Source: Candidatus Freyarchaeum deiterrae
Lineage (GTDB): Archaea; Asgardarchaeota; Jordiarchaeia; Jordiarchaeales; Jordiarchaeaceae
Direction: 5' to 3'
Length of the DNA: 64,000 nucleotides
Assembly (NCBI GenBank): GCA_037305845.1
Contig: CP147778.1
Coordinates: forward strand, 928,001 to 992,000
The position numbers and the translations under genes are program-made. This document shows positions 1-64,000 of this stretch, in pieces; position 1 is the stretch's first letter, and the number at the start of each line of letters is the position of its first letter. The notes under the pieces were generated by a model. The model was not told the DNA's origin. It saw only the letters and a list, made by a program, of their open reading frames with translations, and did no database searches.

Positions 1-216
1 TTTTTGAATTGAAAGATGAAATTTGAAGTTACATCTTCGGACAATTTTTACACCTGACTCTTCCTTTATGAAATAATTACATTCATAGAATAAAAAACTT
101 CCTAGTTACAAAAATAGATACCTTCATCTTAGTAGTGCCAAAATGGTATTAGTTTTCAGTTCTGCTGAGAATTCAATTTGGGAAACGAGGAAGAGAGTTG
201 TTGAGAATTTGTTTTT

Positions 217-906
217 TCATAGGTTATTGAGCTTCAAACGCTTAATGGCTACCGCCCGGTTTTTTATTAATTCTTCTATAACCATTATTACCTCGCCTAT
301 GTCTCTTTTTAGAACTTTTGTTATTTGACCAATGTTCTTTTCTCCATCGATCATTAAAAATAAGTCTACAACCCAGCCTCCAAATATGGAGGTCAAATCT
401 TCGGATATTTTGTTATTAAGAAATTCTAGTGTGAATATTTTCTTCACGGGTATTGAGAAAACAGTCATTTCACTTTGGGATGTGTCTAGCAACGGCTCAT
501 ATGCCGGGAGGCTTTGCTTCAGAGGCATTTTCAGTGATCCACTTAAGACCTTTATATCGGTTTCTTGTTGTTTTAGCGCTTTTTCCTCTAAGTATTTTTG
601 GAACTTCTCAGTTGAACTCTCTAAAACTTTTTGTAATTCGTAGGCGTCTCCTTGGTTAACTATAACCAAAAAATAATCTTGGAAGCGAGAGATTCCAATG
701 TTGCTTTCACGAATTTTGGCAGTAAGAGTGTGAATGTTTATCGCGCTTAAATAAAGAATCAGAGACTGTATTATATCAACCATATTATCGGGAAAGTGTG
801 AAATTAGCAGGTTACCGTTTAAATCTGAAATACCAGCATGCTTTACGTAATCACTTTTTTCAACTTCTTTTAACAGCGCCTCAAAATCCTCTATTACTGC
901 GCTCAT
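217..906 (-). CDS. Roadblock/longin-like N-terminal domain plus C-terminal winged-helix protein
   Basis: N-term helix-beta(GISDLNGNLLISH)-helix-beta pattern; C-term 'LFLMIDGEKNIGQITKVL...IEELIKNRAV' is wHTH-like. Confidence 0.5.
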   Translation of the reverse strand: MSAVIEDFEALLKEVEKSDYVKHAGISDLNGNLLISHFPDNMVDIIQSLILYLSAINIHTLTAKIRESNIGISRFQDYFLVIVNQGDAYELQKVLESSTEKFQKYLEEKALKQQETDIKVLSGSLKMPLKQSLPAYEPLLDTSQSEMTVFSIPVKKIFTLEFLNNKISEDLTSIFGGWVVDLFLMIDGEKNIGQITKVLKRDIGEVIMVIEELIKNRAVAIKRLKLNNL

Positions 907-1275
907 GACTTATCCCACTAAGTAGCTATTTTTACCGGTTTATTATTTATTGAATTTTGCAGTTTTCCCATTATCAGGAAGGAATGGGGAGTAAACTGAA
1001 TTGTTGTTATTACTATTATTATTGCGTCATAGTTTATTTGCTGGTTAGTTTGCCAGTAGGCTGTTCAAGTTATATGTTTTACTCCATTCTCAAAAATAGG
1101 ATTTGGATTTTTCTGAAAAAATAAACGAAATAAAACCTTTTTTAAAAAGCAGTATTGTAATATGAACGTAATAATGATTTTTCGGCAGTTAAAAATAAGA
1201 GTTAAATATAATTACAAACTCTTAGCTTTATGTGTCACTCAGAAGAGAAAATGGTAAGGTTTTAGAGGGAATAAA

Positions 1276-2631
1276 ATGTCTGGAAATGTTTTCCATGCTT
1301 ATGACGTAAGGGCAGTTTTTAATGAGGAAATAGATGCGGAGAACATAGTGAGAATAGGACTCGCTTTTGGAACGTATCTAGGTGGGCAAGGCCTTGTTTT
1401 CACCGGAAGAGATGTTAGAACAAGTTCAAAGATAGTGGAAAACGCTGCCGTTTCTGGGATTTGCTCCACCGGTTGTGATGTCACTTCACTGGGTTTACTT
1501 CCAATCCCTCTGTTTAATTTCTATACATGGAAACATAAACCCGAAGCAGGATTAATGGTTACCGCGTCTCATAATCCACCAGAATTTACTGGATTGCGTT
1601 TTAGACACAACGATGGCACTGGTTTCTCCGAAGAGAACGAAAAAATTAAGAAAATTTATCTTGAAGGCAACTTCCATAAAGAGCCCTGGAATAAGCTAGG
1701 AGAATTCACGAGCATCAGCACGCAAGTGGTTATTTCTGAGTACATTAAATATTTGTTTGAGAAGATATCTTTAGAGAAAAAATTGAAAGTGGTTCTCGAC
1801 CCGGGAACAGGAACAGCCTCCATAGTGGCGCCCCAGCTCTTCAGAAAGGCTGGTTGTAAGGTTTTTACGATAAATTCGCAGATTGACGGAACTTTCCCTG
1901 GTAGAGATCCCTATCCCCACGAGGGAAATATTGATGATTTACAAAAAATTATTGTGGATCAAGGCGCGGATATAGGAGTGGCTTACGATGGGGATGCGGA
2001 TAGAGCGGTTTTTGTGGACGATAAGGGGCGAGTGGTGAGACCTGAGGTTGCAGGGGTGCTCTTCATAAGGGACGCCCTTTCCAAGAAGAAAGGCAGTATT
2101 ATAGTAGCTAACGTTGCTAGCTCCATGATTGTACAAGAACAGGTAGAGGCTTTAGGAGGCGAAGTAATTTATGAGCGAGTCGGAGACGTTTTTATGACGG
2201 ACGCAATTAAAAAACATAACGCGGTATTTGGAATCGAACCCTCAGGACACTTTTATTCAAATTTATTCTATCCTTTTGATGATGGAATTCAATCCAGTCT
2301 TCTTTTGGCAGAAATCATTTCCAAGGAAAAGAAGCCACTATCAGAACTTGTCGATGAAATTCCAGTATATCCCATGACGGAAGAATCCATTGACTGCCCT
2401 GAAGAGAAAAAATCTCAGGTCATAGAGAGAACCAAAGAAAAACTAGAAGAGAAAGGATATAAACTCAACTTGATGGATGGCGTGAGAATAGACAAACAAG
2501 AAGGCTGGGCAATAGTAAGACCCTCAAACACTCAACCATTAATCCGTGTTACCGCAGAAGCGAAGACCGAATCGAAGTTAAAACAGCTAAAAAGCGAGAT
2601 ATTAAGTGTTTTAAAAGAGACGCTGGAATAA
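1276..2631 (+). CDS. Phosphomannomutase/phosphoglucosamine mutase (alpha-D-phosphohexomutase)
   Basis: TASHNP phosphoserine motif, DGDADR metal loop, RPSNTQP. Confidence 0.95.
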   Translation: MSGNVFHAYDVRAVFNEEIDAENIVRIGLAFGTYLGGQGLVFTGRDVRTSSKIVENAAVSGICSTGCDVTSLGLLPIPLFNFYTWKHKPEAGLMVTASHNPPEFTGLRFRHNDGTGFSEENEKIKKIYLEGNFHKEPWNKLGEFTSISTQVVISEYIKYLFEKISLEKKLKVVLDPGTGTASIVAPQLFRKAGCKVFTINSQIDGTFPGRDPYPHEGNIDDLQKIIVDQGADIGVAYDGDADRAVFVDDKGRVVRPEVAGVLFIRDALSKKKGSIIVANVASSMIVQEQVEALGGEVIYERVGDVFMTDAIKKHNAVFGIEPSGHFYSNLFYPFDDGIQSSLLLAEIISKEKKPLSELVDEIPVYPMTEESIDCPEEKKSQVIERTKEKLEEKGYKLNLMDGVRIDKQEGWAIVRPSNTQPLIRVTAEAKTESKLKQLKSEILSVLKETLE

Positions 2632-2877
2632 GGTTGAGAAAACCATGCGATTTCAGGAACGAAAAATGTCTACGAACCAAAAAATTTGGTAAGAGATATT
2701 AGCAATATATGTCTCTTTTTCGTGGATAAATTTTATTTACTCAAAATGTAGTTTTTATTTTTACTTTTCCCTGTACCAGATTCTTTGGTGTTTATAAAAG
2801 AGATAAATATTTATTTTAGTTACGTATTGATATGCGTTATAGATACTTATAATAACTCAAGTTACTTTAATCCGAAA

Positions 2878-3024
2878 ATGATGGAAAAACGGCAACGCAT
2901 AAGATACAATCAAAGGACGAACCGTAAATTCGGTTTCAGATTATATGAATTCACTATTTATAATGTCTCTTCTACTTTTACAGAGCAAAAGAAATCAGCA
3001 TTTCGAAGTTTAACAAAGCGATAA
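2878..3024 (+). CDS. Possible Arg/Lys-rich upstream ORF (48 aa) before speD
   Basis: ATG ~28 nt after TATA-like TTATAAT; stop abuts GAGGAG upstream of speD. Confidence 0.25.
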   Translation: MMEKRQRIRYNQRTNRKFGFRLYEFTIYNVSSTFTEQKKSAFRSLTKR

Positions 3025-3045
3025 GAGGAGTTGATTTGAAACTTA

Positions 3046-3447
3046 ATGGAGTGTAAAACAATGGAAGAAGCTCTAGCCTTACACATCATTGGTGAATTAT
3101 TCTCGAATTCGGAAAACATAGACAATCTAAAATTCATTAAGAAGGTGCTCATAGAATCAGCTAAAAAAGCCGGCCTAACTATATTAAATTCGAAATTTCA
3201 CAGATTTAAACCCCAGGGTGTCAGTGGTTTTATAATGATCAGCGAATCCCACTTATCAATTCATACCTGGCCTGAGAGTGGATACGTAGCAATAGATGTC
3301 TTTACTTGTGGGGAACCCTCGCATTGTAGAGCCGCGTACGACTACATAGTGTCAATGCTCAAACCGTCATATCATACGAAAATAGAAATTAAAAGGGGAA
3401 GGTTCAACGAGAACAAAGAACCTGAGAAGAGTATAGTCTATGAATAA
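3046..3447 (+). CDS. speD: S-adenosylmethionine decarboxylase proenzyme (pyruvoyl)
   Basis: ES self-cleavage site in ISESHLSIHTWPE; DVFTCG. Confidence 0.93.
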   Translation: MECKTMEEALALHIIGELFSNSENIDNLKFIKKVLIESAKKAGLTILNSKFHRFKPQGVSGFIMISESHLSIHTWPESGYVAIDVFTCGEPSHCRAAYDYIVSMLKPSYHTKIEIKRGRFNENKEPEKSIVYE

Positions 3448-4345
3448 CGAAAACCTGACCCTGTGGTTTGCTAATTGGCACACGGATAATATTCAGCACC
3501 TAGTGAAGGTTAAACCTATTTACAGCACTCAATCAGAATATCAGCGAATTGAAGTAGTTGATTCTGAGGTTTATGGAAGACTGCTGATTTTGAATGGAGA
3601 GATTCAACTATCAACAAAATTCAACTCCTACATCCACGAAAGCATGACCCACCCCGCACTACTTTTACACCCCCATCCTAAGAATGTGCTAATAATAGGA
3701 GGCGGAGATGGAGGCTCTACAACAGAGGTGGTTAAACACAACGTGGAATCTGATACTGTAGTGGAAATCGATAGGAAAGTTGTCCAAGTTGCAAAGGAAT
3801 ATTTTCCGGGTGTCTCCGCGGGTTTTTCTGACAAACGAGTAACTATAAAATATTTGGATGGCAGGGACTTTGTTGAAAAGAGCAAGGATAAATTTGATGT
3901 TATTATAAATGATATTTCGGACCCGACAGAATCTGCGTGCACCGTGTTCACACGAAGTTTTTTCGGCAAGTTGTATGATTGTTTGAGGGAGGATGGAGTT
4001 TTCCTCACCCACGCTGAGTCTCCGGACTCCTGTGAGGAGGTATTTTATAGGGTTATTGCTACTTTGAGGGATGTTTTTCCCATAGTTAGACCTTTCAGAG
4101 TATGGATCCCCCCTTACATTGATTTTTGGGGGAGAGTTATTGCATCCAAAAAGTATGATCCTTTAGAGCTGGATGTTAGCGATATAACTGAGCGTATTAG
4201 TGAGAGAGGCTTTTTGCTAGAATGGTTAACTCCTGAATTGTTTTATGCCATGTTTCGCTCCTTCTCAAAGGATGTTATTGATAAAATGAATCAGAAGTGG
4301 AGAATAATTACTGAGACGGATTTCCCTCTTTTTAACAGACCTTGA
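3440..4345 (+). CDS. speE: Spermidine synthase / aminopropyltransferase
   Basis: LIIGGGDGG, VEID, DVIINDISDP; overlaps speD. Confidence 0.92.
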   Translation: MNNENLTLWFANWHTDNIQHLVKVKPIYSTQSEYQRIEVVDSEVYGRLLILNGEIQLSTKFNSYIHESMTHPALLLHPHPKNVLIIGGGDGGSTTEVVKHNVESDTVVEIDRKVVQVAKEYFPGVSAGFSDKRVTIKYLDGRDFVEKSKDKFDVIINDISDPTESACTVFTRSFFGKLYDCLREDGVFLTHAESPDSCEEVFYRVIATLRDVFPIVRPFRVWIPPYIDFWGRVIASKKYDPLELDVSDITERISERGFLLEWLTPELFYAMFRSFSKDVIDKMNQKWRIITETDFPLFNRP

Positions 4346-4365
4346 AGAATTATAGGTGAACAATC

Positions 4366-5529
4366 ATGTCAAATTTTGAAATAAATAAGAAATTTTTGAG
4401 TTCAATGGCAAAAGAGTGTAAAAGGAAGAACCCCGTGGATCCCAACATTACCTCCTATGAGATATCAAGAATAATTTTTCAACTTGTCGATGGAAATACC
4501 TTAGGAAACATCACTTCTAAAATGCAGGTAGCTTCGGTTATGGCGGCAATGGGATATTTGCATTACAAAGAATTGCTATCCTATGAGGAAAGTACAAGAA
4601 TATTCAAACTTAAGGCGACTCCGAGTTGGAATTTGAAATCCTTTACTGGTCTTCAATATAATGTTTTGAAAGAGGTACTTCCGAAAGCTGATTTACTCAA
4701 TCGGATTCTGGAGGAGCGTAAACTCGGGTTGATATCGGAATACGCCCAGTTATTTATTAATATTGAGACGCTTCTCAGAAAGTTCACTCTGATGCAATCT
4801 TTTAACGACTTGGAGGGCAAGGATGTTATTTTCGTAGGCGATGATGATTTATTAAGCGTATTTACTGCTCTTCTAGGTGATGCCAATAGGATAACTGTTC
4901 TGGACGTGGATGAGAGAATATTAGGATTAATTGATAGATTATCAGAAGAAAATGATCTAAATATAGAAACTCTAAAACATAATCTTATGTTGCCCCTGCC
5001 ACCCAGCTTACTGGGAAAATTCGACACCTTCTGCACGGATTCATCCCATTGCTTGGGAGGAATTGCCCTCTTTGTAAGCCGGGGGATATCTTCGCTCAAA
5101 AAAGAAAAAGAAACTGCGGGCTACTTTAATTTCCAAACTGTCGACGAAGCACCATTGATGAGTTTTCAAATAAGAAAAAGACTTTGGGAATACTTGACCA
5201 ATAGAATGAAAGTTGTGGTGTCATGCGCTCTTCCATCGTTTTCAAATTATATTATTCCAGAAGAAGAAAATGAGACACTCACCGAAAAGTTTCTTGAAGC
5301 ATTATCCGCACCTAATTTTGAAAAGTACAAACCGTTAAGTGCGTACCGGGATACTTCAACCTTCATAGAATTTTATCCCTATTTTTCAATGGAACCTGCA
5401 ACGACTCTGAGGATAACTTGTTTAAACTCGGAATCTCTAATAACTGGAGAATTCAATAAAGAATGCGAAAAAGAGTACGGACCTATCTATTCATGGAAAT
5501 ATTTAAAGGAAAAAATAAAAATTGACTAG
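4366..5529 (+). CDS. bpsA: Branched-chain polyamine synthase BpsA-like (DUF43)
   Basis: DLEGKDVIFVGDDDLLS, LDVDERIL, LFVSRGI; operon with speD/speE. Confidence 0.75.
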   Translation: MSNFEINKKFLSSMAKECKRKNPVDPNITSYEISRIIFQLVDGNTLGNITSKMQVASVMAAMGYLHYKELLSYEESTRIFKLKATPSWNLKSFTGLQYNVLKEVLPKADLLNRILEERKLGLISEYAQLFINIETLLRKFTLMQSFNDLEGKDVIFVGDDDLLSVFTALLGDANRITVLDVDERILGLIDRLSEENDLNIETLKHNLMLPLPPSLLGKFDTFCTDSSHCLGGIALFVSRGISSLKKEKETAGYFNFQTVDEAPLMSFQIRKRLWEYLTNRMKVVVSCALPSFSNYIIPEEENETLTEKFLEALSAPNFEKYKPLSAYRDTSTFIEFYPYFSMEPATTLRITCLNSESLITGEFNKECEKEYGPIYSWKYLKEKIKID

Positions 5530-5605
5530 TTTCAACAACGTGTGTTGCAATACAGAATAAAAGAAAATGAGAGAGGGCAAATTACTGATAAAAAGTGGTG
5601 AGTAG

Positions 5606-5863
5606 CTATAGTTTTTTGTTTAGCCTTTTTCCCTCTTCGGTTATAGATATCCAATTCGTTTCCGTTCGATTAACCAGTCCTTTTTTAACCAAGCTGTTGA
5701 TTGTTTCTTCGGGAGTCGTTTTGGCTTTTCCAATGATCCAAATCCGGTAAACCTTCTGCAATCTCCCTGTAATGGTTTTCTGGCGCTCACCTATAGAAAA
5801 CTGAGCAATTAAAGCCAGAGCCTGTTTTTCCTCTTCCGTTAGTTCAGTAACCGTATCTGACAT
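5606..5863 (-). CDS. Small winged-helix protein
   Basis: INSLVKKGLV...ISITEEG wHTH signature. Confidence 0.6.
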   Translation of the reverse strand: MSDTVTELTEEEKQALALIAQFSIGERQKTITGRLQKVYRIWIIGKAKTTPEETINSLVKKGLVNRTETNWISITEEGKRLNKKL

Positions 5864-5997
5864 TATTTTTCACTTGAACCGCTTTGGTTATTACTATTGT
5901 ATAATTTAAAAATGGTAATCTCTGCCTAAATCTCTTTCTACTAAAGCAATCAAAAACACGAAAATTATTCAAAGAAAAGGTCTAAGATTGTCTCCAA

Positions 5998-6130
5998 TTA
6001 CTTTTTGACCCACTTAAACCCAGTTTCCAACGCTTTCAAATTAACTTCCTCATCCCTCATCTCCTCTTCTACCGTCTACTTAACAGACTCGTAACTAACA
6101 GGAAAAACCCCCAATTTCGAAAATGAAACA
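5998..6130 (-). pseudogene. Remnant of C-terminus of 2-oxoacid:ferredoxin oxidoreductase gamma/IorB-like subunit
   Basis: Manual translation FSKLGVFPVSYESVK*TVEEEMRDEEVNLKALETGFKWVKK*; internal stop, no start. Confidence 0.5.
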
Positions 6131-6308
6131 AGTTCGGCTACATATGTTCATATATTCGTTACAACGTTTATCCTATCAGTTAATTAGAGTCAACTAGTTG
6201 GCTCTTGAAGGATAGAGGTTCATAACTGTTTTCAGTTTCAATTCTAATTAAGGTAAATAAGTCTAATACGAAGATGAGTAAGGACTCGCTTCTTTCTGAA
6301 AGGCTTTA

Positions 6309-7370
6309 TTGAAGGAAACTCGGTCTATCAAAAGAAACTTTCTCAGTTGGATGGTCATTCAGATGTCTTTGGAAGAACGTTCATCTCAGCAATCAAAACC
6401 ATTGTCTCCGCCTCGGAAAAACTCTGAAGATATTTTGGGCGAGTTGAGAGAATTAAACCCTGAATTTTTTGAAAGGTATGAAATAATCGATAACTCAAAA
6501 GAGTTTTTGGAATATTTATTGAAGCCTTTGAGGAAGAGTATCGTGATTAATACTCTTAAAGTAAGTTTTGAGGATGTAGCAGAGAACCTTAGTAAAGATT
6601 TTAATCTTGAGCCAGTGCCTTGGTGCGGTGACGGATTTTTTGTCTATTCTAAGGAGGCTGATGCCGAGACTAGGATAGGTAACATGATGGAGTATCAACT
6701 TGGTCTTATTTTTTCTCAGGAGGCGGCCTCCATGATTCCCCCTGTCGTGCTTGACGTAAAGCCGGGGCACTGTGTTCTTGATATGGCTGCAGCTCCAGGG
6801 AGCAAAACAGTTCATATTGGAATGTATATGAAGAACGAGGGTTGTTTGATTGCGGACGATATTAAGGGAAAAAGATTGAATATTCTAATACAGAAAATTC
6901 AGAGATGTGGTATTTTAAACGCGTGGGTTACCATGAAGGATGGAAGATACTTTAACCGATTTGAAAACAAGTTTGACAGAGTGCTTCTCGATGTGCCCTG
7001 TTCCAACGCTGGGATGATAAGAAAGAATTTCAAGTACCTAAGGCTTTGGAACATGAGTAGAGTTGAAAATCTACCCCCGCTTCAGAAGGAGATGCTTCTT
7101 GTAGGCTACAAAGCATTGAAACCGGGGGGAATTATGGTTTACTCAACTTGCACTCTGGACCCAACTGAAAATGAAGAAGTCGTAGATTATCTCATATCAA
7201 AAACAAACGCTAGAGTTGACGAGATAAACTTGCCCATAAGGAGAACAAAACCATTCACCGAATTTGAGGAAAAAAAATTTGACAACCAGGTTAAAAAATG
7301 TCTCAGGCTCCATCCCCAAGACAATGACACAGAAGGTTTTTTCGTAGCAAAAATAGTTAAAGAGGACTAA
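6309..7370 (+). CDS. RsmB/NOP2/RsmF-family RNA m5C methyltransferase (true start possibly 6363)
   Basis: LDMAAAPGSKT, DVPCS, YSTCT catalytic cysteines. Confidence 0.93.
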   Translation: MKETRSIKRNFLSWMVIQMSLEERSSQQSKPLSPPRKNSEDILGELRELNPEFFERYEIIDNSKEFLEYLLKPLRKSIVINTLKVSFEDVAENLSKDFNLEPVPWCGDGFFVYSKEADAETRIGNMMEYQLGLIFSQEAASMIPPVVLDVKPGHCVLDMAAAPGSKTVHIGMYMKNEGCLIADDIKGKRLNILIQKIQRCGILNAWVTMKDGRYFNRFENKFDRVLLDVPCSNAGMIRKNFKYLRLWNMSRVENLPPLQKEMLLVGYKALKPGGIMVYSTCTLDPTENEEVVDYLISKTNARVDEINLPIRRTKPFTEFEEKKFDNQVKKCLRLHPQDNDTEGFFVAKIVKED

Positions 7371-7373
7371 GAG

Positions 7374-7820
7374 ATGACTGAAACAGACTCCACTCAAAAA
7401 GTATCCATGATTATAGAAAAACAGTTTGGGGTTAAAATAAATTTTAAATTCAGAGAAGCAGGCAAAAATAAAGTCTACGCTTATAAAGAGTGCACAAACT
7501 TGGAAAAGCAATCCATAGAAATAGTCCACTACGGAGTTTACTTTGGAAGATTCGATAAAGATGGACTAAGACTATCAATCGAAGGCGCCCAGCTAATAGG
7601 TAAAGAAGCAAAAAGAAACATAATAGAAATTGACCATAATAAAGCAGTCAAATGGATGAAGGGAGAAGACCTCAAAATCGAATCGGGAGCCCAGGGTTAC
7701 GTAATTCTGAAGTGGAAAAACTACTACCTCGGATGCGGTGAAATCAAAAACGGAACAATCAAAAACCATCTACCAAAAGATAGAAGAATCACCATCCAAG
7801 AAACCGAACCACAAGATTAA
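7374..7820 (+). CDS. RsmF C-terminal/NIP7-like PUA-type RNA-binding partner
   Basis: GVYFGRFDKDGLRLSIEGAQL, WMKGEDL, NHLPKDRR; directly after the methylase. Confidence 0.75.
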   Translation: MTETDSTQKVSMIIEKQFGVKINFKFREAGKNKVYAYKECTNLEKQSIEIVHYGVYFGRFDKDGLRLSIEGAQLIGKEAKRNIIEIDHNKAVKWMKGEDLKIESGAQGYVILKWKNYYLGCGEIKNGTIKNHLPKDRRITIQETEPQD

Positions 7821-7860
7821 TCTAAAAAAACATGAATTTCCAAAAATTTGTACAAAGTAC

Positions 7861-8475
7861 TTACTCCTCTTTCACCTTAAGTAAGCCCAGAAACTGCTTT
7901 AGTATCATAGCCGTAGCCCCCCAAATGACCTGCCCATTATAGTTATAGAAATAAACTGAAACATTGTGCCCGAAATATTCACGTAACTCCTCATGAAAAT
8001 TTCTTTCATCAAGCAACACTGATAAGGGAACCTCAATAACCCACTCAAGTTCATACTTATTTATTTTAGACCAAGCGTCAGGTGGATGTTTAACTAAACC
8101 CACAAATGGAGTGACTAGATAACTACTAGTAAACGTAACAATATCATCCAGCTCTCCCAAAACCTCAATGTTTTCCCTCGCCAACCCTATCTCCTCAAAA
8201 GTCTCCCTAAACGCGGTATTCAACAAAGTCACATCTTCCACATCAAATCCCCCTCCTGGAAATGAAATCTGACCCTTATGAAATTGAAGTCGATTGCTCC
8301 TCTTTTCAAAAATAATATGGTACTCGCCATTCCTCTCGAAGAGAAGAAGAAAGACCGCGGCGCGTTTGAATTTTGGGTCAGACAATTCTTGCCTCTGACG
8401 TTTGGAAAGCAACTCCTTAATCCTTGACTCCACTTGAGTCGGCCTCCTTTTTCCCAGAATTAGACAAATCATCAC
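7861..8475 (-). CDS. Nudix CoA pyrophosphatase
   Basis: HKGQISFPGG...AFRETFEEIG Nudix box, IWGATA. Confidence 0.9.
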   Translation of the reverse strand: MMICLILGKRRPTQVESRIKELLSKRQRQELSDPKFKRAAVFLLLFERNGEYHIIFEKRSNRLQFHKGQISFPGGGFDVEDVTLLNTAFRETFEEIGLARENIEVLGELDDIVTFTSSYLVTPFVGLVKHPPDAWSKINKYELEWVIEVPLSVLLDERNFHEELREYFGHNVSVYFYNYNGQVIWGATAMILKQFLGLLKVKEE

Positions 8476-8772
8476 GGGAAATGTTTTTCTTGTATTAAAT
8501 TACAATGCTTTTTGAGACAGTGTTAGGCAAAAATACCACTTACTGGGGTTCTTTAAACATTTCTTTGTATCTTTTTTCAATTCGCAGCAAAAATATAGTC
8601 AAATGCAAGAAGTTAAGGTCACCGCTAAGTGTTGAAAAACCCTCCTTTCTTTATTGTAGTTTTAAGAAGTGCTGAGAAACTAGGAGTATTGCACTGTGTA
8701 AGTACGAGCAATTGCAAACGAAGGTTTGTTGATTACTGGTTTAAAAAAGAAGAGGGTGTTAAAGATGTTGGT

Positions 8773-10038
8773 TTAGAAGGGTTTTTGGAGGGTTGAGTCT
8801 GGAAAGACAGCGACCCTAGGTTTTCCTTCGTGCGTGTTTTTAAGCTCCTCGAGGGTTTCCTCCCAGGTTCTGAGGTTGATAGTTTTCTCTGGAGGGGTCA
8901 TTTCCAGCCAGGGTTGCTTCTCGGGGTACTGTGACAGTATTATTATTTTTCCCACTCGGTTTAGTATTCCCGGCGGTGGTAACCACAGGTTTCCTCCAAC
9001 TCTACTGATTCCCCATCTTCCATGGACAAAGTGTGACACCTGTCCTGTAGGTGTGTTGTACACAATCACCAGAGTTCCTCCCTCCTTCATTGCTACCGCT
9101 GGCCAGCAGGATATGGCGGCTTCGCTGGCCTTGGAATAGGCATTGGATATCACTATGTCTGGTGTTTGAGGTATCTGCGCTCGGTAGTGGGTCATCGCTT
9201 CCTCTACTCCTTTCCTCTGGGCTTCCACGACATCTCCTGCAAATATATCGGTGGAGTTTCTCTTAAAATCAAAGAGGACGTTCACTACCATATCCATGCC
9301 TACCATTCTAGTCGCTTCCTCAGAATCTTGCCTCATAATGTTTTCCGTGTTAAGCCTTCCGTATACAAGCTGGCAGGAAGGATGCAAGTCTCTAAAGTTT
9401 TGAGCTGCGGACCACCCTCCCAAGTCGCCGTGATTGAATGTTATTGTTCTTACACTGGAGATTCCTGGCATAACAATTTTTGAGCCGCCTCCAAAGCCGA
9501 ACTGGGGATGTGGCACTATACCGCCAATGCCAATCTTGAGGTCGCAGGCCATAACCTCAGCGTTTATCTCCACCGGTGTCCCGTATTTAGTATGCCCCAA
9601 ATAGTTCAGGTTGCTGTGAGGGTTGTGATTAAAAACAGCGTATTCTTCGATGATTTCATCCCCCAGCTTCTTTGAAAAGTCCTCCCTGTTGTAAGTTCCA
9701 TGAGCCCCGTTAGCACAGATAAATCTTATATGATCCTCACCGACTCCTCCTTTTTTCAATTCTTCAAGAACTGAAGGGACTATTTCGAATACTTTAGTGG
9801 GCCTAGTCATGTCATCAAAGACCACCACTACCTCCTTCTTTCCCTCTGCCAGTTTGCTTAAGAGTTTCGTTCCAATAGGGTTCCTCAGAGCCGAACTGAT
9901 TTGGTTTCTCTTCAAGGCGGGTTTTTTCTCGCCTCCCATACCGCATACAGTAACATCCCAATCGGCGGGCAGCTCTAATTCTAGGCTAGTATCACCATAC
10001 CACGGGTTCTGCATTAAACTAACTTTCACCGTGTTCAC
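8773..10038 (-). CDS. LarA-family nickel-pincer-dependent racemase/epimerase
   Basis: DDMTRPT, NHNPH, HPQFGFGGGSKIVMPG, FNH. Confidence 0.85.
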   Translation of the reverse strand: MNTVKVSLMQNPWYGDTSLELELPADWDVTVCGMGGEKKPALKRNQISSALRNPIGTKLLSKLAEGKKEVVVVFDDMTRPTKVFEIVPSVLEELKKGGVGEDHIRFICANGAHGTYNREDFSKKLGDEIIEEYAVFNHNPHSNLNYLGHTKYGTPVEINAEVMACDLKIGIGGIVPHPQFGFGGGSKIVMPGISSVRTITFNHGDLGGWSAAQNFRDLHPSCQLVYGRLNTENIMRQDSEEATRMVGMDMVVNVLFDFKRNSTDIFAGDVVEAQRKGVEEAMTHYRAQIPQTPDIVISNAYSKASEAAISCWPAVAMKEGGTLVIVYNTPTGQVSHFVHGRWGISRVGGNLWLPPPGILNRVGKIIILSQYPEKQPWLEMTPPEKTINLRTWEETLEELKNTHEGKPRVAVFPDSTLQKPF

Positions 10039-10149
10039 CTATCAAAAAGGGGTTATACTTAATTTAAAGCATTTCGACTGCCTTTATGCGTCCTGAACCT
10101 AGAAAAACAAGCTGAGGAATACTGGTGCGTTTAGTTGGTATTGAATGGT

Positions 10150-10641
10150 CTATTTTTTCTTTTTTACTTCCATTTCGAATGTTATGAAAACCGGGTCGAA
10201 GCCCATTGGGCTGACCAACTTTGATATTCGGTCTCTATCTTTCATACCAACGTTTATTCGGATTTTGTCTACGCCTATTTTTCCCAAAATTTCCAGAGCT
10301 TTATCTGCAAGTATTCTTCCCACTCCCTTTCCCTGTTGGTTGGGGTCTACTATCCAGTTGTACAGGTAGCCCACCATTATTCCTGAGGGTTCTAACCTCG
10401 CCTCAATCATCCCCATGCCTAATATTTTATCATCTTCTTCAGCAACAAGTGTCATTCTCTGGAGTCCAGGGCTGAATAATCGTAGTTTATCTGAGTCCTT
10501 CCATTTTTTAGCATCAAATCCTACACCGATAGAGTCACTAAGTTTCTCCATAAGTCTCATCGTTTGTTCATTATCTTTACTTATATAATTTCGAACCACC
10601 ACAGTCATCGGCTCGCCACCCGTATCTACTTTTATCTTCAA
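10150..10641 (-). CDS. GNAT acetyltransferase (start possibly 10608)
   Basis: VDPNQQGKGVGRIL acetyl-CoA motif A. Confidence 0.85.
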   Translation of the reverse strand: MKIKVDTGGEPMTVVVRNYISKDNEQTMRLMEKLSDSIGVGFDAKKWKDSDKLRLFSPGLQRMTLVAEEDDKILGMGMIEARLEPSGIMVGYLYNWIVDPNQQGKGVGRILADKALEILGKIGVDKIRINVGMKDRDRISKLVSPMGFDPVFITFEMEVKKKK

Positions 10642-11053
10642 AGGGACTTGAGATTAAAAGAATTATAAACTTTTTGAAAATCCCAATGATGAGAATATAC
10701 TCAGCGGTATCCAAGTTCGCAGATGCCAATAGATCCTCACCATAGGTTTGTGGCCTTCTTTACAATAAGGTATATTTCATCAGGATTTTCACATATTTTC
10801 TGAAGATTTGGTTCATTATTTTTATTCTACACATCTGGAAGAGCCGAACGCTAAAAAGATTTCTCTAAAAGCTAAGTGTTTCCAAGAGGTTGGAGAATCT
10901 AGTTTTTAGAGTTGTTTAGGGAATTTAAAGATGTGAAATCCTATTCTTGATAAAAGGACAGATTTCAATAGAACTCAAAATTCAATAGGGATTCCAAAAT
11001 AACCAAAAAATAAGAAAAAAGAGTAAATTATAAAATAAAGGTTAGTTATTCAC

Positions 11054-11398
11054 TTAACCTTTCATTACTAAGGCGACAATACCACCGATGATTTCGAGTG
11101 CACCAACTATTAGAGCAAAGAACAAACTGTAAGCTGATATGAGTCCGAATAAAATTGTTAATATACCAGCAATTAGGACTAGAATCGCGCTAATTGTAAC
11201 TGCTTTTCCAGCAACCAGCAAGATTGCGAATATCAAAGCTAAAGCAGATCCGATGAAGACAAGAAATGCCCACATTATTGAAACAGGAGTAAGTGTGAGA
11301 GCTACTGCTGCTGCGCCCATCATTAGAAAGCCGTAAAGGAATCCTACGATTGCTCCAATGAGTGCTATTATGCCGCCAATTTGATTTCCAGATGCCAT
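11054..11398 (-). CDS. Small four-TM membrane protein (paralog of 12626-13120)
   Basis: Hydrophobic helices; LVAGKAVTISAILVLIAGI vs LIAGKGMKVAAILLLIAGI. Confidence 0.75.
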   Translation of the reverse strand: MASGNQIGGIIALIGAIVGFLYGFLMMGAAAVALTLTPVSIMWAFLVFIGSALALIFAILLVAGKAVTISAILVLIAGILTILFGLISAYSLFFALIVGALEIIGGIVALVMKG

Positions 11399-11924
11399 TT
11401 TTATATTACCTTCTTTTTATTTTGTATTTACAAGTTTCGATAAAATTGAATTTAAATGTTTTCGGTTATTGCCTCTAGGTTCACGGTGAATGCCGAAGTC
11501 TTTTTCTTATTTGCATGGAAATTATGCATAGTTATGTATAATATTTAATTTTTTTATGAGTGGAAAAAATATAGATTAAAAAACATATAAATCAGTTTTA
11601 CTATAATTTAAGAAACGTTAGGTTTAAGGAATTGTTAGTTTCCGCACCGGATTTCTAAAAGCTCTATTAGTCCTCTTTTTGCTTAAAGAAGGTTTTATAT
11701 AGCTTCTTTTGGCGAAATCGGGACCTTCAAAAAACCCATCACTTCTATTACTATTCAGTCAAAAAAAGGTAATTCCCAGTTTGCACTAGAAATTCTTTAC
11801 ATACCAACGTGTCAAGACTTTTCACTCCAGAAAATGTAAAGAAAATTTCAGGAGACATTAGTCCTGAAAAATTAGTTTAAGTTATTTAGGGATTTAGCTG
11901 GTTTCATCAATTATATTTTGTTCT

Positions 11925-12215
11925 TTAATTATCATTTGCCTTCGCATTTGACGCTGAGGCATCGGGTTTTTGTTTTCAGTTTAACTAGTGACAGGTTGCA
12001 CTTTGGATACTTCTGATCCAGTAATACACCGGTGGTGGGAAGTTTGAAGGCGGTTTTGCATCCTTTGTAGTAGTTCTCACAGCCCGCTATGAGCCCCCCT
12101 CCTCCTAGAAGAAATATTAGTGATCCGCCGCAGTTTGGACACTTTAATCCATTTTTTAAACTTACGATACGATGTCATCAGAGTTTTTGCAGCATCTATC
12201 AATACATGCTGTATA
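11925..12215 (-). pseudogene. Degenerate duplicate of the helicase C-terminal Zn-ribbon region
   Basis: Aligns with 13653-13945; LKCPNCGGSLIFL..AGCENYYKGCKTAFKLPTTGVLLDQKYPKC; indels and stops upstream. Confidence 0.85.
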
Positions 12216-12625
12216 GCATGAAAGCGTAGATATTAAGAGCGAAGCCAGAAAACCTTCCCTAATATTGTTGTCTGTTGCTCACAGAATATTATTTATCGAA
12301 TTATTATAAGGGAAGACTTATCCCGAGACACTCTCGCGAACATCTCATATTTCTGATCGAACCGAGTGTAAGATGAATCAATCTCATAAAAAGAATAAAT
12401 TGGAAAAAAAGTTCTGAAGATTTTTCTAGACGTATTAACCATGCTATAAGGATAAGAGAATATATCTTTTAACTCTTTTACTGTTTAATGGACTAAAAAC
12501 ATAGAGATATGACTTGTTCTTTAATAAAGTATAATTTTTAGTGGTCGATAACTGTTAACCACTTAAGATTAATAATAAATAAAAAAAATAGAAAGGAGCG
12601 GATGTGAAAGAAGTAGGCATTATTT

Positions 12626-13120
12626 TTACGATAGTGCACCAGACATCAAAGCGATGAAAGCGAAAACTACTATAGCGATACCAGGGAGCGCAAGAATAAT
12701 GCCACCAACAGCGCTGTATCCGCCGCCACCACTTGAAAGTGAGAAAATCAAGGTAGAAAGGACTATTACAATTCCTGCAATGAGGAGTAGAATTGCGGCT
12801 ACTTTCATTCCCTTTCCCGCAATTAACATAGCGCTAGTTACAAGGGATACGAATGCCCCGATAATGATGAGATATCCCCAAATCGGTGAAATAACTGGAG
12901 TCGTCGCAAGCTCTATGAGAAAAATCATAGAGTACGATGCAATGAATGCTGGTGGAAGTCCTGACGCCACCAAAGATAGATAATCTAAGAGAATGGACGA
13001 ATAAACTTGCTGGGTGGCACTTGCTGCAAGTAGAACAATGAGGCCTATTACAATTGTACCGAATGAAGTGAGTAGTGCTAGTATGCCGCTGACTAGAATT
13101 CCTGTTGTGCGTTCAGACAT
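12626..13120 (-). CDS. Multi-TM membrane protein
   Basis: Hydrophobic helices; paralog of 11054-11398. Confidence 0.75.
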   Translation of the reverse strand: MSERTTGILVSGILALLTSFGTIVIGLIVLLAASATQQVYSSILLDYLSLVASGLPPAFIASYSMIFLIELATTPVISPIWGYLIIIGAFVSLVTSAMLIAGKGMKVAAILLLIAGIVIVLSTLIFSLSSGGGGYSAVGGIILALPGIAIVVFAFIALMSGALS

Positions 13121-13652
13121 TTTCCAAAATCACCCTCTCTTTTTTTTATGTTATTTGATTGTAACTTTATTTAAATGTTTTGGAACACGCAGCCGTTGGG
13201 TCACGTTGAGTGCTGAAGTTAATTCTTTAATCGCAAAAAAATTATTCAGAGTCATATGTTTGCATATTTTATATTTTTACAAGTAATAGAATTATAAGTT
13301 AGTTATGTAAAAATAAACAATAATTTAAAATATAAGAGCACTGGATTTTCTTTATACTAACGGGTTGTGATTTTTCGAGGGCCTCGGTCCCCCCAAAAAA
13401 AGAAGCTATTGGAAGTAAGTCTCCTTTAAGCAAAGGGAGGAATAGTAGGGCGCTTAGAGAACTAAGATAAAAACCCGCGACGAGCTAGCCAAAGGTATTC
13501 TCCGAGAGTTGTGTACCAGAGACTTTTACGTCCCGGTGCACCAAACTGCTTATTCCCAAAAATAGAAAGAAAATTTCGGGAAGCGTTCGTGCCTAAAAAC
13601 TTTAGCTTAGGGTCTTCGGCAGTTGTGGTTTCTTTACTAATTTTTTTATTCT

Positions 13653-16600
13653 TTAATTTTTATTCGCTTCACATGTGGTGCTGAGGCATCGGGTTTTTGT
13701 TTTCAGTTTAACTAGTGGCAGGTCGCATTTGGGACATTTCTGGTCGAGTAGCACGCCTGTGGTGGGAAGTTTGAACGCGGTTTTGCATCCTTTGTAGTAG
13801 TTCTCGCAGCCCGCTACAAGTCCTCTCTTTCTGAGGAATATTAGAGAACCGCCGCAGTTTGGACATTTTAGGTTCATTTCGTTGAATTTTCCCTGTATAA
13901 TGTTGTCTGCGTTTTCGCAGCTTCTATCGATGCATGCCTGTATGGAGAAAACATAGTCTGCTTTGAACATGGGCAGCCCACATTTACTACACTTCTGATC
14001 GGTCAGAGTTGCGTTTACTGGAAGCTTGTAGGTGATTCCGCACTCTTTGCAGATGATTTTGTTGTTTTCCTTTGAGAGCCACCCTCCGCATGTTTTGCAT
14101 TTTCCAACTGCTACTTGCACTTGTTGTTTCTTCGGTTCTGTTTTATTTTCCTTTTTTGTGGTTTCTTGTATTTGGATGGTTGGGATGCTTTCAGTTTGAG
14201 AGGTGAAGCTTTGTAAATCTGAGTAAAATGTTTTCTTTTGGGGTGAAATTTTCTTCGGTTGGACTATTATTCTATTTTGTAATGCGGTTGGCTGGTTTTC
14301 TGTAGCTTTTTGAGTTTTTGTGGTTAATTCGGGAATTATTTCTAACGGGCGGGTTACTGGTTTTAGGTCTACGGAGGGTTTGGAGATTGGTTTTATGGTT
14401 GTTTGCAGTGTTTCGGGGGTTCTGAAGATATCGAGGTAGTCTATTTTAATCTTGCATTCGATTGGGGAGTTTGAGGTGTTTAATTTTAGGGGTAGGGTCC
14501 AAGGTTCATCTTTTGATATGGTTGCGGGTTTTTTGAGGAGTTCGTTGTCATTAAGCCATATGGTTATTAGAAAACGTCCGGATTTTCCGTTGTTTTGCAC
14601 GGTAATTTGGAGTTCCATAATGTTTTCGGGTTCGGGGATTTGGTTTATTTTCATGCTTATTGTTGCTTTGGGTAGTTTTTTTGCTTCCTCTAATATTTTT
14701 TTGGACATTTTGGGTAGAAGCCCTATTCGGGTCAGGTCGTACGCAGACATTTGTAAAAGTTGATCGAGGCTTTTAACACCACCCTGTAATAAGACGTCTG
14801 CTGTCTTGGGACCTATTCCTGGTACCTGGGTCAGTTCAATCTGCTCGTCGATAGCGCCTTTCTCAAGTTTGAAGCTTAGTAGCTTTATACTTCTTGAGAT
14901 TTCTTCTTCTAGCTTTAGCTCTGTGGCGAGTCTCTCTAGAGCTGCTAGCAGGCGTAGGGCGTTTTGTTTAATTATCCAGGAGTCAGCTCGTAGGTCTTCC
15001 ATGATTTTGATTTGTTTAATATAAGAAAGAAGGATTGCGAACACCTTTTTCTGGGATTCGTTGAGATCTTTCGTGGAATGCGTATCTATGTCTGAAATTA
15101 CTGTTTTCAGAAATTTCTTTTCAACTCTACGGACTACGATGTCTGCGAACTCTTTGGCTCTTGAGACTAGTGATAGAATATTGGTTTCTTCTGATATGTT
15201 CTTAATGTTGCTGTAGAAAAGCTCGGCGGTTTCTAGTTCTAGGTAGTAGGTGCATGCTATTTCCGCGAGTTTGGTGGCTTTGAAATTGTTGTTTTCTCGT
15301 GTTATAAATCCGTGCTCTTCTAGCCATCGGACTTTGCTTCTGATTTCGTCTTCCAGAAATTTTAGAGCCGCTTCTCCTTTGCGGTTTTTTTCTCTGACGT
15401 AGAGAAAGCTGGCCTTTATCCAGTTTAAGGCGTTTTCTTCGTTTTCTACGGTTCCTAAAACTATCTCGGCGTTTAGATGTTCGGGAAGGGTTTCTAGAAA
15501 TCTTGACTCTAGGTCTCTTTCCTTGAAGAGTAGGTTCCTGTATTTTTGTACGTCTTCATTTCTTACGATTACCCATCCTATTCCCTCATCGTCGTATTGA
15601 GGCCTACCCGCTCTTCCAAGCATTTGAAGGATGTCTAAGGGGCTGATTTCTCTTTCTCCCCTTAGAGCGTCGTAGACGTAAGTGTCTCGTATAACCACTG
15701 CCTTCGCCGGAAGGTTTACACCCCAAGCCAGAGTGCTTGTGGAAACTAAGAGTTTTATTAATCCTTTTCGGAAACAATCCTCAACTATCTGACGATCGCC
15801 GTGACCCAGCCCAGCGTGGTGGAAGGCTACACCTTTGGTGAACACTTCTTTTAAAAGTGTGTTTTTTAGTTGGTTAGAGATTTTTTTGAGTTCAGCTAAT
15901 TCTTGAGGGGTACAGTAAGATAGGGATTGCTCCTCCCAAACTTTTGCGATTTTGTTGGCAGCAAGTCTGGTGTCTCTTCTACTGCCTACAAAGATGAGAA
16001 CCTGGTTGCCCTCAGCCAGTACCCAACCTGATAAGTCCAATGCTTTGAAAAGCCGCAGGTACAAGTTGTAGAACTTGTTATTAGTTTCTTTGTACGGATA
16101 GACGTCGAAACTTAATGGTACTGGTCTTGCTGAGGAATCGAAATAAAAAGTGAAGTTTTCCTTCGCCCCGATCCATTCAGCAACTTCCCGGTAATTCGGC
16201 ATTGTAGCGCTTAGAGCTATTATTCTCAAGGGTACGGCATTAACTTCTGCGAGGCGCCTCATTCGAGAAACAATTGCTTCTAGGACTCCGCCCCGATTGT
16301 CCGAATCTAAGAGATGCGCCTCATCGATGACAATGAGTGAAACATTGTTTACAAAATTATAACCCCTCTTGTTCCACTTTCTACTCGTGCTGTCCCACTT
16401 TTCTGGAGTTGAAACAATAATCTCCGAGGCATTGGCTTCGTAGGGAGAAATTTCCTCGTCACCGGTAGTTATGTATACTTTATAGCCGAGCTTGCCGAAT
16501 ATGTTCCCCCATTTCTCCTCCTTTTCATAAGTTAAGGCTTTTAGCGGTCCCAAGTAGAGCGTCTTCCCCGAAGACCCTAGTTTCCTGATCATTGCTAGCT

Positions 16601-16805
16601 CTGCGATAACTGTTTTCCCACTGGCGGTGGGAGCGCATACCACGATATTTTCATCGGTGTTCAAAACAGAAGGCAAAACAACGGATTGGACACGGTTAAA
16701 CTTCTCAAAGGGAAACAGCTCCCTAAATTTCTCAGAAATAGTGTCTTTAACCGATAACTCATCTGACAACAATAGTCCCCTAAAAGTATTACTAGTTAGT
16801 ATCAC
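13653..16805 (-). CDS. Ski2-like SF2 helicase (Mer3/Brr2/Hel308 group) with Sec63/HhH region and C-terminal Zn ribbons
   Basis: APTASGKT, STPEKWDSTSRKW, DEAH, SAT, QMLGRAGRPQYD, HLNAEI, VPGIGPK, multiple CxxC. Confidence 0.9.
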   Translation of the reverse strand: MILTSNTFRGLLLSDELSVKDTISEKFRELFPFEKFNRVQSVVLPSVLNTDENIVVCAPTASGKTVIAELAMIRKLGSSGKTLYLGPLKALTYEKEEKWGNIFGKLGYKVYITTGDEEISPYEANASEIIVSTPEKWDSTSRKWNKRGYNFVNNVSLIVIDEAHLLDSDNRGGVLEAIVSRMRRLAEVNAVPLRIIALSATMPNYREVAEWIGAKENFTFYFDSSARPVPLSFDVYPYKETNNKFYNLYLRLFKALDLSGWVLAEGNQVLIFVGSRRDTRLAANKIAKVWEEQSLSYCTPQELAELKKISNQLKNTLLKEVFTKGVAFHHAGLGHGDRQIVEDCFRKGLIKLLVSTSTLAWGVNLPAKAVVIRDTYVYDALRGEREISPLDILQMLGRAGRPQYDDEGIGWVIVRNEDVQKYRNLLFKERDLESRFLETLPEHLNAEIVLGTVENEENALNWIKASFLYVREKNRKGEAALKFLEDEIRSKVRWLEEHGFITRENNNFKATKLAEIACTYYLELETAELFYSNIKNISEETNILSLVSRAKEFADIVVRRVEKKFLKTVISDIDTHSTKDLNESQKKVFAILLSYIKQIKIMEDLRADSWIIKQNALRLLAALERLATELKLEEEISRSIKLLSFKLEKGAIDEQIELTQVPGIGPKTADVLLQGGVKSLDQLLQMSAYDLTRIGLLPKMSKKILEEAKKLPKATISMKINQIPEPENIMELQITVQNNGKSGRFLITIWLNDNELLKKPATISKDEPWTLPLKLNTSNSPIECKIKIDYLDIFRTPETLQTTIKPISKPSVDLKPVTRPLEIIPELTTKTQKATENQPTALQNRIIVQPKKISPQKKTFYSDLQSFTSQTESIPTIQIQETTKKENKTEPKKQQVQVAVGKCKTCGGWLSKENNKIICKECGITYKLPVNATLTDQKCSKCGLPMFKADYVFSIQACIDRSCENADNIIQGKFNEMNLKCPNCGGSLIFLRKRGLVAGCENYYKGCKTAFKLPTTGVLLDQKCPKCDLPLVKLKTKTRCLSTTCEANKN

Positions 16806-16862
16806 TAATCTTTCAGAGCCTTAAAAGAATTTTGAAGCCACCGCCTTATGGCATGTGAGTTT

Positions 16863-18227
16863 TTAGACTTTTTTATTATTGCCTAGTTTAGTTACAAGTT
16901 TTTCCACTTGTTCAACTGCAGTGCCGATGTACTGCTTGGGGTCTAGCCAATTGTTCAATTCATTTTCGGTTACTAATGTCTTGAGTTTTTTATGGCTGAG
17001 TATTGCATTTTTTAGTGGGATGTTTTCTTGGCGGCACTTTATTGCTAGTTGGCGGAGAATTTCATGGGCTTCCTGCCTCCCCAGGCCCTTTTCCACTAGT
17101 TTCAGCATTACGTTTTCGCTCATGTATAGTCCGCCTTCAAGTTCGAGGTTTTTCTGAATATTCTGGTAGTTGAATTCTAATCCTTTTAGTATGGAGATGA
17201 GTTCGGTTAGAATGTAGTCTAGGAGTATGTAGGATTCGGGAAATATTATACGTTCACTAGAGGAGTTTGTTAGATCTCTTTCATGTTCAATTAGTGCAGC
17301 GTTATCAAGAGCAGGTATGGTGTGCGAAAGTATAACGCGGGATACTCCACAGACTCTTTCTGACCTGTGTGGGTTTCGCTTTTGGGCCATGGTGGATGAA
17401 CCTACCTGTTTCTCTGCGAAGGGCTCGAAAACTTCAGCGATCTCGGTTCTCTGAAGGTTCCTAATTTCTTTAGCGATTTTGGTTAGAGTTGCAGCTATCA
17501 GGGCGTTCAGAAAGATTAGTTCGGCATAAACGTCACGCTGAACTATTTGGTTGGTTATCTCGGCTTCCTCTATGTTTAGGTCTTTCATAACAAGTCTCTG
17601 AATCTCGAATCCTTCTTGGCCGAAACTAGCCATTGTTCCCACGGCTCCACTCATTTTCCCGACCAGACCTCTTTTCTTATATTCCTCGATTCTCTCGATA
17701 TGTCTGTTTATTTCACTAGCCCAGATGGCGAACTTCATTCCGTAGGTGAAGGGTACAGCGTGTTGACCGTGTGTTCTCCCTATACAGATTGTGTTCTTGT
17801 GTGTGGAAGCTAGACCTAAAAGAACATCTTTAAGGGTAACAAGTTTTGAGGAAAGTATCTTTATCGCGTCTCTTAGGATAAGAGCCCAAGCAGTGTCCAC
17901 TATATCATAACTAGTTGCGCCCAAGTGCACGTATTTTCCAGCATCTCCCTCACAAACTTCGGATAAGGCTCGCACCATAGCCATGACATCGTGTTGAATC
18001 TCCTTTTCCAACTCGTTAACCCTATCGAGCTTGACATAGTCCAAAGATGCTTTTTTTGATATTTCCTCCGCCGCCTCGTTTGGTATGTCTCCCAGAGCAG
18101 CGTGAACCCTAGCTAATGCGGATTCCACGTCAAGCCAACTCTGAAGCTTATTCTCTTCTGTGAAAACTTGCTTCATTTCTGGGTTGAAGTATCTATATTC
18201 TATTGGATGTACTGACATTCCACACAC
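16863..18227 (-). CDS. purB: Adenylosuccinate lyase
   Basis: GRTHGQHA, GSSTMAQKRNP, HERDLTNSSSER. Confidence 0.95.
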   Translation of the reverse strand: MCGMSVHPIEYRYFNPEMKQVFTEENKLQSWLDVESALARVHAALGDIPNEAAEEISKKASLDYVKLDRVNELEKEIQHDVMAMVRALSEVCEGDAGKYVHLGATSYDIVDTAWALILRDAIKILSSKLVTLKDVLLGLASTHKNTICIGRTHGQHAVPFTYGMKFAIWASEINRHIERIEEYKKRGLVGKMSGAVGTMASFGQEGFEIQRLVMKDLNIEEAEITNQIVQRDVYAELIFLNALIAATLTKIAKEIRNLQRTEIAEVFEPFAEKQVGSSTMAQKRNPHRSERVCGVSRVILSHTIPALDNAALIEHERDLTNSSSERIIFPESYILLDYILTELISILKGLEFNYQNIQKNLELEGGLYMSENVMLKLVEKGLGRQEAHEILRQLAIKCRQENIPLKNAILSHKKLKTLVTENELNNWLDPKQYIGTAVEQVEKLVTKLGNNKKV

Positions 18228-18413
18228 CTCAAAAACGCTCTACATTTTCCAAAGGATACAGAAAACATTAAAAGGATATCCCTCTCACTGTTAAAATCCA
18301 ATAAATGAAGAAAATTCTTAACAACAACTCCCTATGCCTGAAAGATCTGGTTTGGAAATGTTTTGTTGTAAGGATTGAATATTAATTATTTAAAAGTCTA
18401 AGGGTGAAATAGT

Positions 18414-19568
18414 TTGCGTGGAAATGACGAAGATCTTTTGATGATTCCGGGACCCACAAACGTTGCGGATAGTACACTCAGAGCTATGTCTCGCCAAATG
18501 ATTAATCACAGAGGAAAGGAGTTTGGAGAAATTCTCACAGAATGCACAGAGAATTTGAAGAAGGTTTTTAGAACCCAAAACGCCCTCTTTATTCTCTCCT
18601 CCTCGGGAACCGGAGCAATGGAGGCTGCCATTGCTAATATACTAGAACCCGGCGACAAGATTCTTTGTCCAAATTATGGAAAGTTTAGCGAAAGGTTCAA
18701 ACTGATTGTGGAAGCTTTTGGAGGAACACCCGTTGAGTTACCCATCGAGTGGGGAGACGCCCCGGAACCAGGACTAATCGAAGAAACATTAGATAGAGAA
18801 GATAATATCAAGGCGGTAACAATCACTCAAAATGAATCGTCAACAGGTGTAAGAGTTCCTCTTGAGGATATAAGTAAAATAGTGAAAAAGCACGACGCCC
18901 TGTTGATTGCGGACACAATTTCAAGTATGGGCGGTGACAACCTTCCAGTTGATGACTTGGAAATTGACTTTTGCATTTCGGGTGCACAGAAATGTTTTTC
19001 ACTACCTCCTGGTTTAGCGTTCATTTCGGTATCCGAGAAAGCTTGGGAAGTGATAAACAGAACTAAGAGGAGAGCATTCTATTTCAGCCTACCAGCCTAT
19101 CTTAAGAGTTACAAAAAGGATCCACCAGAGACCCCTTACACACCTGCCTTGACATTTTACTACGCTCTGCAAAATTCTCTGAGGCTCATGCTGAAAGAGG
19201 GACTCGATAATGTAATTGCTCGTCACCAAAAGGCTGCTCAAGCCACCAGAGGAGCGATTCAAGCTCTTGAACTAGAATTTTTCCCAAAGAGAGAGGAGCT
19301 CTACTCAGTAACGGTAACCGCGGTTCGAATACCCGACGGTGTTCAGGACAAGGAATTGCGGGGAACTATGCAGAAGGAGTACGGGGTTTTGGTATCCGGT
19401 GGACAGGATAAATTGAAAGGAAAAATCTTCAGAATTGGCCACATGGGGCAAGTTACCGAAAAAGAAATTCTAGCGACCATATACGCATTGGAAAAAGCCC
19501 TAAAAAAACAGGGTCTAAAAATAGAACCCGGAGCGGGAGTAGAAGCAGCGATTAAAGCATTAACCTGA
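18414..19568 (+). CDS. Class V PLP aminotransferase (serine-pyruvate/alanine-glyoxylate type)
   Basis: MIPGPT, SGTGAMEA, GAQKCFSLPPG, FRIGHMG. Confidence 0.93.
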   Translation: MRGNDEDLLMIPGPTNVADSTLRAMSRQMINHRGKEFGEILTECTENLKKVFRTQNALFILSSSGTGAMEAAIANILEPGDKILCPNYGKFSERFKLIVEAFGGTPVELPIEWGDAPEPGLIEETLDREDNIKAVTITQNESSTGVRVPLEDISKIVKKHDALLIADTISSMGGDNLPVDDLEIDFCISGAQKCFSLPPGLAFISVSEKAWEVINRTKRRAFYFSLPAYLKSYKKDPPETPYTPALTFYYALQNSLRLMLKEGLDNVIARHQKAAQATRGAIQALELEFFPKREELYSVTVTAVRIPDGVQDKELRGTMQKEYGVLVSGGQDKLKGKIFRIGHMGQVTEKEILATIYALEKALKKQGLKIEPGAGVEAAIKALT

Positions 19569-19868
19569 ATTTCCCTCAAATACCATTTTATCCACTTGAA
19601 AACTTTCAGCTGGAATCATTATCTTTCATATTTAAGAAAGAAAGATTTCAACCAGAATTTAATAAAATATTTCAGGCCCCTCATATCAATATTAAAGGGA
19701 ACCAGATTTTCTTTTTTTTTTATACTTGTTGGTTTCATTTTCAATTGCAAAAATATGCTAATAATAATCTTCGATTCCGATAAAAGGATTAAAACGATAT
19801 AGCATGATAACTATCTAAAAACAGCGTCTGCGAGGTTTCCAGTGAACTATTTACAGAAAGATGATTAG

Positions 19869-20069
19869 CAAGAAAGCCCCGGTTCCTTTATGGCGGGGAT
19901 GAATTGCGTGGAGTTTAAATACCGAGAAAAAGAAGAAAGAAGATAATAAGGCTTGCTCACCCGAAAAATAAGAAGGATGCGGAAGCCGTTAACAGGGCGG
20001 TGACACGCCCCACACTTCTAACAACAGAAGTGCAGAACCCCCAACCTTTCAAGGTGGGGAGTATGTCAG
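19869..20069 (+). mobile_element. Non-autonomous IS200/IS605 mini-element (both ends, omegaRNA-like 3' region, no ORF)
   Basis: TTAG|CAAGAAAGCCCC..TTTATGGCGGGG left-end hairpin; GAACCCCCAACCTTTCAAGGTGGGGAGTATGTCAG right end. Confidence 0.8.
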
Positions 20070-20222
20070 CACAATCCTAAAACAGTTGGAAAAGTAGAGA
20101 CCCCAATTTTCCTTTTGGGAATTAGGGGGTGTTTGGGCTTTGACCGAAAAGGTATTATTTTGCCCAATTTAAATCAATTATAAATCTGAAGGTTTGAAAC
20201 CTTCTTTTCTTCCCCAAGTTGG

Positions 20223-20606
20223 CTATACTCCTTTTTCTACATCTCTTGCGATTTCTTTGAAGAGTATTTTTCTGCCTTCTCGGGTTGGTATTACTTTTTT
20301 TCCTTCGATTTTGACTAGCCCTTTTCTTGCCATTATGACAACTTCTTGTTCAATTTGCCATTCTTCAGCGTCTAGATATTTTGCTATTTCGCTGATAGTT
20401 TCTCTATGTCTTAGGCTTTCGAGGATGTTTCTGTAGGATACTTTTTCTCCTCTTTGTTCTCTTTGTATTAATCCACAAACGCTGCAAATTCTCAATCTTC
20501 TCGATGAATCGTAGAGAACTGCACCGCCGCAAGCTTCACATTTTTGGGTTGTTTGCTGCGTGCCATACCATTTTCCAGATGGCTGAGGGGATTCTTTCTT
20601 TGACAT
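20223..20606 (-). CDS. TFIIB-type Zn ribbon plus winged-helix protein
   Basis: CEACGG...ICSVCG; ISEIAKYL...MARKGLV. Confidence 0.7.
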   Translation of the reverse strand: MSKKESPQPSGKWYGTQQTTQKCEACGGAVLYDSSRRLRICSVCGLIQREQRGEKVSYRNILESLRHRETISEIAKYLDAEEWQIEQEVVIMARKGLVKIEGKKVIPTREGRKILFKEIARDVEKGV

Positions 20607-20858
20607 TTAATACACCTCACTAGAAAGACGAGCATGCAAGTTATTATTTATTTTCATGTATTTTTAATTTTAAATTTATGGAAAATTGGTTATTAATTAA
20701 AGTAAAGGTATTTAATGTCAGGTTATATTTTTTACTAATTCACTGCTGCGTAATGCATAATAGAAAAAAGATAAAAATTCGAGTAATTTATAGATAACTA
20801 TTAAATCGCAATGGTTGACAGTATGCTTGTTGGAGGATTATTTCGGATAACTTGAAAT

Positions 20859-21518
20859 TTGCCTTTTTGTAGGCAATTATTGAAGGTGAAAGCAGTGAGC
20901 CGTAGGAGGTTATTCAAAGAAATCGTAGCCGCTATCGGGGTTGCTCTTCTGCTAGGAGGGATCATTGCCACTCCTGCAGCAACAGTCTTGACCCTGTATT
21001 TCCCAGTAATGGATTTGACGCCAGTATCCGGTAGTGTAAATTATAACTTCACGCAGATTAGGATAGTACCACCTGGACAAATGAGCTTTGTAGGTGTTTA
21101 TCTGAACTATGGTGACAGCTTGATAGGTGTTTACTCTTCAAACATAAGAGTCAACGCATACATTATGGATGTTTTTAACTTCTATAATTATGTACAGGGC
21201 GCCACCTTCTTCACACCAATAATTAAAGGCCTGCCTTCAGCATTCTCACTCTTTGGATACACAGCCTCAGCTCCGGGATATTACTACTTTGTTGTTGAAA
21301 ACTACTCTCCGTATCCTGCTTTCGTAGCAGTGCAGGGATCAATTATGTCTAGCATAGTAATTCCCAGAAGCAACAATGGACATATTTTATCCCAGTTACT
21401 GCTGGATGCAGCTTTAATAGCTGCACTGATCGGCGCAGTATTGTATCTACCGGTCCGAGCTTGGGAATCAAGAACTTCTAAAAAAGCTAAGAAGAAAAAA
21501 GTTGCTAAAAAGCGGTAA
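20859..21518 (+). CDS. Membrane protein with extracytoplasmic beta-sandwich (GOLD/emp24-like), Lys-rich tail (start probably ~20886)
   Basis: N-term TM, YTASAPGYYYFVVEN, C-term TM, KKAKKKKVAKKR. Confidence 0.55.
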   Translation: MPFCRQLLKVKAVSRRRLFKEIVAAIGVALLLGGIIATPAATVLTLYFPVMDLTPVSGSVNYNFTQIRIVPPGQMSFVGVYLNYGDSLIGVYSSNIRVNAYIMDVFNFYNYVQGATFFTPIIKGLPSAFSLFGYTASAPGYYYFVVENYSPYPAFVAVQGSIMSSIVIPRSNNGHILSQLLLDAALIAALIGAVLYLPVRAWESRTSKKAKKKKVAKKR

Positions 21519-21906
21519 CATCATAATTAGATAATGCACATTGAGGCTCTATCCCTTATTTATAAAAATTTAAACTGAAGTAAAGAGAATGTCTCAAACC
21601 CTAGTCGCAGATAACGGGTAAAAAAATTGGTTATTTTTTAATTCCTTCAATTTGGGAATTTTTAACAGAAAGACAGCCTCTAAAATTAAAGCACCTCCAG
21701 ACCATTTCCATCCAAATTCATTCATAGGTATCACGACATCTTGTTGTAAGAAGAATGTAGCTTTTTCAGGTTCTACATTAAAGAAAACTAAGTTGATTCT
21801 GACATTTTTCGGCAAAATATATTAGAGAGAACTAATAGTGAATATTTTACTACAGGTTCTTAACTCTAAGAAATAATTTTATTAAAAGGTTTCAAGGGGT
21901 GTTTTA

Positions 21907-22458
21907 ATGTCAGTAGGGATTGAAGTTTTTCAGGTAAAGGATAATGGAGAATTGGAAAATGTACCCTTGGATTCCACAAGTCTTTCTGGAGCTTTGATAG
22001 TGATTGATCACAACAGAAAAAACATTTGGTTCTGGAAGGAGTCAGAGGAACTCCCAAAGCTTTTAAAAATTGTTGGTGCAAGAATAGTAAACTCACTAAA
22101 ACTAAAATATGGTTTAAATTATTCTACCAAGGAGGCTACGGGGAAAAAAGAATCCGGAACTTTTCTCACACTGTTTGAGAATTTGCCAAGAGGCAAAACT
22201 TCTGAGAACTTGGTGGCTGAGAGAAAAGCAGAATTTTCACTGAAACAGCCTGTAATTGTTAGGAAGGCTGAAGAATCTTTCCAAACAAGTGAAAAGAAAA
22301 CCGCAGAGACTCAAACCAGTCTACTAGACATGGAAGGTATTTCAAAAATTTCGATATCGGTCAATATAAATATTAATTTGGAGAACTTTGAAAGCTTTGA
22401 TGCAAATAAGCTTGAGGATTTAGTCAAAAAGGTTAGAGACGTATTAAAAAACGTATAA
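21907..22458 (+). CDS. Gelsolin-like single-domain protein (divergent)
   Basis: LIVIDHNRKNIWFWK...KIVGARIV resembles Asgard gelsolin domains. Confidence 0.55.
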   Translation: MSVGIEVFQVKDNGELENVPLDSTSLSGALIVIDHNRKNIWFWKESEELPKLLKIVGARIVNSLKLKYGLNYSTKEATGKKESGTFLTLFENLPRGKTSENLVAERKAEFSLKQPVIVRKAEESFQTSEKKTAETQTSLLDMEGISKISISVNININLENFESFDANKLEDLVKKVRDVLKNV

Positions 22459-22510
22459 TTGGTTTTGAATTGTGGATTCATTTAAAGAGTATAAAAGTGG
22501 CTCTATAGCC

Positions 22511-23719
22511 TTATTTTTTTATGCTTGATATAAATTGAAGTGTACCTCTTGCCGTTTCCCTTACGTTCTCGTCCTTATCTTCATCAGCTAACGTTCTAAT
22601 TTTGGGTAATATTTGTTCTGAAATCTGGGGAGAGTTTCCAATAATCCATCCCACAGCGTCTATTGCCTTTTTGCGGACTGTAGGGTTTTTGTCTTCTAGG
22701 ATTTTTATTAGTTCCTGTGTTATTTGCTCGAGAAATGGCTGCGTTTCTTTAGGATTGTTACCCGCAATCCAACCTATGCCATGTACGGCCGCCCCTCGCA
22801 CATTTTCGTTAGCAGAGTTTAAGAGTTTACTCAGATAGGTAATGGCATCTTTAATTGTTTTAGGGTTGCTAGTTCCTAGCCATCCCAAGGTTTGAACAGC
22901 ATTCCAACCTATCATTTCGTCTCCTTTTTCTACAACTTTAAATGCGCTGGAAACAATTTTCTCGATTAATTCGATTTTTTCTTTAGTCAGTACGATTAAG
23001 CTCTCCACTGCACTTCCTCTTACGCTGGATTCTGAGTCATTCACTGCAATAAAAGCAATGTCTGATACAAAATTCTCAATTATTTCGGGTTTTTTATAAG
23101 CAATTAAAACTAGAGCCTCCACGGCATTAGATCTAACATAAGCAAACTCATCATTCTTAGCCAAGCGGACCAGTGTTGAAACATGATTCTTAACCAGTTC
23201 CGGGTTGGAACTCCCTATCCATCCCATTGCTGTGGCGGATGTTGCTTTCATCATTTCGTTTTTGGAATTTAGATGTTTCGCTAAATCTGGAATCAAATTT
23301 GTGATAACTTTGGGATTATTTCCACCAATCCAGCCTAATACTATTATGCTATTCCATCGGTAATCAGTATTGCCCCTCTCAAGTGACTCAATTATTTTAG
23401 GTGTTAATTTTTGGAAATGTTCAGGAATCTCTAAACTAAGGGAACCTAATACTTCTATCGCATTCGCTCTAACAAAGGTAGACTCATCGCTGATGGCCAG
23501 TTTTAGAATGTGGGGTAAGGCTTTTTCTGCCATTTTGGGAAACTTTTCAGCGGAAGAGCCGACAACCCATGCTGCGGTAGCCCTAGTCTGTGAATTTTCA
23601 TTCTCAAATAAGGGAAGTAGCATGTTGAAAGCTTCTTCGAGTTTATTCTCCAATAAGAGATTCCCTATGGCTTTGAAATCTTCTTCAGTCAATATATTCC
23701 CTCCACTTTTTAAACTCAA
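22511..23719 (-). CDS. HEAT-repeat protein
   Basis: About 9 repeats of VRxxAxxxLG(WI) at ~38-aa spacing. Confidence 0.9.
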   Translation of the reverse strand: MSLKSGGNILTEEDFKAIGNLLLENKLEEAFNMLLPLFENENSQTRATAAWVVGSSAEKFPKMAEKALPHILKLAISDESTFVRANAIEVLGSLSLEIPEHFQKLTPKIIESLERGNTDYRWNSIIVLGWIGGNNPKVITNLIPDLAKHLNSKNEMMKATSATAMGWIGSSNPELVKNHVSTLVRLAKNDEFAYVRSNAVEALVLIAYKKPEIIENFVSDIAFIAVNDSESSVRGSAVESLIVLTKEKIELIEKIVSSAFKVVEKGDEMIGWNAVQTLGWLGTSNPKTIKDAITYLSKLLNSANENVRGAAVHGIGWIAGNNPKETQPFLEQITQELIKILEDKNPTVRKKAIDAVGWIIGNSPQISEQILPKIRTLADEDKDENVRETARGTLQFISSIKK

Positions 23720-24443
23720 GAATGGAAACTATACAAAGTATCTAGACACAAATTCAGCTATTCAGATTTTCCATTACTAAAAAGAGATAAACAACATTAC
23801 TTTAAACTTATTTGCTGTTGAATTTATCTTTTGCTTAATGGGACTTTTTATTCGGATCGAAACCATCGCGTTTGTAGACTATTTTGGAAAAAGAGAATAT
23901 TGTTGACAAAGCAATCAATTTCTAGTTGCAAAGGTGGCAATTAGCGATTGCTGGGTAACTTATCATGGCAGTTATTGAGGGACGGAACCACCTAATCCCA
24001 ACCTTTCCTCGAAAAGTTAAGCTCAAAAGGGGGGATATCGCGTTATCCTCAATCCCGCCTAAAAAAATGGCTTGCCTTTTTTTGCTAGTTATGGGTTTTC
24101 TTTTTTGAGTTGTTAAGAATATTGCGCGATTTCAGTTAAATCGAATAATTTATAATGAAATTTATTAAAACAGTGATGGATTATAATAGACAAAGTTATT
24201 AAATAATTATTGGCATAAATACAAAGAAAAAACATTTTCAGCCAACCATAAAGTAAACAAAAGAGTTGCATTAGTCCTAACCAAAAGTATTATTAACCGA
24301 GGACGCAATCAATTATGTAGCAGTGATACAAAAAATTAAGTGATTGGTTGAGCTGAATTTACTTATAACACTCCTGAGTAGATTGTTGAGGGGTTTAAAT
24401 AGTAAATTCTGAAAGGGCGCTTGGAGCCTTTTGAGGTGAAAGA

Positions 24444-24809
24444 ATGACAACAACAGTTGAATTGAAAACGGATCAATCGTTTCTTAACGAAACTATTGAA
24501 GAATTACAGTTCTCAAGTGGATTAGACGTTGCGATTATTGATATTGATGGAAACGTTAAAGCCAGCAAACTGAGGTATGGTAAATCAGATGGAATCGGAA
24601 AATTAATAGTTGAAATCCTTGAAAAAAACAAAAGGATGGCAGAGATTTTCTCCACGGGCAGGATTGAAGACTATGTTGTGCATGGGAAGAACGGCTATAC
24701 CTTGGTAAAAGTATCCGGTTCACATATTTTGGTTGTATCGGGGTTAAAAGAACACCAACTCGGTTTAGCACTACTCAAATTGAGACAAATGGGGAATAAT
24801 AAGGAATAA
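24444..24809 (+). CDS. Roadblock/LC7 domain protein
   Basis: VAIIDIDGNVKAS...VVHGKNGY...QLGLALLKLR. Confidence 0.8.
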   Translation: MTTTVELKTDQSFLNETIEELQFSSGLDVAIIDIDGNVKASKLRYGKSDGIGKLIVEILEKNKRMAEIFSTGRIEDYVVHGKNGYTLVKVSGSHILVVSGLKEHQLGLALLKLRQMGNNKE

Positions 24810-24883
24810 TCCACAGAAGAAGAGTTTTATTGGAACAATATCGACAACAAAAAACATAACGCTCTAATTAAAATAGAAGTTTT

Positions 24884-25264
24884 TTAGATTCGTTTTAATA
24901 TTTCTTGAATTTTTTGACTCGCTCTCCTTATTTCTAGGAGTACGAGTCCCAGATTTGAGTCGGGATTTGTTATTGCAGATAGCAGCGTCGATTCTCCTAC
25001 TCCACATATGACTATGTCTCCTTTGGAAGCGCTAATTATGACCTTGTCGAGCACCCCCCGCTCTAATTCATTAACACACCTGTTGCCAATATTCAGCACC
25101 GCAGCGCCCATGGCGCCAACAATTCCTTCGTCTGCATTTTTGGGTAACGCCGACGCTAAAACCAAACCATCTGTCCTCACTATTGCAGAAGCAATTATTT
25201 GGGGGTCAGCCCTACTCATTTCTTTTAAAGCAGTTTCAAACTCTGAGCGCCACGTCTTGGACAA
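24884..25264 (-). CDS. Roadblock/LC7 (MglB-like) protein
   Basis: SAIVRTDGLVLASALP, GAMGAA, NLGLVLLEIRR. Confidence 0.92.
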   Translation of the reverse strand: MSKTWRSEFETALKEMSRADPQIIASAIVRTDGLVLASALPKNADEGIVGAMGAAVLNIGNRCVNELERGVLDKVIISASKGDIVICGVGESTLLSAITNPDSNLGLVLLEIRRASQKIQEILKRI

Positions 25265-25525
25265 TGAAGAGCCTCCTCAAGCCCACGTTGTTTAAAATAT
25301 TAGTGAATTCTTCTAATTTAAAAACATTGCCTATTTAATTTTTGTGTATCGGTTCTATATTTTGTAGAGATTTTTGCGAAAAAAAGAGCCCGTAACCCCC
25401 TTTAAGTATTTGGAGAACTTAGTATTCTCGAATAATTTTATAATGTTACAGGGATTTGTTTTCTAAATAGTAGATGAGTAGATTAATTATTTTAGGGTAT
25501 TATTTCTTTTAGAGGCGGTAGTCTA

Positions 25526-26866
25526 GTGATAAGGTTGAGTTATGATAGGGGAACGATTTTGATTCACGGTGGAAGGGTTCCAAATGCTTACTGGGACTCT
25601 CGCTCAAACGCATACAGGGCCCTAGCGATCTATTACTCGGATATTGTGGATTATCTTCAACTCTCGAAAATGGATTTTTCGGATAACGTTTTGGATCTAG
25701 TTCCCTGTCCTGTTTTTAGTTCTAACCTAGAACTGAGGGATTACCAAGAGGACGCTTTACATGCCTGGCTTGAGGCTGGTAAAAAAGGAGTCATCGTTTT
25801 GCCAACGGGAGCGGGAAAAACAATTATTGCTCTGAAAGCCATATCCCTACTGAGCGAACCTACCCTGATCTGTGTTCCAACACTGGACTTGATAGACCAG
25901 TGGCAGTCTCAAATATCAAAAGAATTCAAAATAAAAGTCGGAGTCTACGGAGGAGGAACCCATGAATTAGAGCCCATTACCGTGGCGACCTATGACACAG
26001 CATATTTACGGGCCGAAGAATTGGGGAACAAGTTTGCTTTCGTAATATTCGACGAGGTGCACCACCTACCGGCGCCGGGTTACATGAATATAGCTGAAAT
26101 GCTGGTGGCGCCCCATCGTATGGGTCTCACAGCCACCTATGAAAGGGAAGACGGCTTACACTCAGAATTAAACAGGCTGGTGGGAGGAAAAATTTTCGAG
26201 TTAGCTATTGATGAACTGGTAGGCGAGCACCTGGCAGACTTCGTTGTGGAGAAAATTGTTGTGGATTTAACGCCGGAAGAAAAAAAGGAGTACGAAAAAG
26301 AGTACAAGATTTATCTGGACTATCTAGCCACAAGCAACACCTCATCGAAATACCCGATAAGTTTTAGAAAACTGGTGCTCAGAAGCGGGAGGGATCCGAG
26401 GGCCAGAGAAGCCTTACTTGCAAGGCACCACGCCCGAGTGATAGCCTTGAACGCCTCCTCCAAAATGGATGTACTGAAAGATATTCTAGAAAAACACGTA
26501 GGGGATAGAATACTAATCTTCACCGAGTACAATGACCTAGTTTATACTATATCCAGAAAATTTCTCATTCCCTCCATCACTCATAAAACGCCAAAAAGCG
26601 AGAGAGTTGAAAACCTAGACAAGTTTAGGAGAGGCGATTACAATATCATAGTTACCTCCAAGGTTTTGGATGAAGGTGTGGATGTGCCTGAAGCAAGAGT
26701 GGGAGTGATTCTCAGCGGAACTGGAAGCAAAAGAGAATTCGTCCAGAGATTGGGGAGAATTCTCAGAAAGAAAGAAAACAAATCCGCGGTGCTCTACGAA
26801 ATAATCACCAAATCCACATCAGAAGTTGCCATATCTAAAAAGAGAAGAACCGCAATAGAGGATTAG
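25526..26866 (+). CDS. xpb: XPB/Rad25 SF2 helicase
   Basis: LPTGAGKT, DEVHH, TAT, RED motif, QRLGRILR; adjacent bax1. Confidence 0.93.
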   Translation: MIRLSYDRGTILIHGGRVPNAYWDSRSNAYRALAIYYSDIVDYLQLSKMDFSDNVLDLVPCPVFSSNLELRDYQEDALHAWLEAGKKGVIVLPTGAGKTIIALKAISLLSEPTLICVPTLDLIDQWQSQISKEFKIKVGVYGGGTHELEPITVATYDTAYLRAEELGNKFAFVIFDEVHHLPAPGYMNIAEMLVAPHRMGLTATYEREDGLHSELNRLVGGKIFELAIDELVGEHLADFVVEKIVVDLTPEEKKEYEKEYKIYLDYLATSNTSSKYPISFRKLVLRSGRDPRAREALLARHHARVIALNASSKMDVLKDILEKHVGDRILIFTEYNDLVYTISRKFLIPSITHKTPKSERVENLDKFRRGDYNIIVTSKVLDEGVDVPEARVGVILSGTGSKREFVQRLGRILRKKENKSAVLYEIITKSTSEVAISKKRRTAIED

Positions 26867-26868
26867 AG

Positions 26869-28407
26869 ATGCTGCCCGCTGAACTTTTAATTTCCAAAAT
26901 CTGGGGAAAAAACATAACACCCGTTTTCTCCCCCCTCAACGAGGAACAAACAGCCATTGCGGAAGAGATTATAAAAACATTTAAGGAGCATAAAGGAAGA
27001 AAGCAAGGCGAGTTATCAGAGGTACTTGACGGGTTTGAAGAAGGACTCAATTACAGGTTTATCCGTGGATTACGTGTCCTCCTAGAAAGAAAGTGTAGAT
27101 TCGAAAGTGTCAGTCCCCTGAACCCCGTGGAAGCTAGAAGAATAGTATTTGAAGAATCCAACAAGTTAGGTGTAGTTACCGACGGGGAAAAAAGAGCAAA
27201 AGTATTAAACAATGCAGCATCCATCCTAGGAGTCACCGTCGATAACTTGGAGGAGTCACTTTGGGCGGATTACGAGCCAGAACTAATACTCAGTGAGTTC
27301 GACGAAATCGAGCCCGTTGAACTCCTAAAATGGTACAATCTCTCTCTGGCTCAAACCCTACTATTCAGCGCCACAAACATGGAAATCACTGTTAAATCTG
27401 GTTACCAAGAGCTATTCAGAGCGATAAAATACTATAAGTTAATGTACACAGCAGAATCACACGACGACAACTTTGTAATAAACATAGAAGGCACAGTATC
27501 TCTCCTAAAGCTAACCGAACGCTACGGCACATCAATAGCAAAAGTTCTCCCCGCAATTATTTCAGGGAAGGAATGGCAAATAAAGGCAAACATACTAAGA
27601 AAAGGTCTACAGAAGAACCCCCGAATATACGAGTTCATAATGAATGAAAAAGAAGGAGAAAAACTAATGACCAGAAAAACCATAGAAACCGAGCAATTTG
27701 ACAGCAGAGTAGAAGAAGACTTCTACCACAGATTCAAAGCCCTAAAAACAGGATGGACAATAACCAGAGAACCAGAACCACTGATAAGCGGATTAACAGT
27801 AATGATACCAGACTTCGGCTTCGAAAAAGAAGGCATGAAAATACTCATGGAAATCGTAGGATTCTGGACAGAAAAATACCTCGAAAGAAAAATCGCCAAA
27901 CTGGAAAAAATCAACCAAGAACTAATCCTAGCCATCGACGAAAACCTAGCCTGCTCATCCTTCGAAAACATCCCGGGAAAAATAATATACTACAAGAAGA
28001 AAGTACCCCTAAAACCAGTAGTCGAAATACTAAAGAAGCTTGAACAAGGCAAAGAAAACCAAGACATCGCAAAATTAACAATCGCCACAATTCAACTAAA
28101 AGAAGATGCAGTACCCCTAAAAGAAATATCCAAAAAACACAAAGTCAGTCTAGAAGCGATTAGAAAAACCATCAATGTAAAAGGTTATAGATTGATTGGA
28201 AACACAATGATAAGCGAAAGAATGCTAGAGAAACTAGGCGAAGAGTTAGAAAAACTCTCCATAAAAACCCGCACCGAAGCAGCAGAACTCTTCAAGAAAA
28301 ATGGCATAACCGAAGTAGACCAGTTACTCGAAGCCCTAGGCTACAGAGTCATATGGTCCTCACTAGATACAGAAAACGTACCAATAATCAAAAGTAAGAA
28401 AGAGTAA
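26869..28407 (+). CDS. bax1: Bax1 nuclease (DUF790)
   Basis: MLPAELL, YNLSLAQTLLF, IPDF...EIVGFWT. Confidence 0.9.
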   Translation: MLPAELLISKIWGKNITPVFSPLNEEQTAIAEEIIKTFKEHKGRKQGELSEVLDGFEEGLNYRFIRGLRVLLERKCRFESVSPLNPVEARRIVFEESNKLGVVTDGEKRAKVLNNAASILGVTVDNLEESLWADYEPELILSEFDEIEPVELLKWYNLSLAQTLLFSATNMEITVKSGYQELFRAIKYYKLMYTAESHDDNFVINIEGTVSLLKLTERYGTSIAKVLPAIISGKEWQIKANILRKGLQKNPRIYEFIMNEKEGEKLMTRKTIETEQFDSRVEEDFYHRFKALKTGWTITREPEPLISGLTVMIPDFGFEKEGMKILMEIVGFWTEKYLERKIAKLEKINQELILAIDENLACSSFENIPGKIIYYKKKVPLKPVVEILKKLEQGKENQDIAKLTIATIQLKEDAVPLKEISKKHKVSLEAIRKTINVKGYRLIGNTMISERMLEKLGEELEKLSIKTRTEAAELFKKNGITEVDQLLEALGYRVIWSSLDTENVPIIKSKKE

Positions 28408-28622
28408 AATTTCTCTTAAACACTATTTATAGATAGTCTGCCCTACAAAATAGAAGTGCAAAGCTGCATAAATCGGTATATTTTGTAAATTAGATTAGTT
28501 TCCGCTTCCTAGTCGGTCTCCCCCTAGAGGAGATAAAAACCATAAAATTTAATTCCTCCAGTTTTGAATTAATACCTAATTCTTATTATAGTGATGATAA
28601 TAAATTATTCGGAGGCGAGATT

Positions 28623-29050
28623 ACGGTCAAAAGATTAGCTGTAGTTGACATAGACCGATGCACAGGCTGCGCCCTGTGTACATTTTCGCATGTACTAGGC
28701 GCTTTGGTGTTGGTGGTCTTGGGAAGAGCGACATTTTTGTGAAGTCTTTGGGTGGTGTTGAGAGGGGTTTTGCTGTTGTTGTCTGTAGGGCGTGTAAGGA
28801 GGTTGCTCCTTGTGCTAAGGCTTGTCCTGTTGATGCGCTTGAATCTAGGAAGGGGTTGGGTGTTACTTTGAATAAGGATAAGTGTATTAGTTGCAGGAAG
28901 TGTGTTGAGGCGTGTCCTTTTGGTGCGGTTTTTTGGGATGAGGAGATTGATAAGCCGACGATATGTGTGTATTGTGGTATTTGTGCGAAGTATTGCCCGC
29001 ATGGAGTTATTGCTTGGGAGGAAATCAAAACTGGGAGTGAGGTGAGTTAA
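28623..29050 (+). pseudogene. 4Fe-4S ferredoxin-like AOR small subunit, frameshifted
   Basis: KRLAVVDIDRCTGCALC in one frame, FACTRRFG... in another (2 extra nt near 28680); ACG where a start is expected. Confidence 0.75.
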
Positions 29051-30811
29051 TTGTCTGAATTTTTGCCTTCGAATGTTTTGTATGTTGATTTATCTAAGCA
29101 TCTTCATAAGACGGAGAATAGGCATGAACTTTTTGAGGAGTATATTGGTGGAACTGGTGTAGCTACGCAGCTGTTGCTGGAGGAGTGTGAGAAGGGTGTT
29201 GATCCGCTTGGTCCGGGTAACGTGATAGTTTTTGCTGTGGGTCCTTTAGTTAACCTTTATCCTATGGCTTCTAAGACTGTGGCTATGTTTAAGTCTCCTC
29301 ATACTGGGAATCTGGGTGAGAGTCATGCTGGTGGTAGGAGTGCGGTGGCTATTAGGTCTGCGGGTTATGGTGCGATAGTGATAAAGGGGGTTAGTGAGAG
29401 TCCGGTTTACCTTGCTGTTCATGGGGATAAGGTGTTTTTCAGGGATGCTTCGGCTTATTGGGGTATGGATAGTACGCAGACTGTTGCTAGGGTTATTAGG
29501 GAGAATGAGCCGGGTTCTGGTGTTAGGACAATTATGAGGATTGGTAAGGCGGGGGAGAACCTTGTCACTTATGCGAGTTTGGTTACGGAGACTTACAGGC
29601 ATTTTGGTAGATTGGGGTTGGGGGCGGTTTTTGGAAGCAAGAGGCTGAAGGCGGTTCTGGTGTCTGGTAAGAAAACCGCTCCGGTAGCGGATATGAAGCT
29701 GTACAGGGAAGTTTATGACACCTTATTCAATGAGCAGACGAAGAAGTCTTCGGCGTTGCAGAAGTATCATGATTTGGGAACCGCTTCCAATATTCTGGTG
29801 TTGAATGAATTGAGGGGGTTGCCGACAAGAAATTTGGAGCAGGCTTTTTTTGAGAATGCGGAGGAAATTTCGGGAGAGAATTTGGCTGAGAAGTTTCTGG
29901 GTCGCCGGGTGGCGTGTGCTCATTGTCCGGTGGCCTGCATACATTTGGCAACTTTGAGGGAGCCTTATGTTGATGAGCCTTACTTTTATAAAACTACGTC
30001 GGTTTCCTACGATTATGAGCTGTTGTTTGCTCTCGGCTGCATGTTAGGGGTTTCGAGTGTTCATGGTGCCTTGAAGCTTTTTGATGGGGTTGAAAAGTGG
30101 GGTTTAGATGCTATGAGTACTGGTGTCGTTCTTGCTTGGGCTACGGAGGCGGTCGAGAAGGAACTCATATCAAAAGAAGAAACCCTAGGAATGGAGCCCA
30201 AATGGGGAGATCATGAAACTTATCTCAAAATGATGGAGTTAGTGGTGAATCAACCCAATGAATTTTACAAGTTTCTAGCTAGAGGAGTGGATAAAGCGGC
30301 GGAGAGGTACGGAGGCCTAGACTTCGCCTTAGCAATGGGTGGAAATGAGATGTCGGGGTATCACACTGGTCCAGCGGGCTACGTAGGGTTTTACACTGGG
30401 GCGAGACACAGCCACCTAGACTCAGGGGGATACAGTTTAGATCAGAAGGAGGTTGGCAAAACAGAAGTGCTGACTCCGCCAAACATCGTTGATAAACTCT
30501 TCAAGGAAGAGGTTTGGCGACAGATATTGTCCAGTCTCGTTATATGCTTTTTCGCTAGGGGCGTGTACACACCAGACATGGTTATTAAAGCACTGAAAAC
30601 GGTGAACCTGAACTTCAGCGAAGAGGACTTGATGAAACTCGGAGAAAAAATTCTCAAAGAGAAATATAAATTCAAGCTCCAAGAAGGATTCGATTTCAAC
30701 AACCTGAGAATACCCTCAAAAATACTGGAAATAGAATCTCCCCATAAAAAGATAAAAAGGGAAACCATTGAGGAAGCCATCAAACTCTACGCAGACAAAA
30801 TAAAGGCTTAA
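29051..30811 (+). CDS. Tungsten-containing aldehyde:ferredoxin oxidoreductase family
   Basis: KSPHTG...SHAGG, GRLGLGAVFGSKRLK, CAHCPVAC, GLDAMSTG. Confidence 0.93.
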   Translation: MSEFLPSNVLYVDLSKHLHKTENRHELFEEYIGGTGVATQLLLEECEKGVDPLGPGNVIVFAVGPLVNLYPMASKTVAMFKSPHTGNLGESHAGGRSAVAIRSAGYGAIVIKGVSESPVYLAVHGDKVFFRDASAYWGMDSTQTVARVIRENEPGSGVRTIMRIGKAGENLVTYASLVTETYRHFGRLGLGAVFGSKRLKAVLVSGKKTAPVADMKLYREVYDTLFNEQTKKSSALQKYHDLGTASNILVLNELRGLPTRNLEQAFFENAEEISGENLAEKFLGRRVACAHCPVACIHLATLREPYVDEPYFYKTTSVSYDYELLFALGCMLGVSSVHGALKLFDGVEKWGLDAMSTGVVLAWATEAVEKELISKEETLGMEPKWGDHETYLKMMELVVNQPNEFYKFLARGVDKAAERYGGLDFALAMGGNEMSGYHTGPAGYVGFYTGARHSHLDSGGYSLDQKEVGKTEVLTPPNIVDKLFKEEVWRQILSSLVICFFARGVYTPDMVIKALKTVNLNFSEEDLMKLGEKILKEKYKFKLQEGFDFNNLRIPSKILEIESPHKKIKRETIEEAIKLYADKIKA

Positions 30812-30872
30812 AGTAAGTAAGTCGCCGTTTATTAAAAACCCTCTCCTTTTTAGGAAGCCTTATGTTTTTTGG

Positions 30873-31079
30873 CTAGGTTTTTGTTCGTTTTTTATTTATA
30901 CGTTTCAGAGCGTTTTTTGCTGCTCTTCGGATATCATTTCCGTACCAGTTCTCATGGTAGTCGTCGAGGGGCCAATCATAATTTAGGGCCCAGTTTAGGG
31001 CTGTCACCGCTCTCTCATCTTCTATGATGAATGAAAAGGTACACATATTTTTTAGAGGCGAACTCAAAAACTGTGACAC
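30873..31079 (-). pseudogene. Probable remnant of a HEAT/PBS-repeat gene C-terminus
   Basis: DERAVTALNWAL...IRRAAKNALKRI. Confidence 0.35.
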
Positions 31080-31269
31080 AAGTGAATTACAAGGCGAATC
31101 AGGTAAACCCGAGACAAATTAGATTTTTATCTGTCAATAAAAATTTAATGCTGTCAATGGTTTCTCCGGGTTCAATTAACACAACCCTGTCAATAAAAAA
31201 GCACAAAAAGGCGGGATAAAGGTGAGGGAAAAAAGACAAATAATAATTTATTGTAGACTTTTTATTTGT

Positions 31270-31665
31270 TTACACCGTTTTTCTGCCCGCTCCGCAGCCA
31301 CTGCAACGGGTTTCATTCTTCTTATTCTCCGTTCTGCAGTATTCGCACGTCCACACGGCAAACTTATTACTTATTTCCGCGGCTTTATGTTCCGCGAAAG
31401 ATGCACTACAATTAGTGCATAGACCATTTGTGTATTTCAAGGGAAGTTTTGCTCCACATTCTAAACAGTGACGGAAACAATTCACGCAAAGTTTCTTCTT
31501 AGCCCAATCTTCGCCCAGATAAAAAGCCAATACCACACCATTAAGTCTAAGACCTTTTCGGTCAGTTCCCATTTCACCCAGGGGTTTCCTCATGAAAAAA
31601 TTTGTTACCGGTTTTCCACATTTCGCACAAATATCGGGACTTTTTTCTTTTGTTTTCTCATTCAT
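31270..31665 (-). CDS. Multi-Zn-finger protein with C-terminal RanBP2/NZF finger
   Basis: WTCEYCRTENKKNETRCSGC matches W-x-C-x2-C-x3-N-x6-C-x2-C. Confidence 0.8.
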   Translation of the reverse strand: MNEKTKEKSPDICAKCGKPVTNFFMRKPLGEMGTDRKGLRLNGVVLAFYLGEDWAKKKLCVNCFRHCLECGAKLPLKYTNGLCTNCSASFAEHKAAEISNKFAVWTCEYCRTENKKNETRCSGCGAGRKTV

Positions 31666-31686
31666 TTTTTATCGCCTTAATTTTAT

Positions 31687-32055
31687 TTATTTGTTCGTAG
31701 CCTTTCTAATCGCGCCACAAATACTGCAAATGGTGTCTTCCTTCTTATTCACGTTCTTGCAGTATTCACATGTCCACATGTTAAATTTATCACTCATTGT
31801 GCCAGTTTTATGTTCTCTAAAAATTGCGCTGCATCTTCCACATAGAAGAGTTTGCCGCTCAAGTTTCGCGCCGCATTCGAGGCAGTGAATTGAACAAGCG
31901 TTGCAGAGTTTCTTTTTAGCCCAATCTTCACCCAAATAATGGGTGTACATTTCAACATCAGGTGTCGCTCCAATACCAATCAGGGGGACGCGGGATATAG
32001 GCCTCCCACATTTCGCACAAATATTTGGAGTTTTTTCATCTGTTTTCTTACTCAT
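31687..32055 (-). CDS. Paralogous multi-Zn-finger protein with RanBP2/NZF finger
   Basis: Start reassigned to MSKKTDEK after GAGGTG; shares YLGEDWAKKKLC, HCLECGAKL, WTCEYC with neighbour. Confidence 0.8.
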   Translation of the reverse strand: MSKKTDEKTPNICAKCGRPISRVPLIGIGATPDVEMYTHYLGEDWAKKKLCNACSIHCLECGAKLERQTLLCGRCSAIFREHKTGTMSDKFNMWTCEYCKNVNKKEDTICSICGAIRKATNK

Positions 32056-32393
32056 TATTTTCACCTCAATAATTAAAAAATAATTAGTTTGGTATCGCGT
32101 ATTTTGTGATAAATCTCGACCCACAATGTGGACAAATATTAATTGGAGCGAGTTCCTCAAAACTTTTTCCACATTTAAAACATTTCTAGTAAAATTGAAT
32201 CTTTCCCATTTCATTTCACATCCACTATTCATTAATAATTAATATCTAAAAATTATCATAATAAAAAAAAGATGATTTATTCTGTCTCAGTTTGCTCTTC
32301 AAGTTCTCAATTAGAGTATTAATGAGATTCTTACCATCTGGTGTCTCCCCGCGTCTCCAACAAAGACTCTCATTTATTTAAAAAACAAGATAA

Positions 32394-32951
32394 TTAACTT
32401 TGAGTAATGCCTAGATCCATCAACGTCTTGAGCACGTTATCAACGGCGGTGTAAATCTCCTCCTCTTTCTTCGCACCTGTAACGACTAGTTTACCGGTGG
32501 TGAATAGGAGTAAGACAACTTTGGGGTCTTTCATTCGGTATATGAGTCCTGGAAATTGCTCCGGTTCATACATGACATCGGAGAGCGTATAAGCTGCAAG
32601 CTCTAGATTGAGGGGGGTTCCCAGACTCGCGGAAGCCACAATGTTCTGAACTTGAATCACTGGTTCCTTGGTCGTTTCAACGATTCCCGCCTCTCGCAAA
32701 TCAGCCAGTATAAGGTCAACCGCTCTATAAACATCCTTCGCGCTTTTACTTCCAGTGCACACCATTTTGCCTGAGCTGAAGATTAGTGTGGCTGTTTTTG
32801 GTTTTTCCAGTCGGTAGACGAGACCTGGGAATTGTTCTGGGTCGTATTCTACGTTTAGTTTGGAACTTGTTATTTTTTTAAGGTCTATTCTTTGGTCTAT
32901 GGTCACTGATGCGACTACATTCTCTATGTGGACGTATTGTACTTTTGGCAC
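32394..32951 (-). CDS. tbp: TATA-binding protein
   Basis: Two repeats NVVAS/NIVAS, YDPEQFPGLVYR/YEPEQFPGLIYR. Confidence 0.98.
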   Translation of the reverse strand: MPKVQYVHIENVVASVTIDQRIDLKKITSSKLNVEYDPEQFPGLVYRLEKPKTATLIFSSGKMVCTGSKSAKDVYRAVDLILADLREAGIVETTKEPVIQVQNIVASASLGTPLNLELAAYTLSDVMYEPEQFPGLIYRMKDPKVVLLLFTTGKLVVTGAKKEEEIYTAVDNVLKTLMDLGITQS

Positions 32952-33182
32952 ATGTGGTCCCTTGTAGGAATTTAAACTAGAAGAATTAATAGGGTTTTAA
33001 CTTATAAATTTGTGCATCCATTATGGATTCATAGTCACATTTTGGTAAAGAATTGCTGAGGGATTTAAAAATCTTACATATGTTAGATTGTTTTTTGCTA
33101 TTGGTTTGGTTTGGGTTTACGAGAAATGTGTGTCGGTTGTTCGGGGTTTAGTTGGTTGGTTATTGGTTTTTGAAGCAGTAAA

Positions 33183-34388
33183 TCATTTTTTTGTGCTTCT
33201 TTTTTGTGGTTTGTTCTGTTGGAGTTTTTTGGTGATTTGTTCTAGGTCTGTTAGGAACTGTTCTATGTGTTGTGTTTTTATGTGGGGCATAACGACTATG
33301 CGTAGAGTGTTTGTGAATTTTCCTAGGGACCATTTTAGTTTTCTTAGTTCTTGGTCGATTTGGCAGATGTCTAGTTTTTTGGAGGTTATTCCTAGTATGT
33401 TTATGACTGGTTTGGTTGCTAGTTCAATGTCTTCTATGTGTTCTATTCCTTTTTCCAGCTGTTGTGTTGCGTTCATGCAGCTTTTTACGATTTTTGTGTA
33501 TCCTTCTATTCCCAGATGCTTTAGTATAGCCCAGGTAGCTATTACGGTTGCTCCGGAGCGGGTTCCGAGTATTATGGGGTGGGTGTAGGTTCCTCCAGCT
33601 AGGTATGGGATTTCGAAGCAGTTTTCTTGTACGTATGATTGGTTTTTGAATATGATTCCTCCTGCGGGGATGGGGGCGAGTCCCATTTTGTGGGGGTCTA
33701 TAGTTATAGAGCTGACTCCATTGTTTCTGAAGTCGAATTTGGGAAGTTTATAGCCCAGTCGTTCTAGGAAGGGAAGTACCATTCCTCCGAATGCTGCGTC
33801 TACGTGTAGGTAGAGGTTGTTTTCGGTGGCGATTTCTGAGAGTTCTTCTATGGGGTCTACTGTTCCAAGGGCGGTGGTGCCAGCTACTCCTACTATTGCT
33901 ATCGTTTTTTCGCTGATGGCTTTTTTGACTTCGGAAACTTTTATTCTGTATTCTTGGTCAAGTCCGATTCGAATTAGACGGAGGTCCATTAGGTCAGCAG
34001 CCTTGTCAAAGGATACGTGCGCGGATTCAGGGATGATTACTTCCAGTGTTCCACTTTTGCCTTCTTTTCTTCCAATGTTTCTGGCGATTCTCATAGCTAC
34101 AATGTTGGCTTCAGTACCTCCGCTCACAACGTAGCCACAGCTCTCGGGATTGTTCAAGAGCTTGCCTAGCATTTTTACTGTTTCTACCTCTAGCTCTTGT
34201 GTCCCCTGAAAAAGACCCGGATCTCCCAGATTTTTCTCTGTATAAATCATCATGATTGACTTTGCTAGTTCATGCGGGGTGGTGCACATGCTTCCCAGAA
34301 TTTTTCCAGACTCATAGGTCAAATCCTTGTTGAGCCTCTCGCTTAGTTCTTCGAGGATTTTTTCTTGTGAAATTCCTGTTTGCTTCAA
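33183..34388 (-). CDS. mfnA: L-tyrosine/L-aspartate decarboxylase
   Basis: ILGSMCT, NLGDPGLF, HVDAAFGG, DPHKMG; in CoA cluster. Confidence 0.92.
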   Translation of the reverse strand: MKQTGISQEKILEELSERLNKDLTYESGKILGSMCTTPHELAKSIMMIYTEKNLGDPGLFQGTQELEVETVKMLGKLLNNPESCGYVVSGGTEANIVAMRIARNIGRKEGKSGTLEVIIPESAHVSFDKAADLMDLRLIRIGLDQEYRIKVSEVKKAISEKTIAIVGVAGTTALGTVDPIEELSEIATENNLYLHVDAAFGGMVLPFLERLGYKLPKFDFRNNGVSSITIDPHKMGLAPIPAGGIIFKNQSYVQENCFEIPYLAGGTYTHPIILGTRSGATVIATWAILKHLGIEGYTKIVKSCMNATQQLEKGIEHIEDIELATKPVINILGITSKKLDICQIDQELRKLKWSLGKFTNTLRIVVMPHIKTQHIEQFLTDLEQITKKLQQNKPQKRSTKK

Positions 34389-34405
34389 TTATTCTCACAC
34401 CTTTT

Positions 34406-35338
34406 TTAGCTGTTTTTTGTTGTTCTTTTTTCCAATCCTTTTACCAAAGCGGTTATTAGATCATTCACTGGTGTTAGAACACCGTGTTTTTTTCCGTATC
34501 CGGATATAGCTCCGTTTATAAAGTCGATTTCAGTGCGTTTTCCTCTCTCGATGTCCTGTAGCATTGAGTTTTTGTTCTGAGCAGTTCCCCTTGCCACCTC
34601 AAAAGTTTTTTCCACAGGGTCAGAAAGTAGGTTGACCCCGAGTTTTTCGGCAACTTTCATTCCTTCCAGTACCAGTTCCCTCATGCTTACCACTATTTCG
34701 GGAACCTCTAAGAGTTCACCGTTCTTTAAACCGGTGAGGGCGCCGAAGGGATTTATTCCTGCATTCACGAGAGCCTTCTCCCAAACTACTCCAGAAATAT
34801 TTTGAGCTATACTTGTTGGGAGTCCACTCTCTGAGATCATTCGGGCAATACTATCCACTTCGGGGGTGTTAGACCCGTAGCATCTCCCGATGATGGTCTC
34901 ACCGGTTCCAGTGTGAATGATTTTTCCGGGTTTTTCTAGTATCGCACCGTTGGTTGTTATCCCTCTAATTACCTTTTCCTTTCCGATTATGCGGGCTGCT
35001 ATTTCTCCATTACCCAGCCCATTCTGGAGGCATATAACCCAAGTGTTTTTACCAATTAGGGGGCCGGCATCGATTACTGCCTGTTCGGTATCGTAAGCCT
35101 TTACTATAATTAAAACCAATTCTACTACACCAACTTCAGAAGGCTTGAGAGCGATTTTGGCTCTAATGTAGTGGTCGCCGCTAATTCCGGTTATTTGTAA
35201 CCCGTGTCTCTTAATAGCATCCACAACGGGTTTCCTGTCAATTAGTGTCACGTCTACTCCGCTTTCGGCAAGAAATCCGCCGAACAGGCTGCCCATAGAC
35301 CCGGAACCCACGACAGCTACCTTCAATGCTTGCACCAA
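34406..35338 (-). CDS. panE: Ketopantoate reductase
   Basis: GSGSMG, LQNGLG, WEKALVN, SMLQD...TEIDFING. Confidence 0.93.
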   Translation of the reverse strand: MVQALKVAVVGSGSMGSLFGGFLAESGVDVTLIDRKPVVDAIKRHGLQITGISGDHYIRAKIALKPSEVGVVELVLIIVKAYDTEQAVIDAGPLIGKNTWVICLQNGLGNGEIAARIIGKEKVIRGITTNGAILEKPGKIIHTGTGETIIGRCYGSNTPEVDSIARMISESGLPTSIAQNISGVVWEKALVNAGINPFGALTGLKNGELLEVPEIVVSMRELVLEGMKVAEKLGVNLLSDPVEKTFEVARGTAQNKNSMLQDIERGKRTEIDFINGAISGYGKKHGVLTPVNDLITALVKGLEKRTTKNS

Positions 35339-35531
35339 ATTTTTAAAAAGTCGCTTTTTAACAGAATCCTTTTTTCAGAATTTTATACAGACTCATATAC
35401 AACTATAAAATATTAACAATACTATCTAGGTTTGGAAAGTGGGGGTTATTAGAAAAATGTTTTGGGACGAAGGTTAAATATCTTTTTAATGCAAAATTTT
35501 GCAGAATTTCTTTTTTAGTAATTGGACTTAC

Positions 35532-37442
35532 CTATTCACTTTTTGTTTCTCTAGTTAGAAGTTTAATAACTGAGGGATACTCTTCCATTTGCTTATGGGG
35601 TATATACATGGAGTTCACAAATTCCTTTTGGAAGTCCGGATCTACGGCTAGCTCTACGTATTGCAATTTCTTCGAGAGGCTGTATGCTTTTTCTCGGGTT
35701 TCCTTGGAAGTTAGACACATTTTGGCTCCGGTAACAGCCGTGTTTCCTACGAATTTGATCTTTTCCGTTTGTATATCAGGCAACATACCAAGAATCTTGG
35801 CGCTTAGAGGATCTATGTGGTATCCGAATGCTCCCGCTACGTAGACGCGATCTAAATCTTCTTTTGTGTATCCCCTTCTTCTCATGGTTATGGCTACTCC
35901 CGTGTGTATAGCGCCTTTTGAGAGTTGTATTTCCCCTATATCCGCTTGTGTTATTGTAATCTCCTTGCCTGTGGCGGTTTCGTTACCCCAAGCGACAACA
36001 AACTCTTTCTGACCATTTTTTTGGACTAATCGTTCACTTTCTATTTTGTTAAAGCGACCCCTGTTATTGATTACTCCAGCTCTGAATAATCCAGCTATTC
36101 CATCTAGAATCCCTGAACCGCAAATACCTACGGGGGGTTCATCATCTATTGTTTTGTAGCCTATCTCGAGACTATCTGAATCAATTTCAATTTTTTCGAT
36201 TGCTCCTGTGACGGCTTTCATTCCGTATTTTATATGTGCTCCTTCAAAAGCCGGTCCAGATGCACATGAACATGATAGTATATTTTCACTATTTCCCACA
36301 AAAACTTCCGTGTTAGTTCCCACATCAATTAGAAGCGAACGCTCTTCGCTTTCACAAACACCCGTAGCAATAACATCTCCAACCGCATCAGCCCCCACAA
36401 AACCAGCTACACACGGCAGAACATACACGTTTACTTCTGGCTCAACAGCAAGATTCAAATCCGAGGCTTTTACGTTTAGAGGACTTTTTACAGCAGGAAC
36501 AAATGGGGTATAAGATACATATTTTGGTTGAATCCCAAGAAAGAAGTGATGCATAGCAGTGTTTCCCACAACGGTGAGTTCATAAATGTTCTTGGTAGTT
36601 ATACTCCTACTGCTACACGCTTTCTCCATCAAGGAATTTATGGCACCCACAGCTAGTCTCTGAAGTCTCTGTAGGTTTTTTTCGCCCTCAATAGTGTATG
36701 AAATCCTCGTCAAGAGATCCTCACCATTTGCTATCTGAGGATTTTCGACTGACACCATTTCCTCGGTCTCACCGTTCAATAGATTCACCAGATATCCCAC
36801 AATTTTGGAGGTCCCAATATCTACTGCAAACCCGTAGAGAACATTTGAAGTATCTCCGGGTTCTACAGCAACCAGCTTTTTGTCATTCCAAACGACTGCG
36901 GTGACATCCCACTTTTTTTCTCTTAAAACATCGGGTAGGTTACTGAGTAATCTCTGACTCAGTTCCGGTTCGGGAACCTCATACTCACCCCTTAGAGCTT
37001 CAAGCAACCTCTCAGCATCCGGCCTAATATCATTCAGAGTTGGCTTCGGTAAAACCACATGAAACTTTTTTATTAAAGGCTCCAGCTTTACCGGCAGCTC
37101 CATTCCTGTAATCTGAATACTACGAACCCTTATCCGCCCCTCTTCCGGAATCTCGACCACCAAGTCTCCTTTAACCATTGCACAGCATGCGAGACGATAG
37201 CCTTCAGATATCTCACTTTCCGACAGGAGTTTCTTTTCAGCGTCAATCAATTCAGTAACGCAGTTTTGATCCTGTATAATTACCCGACATTTACCGCATG
37301 TGGCTTTTCCACCACATTCTGATCTTATGCCGATTCCCGATTCTTCAGCGATGTCTAAAATTCTCTGATTCGGATCAGCGACGACTTTCCTCCCTTCGGG
37401 CTCAAACTTAACAGTAATTTTCCTCAATGATATGAACTCCAT
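35532..37442 (-). CDS. ASKHA-family ATP-dependent reductive activator of corrinoid proteins (RACo/AcsV-like, DUF4445) with 2Fe-2S domain
   Basis: CGGKATCGKC, RLACC, DIGTS, DVGTNTE, GPAFEG, AGAFG. Confidence 0.9.
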   Translation of the reverse strand: MEFISLRKITVKFEPEGRKVVADPNQRILDIAEESGIGIRSECGGKATCGKCRVIIQDQNCVTELIDAEKKLLSESEISEGYRLACCAMVKGDLVVEIPEEGRIRVRSIQITGMELPVKLEPLIKKFHVVLPKPTLNDIRPDAERLLEALRGEYEVPEPELSQRLLSNLPDVLREKKWDVTAVVWNDKKLVAVEPGDTSNVLYGFAVDIGTSKIVGYLVNLLNGETEEMVSVENPQIANGEDLLTRISYTIEGEKNLQRLQRLAVGAINSLMEKACSSRSITTKNIYELTVVGNTAMHHFFLGIQPKYVSYTPFVPAVKSPLNVKASDLNLAVEPEVNVYVLPCVAGFVGADAVGDVIATGVCESEERSLLIDVGTNTEVFVGNSENILSCSCASGPAFEGAHIKYGMKAVTGAIEKIEIDSDSLEIGYKTIDDEPPVGICGSGILDGIAGLFRAGVINNRGRFNKIESERLVQKNGQKEFVVAWGNETATGKEITITQADIGEIQLSKGAIHTGVAITMRRRGYTKEDLDRVYVAGAFGYHIDPLSAKILGMLPDIQTEKIKFVGNTAVTGAKMCLTSKETREKAYSLSKKLQYVELAVDPDFQKEFVNSMYIPHKQMEEYPSVIKLLTRETKSE

Positions 37443-37473
37443 GGTGTGAGAAAAATCTCTTCGTGGTTAAATT

Positions 37474-38250
37474 TTAGGGAATGTTCATGCCTTTCTCAGC
37501 AATTTCGGTGAGTCGGTTTCGGATTAGTTTTAAAACTTCTCCCAAAACTTTTTTGTTATCATAATTTTTGAGTATCTTGTTGAGTTCTTCTTTTTGAGCA
37601 TCCTTTAATTTCTTAACCTCCTCGATTAGGAGAGACATACATCTGACTTGGTTGTCAACGATGGTAATGCTTGCTAATTGTGCGGTTCTACTCAGAGGGT
37701 TAAGATCTACTGCGATAACCGTTTTTCCCATCTTCCTCAAGGCTTGAGTCCTGTCGCCGTCCTCTATTGGTACTAGAACAGTGTCGGCAATTAGGATTCC
37801 TCTCGTGTCAACAACCCTTCTTACGCTTGAAATTTCAGGAATTTCACCATTAGCAGTTTCTCCTACTCCCAGAATTTCTTTAGCTCCCGCCTCTTCTAAA
37901 ACTCTTTTAATGGCTTCCAAGCGTTCAGGACTTCTGTAGAAAATATTGGCCTCTATTTTGGCTCCTGAAACTTCAGCGAGTTCCACTATTTCGTGGGGAG
38001 TAAGAGCCGCAGAGTTTCCATTAACACTAATGACGGGATACTGGGATGATAATAATGCCGCAGCCGCTGCTCTAATAGCCTTCTTGGCGGGGGGAGTTGT
38101 TACCTCTCCTAAGAGGTAGTCGAAAGCTTCTCCTCTACCTTGGGCTATTAATCCAGCTTGTGCAACAACATTTTGCTCCATCCCGTGTATTATTTTATGT
38201 CTTATTCTTAAGGATTCGGCACGAGGATGGCTGTCTGGAATTTCGCTCAA
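37474..38250 (-). CDS. 4-phosphopantoate--beta-alanine ligase (PPS)
   Basis: IPDSHPR, GRGEAFDYLLGE, EDGDR, DLNPLSRT. Confidence 0.95.
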   Translation of the reverse strand: MSEIPDSHPRAESLRIRHKIIHGMEQNVVAQAGLIAQGRGEAFDYLLGEVTTPPAKKAIRAAAAALLSSQYPVISVNGNSAALTPHEIVELAEVSGAKIEANIFYRSPERLEAIKRVLEEAGAKEILGVGETANGEIPEISSVRRVVDTRGILIADTVLVPIEDGDRTQALRKMGKTVIAVDLNPLSRTAQLASITIVDNQVRCMSLLIEEVKKLKDAQKEELNKILKNYDNKKVLGEVLKLIRNRLTEIAEKGMNIP

Positions 38251-39185
38251 CAGGTTTGCCCTCCTTGAATTATTCTAGCTCCTATGTTGTCGATTTTTGT
38301 AACAAAAATAATTCCTTCAGGCATACACTCTTTAAAAACATCGCAAGCATCATTTGAATCTTTCTCACTAACAAAGCAGAAAACGGACTGCCCCAACATA
38401 ACCATACTGCAATACTCGAATCCAGCGTCTTCAAGACTCTTGATTGTGTTTATAACGGTTGGGGAAGCCAAACCGGTTTGCATAGTGAATTTTTTTGAAA
38501 GAGATATTAAATTATCAATAGAGGCTTCATTCAAAAGCTCTTTCACTAGCATTTCTCCTGCTTCGTTAATCTTTTTTCTTTTCTCCGGGTTAGAAAGAAC
38601 CTCCTTTGTTTCCAGAACCCCCACAGAACCGCAAACCACATCAAAGTCACAAACGGAGGGTATAATGTCTATCTGCCCGTATCCAGGCGCACCAGGCTTA
38701 ACTCTTATTTCCAATCCACCCCTGTTTGCGCCGATAACATCTCCCAAGCCAGTTTTATGAGTGACTTCTGCAATATGAGCCAACTGTGCACTATTGTTCT
38801 TGGTTAGTCCCAAATTTAGGGCTTGATTAAGGGCGAGGGCAGTGCTCAGAGCTGCCGCAGCACTAGCTCCGTATCCCGCTCCTATGGGAATCTGCATTTC
38901 CTGCGTGATTTGTACATCGTATTCCTGATTGTGTTTCTGAAGAGCCAAATCCAGCGCTAATCCGACTACAGTTTGTGTCACATTTGCTTCACGTTTTTTG
39001 CCATCAATAGATATCTCCACATACGTATGATCCGAAGGAGTTACCCGCACTTTGGTTATAACCCCTCTTTGTATGGAGAACCCTGCACCCTTTGAGCCCT
39101 TTAACAGAGGATCTATTGGTGCGTCACAGATTTGGAAAAATGCAGTAATATGTCCCGGCGAGAAGGCTTTCGCTTCGATAGCCAA
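38247..39185 (-). CDS. Pantoate kinase (GHMP)
   Basis: FSPGHITAFF, PIGAGYGAS, AHIAEV..TGLGDV, PGAPG. Confidence 0.93.
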   Translation of the reverse strand: MAIEAKAFSPGHITAFFQICDAPIDPLLKGSKGAGFSIQRGVITKVRVTPSDHTYVEISIDGKKREANVTQTVVGLALDLALQKHNQEYDVQITQEMQIPIGAGYGASAAAALSTALALNQALNLGLTKNNSAQLAHIAEVTHKTGLGDVIGANRGGLEIRVKPGAPGYGQIDIIPSVCDFDVVCGSVGVLETKEVLSNPEKRKKINEAGEMLVKELLNEASIDNLISLSKKFTMQTGLASPTVINTIKSLEDAGFEYCSMVMLGQSVFCFVSEKDSNDACDVFKECMPEGIIFVTKIDNIGARIIQGGQTC

Positions 39186-39526
39186 TTTTACTTACCTCCG
39201 TTTTTAAGTTGTTAAATTTGATTAATTCTAAAGAGGATAATAGTCGCGAGCTTTTTATTATCTTTACAAGAAAAACAAACAGAAAATGAGAATAAAAAAG
39301 GTTTACCCTAAAAAATTGGGCGCCCCAATGTATCATTCGATAAATATAAAGGCACACACTGTTTAGAAATTCATAGAATATGTATATTTGAAAGAAACTA
39401 AATATTTCCAGTATTTTATGGCGAATCCGTTCTTTCTGTGCCATAAGCTTAAATATCGGGTGAATCCGTAAAAACGCAGAGTACCATGAGCCATTTGGGT
39501 ACTCAAAGGAAGTTCGGGGTAATAAT

Positions 39527-40828
39527 TTGCTGAGTAAACACACGTCTAAACAAATTATCGGAACCCAAAGCGAGGTTCTAAAGGGAAAGAATGTAGTTAT
39601 CTGTATCTCGGGCAGCGTAGCGGCTGTAGAATGCCCCATAATAGCAAGGGAGCTTATGAGAAACGGAGCAGAAGTTTATGCAGTTATGTCGCCAGCAGCC
39701 ACTAAACTTATTTCCCCGGATCTAATGGAGTGGGCAACTGGAAACCCCGTGGTAACCCAATTGACGGGAAAAGTTGAGCATATATCCCTCGCCGGCATAC
39801 ACCCCGACACAGCTTCGTTAATTCTGGTCGCTCCAGCAACTGCAAACACGATTAGCAAAATTGCTCACGGAATAGATGACACACCACCCACAACCGTGGT
39901 AAGTAGCGCTCTGGGTGCCGACATCCCCATATTAATCGTTCCGGCTATGCACGAGTCCATGTACCGCCATCCAATCATACTTGAAAACATTAACAAGCTA
40001 AGATCTTTAGGTATAGAATTTATAGGTCCAAGGTTTGAAGAGGGAAAGGCGAAGATTGCTCACATAGATACAATAGTGGCGCATATTATAGAGATTTTAA
40101 CCAAACCCAAAGATATGAAAGGTTTAAGAGTGTTAATCACAGCGGGTCCAACCAGAGAATACATAGACGCTATTCGGTTCATTAGCAACCCTAGTTCTGG
40201 CAAAATGGGGGTCTCCCTCGCGATAGAAAGTATTCAGAGGGGAGCAGAGGTAACCATGGTGTACGGGCCTGGTGATATTGAACCTCCGCCACTTGCTAAG
40301 GTTATAAGTGTAGAGTCAACGCAGGATATGCTTGACGCTGTGGTTTCAAGTCTAAAGAGAAAGCATTACGATGTAATGATTTCCAGTGCAGCAGTCAGTG
40401 ATTTCGCTCCCGATAAGAAAATTGATGCAAAAACGCCTTCAAGTAAAGAGGAATTCATGGTTAGATTAGTTTCGTTACCTAAGATAATTGATCAGGTGCG
40501 AGATGTTGCTCCAAACATTTTTCTAGTGGGGTTTAAGGCTGAATATAAACTCTCTGAGGAGCAGCTTATGAGCTCTGCATTGAACAAAATTAAGAAAGCT
40601 AACCTAGACCTTATAGTTGCTAATGATGTTTCACAAGAAAATGCAGGATTTGCATCTAATAACAACGAGGTTTATGTTGTTGACAAAAATGGTGAAGTGA
40701 CTCATATTCCCCTGAATCCAAAACGCGTAATAGCGTCTAGAATTCTAGATATCGTTGTTAAAAAGTATAACCAAAAACTTTTGGAGATTCAAAAAAGAAG
40801 TCTTAATCCAAAAGAAATCGCGGAATAA
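39527..40828 (+). CDS. coaBC: Bifunctional PPC decarboxylase/synthetase
   Basis: PATANTISK, PAMHESM, ITAGPTREYID, NPSSGKMG, GFKAE. Confidence 0.96.
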   Translation: MLSKHTSKQIIGTQSEVLKGKNVVICISGSVAAVECPIIARELMRNGAEVYAVMSPAATKLISPDLMEWATGNPVVTQLTGKVEHISLAGIHPDTASLILVAPATANTISKIAHGIDDTPPTTVVSSALGADIPILIVPAMHESMYRHPIILENINKLRSLGIEFIGPRFEEGKAKIAHIDTIVAHIIEILTKPKDMKGLRVLITAGPTREYIDAIRFISNPSSGKMGVSLAIESIQRGAEVTMVYGPGDIEPPPLAKVISVESTQDMLDAVVSSLKRKHYDVMISSAAVSDFAPDKKIDAKTPSSKEEFMVRLVSLPKIIDQVRDVAPNIFLVGFKAEYKLSEEQLMSSALNKIKKANLDLIVANDVSQENAGFASNNNEVYVVDKNGEVTHIPLNPKRVIASRILDIVVKKYNQKLLEIQKRSLNPKEIAE

Positions 40829-40830
40829 GT

Positions 40831-41103
40831 TTATACTTGTGCTGCCATTAGAATCACTTTTACGAAGTCTTTGGGCTCAATGCCCACTAGTGATATCTTC
40901 TTTTTCTTGAAGAATTTGGAGACTGTATCACTCACTTTTTCAATATTTACTCCTAAGAGGATTTTTTCAAGTTCTTCAATTTCTTCTTCGGGGTGCATGT
41001 AAAAATCTCCACTTATGCGTATCTCACTTATTTTTTCATTTGATATCTTTACTTTAGCTTCCACCAGCTTCCCATTTGGAACTTTAAACTCGGCTGAACC
41101 CAC
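40831..41103 (-). CDS. Lipoate-protein ligase C-terminal subunit (LplB-like)
   Basis: KVPNGKLV...ISGDFYMHPEE. Confidence 0.85.
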   Translation of the reverse strand: MGSAEFKVPNGKLVEAKVKISNEKISEIRISGDFYMHPEEEIEELEKILLGVNIEKVSDTVSKFFKKKKISLVGIEPKDFVKVILMAAQV

Positions 41104-41107
41104 TCTT

Positions 41108-42058
41108 TTATTCCTCCTCCTTAGATTTTATTGTAATTAGGATTTCTTCTCCCTCACTAAGATTTAATCTTTCTCTTTTCTTAGGTATGAGTTTGATGAG
41201 AGGCTTTTTTAAATTCAGGTACAGTGATAACCCTCTCAAAACGGTTTCTTCACAGTTTATTGAGAGCGATTCAAGTTTTATCGCCGCCATATTTCGCTGT
41301 TTCTCAATCACATTACCGATATGAAGATCGCCTATGAAAACCTTTTGACCCAAGTCAAAATCGTTTTTTTCCAAGAGAATGCCTCCAAACCCGTAATGAG
41401 GCAGCCCACAATCAAGGAGTCCGAGCATATTATTTAATCTAGTTACAAAACCATAAAACATTCCCATATTAATAATCACCTGCCTGCTGGGCTCTACCAT
41501 TGCGTAGTCTGTTAGAACATTAACCACTTTGCATTTGAAACTGTTATCCGGTTCAGAATAGCCTCCCTTTTTTAGGGATAGAAGATGTATGGGATAGCCT
41601 CCCTTAGCTCGCACAGCATCCCCTGGGTCTCTTACTTCTACGTGTATGTGTGGATCTGTCCAATAATTAAAAAAGCCGCTCCTAATTAGTGTCCCCATAC
41701 AGTCCCCCACATCCAGATTCTCCCCAATTTTTACTTTGGGATTAACATGCAGTATTTTAATTAGATAATTTGGGTTCTCTTCGCTTTCGAGAATAATCAA
41801 ATAATCTGTTTCTTCGGCATCGAAATTTTTACGTATTGGTGCTCTAACTTTCCTAATACTGGTTACCTTTCCAGGAGAAGGACAGGGAGCCTCTGCTCCA
41901 AACTTTCCCGGGCCGAGGTAAATGTCGGCGGCGATTCCATGATTATGTGCATAATAGGGAGAATTAAACAGTGACATATACTCAAAGCTATCTAATAAAT
42001 AGAAATAAACACCACAACTCTCAGCTAGTTTTATTCGCTTGGACAAAGGCCACACCAA
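41108..42058 (-). CDS. Conserved archaeal protein, possible M23-like metallopeptidase fold
   Basis: SPYYAHNHGIAADIY and HIHVEVR motifs. Confidence 0.55.
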   Translation of the reverse strand: MVWPLSKRIKLAESCGVYFYLLDSFEYMSLFNSPYYAHNHGIAADIYLGPGKFGAEAPCPSPGKVTSIRKVRAPIRKNFDAEETDYLIILESEENPNYLIKILHVNPKVKIGENLDVGDCMGTLIRSGFFNYWTDPHIHVEVRDPGDAVRAKGGYPIHLLSLKKGGYSEPDNSFKCKVVNVLTDYAMVEPSRQVIINMGMFYGFVTRLNNMLGLLDCGLPHYGFGGILLEKNDFDLGQKVFIGDLHIGNVIEKQRNMAAIKLESLSINCEETVLRGLSLYLNLKKPLIKLIPKKRERLNLSEGEEILITIKSKEEE

Positions 42059-42251
42059 TTAGAAATGTTATTAAGGGCGAAATATTCTCCATTGTACTGA
42101 ATTATGCTCTTCCCAACTAATTTATTATCATATTAAGAAGTTAGGAATTTTAAACAGAATAAAATGGAAAAATGATATTTGACAAGATTTTTTGTCTACA
42201 ATAAAATTAGCTCCAAAAAAATGTTTCCCTACGATTCAGGTGTGATAAAAA

Positions 42252-43241
42252 ATGCCCAACCTAAAATTCGTTATTCCAAAAGGGTCCCTGCAGGAGGAAA
42301 CCCAAAAGCTTCTACAACAAGCCGGATATAGTATCAAAGCCGCTGAACGCTCTTACCGCCCCTGGATAAATGACCCAGAGATTAGCCTTAAGCTACTCAG
42401 GCCACAGGAGATACCAACCCTAGTTCAAGAGGGAGCACATGAATTGGGAATAGCAGGAATGGACTGGGTTGATGAAACTAGCGCGGATGTCCAGTTAATT
42501 TCAGAATTAGACTATGGTAAGGTCAGTATAGTACTAGCAGTACCAAATTTCTGGGAAAACATAAAGTCCCTATCAGATCTTATCAGGGATTACAACAGAG
42601 AAGGAAAAACCATTCGAATCACAACAGAGTACATAAACATAACCTCGAGATACGTAATGCAAAATGAGGAGTATCAGAAATGTTATGGAAATAAAACTCC
42701 TGAGATTATAACACCCTGGTATCGATACGGGGAAAACCCGAATGTTAAGATTTCGCTCTCTTTCGGCGCAACTGAGGCAAAACCTCCGGAAGACGCTGAT
42801 GCCATAGTGGACAACACTGAAACAGGCACCACTATAAAAAGTAACGAGCTCAAGATAATCGAAGTTCTCTCAGAATCACAGGCAGTTCTCATAGCAAATA
42901 AGAAAGCCATAAAAGAAAAATGGAAAGAGGAAAAAATCCGCGATGTGATGACCCTTCTATTGGGAGCGGTCGAGGCCAGGAAAAAGTTACACATTTTCAT
43001 GAACGTTAAAGAAGAAAACATCGAACAACTTTTAGAGCAACTACCCGCCCTAAAACGCCCAACCATCTCACCACTAGCAGGAGTCAAAGGATGGTTCGCA
43101 TTAAACACAATAATAGCCAAAGAAGATCTACTGAAACTCATCCCAGTTTTAAGAAAATTAGCACAAGGAATTGTTATCTACGAGCCAAAAGGAGTTCTAC
43201 CACTGGAAGAAATAAGGAACAAAAAGTTTAGAGAACCCTAA
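42252..43241 (+). CDS. hisG: ATP phosphoribosyltransferase (long form)
   Basis: PKGSL, RPQEIP, GATEA, DAIVDNTETGTT, PTISPL. Confidence 0.95.
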   Translation: MPNLKFVIPKGSLQEETQKLLQQAGYSIKAAERSYRPWINDPEISLKLLRPQEIPTLVQEGAHELGIAGMDWVDETSADVQLISELDYGKVSIVLAVPNFWENIKSLSDLIRDYNREGKTIRITTEYINITSRYVMQNEEYQKCYGNKTPEIITPWYRYGENPNVKISLSFGATEAKPPEDADAIVDNTETGTTIKSNELKIIEVLSESQAVLIANKKAIKEKWKEEKIRDVMTLLLGAVEARKKLHIFMNVKEENIEQLLEQLPALKRPTISPLAGVKGWFALNTIIAKEDLLKLIPVLRKLAQGIVIYEPKGVLPLEEIRNKKFREP

Positions 43242-43305
43242 GAATAGGTATCACACTGAAGAGACAATGATGGTATTTTACCGAGACTTTTGGAACTGGC
43301 GGAGT

Positions 43306-44253
43306 TTACATTTTGTTTTCTAGTTCTTGTATTTGTTTTTCTACTTCGTCCTTCTCTCTAATTTTATCTTCCATTGTTTTTTCTTCTTCTGGTGAAGCAA
43401 AGCCTACTTGAATCGCGGTTTTAAGATCGTTTATTTCTCCAATAAGTTTTAATTTTTTCATTTTCAAGTTTGTTAATCGAATGTATGAGGGGAGTCTTTC
43501 CTTTTCGGGCAGCTTAATCTTTTTTTCCATGCGATCAATCATGTCTAGTCCGAGTTCTTTTAATATTTTCTCGTCTTCCGCGCTAACGAACCTATCGAGT
43601 TCCGACTCAGGTTCCTTACTTATCTCTTTTTCACTCGTACTTTCCTCCGCGCTTATCTCCGTGGGTTTTCCTGTTATGGGCGTTTCTTCAATTTTCACCG
43701 GCAATTTTATCAGGTCAAGTTGAGTTAAGATTGTCGGTGTTTTGATAATTATTTGTTCCTCTTTTGGCACTTCTATCTTTATAGTTTCAGCAGTTTCTGA
43801 AGCCACCTTGGGATGAGTAGCTTCTGCTGCTAATGGTTTTTCTCTGGCAATTTTTTCCAAGGGTTCAAGGGGTATTCTTGTTTCGGGTTTAATGATTTCG
43901 GGTGCTATAGTTTTTACGAGATCTAATATAGCTTCTACTACGTTCCCCATTTGCATTCGTAGAGATTTAACTTCACCCTCAAATTGGTTTTTAAGGCTTG
44001 AGACATCTTCTCTAATTGCTACTATTTTGGAATCTATATCCCCAATTTTTTCCAAAACATTCTCGGTTATAACCAAGGATTCAATACCTGGTTTATTTTT
44101 TATGCTGTTTTCTATTTCATTTATTTTATCAAATTTGGATTCCAGCAGCTCCATCCTCTCGAGTAGAGCAGTTAATTCCGGGGTTTTTTCAACCTCGCTC
44201 AACAATTCATCTATTTCATTTCTCAACTTGCTTAAGCGATCTCGGTTTTTCAT
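43306..44253 (-). CDS. Coiled-coil hypothetical protein
   Basis: Heptad-rich termini; GAGGTGG RBS. Confidence 0.7.
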   Translation of the reverse strand: MKNRDRLSKLRNEIDELLSEVEKTPELTALLERMELLESKFDKINEIENSIKNKPGIESLVITENVLEKIGDIDSKIVAIREDVSSLKNQFEGEVKSLRMQMGNVVEAILDLVKTIAPEIIKPETRIPLEPLEKIAREKPLAAEATHPKVASETAETIKIEVPKEEQIIIKTPTILTQLDLIKLPVKIEETPITGKPTEISAEESTSEKEISKEPESELDRFVSAEDEKILKELGLDMIDRMEKKIKLPEKERLPSYIRLTNLKMKKLKLIGEINDLKTAIQVGFASPEEEKTMEDKIREKDEVEKQIQELENKM

Positions 44254-44339
44254 TTAAACCACCTCAAAGGAGAACCGTCATTTAATTCGGGAAGGAATCA
44301 AGATTTAGCGGGCTTTAAATAGCCCCTTATAATTATATT

Positions 44340-44540
44340 TTGCGAGCGTAATGGACTTCGCCGTATACCACGACTGGAGGTCTCGCCAATCACCCCGTCC
44401 GCCCAAACGAAACCTCAGATAAGAGGTTCGGTGAACCATTTCCCGATTTTAATGGAATTAAATTGCTCCATGGCGAGCCCCTTCTATGAAGGCATCGATA
44501 GTTAACTCGCTACTATTCCGGCAGTTAGCTTGCTTGTGAA
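44340..44540 (-). ncRNA. Candidate ~200-nt structured ncRNA
   Basis: GC-enriched, ORF-free, multiple hairpins; TATA-like TATTTATAAA at 44561-44570 on the minus strand. Confidence 0.55.
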
Positions 44541-44691
44541 TATATATTATTTTGGTTCTTTTTATAAATATTCTTTGTACTGTTTGTAATAAAAAAATGA
44601 AAAATTGCGATTATCGCATCTTAAATGTAGAAAAATTAAAAAGATTTGAAAGAGACTTATAAACGTGTAATAAATTATAGGGGTTTAAAGT

Positions 44692-45585
44692 TTGGTATTG
44701 AAAACCGTTAACAGTAAAGACCTAGAATCTGGAAGCGACAAATCCAGTATTGATGCGCAAGGCAGTATATATAGTAAATTTGATTCGGAGCAACTGAATT
44801 TAATAAACGAGCTCTCCCCTGTGAGAGAGAGTGTTATAAAGTCTGTGGCAAACAGATTCCCAATGAAAGGCTTAGACACAATAATAAAACAAGCTTTCGA
44901 CGAGGCTGTGGCTAAAAACCAAGAGGAGATTAAGAAATATTTTTCAAAGACATTTTCCGGTAAGCCTCAAAAACCACAAAAAGAAGAGAGACTCGACAAC
45001 CAATCAAAAAACGATAAAGCATCTAGTGAGGAGCCCAAAAAGCTTCATGAACCAGAATTGAAAAAACCTGTAGACAATTTAAATGCATCAAAAAACCCAA
45101 ATAGAACTGATGGTTCACCCCAAGAAACCACGAAAAGTAAAAGCTCTAATTTAATGGTAGAGGATTACCAAAAAAAGGTTGAGCAACTTATCCTAGAGAT
45201 AAAGGTGCGTGACAAGAAGTTAAAAGAGAACGAAGAGCATATGGGCACGCTTAAGAACCGATTAGAACTTCTTGAGCAACAAAACCTGCCCCCCTTTATG
45301 GAGGATTTGAAATTAGAAAATGAATGCGATAAGGGAGATATTGAACAACTACAGAACCAGGTTAAATATTGGGAAATAATGTGGCAAAAAATGAGAACCT
45401 TTTTTAAGGAAGATCCTAAATTTAAAACCTTATTTATACTGCAACGCCTAGGAAGTATCAGCATCAAAAACTTATCCCAAGCTTTAAATCTCGACTCAAA
45501 CCAAATAGAACCGCTTCTACGAGAAATGCAAAAATCAAATTGTATCATATTAAATGGCGACACACTCAGCATAAAAACCGATTAG
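44692..45585 (+). CDS. Coiled-coil protein with C-terminal winged helix
   Basis: ISIKNLSQAL...LLREMQKSNCI. Confidence 0.65.
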   Translation: MVLKTVNSKDLESGSDKSSIDAQGSIYSKFDSEQLNLINELSPVRESVIKSVANRFPMKGLDTIIKQAFDEAVAKNQEEIKKYFSKTFSGKPQKPQKEERLDNQSKNDKASSEEPKKLHEPELKKPVDNLNASKNPNRTDGSPQETTKSKSSNLMVEDYQKKVEQLILEIKVRDKKLKENEEHMGTLKNRLELLEQQNLPPFMEDLKLENECDKGDIEQLQNQVKYWEIMWQKMRTFFKEDPKFKTLFILQRLGSISIKNLSQALNLDSNQIEPLLREMQKSNCIILNGDTLSIKTD

Positions 45586-45684
45586 TAAAAACAGTATTGC
45601 TGCACTCAAATTATCTCTCTGTAATTCGCAATATTATGAGAGGGGGTTAGCACTTCCAAATATCATTACTCGCTAATCTATTTT

Positions 45685-46449
45685 TCAATTAGGTTTTCTC
45701 AAGTTTAAATTGAAAAAAGATATCGCGTTTTCGAACAATTCCTGTTCCACCTTTTTTTCGTTATATCGCTTAATGTCAGCAATTTTTTGAACTATAGTTG
45801 AGCAATCCTTTGGTTCCCCTCTTATTTTATTATACTCCACTGGTCCGTCGGATTCGCTCAACAGATGATCTAAATTGGCCTTTTCAGCCACATATTGTAC
45901 TTTTTTAGAGTAAGCGACTGCAGGTGTGATTGAAAAGTAGTAACCCTTTTTTATACCTATGTCAATCAAATCACTGGGACCCGTGTACCAGTGAATTAGT
46001 ATATTCTTCAGCTGGTACTCATCAAGTATTTTAAAAATAAGTCTCTCAGCTCCTTTTGTGTGGAGAATCACAGGGAGATTCAGCTCTTCTGAGATACTAA
46101 GCATTTCTCTAAAAATTTTTTCTTGCTGAGGGTAAAGCTCTTTATTCTTCACAAAAAAGTGATCCAAGCCAATCTCCCCAATAGCTACCAGATTCTCGGA
46201 ACTACTCCGCATTAATTCTATAGCTTTCTTCAAGTCTGTGTCGGTGGATTTGCCGCTTACCTCGGGGTGTAAACCTAAGCTTGGGAAAATAAAGCCAGAG
46301 TAACTTTTTGAGATATCCAAAATCATTTCCATGGATTTAACGTCCATGGAAACGGCTACGACCGCAACTATGCCAATTCTCTTTGCATTAGCAACTATAT
46401 CCTTCAAATCGGGATACAGGTCAACATGGCAATGAACATCAACAAACAA
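45685..46449 (-). CDS. tatD: TatD-family nuclease
   Basis: DVHCH, GLHP, GEIGLD, ILHT, HWY, ESDGP. Confidence 0.93.
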   Translation of the reverse strand: MFVDVHCHVDLYPDLKDIVANAKRIGIVAVVAVSMDVKSMEMILDISKSYSGFIFPSLGLHPEVSGKSTDTDLKKAIELMRSSSENLVAIGEIGLDHFFVKNKELYPQQEKIFREMLSISEELNLPVILHTKGAERLIFKILDEYQLKNILIHWYTGPSDLIDIGIKKGYYFSITPAVAYSKKVQYVAEKANLDHLLSESDGPVEYNKIRGEPKDCSTIVQKIADIKRYNEKKVEQELFENAISFFNLNLRKPN

Positions 46450-46597
46450 AGAACCACCGCCATTTATTCTGGGAGTACCTGTTTCTTAACAAGAATTTGG
46501 TTTCTAAAATTGTCATTGTAGTGAATTTAAGTGAATTGCCTTTTCATACATCTTACTTTCAATTTTGAATAAAAAGGTTTATAGTTTTGAAATATAA

Positions 46598-47176
46598 GTG
46601 ACTAATAGGAGAGAGATTGATTTGTCTTCGGTCAGGGGATACAAACCTAATTGGGAAAATTTAATAGAGAAATTTAATTCTTTTCTGGATTTAAATTTTC
46701 GACATGAAGCAGTGACGCAGCTTCAAGAATCCATTGACCGCTTATCGCGTAGTTATAAGGAAGCCTGGGAGAAGTTTTCCAAAAGCAATGTAAAGGCAAG
46801 CATGGAGAATGTCAGGAAATTTTTTGAGAAAACCAATGAGGGAGAGAGACTAAAAACCATTTCACTGCTCTTTGTTATTACATTAATAAGTGGCTTAATT
46901 ACCGCAATTGCTCTTCGTTTTCTTCTAATCCCGAACCTAGTATTCGCCGGATATTCTATTGCGCCAGCCACGGGAATCTATGGAGCGATATTTGCCCTTT
47001 ACTTCATTGGAGCATATTTTGTGTACCATTACTTTACTACCAAAACCTGGAAACAATCTTTGAAAAGAAATAAAGAATTGGCAATAGTGAAATTAAAAAA
47101 AGAAATCGAAAATATAAGGTTATACATAACATACTTGAGTGAATTCTCTAAGAAGGTTTCACCAAGGGCTATCTAA
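46598..47176 (+). CDS. Two-TM membrane protein
   Basis: Two hydrophobic segments between helical regions. Confidence 0.65.
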   Translation: MTNRREIDLSSVRGYKPNWENLIEKFNSFLDLNFRHEAVTQLQESIDRLSRSYKEAWEKFSKSNVKASMENVRKFFEKTNEGERLKTISLLFVITLISGLITAIALRFLLIPNLVFAGYSIAPATGIYGAIFALYFIGAYFVYHYFTTKTWKQSLKRNKELAIVKLKKEIENIRLYITYLSEFSKKVSPRAI

Positions 47177-47490
47177 AAAAGGCTTAAGAATCGTAGTCAC
47201 CTAAATTCCCTAAAACAAATAACCAATAATTAAGAAGAGAGACAGCAAAACAAGAGCCAAGTCGAAGGGAAAACCAACCGAGTAAAAGCCAGCAGTAGAT
47301 TAAAATCCATATTCCTCACAAAAGGATAGAGCATTTTTCAATCTTAATTCTGCTTTTAAGAAACATGCTTTTAAGTTTCGAATGATTTAACTGCCCAGTA
47401 TTATTATCGGTTAAATGTCGCAATCAACACAAATAATAAGTCCGAGAGGATTATTTTTTAATTAGAGTTATTATTATTACTGAAAGCAGA

Positions 47491-48333
47491 GTGGTGATGG
47501 TTTTGCCTACTTGTCCGAGATGTGGCCAAATAACAGAAGACTGGTTTGTTTACTGCAAATATTGCGGCTTTCCGATAAAGCAGGAATCAGAGAAACCCCA
47601 AAAACCAGTAGCAATAAGAGTAGAAGTAGACGAGCCTGAAAAACCAATTGCAACCAGAAAAATAAGAGAAGCCCCCAAAGTCGAGAAAAAGGAAGCAAAA
47701 CTAGAAGTAAAAAAACCAGTTGAGGTTGAAAAAATCCCTGAGGATGTTAAAAGAAACCTTATAGGAAGAGGCAAAACCTACCTCATTGAGACCCGCTTAA
47801 GGAAGCTAAACAGGGATTACGAAACCCTAAAAACACGACAACTCGTAGGAGAAATTACAGAAGAGGAGCTAGAGAAGAGATCAGAACCATTATGGCAGGA
47901 AATAAACGACATCAAAAAAACCTTAGGGGAAATGGGTGCTACAGAACAACTAGATGTCGAAGTACTATTAGCTGAAAAAGAAACACAAGTTGAGAGGAAA
48001 AAGAAACTAGAAGAGCTACTATTAAAGGGAGAGATCAGGGAAACAATCTATCAAAAACTGGTCTCAGAGTACGACGAGAAACTAAAACAGGCTCAGAAAA
48101 AGTTGAAAGATGGTGTCCAACAGATGGAGAAATGGTTTGTCTCACTTGAGGCAGAAAGACAAGGGTTTTTAGATCAGCAAGAAATGTTGATGGCTAAAAT
48201 GAAAATAGGAGACCTACCAGTGAAAGAATACGAAACCCAAAAGAAAGAACTGGAAACAAAAATAAAGGACAATGAACTCGCCTGCCAATTTCTAGAAGGG
48301 GTAATAGAAAGATTCAAAGTTACCCAAGAATAA
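47491..48333 (+). CDS. Zn-ribbon plus CdvA-like/SHOCT-like coiled-coil protein
   Basis: CPRCG...CKYCG; LVGEITEEE, LKGEIRETIY, IGDLPVKEY. Confidence 0.6.
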   Translation: MVMVLPTCPRCGQITEDWFVYCKYCGFPIKQESEKPQKPVAIRVEVDEPEKPIATRKIREAPKVEKKEAKLEVKKPVEVEKIPEDVKRNLIGRGKTYLIETRLRKLNRDYETLKTRQLVGEITEEELEKRSEPLWQEINDIKKTLGEMGATEQLDVEVLLAEKETQVERKKKLEELLLKGEIRETIYQKLVSEYDEKLKQAQKKLKDGVQQMEKWFVSLEAERQGFLDQQEMLMAKMKIGDLPVKEYETQKKELETKIKDNELACQFLEGVIERFKVTQE

Positions 48334-48696
48334 ATAAAAACCTCATTTTTAACCATAGAATAATTTGTCAAATACAAAAAGTAGATCTGTTTATTTTTTA
48401 ACTATTTTTTCATAAAAGGTACAAGAAACTAAATACCTTTAAGGAAATAACAAGTAAATTAAAGAAAAGTAAAAAATTACCCCGAAAACTAAAAGCCTCT
48501 TTAATTTTTATAAAAAACATCTTTTCCAAGTTGAAAAGACATAAATAACGCGTAAATAAATATAATTGCATACAATTCTTGAAAATTAATACACATAGGG
48601 GATAATAAAAAGTTCTCAAAATATCTCAATCTAGAAACTAGTCAGATACAAAAAATAGAGGAAGTCTAAAATTAATCAAAGACTTTTCAAAATAAA

Positions 48697-51600
48697 ATGG
48701 GAGAAGATTCCATGGATAGAAAGAAAAAAGCTATCATCGTATCCACTTTGTTCATACTCTCTATTTTCCTCTTGGTAACATTGATTCCAAAATTCTCATA
48801 CACACCTACACTACCAGTATCATCATCATCAATAGCAGCTAAGGCGGACCCCAACAGTCCGACTTATCCCTACTGGTGGAATACTAGTTATGCATACAGG
48901 CAGGAAATCGTCTTCAATAACACCGCCAGTCCCTACGCAGTGGTAAATGATCCAGTTGATGTTTTCATGAGTTTCGCAAACGGAAGATGCAATAATGGTA
49001 CAGTAAGGGTGCAGTATTGGAACAGCAGCAGTCTAATTTGGAGTCCAGGTGGCTCAAGCGGAATCCCATACCAAATCTGGAATGCCACAACTAATGGAAC
49101 CTTTTACCTCAGCTTTACAATAACTTTCTACATCAACGTATCTGCAGCCAGCTCGGCCTCGTACTTCGTCTACTATGATAGTGGTTCTGGAACTACGCCT
49201 AGTTTTCCATCACAAGTCAGTTATAGTGGTAGTGCGGGAAATTGGGTTTTTCAGGGACAGAATTATAATGCAAGTGTTAATCCATCCATCGATGGAGGAA
49301 AGGTATACGCTAGTTATAATAATGTCAACGGTTCAAATCTGTGGTCGTACGACAGTCAATTCGACTGGGACCCTGAGTACGATATCCAAGGCGTAACAGC
49401 AACTTCCTTTTTTGGTTTTATAGTTTCACCTTCGGCTTTTACGTGGAGATGGAGTAGTTCAGGTCCCGCCACTAGCCATGTAGACCCAGGACAGGGACAG
49501 CAAGGACCACTATTCGTTACGTTTAAAACAGGCACCGACCTTAATGGAACAAACTCCGGCTATGGACCTACTAATATTGGTTATGCGAACGTCACCTACA
49601 GGTTCTTCCAATGGGGATGGACTGCCGAAACCAGTATAAACATAACTTACAGTTTCACTTACGGCCAATATAGTCCACCATCGGGTTTTATTAGTACTGT
49701 CTACAGATTCGATACTGGAACTTTTATTGGAAACAGTTGGAGGTTTAATCCTCAACTTGGCAAAGCAGTTTACAAGAGCGGTTCTGGAAATAATCTTATA
49801 TCACCCTTTATCAGCACTTACGGTATTGGGCAACCGTTTTGGTTCGCCATTTATGATAATAGCACTGGTCGAGCAGCAGGAGTCGTTGACCTAAGGATGC
49901 CCGCGGTTAGCCGTGGTGCAAGCACTTGGAGCTATGTACTAACTGGTATCGGTAGCAATCCAGAACAGTGGCAGAGGCAATGGGGCAATCTTAATCTAAC
50001 GCGTTCTGACTATGAAAACGAAAAATACGCGTTTTATTTATGGAACGCAGCTGGTGACATTCTAGATCCCTTCAGAAGCTTTGCAGACGGGGTGAGCGCT
50101 ACTGAAAGACAACAGTATCCTCTGGTGATTAGCAGTAATCCCGAGGAACATGTTCACTTTACTGTCCATGTTCAGGTAACTGACCACGACGGCAGCACTT
50201 TGGCGAATGCAATTGTAGGCGTCAATAGCTCTAACATCACTAATAAGTTTACTGACCCTAGTGGTTCAGCAACATTCTATCTGGAACTGGGAACTTACAA
50301 CTTTAGCGCGGCTTGGAGTGGAACCACAAGTTACGAGAGTTATACAAGTTTCAATACAAGTACGATTAATACTCAAAACCAGAATGTTACCTTAGTATTC
50401 AGCAACATTACTACGTTATATTGCCGAACACAATTCCAAGATTCTAACCCGGTACAGAACAGCTACGTTAACATCACTAAAGCCTTAGGAGGGTCGTTTG
50501 TTGACAGCAGTCCTGTAAACTTAACAGGTTGGGCAGTGTTCCATGTGAACAGATCAAGCGTTTCAGGGAACTATACTATTAAAGCCTATTGGCAAAACAA
50601 CACACAGCTACAGGCAAACGAGAACCTTAATTATACAAATATATCTGTTGACAGTGTTACTTCAATCAATTTTACCGTTCCTCTTGGCGCTAACCTTATA
50701 GAAACTAGTATTATTGTCCCTGAAACTATCGTGAATCCTGCATGGGGAACGAATGTGCCTCTCAAAGTATACTGGAGGGATAGTTCGGGAAATAATCTCA
50801 GTACTTTAAATTCAAGTATCAGCGGATCCCTAAATTGGACTTTGAACTACGTTAATGGAACACTGGCACCTGGGGGTGCACCCACCCCTGTGTCCCCAAC
50901 AGTTAATGGCTCTGACATATACTATAACATAACGGTTCCTTCGTCGCTCCTCTTTGGAGGTGTAACGTATCAGGTTTACATAAATGCAACTGCTAATTCT
51001 TCCAGTCCTTACTTGCCTGCAGCTAATCAGACAATTATATCTGTTCAGAATGCTACTCTTAGCGTACTAGTGGCTCCGCTTACAGGTACTTACTTTTGGA
51101 AACATTCCGATGTCACTCTTTGGGCCTATGTTAATGATAGTATTACAGGTACGGCAATTACTTCCGCGACGGTCGCCTTTACCATAACTAACACAAGCTT
51201 CTCAGGGCAGTTAAGCGCTTCGTCTCAACCTGGAAATTACAGTTACACTATTCCCGCCAGTCTTATTCAAGCAAATCTCAATGCTCTTACATATACTGTG
51301 CAATTTGATGTTTCAAATACTAATTATAGTACACCTGATCCGACTTTTAGGCAGTTAGTTATTAATCCAGCACTAACAGTGCTTTCAGCTCCTACGGCGT
51401 TTCAGTGCTTTTACGGAGATTTGCTGAACATTTCTGTATCCTTTGTGGACTTGGCTAGTGGAACTCCAATTACTGATAGTAATCCTAGTACGACTGTTAG
51501 TTATTCCGTTTTGAATCAGGCTGTGGCTGGAAATCTTGTTTTCGATGGAAACGTTTCTAACAATTGGACTGGTACTTTACTCTCTACATTACTTGTGCCC

Positions 51601-52983
51601 GGCAACTATCTTTTACAGATAACTACTAGTAGTCCTAATTATAAGGGATCAACAAATACTCCTCAGCTTACTATTTCAGCGCTTTCCTTGAATATTATTT
51701 CCGTCGACCAAATTTTTGGTACAGTTAACGAGAATCTGACTTTGAGTGTTCAACTGAACAATACGCATCTTAACAGTTTCAATAATAATACATTTGTGTC
51801 AGGCGCCACTGTTTTGGGCAAAGTCTTTAATAGTTCAGGGACTCAAATAGTGCCAACAATAGATCTTGTTGAGACGGATCCTGTGAATAATCCTGGAAAT
51901 TATAGTGGTTCGTTGGTTCTATCACCTGATCAAATTCCTCCAGGTACTTATCGCTTAGAGATCGACGTGAGCATAACGAATTACGCTGTGGTTCCGAAAA
52001 ATATTGCTTTAATCGTTCAGGGTCTTCCAACTGTTTTATCCGCTTCCGAAGCGTATTTGTCGGATTTAAACGCTCCTGCGGTGATTTTATTCGGTAACTT
52101 TGGCATGACTGAAAATGATCTGCCTTTCGCGTTCTTTACTTTCAGTTTTCTGGACAGCAATGGGTCAGTGATTCCTAATGCTAATGTGTCTGCCAGCGGA
52201 GGCTACGTGGTTTCGCAAGGTAACGGCCAATATGCATTGATAGTTCCTACTTATGGTTTGCCATCCGGGGCCTACCCCATAGTGGTCACGGGGGATCCTA
52301 GTCTCTACGGGACTCAGCAGTCAGTCTTTCTACTGCAGATCAATGCGAGAACGGTTCTAATTCCATTTGCAAATGTTCGTGTGCCCTTAAGTCTGTTCTT
52401 GGTTGCGTTCTTCGCGGTAGCTATACCTGTTGTAGGGTTTACAAGTTACATGTACGTCAGGAGAGCTCGGATTCCTGTTATTATACGGAGAATCGACGAG
52501 TTGATAAGCGCTATGAACCGTGGAGTGAGAGTTGATGTGAGACTCATTCCGCGTGAGAAAGTGATATCCAGAATTCTAGGGGATGAAGTGAGTGTCATAG
52601 GTGTAGAACCCAGAGTTGAGGCGTATGTGCCTATTGAACTAGCGGATCGCTTGGTGCCTTTGCTGGTGGAGTCAGGAATGGGTGAGAAAGAAGCCTACGC
52701 TATGGTCGCGGAACTAAGGAAAGCCACTCCTACTAAACGCGAAAAATTGTTAGAATCAGTGGGAGTCCCAGAAGAAACAAGTGAAAGAGTGTTACAGACA
52801 ATCGAGAAAGAAGAAGAGAAAAGCGAACTGCTCAGAAAGCCTACCTGGGAAGTAAAAAAACCTAAGAAAGCCGCCAAGGCAGCAAAAGAAGAGACAGAAG
52901 AGATAGAAGAGACAGAGGAAACAGAAGAGAAAGAAGAGACAGAGGAAACAGAAGAGAAAGAGGATAAAGAAGAGAGAATATAG
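48697..52983 (+). CDS. Large cell-surface glycoprotein (DUF2341-like N-terminus, Ig-like repeats, C-terminal TM, acidic cytoplasmic tail)
   Basis: Signal anchor, WWNTSYAYRQEI, dense N-x-S/T sequons, late TM. Confidence 0.8.
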   Translation: MGEDSMDRKKKAIIVSTLFILSIFLLVTLIPKFSYTPTLPVSSSSIAAKADPNSPTYPYWWNTSYAYRQEIVFNNTASPYAVVNDPVDVFMSFANGRCNNGTVRVQYWNSSSLIWSPGGSSGIPYQIWNATTNGTFYLSFTITFYINVSAASSASYFVYYDSGSGTTPSFPSQVSYSGSAGNWVFQGQNYNASVNPSIDGGKVYASYNNVNGSNLWSYDSQFDWDPEYDIQGVTATSFFGFIVSPSAFTWRWSSSGPATSHVDPGQGQQGPLFVTFKTGTDLNGTNSGYGPTNIGYANVTYRFFQWGWTAETSINITYSFTYGQYSPPSGFISTVYRFDTGTFIGNSWRFNPQLGKAVYKSGSGNNLISPFISTYGIGQPFWFAIYDNSTGRAAGVVDLRMPAVSRGASTWSYVLTGIGSNPEQWQRQWGNLNLTRSDYENEKYAFYLWNAAGDILDPFRSFADGVSATERQQYPLVISSNPEEHVHFTVHVQVTDHDGSTLANAIVGVNSSNITNKFTDPSGSATFYLELGTYNFSAAWSGTTSYESYTSFNTSTINTQNQNVTLVFSNITTLYCRTQFQDSNPVQNSYVNITKALGGSFVDSSPVNLTGWAVFHVNRSSVSGNYTIKAYWQNNTQLQANENLNYTNISVDSVTSINFTVPLGANLIETSIIVPETIVNPAWGTNVPLKVYWRDSSGNNLSTLNSSISGSLNWTLNYVNGTLAPGGAPTPVSPTVNGSDIYYNITVPSSLLFGGVTYQVYINATANSSSPYLPAANQTIISVQNATLSVLVAPLTGTYFWKHSDVTLWAYVNDSITGTAITSATVAFTITNTSFSGQLSASSQPGNYSYTIPASLIQANLNALTYTVQFDVSNTNYSTPDPTFRQLVINPALTVLSAPTAFQCFYGDLLNISVSFVDLASGTPITDSNPSTTVSYSVLNQAVAGNLVFDGNVSNNWTGTLLSTLLVPGNYLLQITTSSPNYKGSTNTPQLTISALSLNIISVDQIFGTVNENLTLSVQLNNTHLNSFNNNTFVSGATVLGKVFNSSGTQIVPTIDLVETDPVNNPGNYSGSLVLSPDQIPPGTYRLEIDVSITNYAVVPKNIALIVQGLPTVLSASEAYLSDLNAPAVILFGNFGMTENDLPFAFFTFSFLDSNGSVIPNANVSASGGYVVSQGNGQYALIVPTYGLPSGAYPIVVTGDPSLYGTQQSVFLLQINARTVLIPFANVRVPLSLFLVAFFAVAIPVVGFTSYMYVRRARIPVIIRRIDELISAMNRGVRVDVRLIPREKVISRILGDEVSVIGVEPRVEAYVPIELADRLVPLLVESGMGEKEAYAMVAELRKATPTKREKLLESVGVPEETSERVLQTIEKEEEKSELLRKPTWEVKKPKKAAKAAKEETEEIEETEETEEKEETEETEEKEDKEERI
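52888..52980 (+). repeat. 9-nt-period coding repeat (EET/EEK) with an exact 27-nt duplication
   Basis: GAAGAGACAGAGGAAACAGAAGAGAAA at 52906 and 52933. Confidence 0.85.
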
Positions 52984-53134
52984 AGTTCAGGGAAACGGAT
53001 TTCATTCCAGAAATATAGAAATCAATTCATGAGTTAAGCCTCGTTCGGGGCTTTTCTATTTTTTATTTTTTTTGTGAAAAATCTTATTTTGGAGACATTT
53101 TTAATTACTTGAATAAGGCTATATTTCTATTTGC

Positions 53135-53728
53135 TTGGTGATGTTTTTGGGAAGGGTTATTATTATTTCGGGTTGTCCGGGTACTGGGAAAACAACTCTT
53201 AGCTCTGGCTTGGCCAGTGTTTTGGGTGTGGAGATTATAAGTTTGGGTGAGTTGGTGGAGAGAGAAGGTCTTTATAGTGGCGTTGATTCTGATCGGTATA
53301 CTAAAGTGGCTGATTTAGATAGGTTGGTTCCGAGGGTTGTGAAGCTTATAGAGGAAGCTGGGGGGCGTGTTATTGTGGAGGGGCATTATGCGGATATTGT
53401 TCCTTCTAAATTTGTTGATGTTGCGATTGTTTTGAGGACTCATCCTGAGGTGTTGGGTAGGAGGTTGGAGGCTAAGGGTTGGAGTGAGCGGAAGGTTAGG
53501 GAGAATGTTCAGGCGGAGATTCTTGGGTCTTGCACTTTTGATGCCTTGGAAGCTTATGGAGGTAAAAATGTGTACGAGATTGATACCTCCAATATTTCTG
53601 AGGGGGAAACGGTTTCGTTGGCGCAGAGAATAATTGATGAGAAGCCGAGTGAGTATAGGGCGGGTAGAATTGATTGGCTTTCCTTACTTGATGCTGACGA
53701 CCAGTTGGAAAAGTATTTTTCCTCTTAA
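53135..53728 (+). CDS. Adenylate kinase AK6/Fap7-like
   Basis: GCPGTGKT, VEGH, RLEAKGWSERKVREN. Confidence 0.88.
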   Translation: MVMFLGRVIIISGCPGTGKTTLSSGLASVLGVEIISLGELVEREGLYSGVDSDRYTKVADLDRLVPRVVKLIEEAGGRVIVEGHYADIVPSKFVDVAIVLRTHPEVLGRRLEAKGWSERKVRENVQAEILGSCTFDALEAYGGKNVYEIDTSNISEGETVSLAQRIIDEKPSEYRAGRIDWLSLLDADDQLEKYFSS

Positions 53729-53744
53729 AAGAAGAGTTTTTGGT

Positions 53745-54143
53745 TTACCTTTTTTTCACTTTTTCCATCAGTTTTTGGACGGATATTTCGTAGAGTCCGT
53801 CTCTCGCCGAAAGAATCAGTGGTTTCCCGTTTACTAAGCCGTCCACATCGATTTCGAATACCCCGATGCCTTCGGCTCTGACGGCTTCTAATCCCTTTCC
53901 CTTTGATTTTTCAGAGTTGTTCTCAGTTATTATGCTGCAGGTTAAGGGAGAATGGGTTTCGTCGGGTTCTCTTTGTTCTTCTTTTACGTTTGTCTTTTTG
54001 ATTTCTTTTTGCACTTTTTCGAGTTTAAAAATGGTTGACCCGCAGTTAGAGCAATGAAATGTGCCTTGTTCAGGTGATAACTGTGTTCCACACTTTATGC
54101 AGTAATGTATGAATTCGGTTTTCGGTTTTTCTTCTTGATTCAA
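53745..54143 (-). CDS. OapC-like Zn-ribbon protein (DUF2072)
   Basis: CIKCG..CSNCG; GVFEIDVDGL, GLYEI; operon context. Confidence 0.75.
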   Translation of the reverse strand: MNQEEKPKTEFIHYCIKCGTQLSPEQGTFHCSNCGSTIFKLEKVQKEIKKTNVKEEQREPDETHSPLTCSIITENNSEKSKGKGLEAVRAEGIGVFEIDVDGLVNGKPLILSARDGLYEISVQKLMEKVKKR

Positions 54144-54157
54144 GTGGTGTATCCTTC

Positions 54158-54520
54158 TCAGTCTTGTTTGAGCATCAGGGAAATTATGCTGGATGTTTCT
54201 CTGAGAATGTTTACACTGTTTGCGGGTGCTACTATGGTTATTTTTGATTCTCCATTGGGTTTGTTTTTGCGTCTCATTAACCCCTTGCCTGTGGGGGTTT
54301 TTTTGTTGAAGGTTAGTAATTCTATCCCGGTGAATGTCTCGTAGTCTATTTCAACCATTGATTCTCTTATTAGGTCTGCTTGCTCCTCCGGTTTGAGAAC
54401 GTCTTCTATCACTAGAATTACGTTTTGTTTAACCTTCCCTACTATTAATTTTATTTTATCCTCGGAGGTTAAGCCGTTAACAATCCATTGGGGTATTATA
54501 TCTATTCTCGGATTCATCAT
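54158..54520 (-). CDS. OapB-like protein (DUF2073)
   Basis: LKPEEQADLI..MVEIDYETFTGIE, TIVAPAN. Confidence 0.8.
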   Translation of the reverse strand: MMNPRIDIIPQWIVNGLTSEDKIKLIVGKVKQNVILVIEDVLKPEEQADLIRESMVEIDYETFTGIELLTFNKKTPTGKGLMRRKNKPNGESKITIVAPANSVNILRETSSIISLMLKQD

Positions 54521-54538
54521 TTTCCTTTCTCACCCTTT

Positions 54539-55153
54539 TTAGCGCGACTCCGCTATTACCTTGTAAAGTTCTTCTATGTTTTCTCCTGTTAGAGCGGATA
54601 TGGCTACGCTCTTATGATCAGGAAACGCGTCGTAGACCAGCTTGGGACGCGAATGAGGTAGGTCTATCTTGTTTGCAATGATAATGTTCGGTATGTTTTT
54701 TGCTTTCAGGTTTCCCAGAATAACAAGGTTAACCTGGTCGAAGGGCACCTTCGTGGTATCGAAGATGGTTAGAGCGAGGTCTACGTTGTCAAGCCATTGG
54801 ATAGCTTCAACCACACCTTTAGTAGCTTCTTTGGCTCTTTCAATTGCTTCCTCTTTCGATAATCCGTGCTTTAAAAAGGCCTTATAATCGACTTTACTAG
54901 AAATGCCGGGCATGTCTACAACATTCATTTTGAGGCGTCTTCCATTGTAGTGCATCTCTAGATGTTCTACGACGTTAGCGGTACGAGTTTCGTGTGGAAT
55001 AGGGGAAGCTTTCCCAGCTTCTTTTCCCATCCAGTCGGTGCAGATTCTATTTGCAAGAGTTGTTTTACCAGCGTTAGGACTACCATAAATGCCGAGTGTA
55101 AACTCACCATTTCTCCTAAAGGCACCCGAAACTTTTGAGAACCAGTCTACCAT
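54539..55153 (-). CDS. Era-like GTP-binding protein (OapA-like)
   Basis: GSPNAGKT, PHETR, DMPG, NKID, SAL. Confidence 0.88.
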   Translation of the reverse strand: MVDWFSKVSGAFRRNGEFTLGIYGSPNAGKTTLANRICTDWMGKEAGKASPIPHETRTANVVEHLEMHYNGRRLKMNVVDMPGISSKVDYKAFLKHGLSKEEAIERAKEATKGVVEAIQWLDNVDLALTIFDTTKVPFDQVNLVILGNLKAKNIPNIIIANKIDLPHSRPKLVYDAFPDHKSVAISALTGENIEELYKVIAESR

Positions 55154-55691
55154 TTTACTCCACCAATCCTACTCTACTAAACAAAACTTCAGAGGAATCG
55201 TTTCCTCCTACACCTAAACTAGGATAACAGTGACATAGAGCCGTTCTTAAAACATGTTTACAGTCCTCATTGGACTTTGAGTTTTCAGGGGACGTGGTAT
55301 AATGATAGAGTGTAGTGAAAGGTAGATTCGCAGTGCGAGAGTAAATATTCGAAAGTTTCAGCGACATAACATTCACACCAGGTCCCTCAGTAAAAACAGA
55401 TTTAGCCGGCAATAGTTGTTTTGTTGTACTTATAATTTAAAAATATGTAATATGGGGATAACACTGAAATCCTACCTAGAAACAAAATTGTGGAAACACC
55501 AACATTTTTCTAACAAAATTCAAAAAGCTATTACATTTATCAGAAACTGTATCATTAGTTACATAATTAACTCGCATCGCCGTTTCAAATCGGTTTTAAA
55601 ACTAAATTCTTTATGAGGATAGCACTGATTCTGAGAAGTTTTATATATTATTTAATATTTATAGTTCAGAAAAACATATTGAGGAAAAAAA

Positions 55692-56177
55692 ATGTCCACA
55701 ATAAAGAGGAAAGTCTTCAAAGTTCTGAGTTGGACTGCTTTAATTGCAGGATTAGTCGGATTCGTGGTCAGCGCTCTCATTGTTCCGAATGCTTTACGAG
55801 TCCACTTTGTTCCATTGACGCCTATCCGAGGAGCTAACAACTTTGATCAACCAGTACTCTTAACATATGATGGCTACATTTACGATTTTAACGCGATGAC
55901 GAATATTAATCTGATGTTTCCAAATGGTACGGTAATCGGGAGTAATACAAGCCTAGCCGCATATCCTTTAGGATTGTACGCAAATTCATACTCTTTCGCA
56001 ATTATAGATCTTTCAATCAACTGTCCCCAGTCAGCCATCGATTGGTCAAAGGCAAACAATCAACCGTTATTTGTATTTACAATCATTGAAGCATGGTTCA
56101 ATCTTCCACTCGGTGGTCAGAACGTTCTCATAACTCCTGTCACAATTTATAACCTTTACCCAGTCTATCCTCAATAG
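55692..56177 (+). CDS. Membrane-anchored hypothetical protein
   Basis: N-terminal TM followed by a beta-rich domain. Confidence 0.6.
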   Translation: MSTIKRKVFKVLSWTALIAGLVGFVVSALIVPNALRVHFVPLTPIRGANNFDQPVLLTYDGYIYDFNAMTNINLMFPNGTVIGSNTSLAAYPLGLYANSYSFAIIDLSINCPQSAIDWSKANNQPLFVFTIIEAWFNLPLGGQNVLITPVTIYNLYPVYPQ

Positions 56178-56192
56178 TATCCGGAGGAATGA

Positions 56193-56726
56193 ATGTTGTC
56201 ATTTTTTAAGACGATATTAAGAAATCCGCTTTACACTGGCATAGTCTACGGAGTGGAATACTTCGTCACTTTTTCAGTTGTACCCCTCTTAGTGGGTTCT
56301 GTCGCAGAGCAATTTGGTATCATAATACAGAGTTTTAATTCTCTAATACTGATAATAATTGGAGCAGGGATCGCCACGCTGATTTTCTTTCAGAAGTTTT
56401 TGCGCAGGAGCCATTTTAGGCTGAGTGGTGGTTTTGGAATAGCACGATATCTGGTATCACTGGGATATACCTATGTTCTATTTGACATGCTACACTTTAT
56501 TTGGGTCTATGGTTCCATTTATCAGATTCTCTTAAGTTCAATTTTGCATTCGAGTTCAATGACATGGATTACAGTTGATTACAGCTTCGTTCTATGGGTC
56601 GTAATAATTGCGTTCTTAATCAGATTCGTTCGATACAGCTATCAGATCATTTTCGCCAGTGACCTCAAAGGAGAAAAAGGAGTAGAAACACTAGAAGAAG
56701 AAATAAAAGAAGAAGTAGAAGACTAG
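56193..56726 (+). CDS. Four-TM membrane protein with acidic tail
   Basis: Hydrophobic helices; GGAGG RBS. Confidence 0.7.
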   Translation: MLSFFKTILRNPLYTGIVYGVEYFVTFSVVPLLVGSVAEQFGIIIQSFNSLILIIIGAGIATLIFFQKFLRRSHFRLSGGFGIARYLVSLGYTYVLFDMLHFIWVYGSIYQILLSSILHSSSMTWITVDYSFVLWVVIIAFLIRFVRYSYQIIFASDLKGEKGVETLEEEIKEEVED

Positions 56727-56869
56727 AAGTGAAAAAGAGCGTACCCCGATAAAAAAAACATTTTTTTCTTTTTATGTTCAAAATAAAATGTTTCAGACTT
56801 AGGAAAAGTGGGAGTTAGTAAACTTTTTATAGTTTTATTTTGCTTTCAGTAAGTAGGGAAAGTGGTCTC

Positions 56870-57559
56870 ATGAAGCTTCTCGGCGCGGCTAAAATAAGCG
56901 ATAAGAACAGGATAACCCTATCAAAGGAGGTAAGAGATAAGTTAAAAGTAGACTCGGGGGATCTCCTTCTATTCTTTGAAGATGACGAAGGAAACGTTTT
57001 GGTTTGTACAGAGAACACCTTACCCTCAGGAAAAAGCGGCGTAGAAGCCCTTAAGTTGCTGGTAACCGGTCCCTACAGCGCTGGGAAGAGCACCGTTGTT
57101 TCTAATCTATCGAGAAAAGCTGCAAACATAGAGGCCTTCGGGACCACGGTTGGCCTAGACTTTGGTAGGAAATACGACGAGGTTAATGTTTTAGACATTC
57201 ACATTTTCGGTACTCCGGGTCACAAGCGTTTCGCCTTCCTGCAGGAGATACTCGCTCAGGGAAGCGCTGGGGTTCTCTTGGTGGTTGATAGCACAAATCC
57301 CGAAACCTTCAGTTTAGCTCAAGACATACTCTACCGAGTGAAGAGGGAGATAAGTGAAGACGCCCCCATCGTTATTTTGGCCAATAAGCAAGACCTAGAG
57401 GGCGCTCTATCACCCGAAGAAGTGGCCAAACAGCTGAACGTTGGAGTAGATGTACCAGTTGTGGGTACGGTAGCCACGCAGAATCAGGGCCTGAGAGAAG
57501 CCTTACAATTAATACTTAAACAAATAAGTAAAAAAGCGGAAAAAAAGACAAACGAATGA
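56870..57559 (+). CDS. AbrB/SpoVT DNA-binding domain fused to MglA/Arf-like small GTPase
   Basis: KISDKNRITLSKEVRDKLKVDSGDLLLF; GPYSAGKS, TTVGLDFG, GTPGH, NKQD. Confidence 0.85.
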   Translation: MKLLGAAKISDKNRITLSKEVRDKLKVDSGDLLLFFEDDEGNVLVCTENTLPSGKSGVEALKLLVTGPYSAGKSTVVSNLSRKAANIEAFGTTVGLDFGRKYDEVNVLDIHIFGTPGHKRFAFLQEILAQGSAGVLLVVDSTNPETFSLAQDILYRVKREISEDAPIVILANKQDLEGALSPEEVAKQLNVGVDVPVVGTVATQNQGLREALQLILKQISKKAEKKTNE

Positions 57560-57676
57560 GAAGCCTCAACTTCCTCGCACTCCATAATTGACATAACTAA
57601 GCTTCGAATCAGCGAATGCTTCTAAATGTGAAATGCGTTGTATTTTATACTCTTCTTCTATAAAATTTATGATTCT

Positions 57677-58717
57677 TTAGTCTTCTATTTCGAATGTTCT
57701 TCGTATCGCCTTAATTATATGTAGTATTGAAGCGTTTTCTAGCTCTGAGGCAGTTATCAGTCCATCCTGAGAGATTATTAGGGGAACCGTTATCTCTTCT
57801 TCGGTGATTCCACCATGGCTTCCCTCTGTTTTCATATCTCCTAGCTCATAGCCCTTTTCAGCTGTTACAACTAAGTCGCCGCTTCTTGGATGGAGAAGTT
57901 TTAACTCGGAAATTCGTTCACTTTCCATAACTTCTTGGATGCCCTTGGTTTCAGTTAGAAATTCGTATATCTGGTGCTTTTGTTCTGGGGTGTTGATGTA
58001 TACGTGGGAGGTTCTATGGGTGGCTAGTGTGATAGCATCTAGATTTTTTTGTCTGAGTAGTTTGTTTAGTTGAATTTGTCTTTTGCCATCGGTCATCCCG
58101 TGGTCTGCGGAAACAATCATGCAAACTTCTTGGCCTTGGGAGTGATACACCTCAAAAATTTTCTTTAGAGCTTTATCTACGTCCTCAACGATTTTTATGG
58201 TTTCTTTGCTATTTGGTCCGTAAGTTTCTCCTATACTGTCAACTGCGGTATAGTTTGCTACTATAAGGTCTGGTTTTTCTTTTTTTATTAGTTTGATAGA
58301 TTCTTCTAATACTTTGCTATTCTGGGTTAGAACTGGGAAACTTTGAATGTAATTTTTCGAAACAATGTGTTTTGCCCCTTTTGTGACTGGTTCTGCTATA
58401 GCCGCTGTTTCTAATCCGGCTGAACTCGCTTCTTCGAAAATGGTTGCCGCTTCAATGCTAGCATTAGGGTCATAAAAGTCAAAATTTCTCGATTCCTTAG
58501 CTTCCCTATCATAGAACAGATTACCAACTATACCGTGCTCTTCAGGATATGTCCCGGTAATTATGGAGGCATGTCCGGTATAGGTTGCTGAGGGAAACAC
58601 CGTTTGGCAGGACATGGTAGATACGCCGTTATTTGACAGTTGGCTCAAGAAAGGGGTCTTTGAATTTTTTATCCAATTGACATTGCAGCCATCAAGAACC
58701 GCTAGGTAAACCTTCAT
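57677..58717 (-). CDS. Alkaline-phosphatase-superfamily (NPP-type) hydrolase
   Basis: LDG, FPSATYTGHASIITG, SADHG, GSHGG. Confidence 0.88.
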   Translation of the reverse strand: MKVYLAVLDGCNVNWIKNSKTPFLSQLSNNGVSTMSCQTVFPSATYTGHASIITGTYPEEHGIVGNLFYDREAKESRNFDFYDPNASIEAATIFEEASSAGLETAAIAEPVTKGAKHIVSKNYIQSFPVLTQNSKVLEESIKLIKKEKPDLIVANYTAVDSIGETYGPNSKETIKIVEDVDKALKKIFEVYHSQGQEVCMIVSADHGMTDGKRQIQLNKLLRQKNLDAITLATHRTSHVYINTPEQKHQIYEFLTETKGIQEVMESERISELKLLHPRSGDLVVTAEKGYELGDMKTEGSHGGITEEEITVPLIISQDGLITASELENASILHIIKAIRRTFEIED

Positions 58718-58786
58718 GTTCCTCCGCCCAGTAAGAATGAATGGTTCTTCACTAAATTTAAATTAATAGTGTGGTGAATTACTAAT

Positions 58787-60038
58787 ATGTATTTTCAGGA
58801 TATTATACACGGTGAGATTAGACCTGATGAACTAGGGTTAAACCTTCTTAAAACAGATACGATGAAGTCTCTTTCAGGCAAAATGGACATAGGCAATATT
58901 AACTTGGTTTATCCTGACGCTAAGCATACTCGACTTGAGCATTGCTTGGGAGTTATGTATACTGCAAACGAGATTTGCAGCTCCCTTTCAGGAAAAGGCT
59001 ATGAAATTGATGAAGAAGCAGTAATCATTAGACTCGCTGGACTGCTCCATGATATAGGGCACGGGCCTGAAGTGTTCTAACACTTTAGGGTGTAAACCTT
59101 TCTCACACGGGTCGGAGATAATATTTCAAGAAAAAACCGGTCTCACCCATGAACAAATGAGTCAAAAGATAATACGGGAGAAAACATCAGATATTAACTC
59201 GGTGCTTAGAAACTCAGGGATTAGCGACAAGGAAATCAGTGAAATTGCAGACATGATTCTCGGAGTGAATAAGAGGAGACCATTCTTAGGAGAAATAATT
59301 CACTGGATGGTGGACGCTGATAAACTGGACTATCTTCCCAGAGACTCACACTCGACTGGATTTTTACCATCCCTAGTTCAAAGCGCCCCCATAATTGATT
59401 CTATAAAACTTTCTGAAGAACATATAGTTTTTGATAAAAGCGCGATTCCCTACTTGGAGTCTATGGTTTTCGCTGAAGCTTTATACTACAACAACATTCA
59501 TCATCATCCATTAGTGAGAAAAGCTGATCAGACCCTCTCGAGAGCGATAAAAATTGCAATTGAAAAAGGTGCGACAAAACCCCTAGATATACAAAGGATG
59601 ACCGATAACCAGATTATAAATTTCCTCAAAAAAATGGGAGAAAAAGCAGCCCATCTAGTATTAAGAATGCAAAATAAGCCATTACACACTATTCTAACTA
59701 TAAACTGGGAAGAACTCGACAAAGATGCGATAAAACAAGTGTTAAAAATAAAGGATAACTACCAGAAAAGAGAGAAATTGGAAAGCGCCATCGCTAGTCA
59801 CGTCGGCGATGACCCAGATTTCGTCATGTTGGATATACCTCCGCTTCCATACATTCAGGAGGCGGATACGCCTATCATAACCGAAGAAGAAGAGGTAAAA
59901 CTGCTTAAAGGGGTCTCAAACTTAACCAGAGTGATAAGTGAAAATCACTATAACCAGTGGAGCCTTTGTGTCTACTCCGAAAAAGAGTGTAAAAAAAGCA
60001 TGGAAAGCCTTAGAGAATTCCTCTTATCCCAAATTTAG
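58787..60038 (+). CDS. HD-domain dNTP triphosphohydrolase-like (SAMHD1/YwfO type), two exons 58787-59064 and 59096-60038, 406 aa after splicing
   Basis: DIIHG, HTRLEHCLG, LLHDIGHG+PFSH, HE, DADKLDYLPRD. Confidence 0.88.
59065..59095 (+). other. 31-nt bulge-helix-bulge intron in a protein-coding gene
   Basis: AGG/CCT outer helix, GCAC/GTGT 4-bp helix, GGG and AAA 3-nt bulges, 10-11-bp internal hairpin; removal restores HGPFSH. Confidence 0.85.
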
Positions 60039-60202
60039 AGCCTTTAGAAGGTTGTATTAGTTTAAAAACAATAAATTTAGGTCAAAAAAGGTCAAAAATA
60101 ATTTATATTAGAAAGTTTTAAATTTTTACAAACCTATGGAACAATCAGAAAGCGATTGAGAAAATAATGTGATGTGCAAGATCAAAAAAAAGTAGTGGTA
60201 CT

Positions 60203-60730
60203 ATGTCTGGAGAATACGACTACCTGTTCAAGATAATCGTAATCGGTGATGGTGCGGTTGGAAAAACCAGCCTAACCGTGAGATTTTCACAGGGATACTT
60301 CAAAGAAGATTACAAGATGACAATAGGCGTAGATTTTGCTGTAAAAACAGTTACTATTGACACGAATAATGGGTCTAAAACCGCTAAGCTACAGATTTGG
60401 GATACTGGTGGTCAAGAGAGGTTTTCTTACATTCGTCCTTTGTATTATCGTGGTGCTATGGGTGCTCTTTTGGTTTATGACGTTACTAAGCGGGAGACTT
60501 TTGAACATCTAGAGGGCTGGTTAGCTGAGGTTGGTAAGCATTGCCCTTCGATTCCTATGGTGATGGTTGGTAACAAGACCGATATGCCGGGTAGAGCTGT
60601 TTCTTTAGAGGATGCTTTGGAGTTTTCGATTGATCGTAATATGATGTACTTTGAGACCAGCGCTAAGCAAGGAACCAATGTAGAGTTTGCGTTTAGCGAT
60701 CTTACTAGAATTCTGATTGATTACATGTAG
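60203..60730 (+). CDS. Rab-like small GTPase
   Basis: GDGAVGKT, IGVDF, KLQIWDTGGQERF, YYRGA, LVYDVT, NKTD, ETSAK. Confidence 0.95.
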   Translation: MSGEYDYLFKIIVIGDGAVGKTSLTVRFSQGYFKEDYKMTIGVDFAVKTVTIDTNNGSKTAKLQIWDTGGQERFSYIRPLYYRGAMGALLVYDVTKRETFEHLEGWLAEVGKHCPSIPMVMVGNKTDMPGRAVSLEDALEFSIDRNMMYFETSAKQGTNVEFAFSDLTRILIDYM

Positions 60731-60778
60731 CCGAATTTTTTGGCAATTTCTTTATAGGTTTTTCTTGTTTCCAGATTT

Positions 60779-62137
60779 TTATTGATTGTTGGGGTGTGCT
60801 AATTCTTTTATTGATTCGCCTTTTGGAGTGTATACTGGGGCTTTGGGTAATTGGTTGAAGCTGTTTCTTAGTGCTAGTTGGTAGGCTCCGACGTCTAGAA
60901 CTGTGAGGATGTCTTCGGATTCTGTTTTGGGTAGTTTTCTTGGTCCGGTGTTGTTTTTTGGCCAAGAGAATGCATCGTTGCTGTCGCAGGTTATTCCTGC
61001 TATATTGTACCATTCTGTGGGTTTTTGGTCGGCTTTGGTAGCGTTAACTATTTCGAAGTATTGCCCTATCCAAACGGCGTCGTTAGTGTCGGTTAGGGCG
61101 CTTCCGTCTGTTATTATCCACTGGTACTGGTTTTGTGGGTTTTTGCGTGTTTCTGCAACTTTTAGTATCAGTATCATTGTGTTAGCGGTTAACCATCTTC
61201 CTGTTTCTGTTATGATTGCGGGTAGCTCGGCTCCGTTTTTTTGGTATACTTGAGTTATTTCTTGTATGATTTTTTGAGCGTATTCTTCGATGGTGTAGTC
61301 GGGGTTCAGGTTTGTCTGGTTTTGTGGTGTTTTGTAGTATTTGACTGCAATTCCTCCGCCTAGGTTAATGTCTTCGATGGGTGTTCCGAGTTCTCTTCCT
61401 ATTCTGATTGCGTGGTTGGATAGTAGGTTTGCGTTTTTTACCAGTTTGCTTAGTTCGGTTATCTGGGTGCCTATATGGGATTGAATGGCTGCTATTTTGA
61501 TTTTCGAATTTTTTAGAAGTTTGATTGCTGACGGTAATTGTTCGGTGTGGATTCCGAATCTTTCTGATCCCAGAGAAAGTTCTGAGTTCTGGAAGTGGCT
61601 GGCTAGATTTAGGGATAAGCCTGCTTTTAATTCGGTGTTTTCTTTTTCACAGAGATTTTTAGCGTACTTGATTTCCTCGATTGAGTTGAAATTCAGTGTT
61701 ACATCTATATCTTTCTGCAGTTCTATTACCGTTTGTATTATGCTTTTGTGTTGTTTGTTTTGGAGCACATGTTTTGAGGCTCCATTGCAGATAATGTAAG
61801 GTACATTCTTTAGTTCTGATAGAGCGTATTTTAATTCGTATATGCTTACTACTTCAATTCCAAATTTTAGGTCTACCAGGGTTTGGGTTACCTGTGGGAG
61901 AGAATTTGCGGCTACAGCGTAGCAGGGTTTGAATCGAGGATAGTTTCTGAATGCCGCTGTAAGTCGTTTAGCGTTTCTTTCAACTTGGTTTAGGCTTAGT
62001 ACATAGATGCGTGTTCCCAGAGTTTCCGCTAGTTTTTGAATGCTGGAATTTTCGAAAAAGAGTTGCTGCCCTTTAAATTTTAGGGGTTCTGCAAAATCTT
62101 CCATGCCAATGTAGTCTTCTGGGTTGAGTGAGGACAT
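60779..62137 (-). CDS. LysA/ODC-like fold-type III protein lacking the PLP lysine
   Basis: YAVAAN (normally YAVKAN), HIGTQ, NLGGG, ETGR, CDSND, GAY. Confidence 0.85.
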   Translation of the reverse strand: MSSLNPEDYIGMEDFAEPLKFKGQQLFFENSSIQKLAETLGTRIYVLSLNQVERNAKRLTAAFRNYPRFKPCYAVAANSLPQVTQTLVDLKFGIEVVSIYELKYALSELKNVPYIICNGASKHVLQNKQHKSIIQTVIELQKDIDVTLNFNSIEEIKYAKNLCEKENTELKAGLSLNLASHFQNSELSLGSERFGIHTEQLPSAIKLLKNSKIKIAAIQSHIGTQITELSKLVKNANLLSNHAIRIGRELGTPIEDINLGGGIAVKYYKTPQNQTNLNPDYTIEEYAQKIIQEITQVYQKNGAELPAIITETGRWLTANTMILILKVAETRKNPQNQYQWIITDGSALTDTNDAVWIGQYFEIVNATKADQKPTEWYNIAGITCDSNDAFSWPKNNTGPRKLPKTESEDILTVLDVGAYQLALRNSFNQLPKAPVYTPKGESIKELAHPNNQ

Positions 62138-62253
62138 TTGCTTGAATCACTCCAAAGATTCTACTGTTAGAGAATATGAATCGAAACTAACTCGTCACTA
62201 TTGAGTTTTTTGGGATGAGTACAAACACGAAAATATTCAATGAGTGGCTTAAT

Positions 62254-63840
62254 TTAAGGTTGGGTTTCGTATGTTCTGATCGCTTCGGGGATTAGGGGTA
62301 TCAGGTCAGTTGCTGTTATGTGGAAACCTTTGTTTTCGACAGCTAAATCTCCAGCTTTTCCGTTGATGAAAGCAGCTGCAACGGCTGCTCTGAAGGGTTC
62401 ACAGCTTTGGGATAAAAAGGCAGCGCAGATTCCGCTTAAAACATCGCCCGTTCCTCCCACAGTCATTCCAGGGTTACCAGTCGTGTTTATTTTTGTTCTT
62501 TCACCGTTGGATATTATGTCCTCATGACCTTTGAGGAGTATGGTGACTCCTAGTTCTTTCGCCCAACTTTCAACTATTTTCATTCGCTCTTCCAGTTTTG
62601 AAGTAGAGGGAATCTTTTCTCCAGTTAGTTGCAAGAATTCCCCCTGATGAGGAGTTAGCACGGTTTTTGAGCCGTACAGTGTTTTGTTATCTTCCCCTAA
62701 GATTTTGATGGCATCCGCGTCCACGAGTAAAGGCAAGTTTCTCTTTTTTACAAGTTGGAAAACTTCGGGAATCGTTTCTCGGGTCTCGTCTTGTAATCCA
62801 AGTCCGGGTCCAACTGCTACCCCAGTCGCCCAGTCTTGAATTAAATCGCTTATAAGGGGTAGAGCTTCCCTGTTTAACACTCCACCTGGAAATTCTCTCA
62901 CGATCAAATCGGGGGAGTATCCTCTAACCACCGAAGCTATTTTTGAAGGGGTTGTTACAATTACTAGATCCACGCCGGTTCTGAACGCGGAAAGGGCGAC
63001 AAAGGTTGGCGCACCGGAATAGTACTCGCTTCCACCGATTACAAGGACTTTACCAAAATCTCCCTTGTGTGAGTAAGGGTCTCTTTTTTTAATTGCGGAT
63101 TTTACGTCGCCCGGACCTGCTATAATTTCCGCCTCAGGCGGTATACCTATCGGCCATACTTCAAGTTCTCCGGTACAATCCTTATTCAACAGTCCTGGTT
63201 TCGCTTTGTGAAATGTTACTGTAACATCAGCCTTAACCACTTTATCATGAATTTGGCCGCTGTCTGGATCCAACCCTGAGGGTAGATCTACCGCTACTTT
63301 AAATGCGTTTGAAGTGTTGAACAGGTCGATGGCTGTAGATAGTGGTTCCTGAATTTTTCCGATAATTCCAGTTCCCAGTATTGCGTCAATTACTACATCA
63401 GCGTTTTTGATGGAGTCTCTAATTTTTTTCAAGTCTGAAGAGTCTTTAATCAGAGTTTTCTCTATTGATAGTATCATTTTTTCCAAGGCGTTCCAGTTTT
63501 GCCTAGACTCAGGAGTACGAATTCTACTAGGGTCGCCTAGCAGAACTAAATGTACTTTGGCTCCGAGTGAGGCTAGGTGTCTTGCGGCGACAAAGCCATC
63601 TCCACCGTTATTTCCGGTTCCTGAGAGGATAACGATGCTTGTTCCATCCACTTTTCTTCTTTTTAGTATATTCTCTGCTATTCCTCTTCCGGCGTTTTCC
63701 ATTAAGAGCGCTCGGGGGATTCCCAAGTATTCCGAATTTTCATCGGCAATTCTCATATCTTCAGCGGATATAGTTTCCAAACTCCATGCCTCCGCCACTT
63801 TATAAGGAAACATTTTTTTAATCTTCGTTACAGTACTCAA
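62254..63840 (-). CDS. nnr: Bifunctional NAD(P)HX epimerase/dehydratase
   Basis: LMENAG, GNNGGDG, DLPSG, HKGDFG, TPHQGEF, GGTGDVL. Confidence 0.95.
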   Translation of the reverse strand: MSTVTKIKKMFPYKVAEAWSLETISAEDMRIADENSEYLGIPRALLMENAGRGIAENILKRRKVDGTSIVILSGTGNNGGDGFVAARHLASLGAKVHLVLLGDPSRIRTPESRQNWNALEKMILSIEKTLIKDSSDLKKIRDSIKNADVVIDAILGTGIIGKIQEPLSTAIDLFNTSNAFKVAVDLPSGLDPDSGQIHDKVVKADVTVTFHKAKPGLLNKDCTGELEVWPIGIPPEAEIIAGPGDVKSAIKKRDPYSHKGDFGKVLVIGGSEYYSGAPTFVALSAFRTGVDLVIVTTPSKIASVVRGYSPDLIVREFPGGVLNREALPLISDLIQDWATGVAVGPGLGLQDETRETIPEVFQLVKKRNLPLLVDADAIKILGEDNKTLYGSKTVLTPHQGEFLQLTGEKIPSTSKLEERMKIVESWAKELGVTILLKGHEDIISNGERTKINTTGNPGMTVGGTGDVLSGICAAFLSQSCEPFRAAVAAAFINGKAGDLAVENKGFHITATDLIPLIPEAIRTYETQP

Positions 63841-63873
63841 AAGCTTTTTATTCTTTAAAGGTATTTTTCCATT

Positions 63874-64000
63874 ATGCCACCGAATGTATCGTTAGCGTTA
63901 AAGAAGGTAAAAGCGGGTATTAGAACCCCCAAGTTTGATTGCCAGCAATGCGGAACATGCTGTGTAAAGTATGTTATATGCGTAACTCATAAAGACGCTT
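63874..64000 (+). CDS. Partial YkgJ-family CxxCxxCC protein (runs off window)
   Basis: MPPNVSLALKKVKAGIRTPKFDCQQCGTCC. Confidence 0.65.
   Translation, partial: MPPNVSLALKKVKAGIRTPKFDCQQCGTCCVKYVICVTHKDA

What the first reader, a model, noticed from the sequence alone, without database searches (positions are those of the whole stretch)
59051..59110. Bulge-helix-bulge pre-mRNA intron inside the catalytic motif of a SAMHD1-like HD dNTPase gene
Seen: ORFs 58787-59080 and 59157-60038 are halves of one HD protein, split by 31 extra nt at HDIGHG|PFSH that carry a TAA. The RNA folds into a canonical BHB. The outer helix is AGG(59056-58)/CCU(59097-99) and the central 4-bp helix is GCAC(59059-62)/GUGU(59090-93). 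The 3-nt bulges GGG(59063-65) and AAA(59094-96) lie on opposite strands, and the intron hairpin is CCUGAAGUGUU-CU-AACACUUUAGG. Known: archaeal tRNA splicing endonuclease EndA cuts after the second nt of each bulge and RtcB ligates; the established archaeal mRNA intron is the one in crenarchaeal cbf5. Cutting after 59064 and 59095 gives CAC-GGA-CCU-UUC-UCA-CAC = HGPFSH in frame (406 aa). Inference: tRNA-type mRNA splicing operates in a probable Asgard archaeon and gates a dNTP-pool or antiviral-type enzyme. It is conceptually similar to non-spliceosomal HAC1/XBP1 splicing.
Basis: partly seen in the sequence, partly recalled or inferred. Interest (0 to 1): 0.95.

Follow-up and report, generated by a model that had tools for sequence, protein, structure and literature searches.

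The report
tRNA-type intron in Asgard hydrolase gene
An enzyme gene of an Asgard archaeon is interrupted in its active-site motif by a 31-base intron of the kind archaea cut out of tRNAs; ten relatives keep it, and one public sequencing run holds the precisely joined form of a relative's copy, so these microbes very probably splice ordinary messenger RNAs, which has been published for only one archaeal coding region (cbf5).

Summary
Confirmed. A 31-nt insert (59065-59095) splits an HD-hydrolase gene of a complete Freyarchaeia genome. It folds as a canonical bulge-helix-bulge, and the EndA cut rule restores a 406-aa protein.

The insert recurs in five other assemblies of the species and at the same site in ten related orthologs. 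RNAalifold returns the BHB unaided, with compensatory changes. Exon dN/dS is 0.10-0.22, so the gene is not decaying.

Best evidence: in a related species, Logan run SRR28530378 gives a contig identical over 3,156 nt to an intron-bearing one, lacking exactly the intron. That run also gives a joined kae1, split on other contigs.

EndA alpha and beta are intact; cbf5, kae1, pcm and rtcB are also interrupted. The dNTPase, antiviral and gating reading is unsupported: dNTP-pocket residues are replaced, an intact canonical paralog exists, and congeners lack the intron.

The scan noted such introns before in other genes of this and related genomes. My searches found only cbf5 published.

The parts
58787..59064 (+). 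Exon 1 of the HD hydrolase gene (Met1 to the first two bases, GG, of the Gly codon after HDIGH); carries the R..EH and HD metal-ligand motifs
   Evidence: (PF01966)
59065..59095 (+). 31-nt BHB intron; shifts the frame and holds an in-frame TAA at 59078-59080, so unspliced RNA gives a 97-aa fragment
59096..60038 (+). Exon 2 (third base of the Gly codon, then PFSH, THEQ, DADKLDY and the HD_assoc_2 region, to the stop)
   Evidence: (PF19276)
59056..59062 (+). Exon-side 5' strands of the BHB: outer helix AGG and central helix GCAC
59063..59065 (+). 5' bulge GGG (GGA in all ten other intron-bearing orthologs); predicted cut after 59064
59066..59089 (+). Intron hairpin, 10 bp with a 4-nt loop; three pairs show two-sided changes across orthologs
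59090..59099 (+). 3' strands of the BHB: central helix GUGU, invariant bulge AAA (predicted cut after 59095), outer helix CCU
57677..58717 (-). Divergent NPP/alkaline-phosphatase-family gene, 69 nt from the HD start; the pairing is kept in intron-bearing and intronless relatives (context, not part of the intron)

Best explanation
The insert is a true pre-mRNA intron removed by the tRNA-splicing machinery. The transcript folds locally into the BHB. The two-subunit EndA cuts after the second base of each bulge (after 59064 and 59095), RtcB joins the exons to give CAC-GGA-CCU, and a 406-aa HD hydrolase is made. Unspliced RNA gives an inactive 97-aa fragment. It is one of several such introns in protein genes of this lineage and is most likely spliced as routine. 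It persists because it sits in a catalytic motif where only exact removal is tolerated, and selection keeps its fold. Shown: the insert, its structure, covariation, selection on the exons, the enzymes in the genome, and an exactly joined contig in a related species. Inferred: that the joined contigs come from RNA, that EndA and RtcB are the enzymes, that this species' own allele (bulge GGG) is spliced, and that splicing is constitutive.
For: Same site in 11 distinct orthologs, 62-79% identical to this one in exon 2. RNAalifold consensus equals the BHB; 97.8% of cells pair, the central helix 44 of 44, five pairs change on both sides, and slid controls pair 28-61%. One ortholog (L041) has a different 29-nt stem with the same BHB. 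The intron differs at 1-7 of 31 bases in eight of nine compared orthologs, where four-fold sites differ at 30-59%. dN/dS is 0.10-0.22, as in intronless orthologs (0.13-0.18). Contig SRR28530378_22805 equals SRR28530383_57036 over 3,156 nt with no mismatch, except that it lacks exactly the 31 nt at the EndA-predicted ends. The same run gives full-length Kae1 with junction CT|A, identical to a split pair on other Logan contigs. kae1 is split at that site in all 10 same-order genomes where it was recovered. Two intact EndA genes, one with Y/H/K catalytic residues. cbf5 is interrupted at G|AT of the catalytic Asp, the published crenarchaeal site. 92-95% of tRNA genes of this genome carry introns (PMC11291895).
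Against: The joined contigs span both strands and intergenic DNA, which is more usual for DNA. No joined form was found for this species. The BHB is not the minimum-energy fold here, and the computed probability of the full central helix is 0.02 or less in L087 and L040. L088 lacks one base just after the intron, so the rule does not restore its frame as assembled; L089 has a one-base shift later in exon 2 and L091 ends early. Cell counts in the covariation test are not independent events.
Confidence: 0.92

Rival explanations
1. The intron is real but is a regulatory gate: splicing efficiency changes with conditions (EndA/RtcB load, temperature, stress) and switches the enzyme on, as in HAC1/XBP1. 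This adds to the main reading rather than replacing it.
For: Unspliced RNA gives a dead fragment. The BHB is marginally stable and competes with other registers. The single rtcB is itself interrupted. The intron sequence is strongly conserved.
Against: Five congeners and two other orthologs lack the intron and keep the gene. Interrupted genes are functionally unrelated (cbf5, kae1, pcm, rtcB, HD). Stem pairing alone can explain the conservation, and L041 swaps the whole stem. No expression data.
Confidence: 0.15
2. The insert is skipped during translation (ribosomal bypass or frameshift), not spliced.
For: In this allele CCU precedes and follows a 28-nt hairpin gap, which resembles matched take-off and landing codons.
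Against: The matched codons fail in 4 of 11 orthologs, where the BHB is kept. The stop is three codons after the take-off codon. A joined nucleic-acid form exists, which bypass would not produce.
Confidence: 0.02
3. The gene is a pseudogene, or the insert is a transposon footprint or an assembly error.
For: A CCT triplet flanks the insert here. An intact paralog could cover the loss. Three orthologs show other lesions as assembled.
Against: Five other assemblies agree. The insert is shared by 11 orthologs with synonymous divergence up to dS 1.7, with dN/dS 0.10-0.22 and intact catalytic motifs. The CCT repeat is absent in L086, L087, L040 and L041. The insert has no other copy in the genome.
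Confidence: 0.02
4. The joined contigs of SRR28530378 are not spliced RNA but intron-less DNA alleles or a library or assembly artefact. The intron could still be real, but this line of evidence would fall.
For: The contigs are 4 and 12.6 kb long and cover both strands; the HD contig has the same ends as the intron-bearing one. Precise intron loss from DNA is proposed for cbf5 (PMC2738675).
Against: It needs two exact losses in unlinked genes with no substitution in 3,156 nt. No intronless kae1 was seen in any same-order genome. That species has no direct repeat at the HD site. The deletion is asymmetric to the hairpin (it keeps the 5' central strand and removes the 3' one), as EndA cutting predicts and polymerase slippage does not.
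Confidence: 0.12

Closest known systems
cbf5 pre-mRNA BHB intron of Desulfurococcales and Sulfolobales (Yokobori 2009, PMC2738675)
   Same: Short intron in a coding region, BHB ends, placed in a catalytic motif, hetero-oligomeric EndA host, patchy presence among relatives. This genome has the cbf5 intron too, at the same G|AT site.
   Different: Different gene (HD hydrolase), different phylum (Asgard), and one of several interrupted genes in the genome rather than a single case. Splicing of this allele is not shown by experiment.
BHB intron in the 5' UTR of Haloferax HVO_1309 (Schwarz 2020, PMC7714728)
   Same: An mRNA substrate of the archaeal splicing endonuclease.
   Different: That one lies outside the coding region and does not decide the reading frame.
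Non-canonical tRNA introns of Freyarchaeia and Atabeyarchaeia (PMC11291895; bioRxiv 10.64898/2026.10.13.758758)
   Same: Same size range, same motif, same genome, repeated gains.
   Different: Those papers treat tRNA genes; my term searches in them found no mention of introns in coding regions.
IRE1-dependent HAC1/XBP1 splicing (review PMC13149111)
   Same: Non-spliceosomal removal by a protein nuclease, then ligation, shifting the frame.
   Different: Different nuclease and recognition motif (two stem-loops), and a signal-controlled switch, which is not shown here.
SAMHD1 / EF1143 / Aquifex 2HEK HD hydrolases (PF01966 + PF19276)
   Same: Domain order and the R..EH, HD.GH, PFSH, HE, D.DK.DY..RD motifs; E 4e-33 to 2HEK and 9e-14 to SAMHD1.
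   Different: The Q of IxQLG, the preceding Arg, and the R and Y of R..Y..VY.H are replaced throughout the subfamily, so dNTPase specificity cannot be assumed.

Membership tests
Archaeal EndA-spliced BHB intron | Two 3-nt bulges on opposite strands of a 4-bp helix, with flanking helices | tested here: met
Archaeal EndA-spliced BHB intron | Cut after the 2nd base of each bulge restores the product | tested here: met
   406 aa with HGPFSH; full 405-406 aa frames in 8 of 11 orthologs; L088 is not restored as assembled, L089 and L091 have later lesions
Archaeal EndA-spliced BHB intron | Structure kept by covariation while exons stay under selection | tested here: met
Archaeal EndA-spliced BHB intron | Host encodes EndA and RtcB | tested here: met
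   two intact EndA genes; one rtcB, itself with a 29-nt insert
Archaeal EndA-spliced BHB intron | Spliced RNA exists in vivo | tested here: inconclusive
Archaeal EndA-spliced BHB intron | Cleavage by EndA in vitro | not testable with these tools
   needs the enzyme
HD superfamily, PF01966 + PF19276 (SAMHD1-like architecture) | HD and HD_assoc_2 domains with metal ligands H..HD..D | tested here: met
SAMHD1/EF1143-type dNTP triphosphohydrolase | dNTP-pocket and allosteric residues (R and Q of RLxxIxQLG; R and Y of R..Y..VY.H) | tested here: not met
   SLSGKMDIG and EALYYNNIHHH; the role of these residues in SAMHD1 is from my own knowledge
SAMHD1/EF1143-type dNTP triphosphohydrolase | dNTPase activity | not testable with these tools
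   needs an assay
Programmed translational bypass element | Matched take-off and landing codons, stop codon straight after take-off | tested here: not met
   match fails in 4 of 11 orthologs; the stop is three codons later
Group I or group II self-splicing intron | Ribozyme core of hundreds of bases | tested here: not met
   29-31 nt only

The most novel reading that the evidence does not exclude
Jordarchaeales run routine protein-catalysed splicing of many mRNAs, including non-essential metabolic genes like this one, with introns gained and lost gene by gene within one genus. Run SRR28530378 already records the spliced products of two genes, and the interrupted rtcB makes the system partly dependent on itself.
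Probability: 0.75. Interest if true: 0.88.

Novelty: new variant of a known kind. Interest (0 to 1): 0.8.

Why it matters
In the papers I could search, cbf5 is the only archaeal coding region known to be spliced. Here an ordinary hydrolase gene in an Asgard lineage carries a conserved, covarying BHB intron, in a genome where kae1, cbf5, pcm and rtcB are interrupted too. That would make mRNA splicing a general process in relatives of eukaryotes, and it means many Jordarchaeia genes are annotated as fragments. It is also directly testable: SRR28530378 and its sibling runs can be re-read at once, and this allele has a diagnostic junction (GGA if cut by the EndA rule, GGG by any other register).

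Tried and rejected

A pattern search for an insert of 16-46 nt at this site found only this genome among 400 Asgard genomes, so the intron-bearing relatives come from metagenomes and MAGs outside that set.

A relaxed genome-wide scan with a codon model was too noisy to count introns and appeared to drop known cases. I took only the pcm lead from it and give no census. One search timed out; some searches were input slips.

Trees do not settle the history. A single intron-bearing clade is not rejected (p-AU 0.39), and the DNA tree needs two changes, so gain once, gain then loss, and two gains all remain open.

No copy of the insert elsewhere in the genome. No paper names the run. The sigma-70 promoter scan does not apply to archaea. 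Bypass, pseudogene and assembly error were considered and rejected above.

Full report
Observation. The window is part of a single 3,576,204-bp contig, the length of the complete Freyarchaeia genome from wetland soil in PMC11291895; close protein hits are labelled Freyarchaeota or Jordarchaeaceae. ORF 58787-59080 matches Pfam HD positions 1-40 and ORF 59157-60038 matches HD_assoc_2. The stem is 10 bp with a 4-nt loop. Five registers restore the motif, but only the BHB register gives GGA. Shuffled inserts reach a comparable BHB in under 0.04% of trials. The BHB fold is 0.3 kcal/mol above the minimum, with modest ensemble probability.

Is it real DNA? The split gene with the identical insert is in five other Logan assemblies. 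The insert has no second copy in the genome.

Relatives. Five congeneric GTDB genomes carry the ortholog without the intron; the closest reads GGA CCT, the predicted spliced junction. No other of 400 Asgard genomes matched an intron pattern at this site. Metagenomes and MAGs gave ten further orthologs with the intron at the same position. In the 11-sequence alignment RNAalifold returns the BHB unaided. 97.8% of cells pair, against 28-61% for slid partners; the central helix pairs in all 44 cells through G-U/G-C/A-U and C-G/U-G/U-A variants; five pairs change on both sides. The 3' bulge AAA is invariant and the 5' bulge is GGA in all but this genome. L041 has a different 29-nt stem in the same frame. 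These sequences are related, so the counts are not independent events.

Selection. dN/dS is 0.10-0.22 among intron-bearing orthologs and 0.13-0.18 among intronless ones. The intron changes far less than four-fold sites in eight of nine comparisons. Three orthologs show lesions as assembled: L088 lacks one base after the intron, L089 shifts in a C run (a 292-aa member of its cluster does not), and L091 ends early. Trees leave gain and loss unresolved.

Joined forms. The 90% cluster of split protein P0005 holds a 405-aa member, P0034, identical over exon 2. I then predicted that, if this run holds RNA, its kae1 should be joined too. Close Kae1 relatives are otherwise fragments, but two Logan members are full length and identical to a split pair from other contigs. 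The one I could trace comes from SRR28530378, with junction CT|A as predicted. Two exact losses in unlinked genes without any substitution are unlikely in DNA, and the asymmetric deletion fits EndA rather than slippage, so spliced RNA is the best reading. It is not proven: the run type could not be checked, the contigs cover both strands, and this is a related species.

Machinery and system. The genome has two intact EndA genes, one with the Y/H/K catalytic residues and one without the His, which fits a two-subunit enzyme. A strict genome-wide scan put cbf5, kae1 and this gene first among frame-rescuing BHBs. cbf5 is cut at G|AT of the catalytic Asp, the crenarchaeal site. kae1 is split at one site in all 10 same-order genomes where it was recovered and in two genomes of another family. 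pcm is split at one site in four same-order genomes. The single rtcB has a 29-nt insert at PD|AH. Earlier notes of this scan list more such genes here and elsewhere; I did not test those beyond kae1, cbf5 and rtcB.

The protein. It is an HD/HD_assoc_2 hydrolase, closest to 2HEK (E 4e-33) and more distant from SAMHD1. The intron lies between HDIGH and PFSH, so the unspliced 97-aa product lacks the later catalytic His residues and the distal Asp. The dNTP-pocket motifs are replaced across the subfamily, and an intact paralog keeps them. The gene sits head to head with an NPP-family gene and upstream of a Rab-like GTPase in most relatives; nothing in the Pfam hits of the neighbours points to defence. 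The substrate is probably a nucleotide-like phosphate other than the canonical dNTP (inference).

Mechanism. Fold, two EndA cuts, RtcB ligation, translation of the full enzyme (0.92). Constitutive splicing is more likely than a regulated gate (0.15), because congeners do without the intron and the interrupted genes are unrelated. That the introns sit in conserved motifs is best read as survival where only exact removal is tolerated (inference).

Novelty. Published coding-region cases: cbf5 only, plus a 5' UTR case in Haloferax. Searches for Asgard mRNA introns found no report; the library lacks most subscription papers. Verdict: new variant of a known kind, interest 0.8.

Noticed in passing
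L108:9414-9450 and L107:2214-2260 (Logan run SRR28530378): One run gives intron-less kae1 and HD genes of an organism whose other contigs carry both introns; a second full-length Kae1 contig (P0194, 9,612 bp) was not traced.
   Followed up: partly
G000:C1:2244134-2244165 (+), locus L105: 32-nt BHB intron in pcm (protein-L-isoaspartate methyltransferase) at ISAP|HM; the gene is split at the same profile position in G002, G005 and G006 and whole in G011.
   Followed up: partly
G000:C1:2636158-2636190 (-), locus L033: 33-nt canonical BHB that rescues a frame reading VMVHEMLG|MRIAQIY; looks like a LeuC/aconitase-family large subunit by eye; not checked by homology.
   Followed up: no
L098 (G000:C1 about 1452800, -): The only rtcB has a 29-nt hairpin insert at PD|AH; G002 and G005 have in-frame stops inside rtcB, while G006 and G011 are whole.
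   Followed up: partly
L069-L073 and L051, L067: kae1 introns are only 13-14 nt in family f2; in two 1.4-Mb genomes of family f3 (probably Odinarchaeia, my inference) they are 28 and 30 nt and AU-rich.
   Followed up: partly
G028:C200:25045-25338 and G021:C1:383841-384134: cbf5 matches start at profile position 17 with short frames, suggesting the cbf5 intron in two further Asgard families.
   Followed up: no
window 59065: This genome alone has G as the first intron base (A in ten relatives); in silico A roughly doubles the probability of the central helix.
   Followed up: partly
window 57677-58787: The NPP-family gene and the HD gene are head to head, 69 nt apart, in most relatives; an AT-rich TTTAAA at 58757 and GGTGA at 58773 precede the HD start.
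   Followed up: no
G000:C1:1648378-1649700 (-), L045: Intact 440-aa paralog with canonical QRLRRIRQLAG and ARLELFKTIYFHK motifs; the better candidate for the cell's dNTPase.
   Followed up: partly
G000:C1:219758 and 223153 (+): Two near-identical strong BHB-like folds of 89 and 83 nt about 3.4 kb apart, without a long open frame; unexplained.
   Followed up: no
window 54539-55153, 56840-57559, 60203-60730: Three small GTPase genes surround the locus; one is fused to an N-terminal AbrB-like segment (by eye).
   Followed up: no
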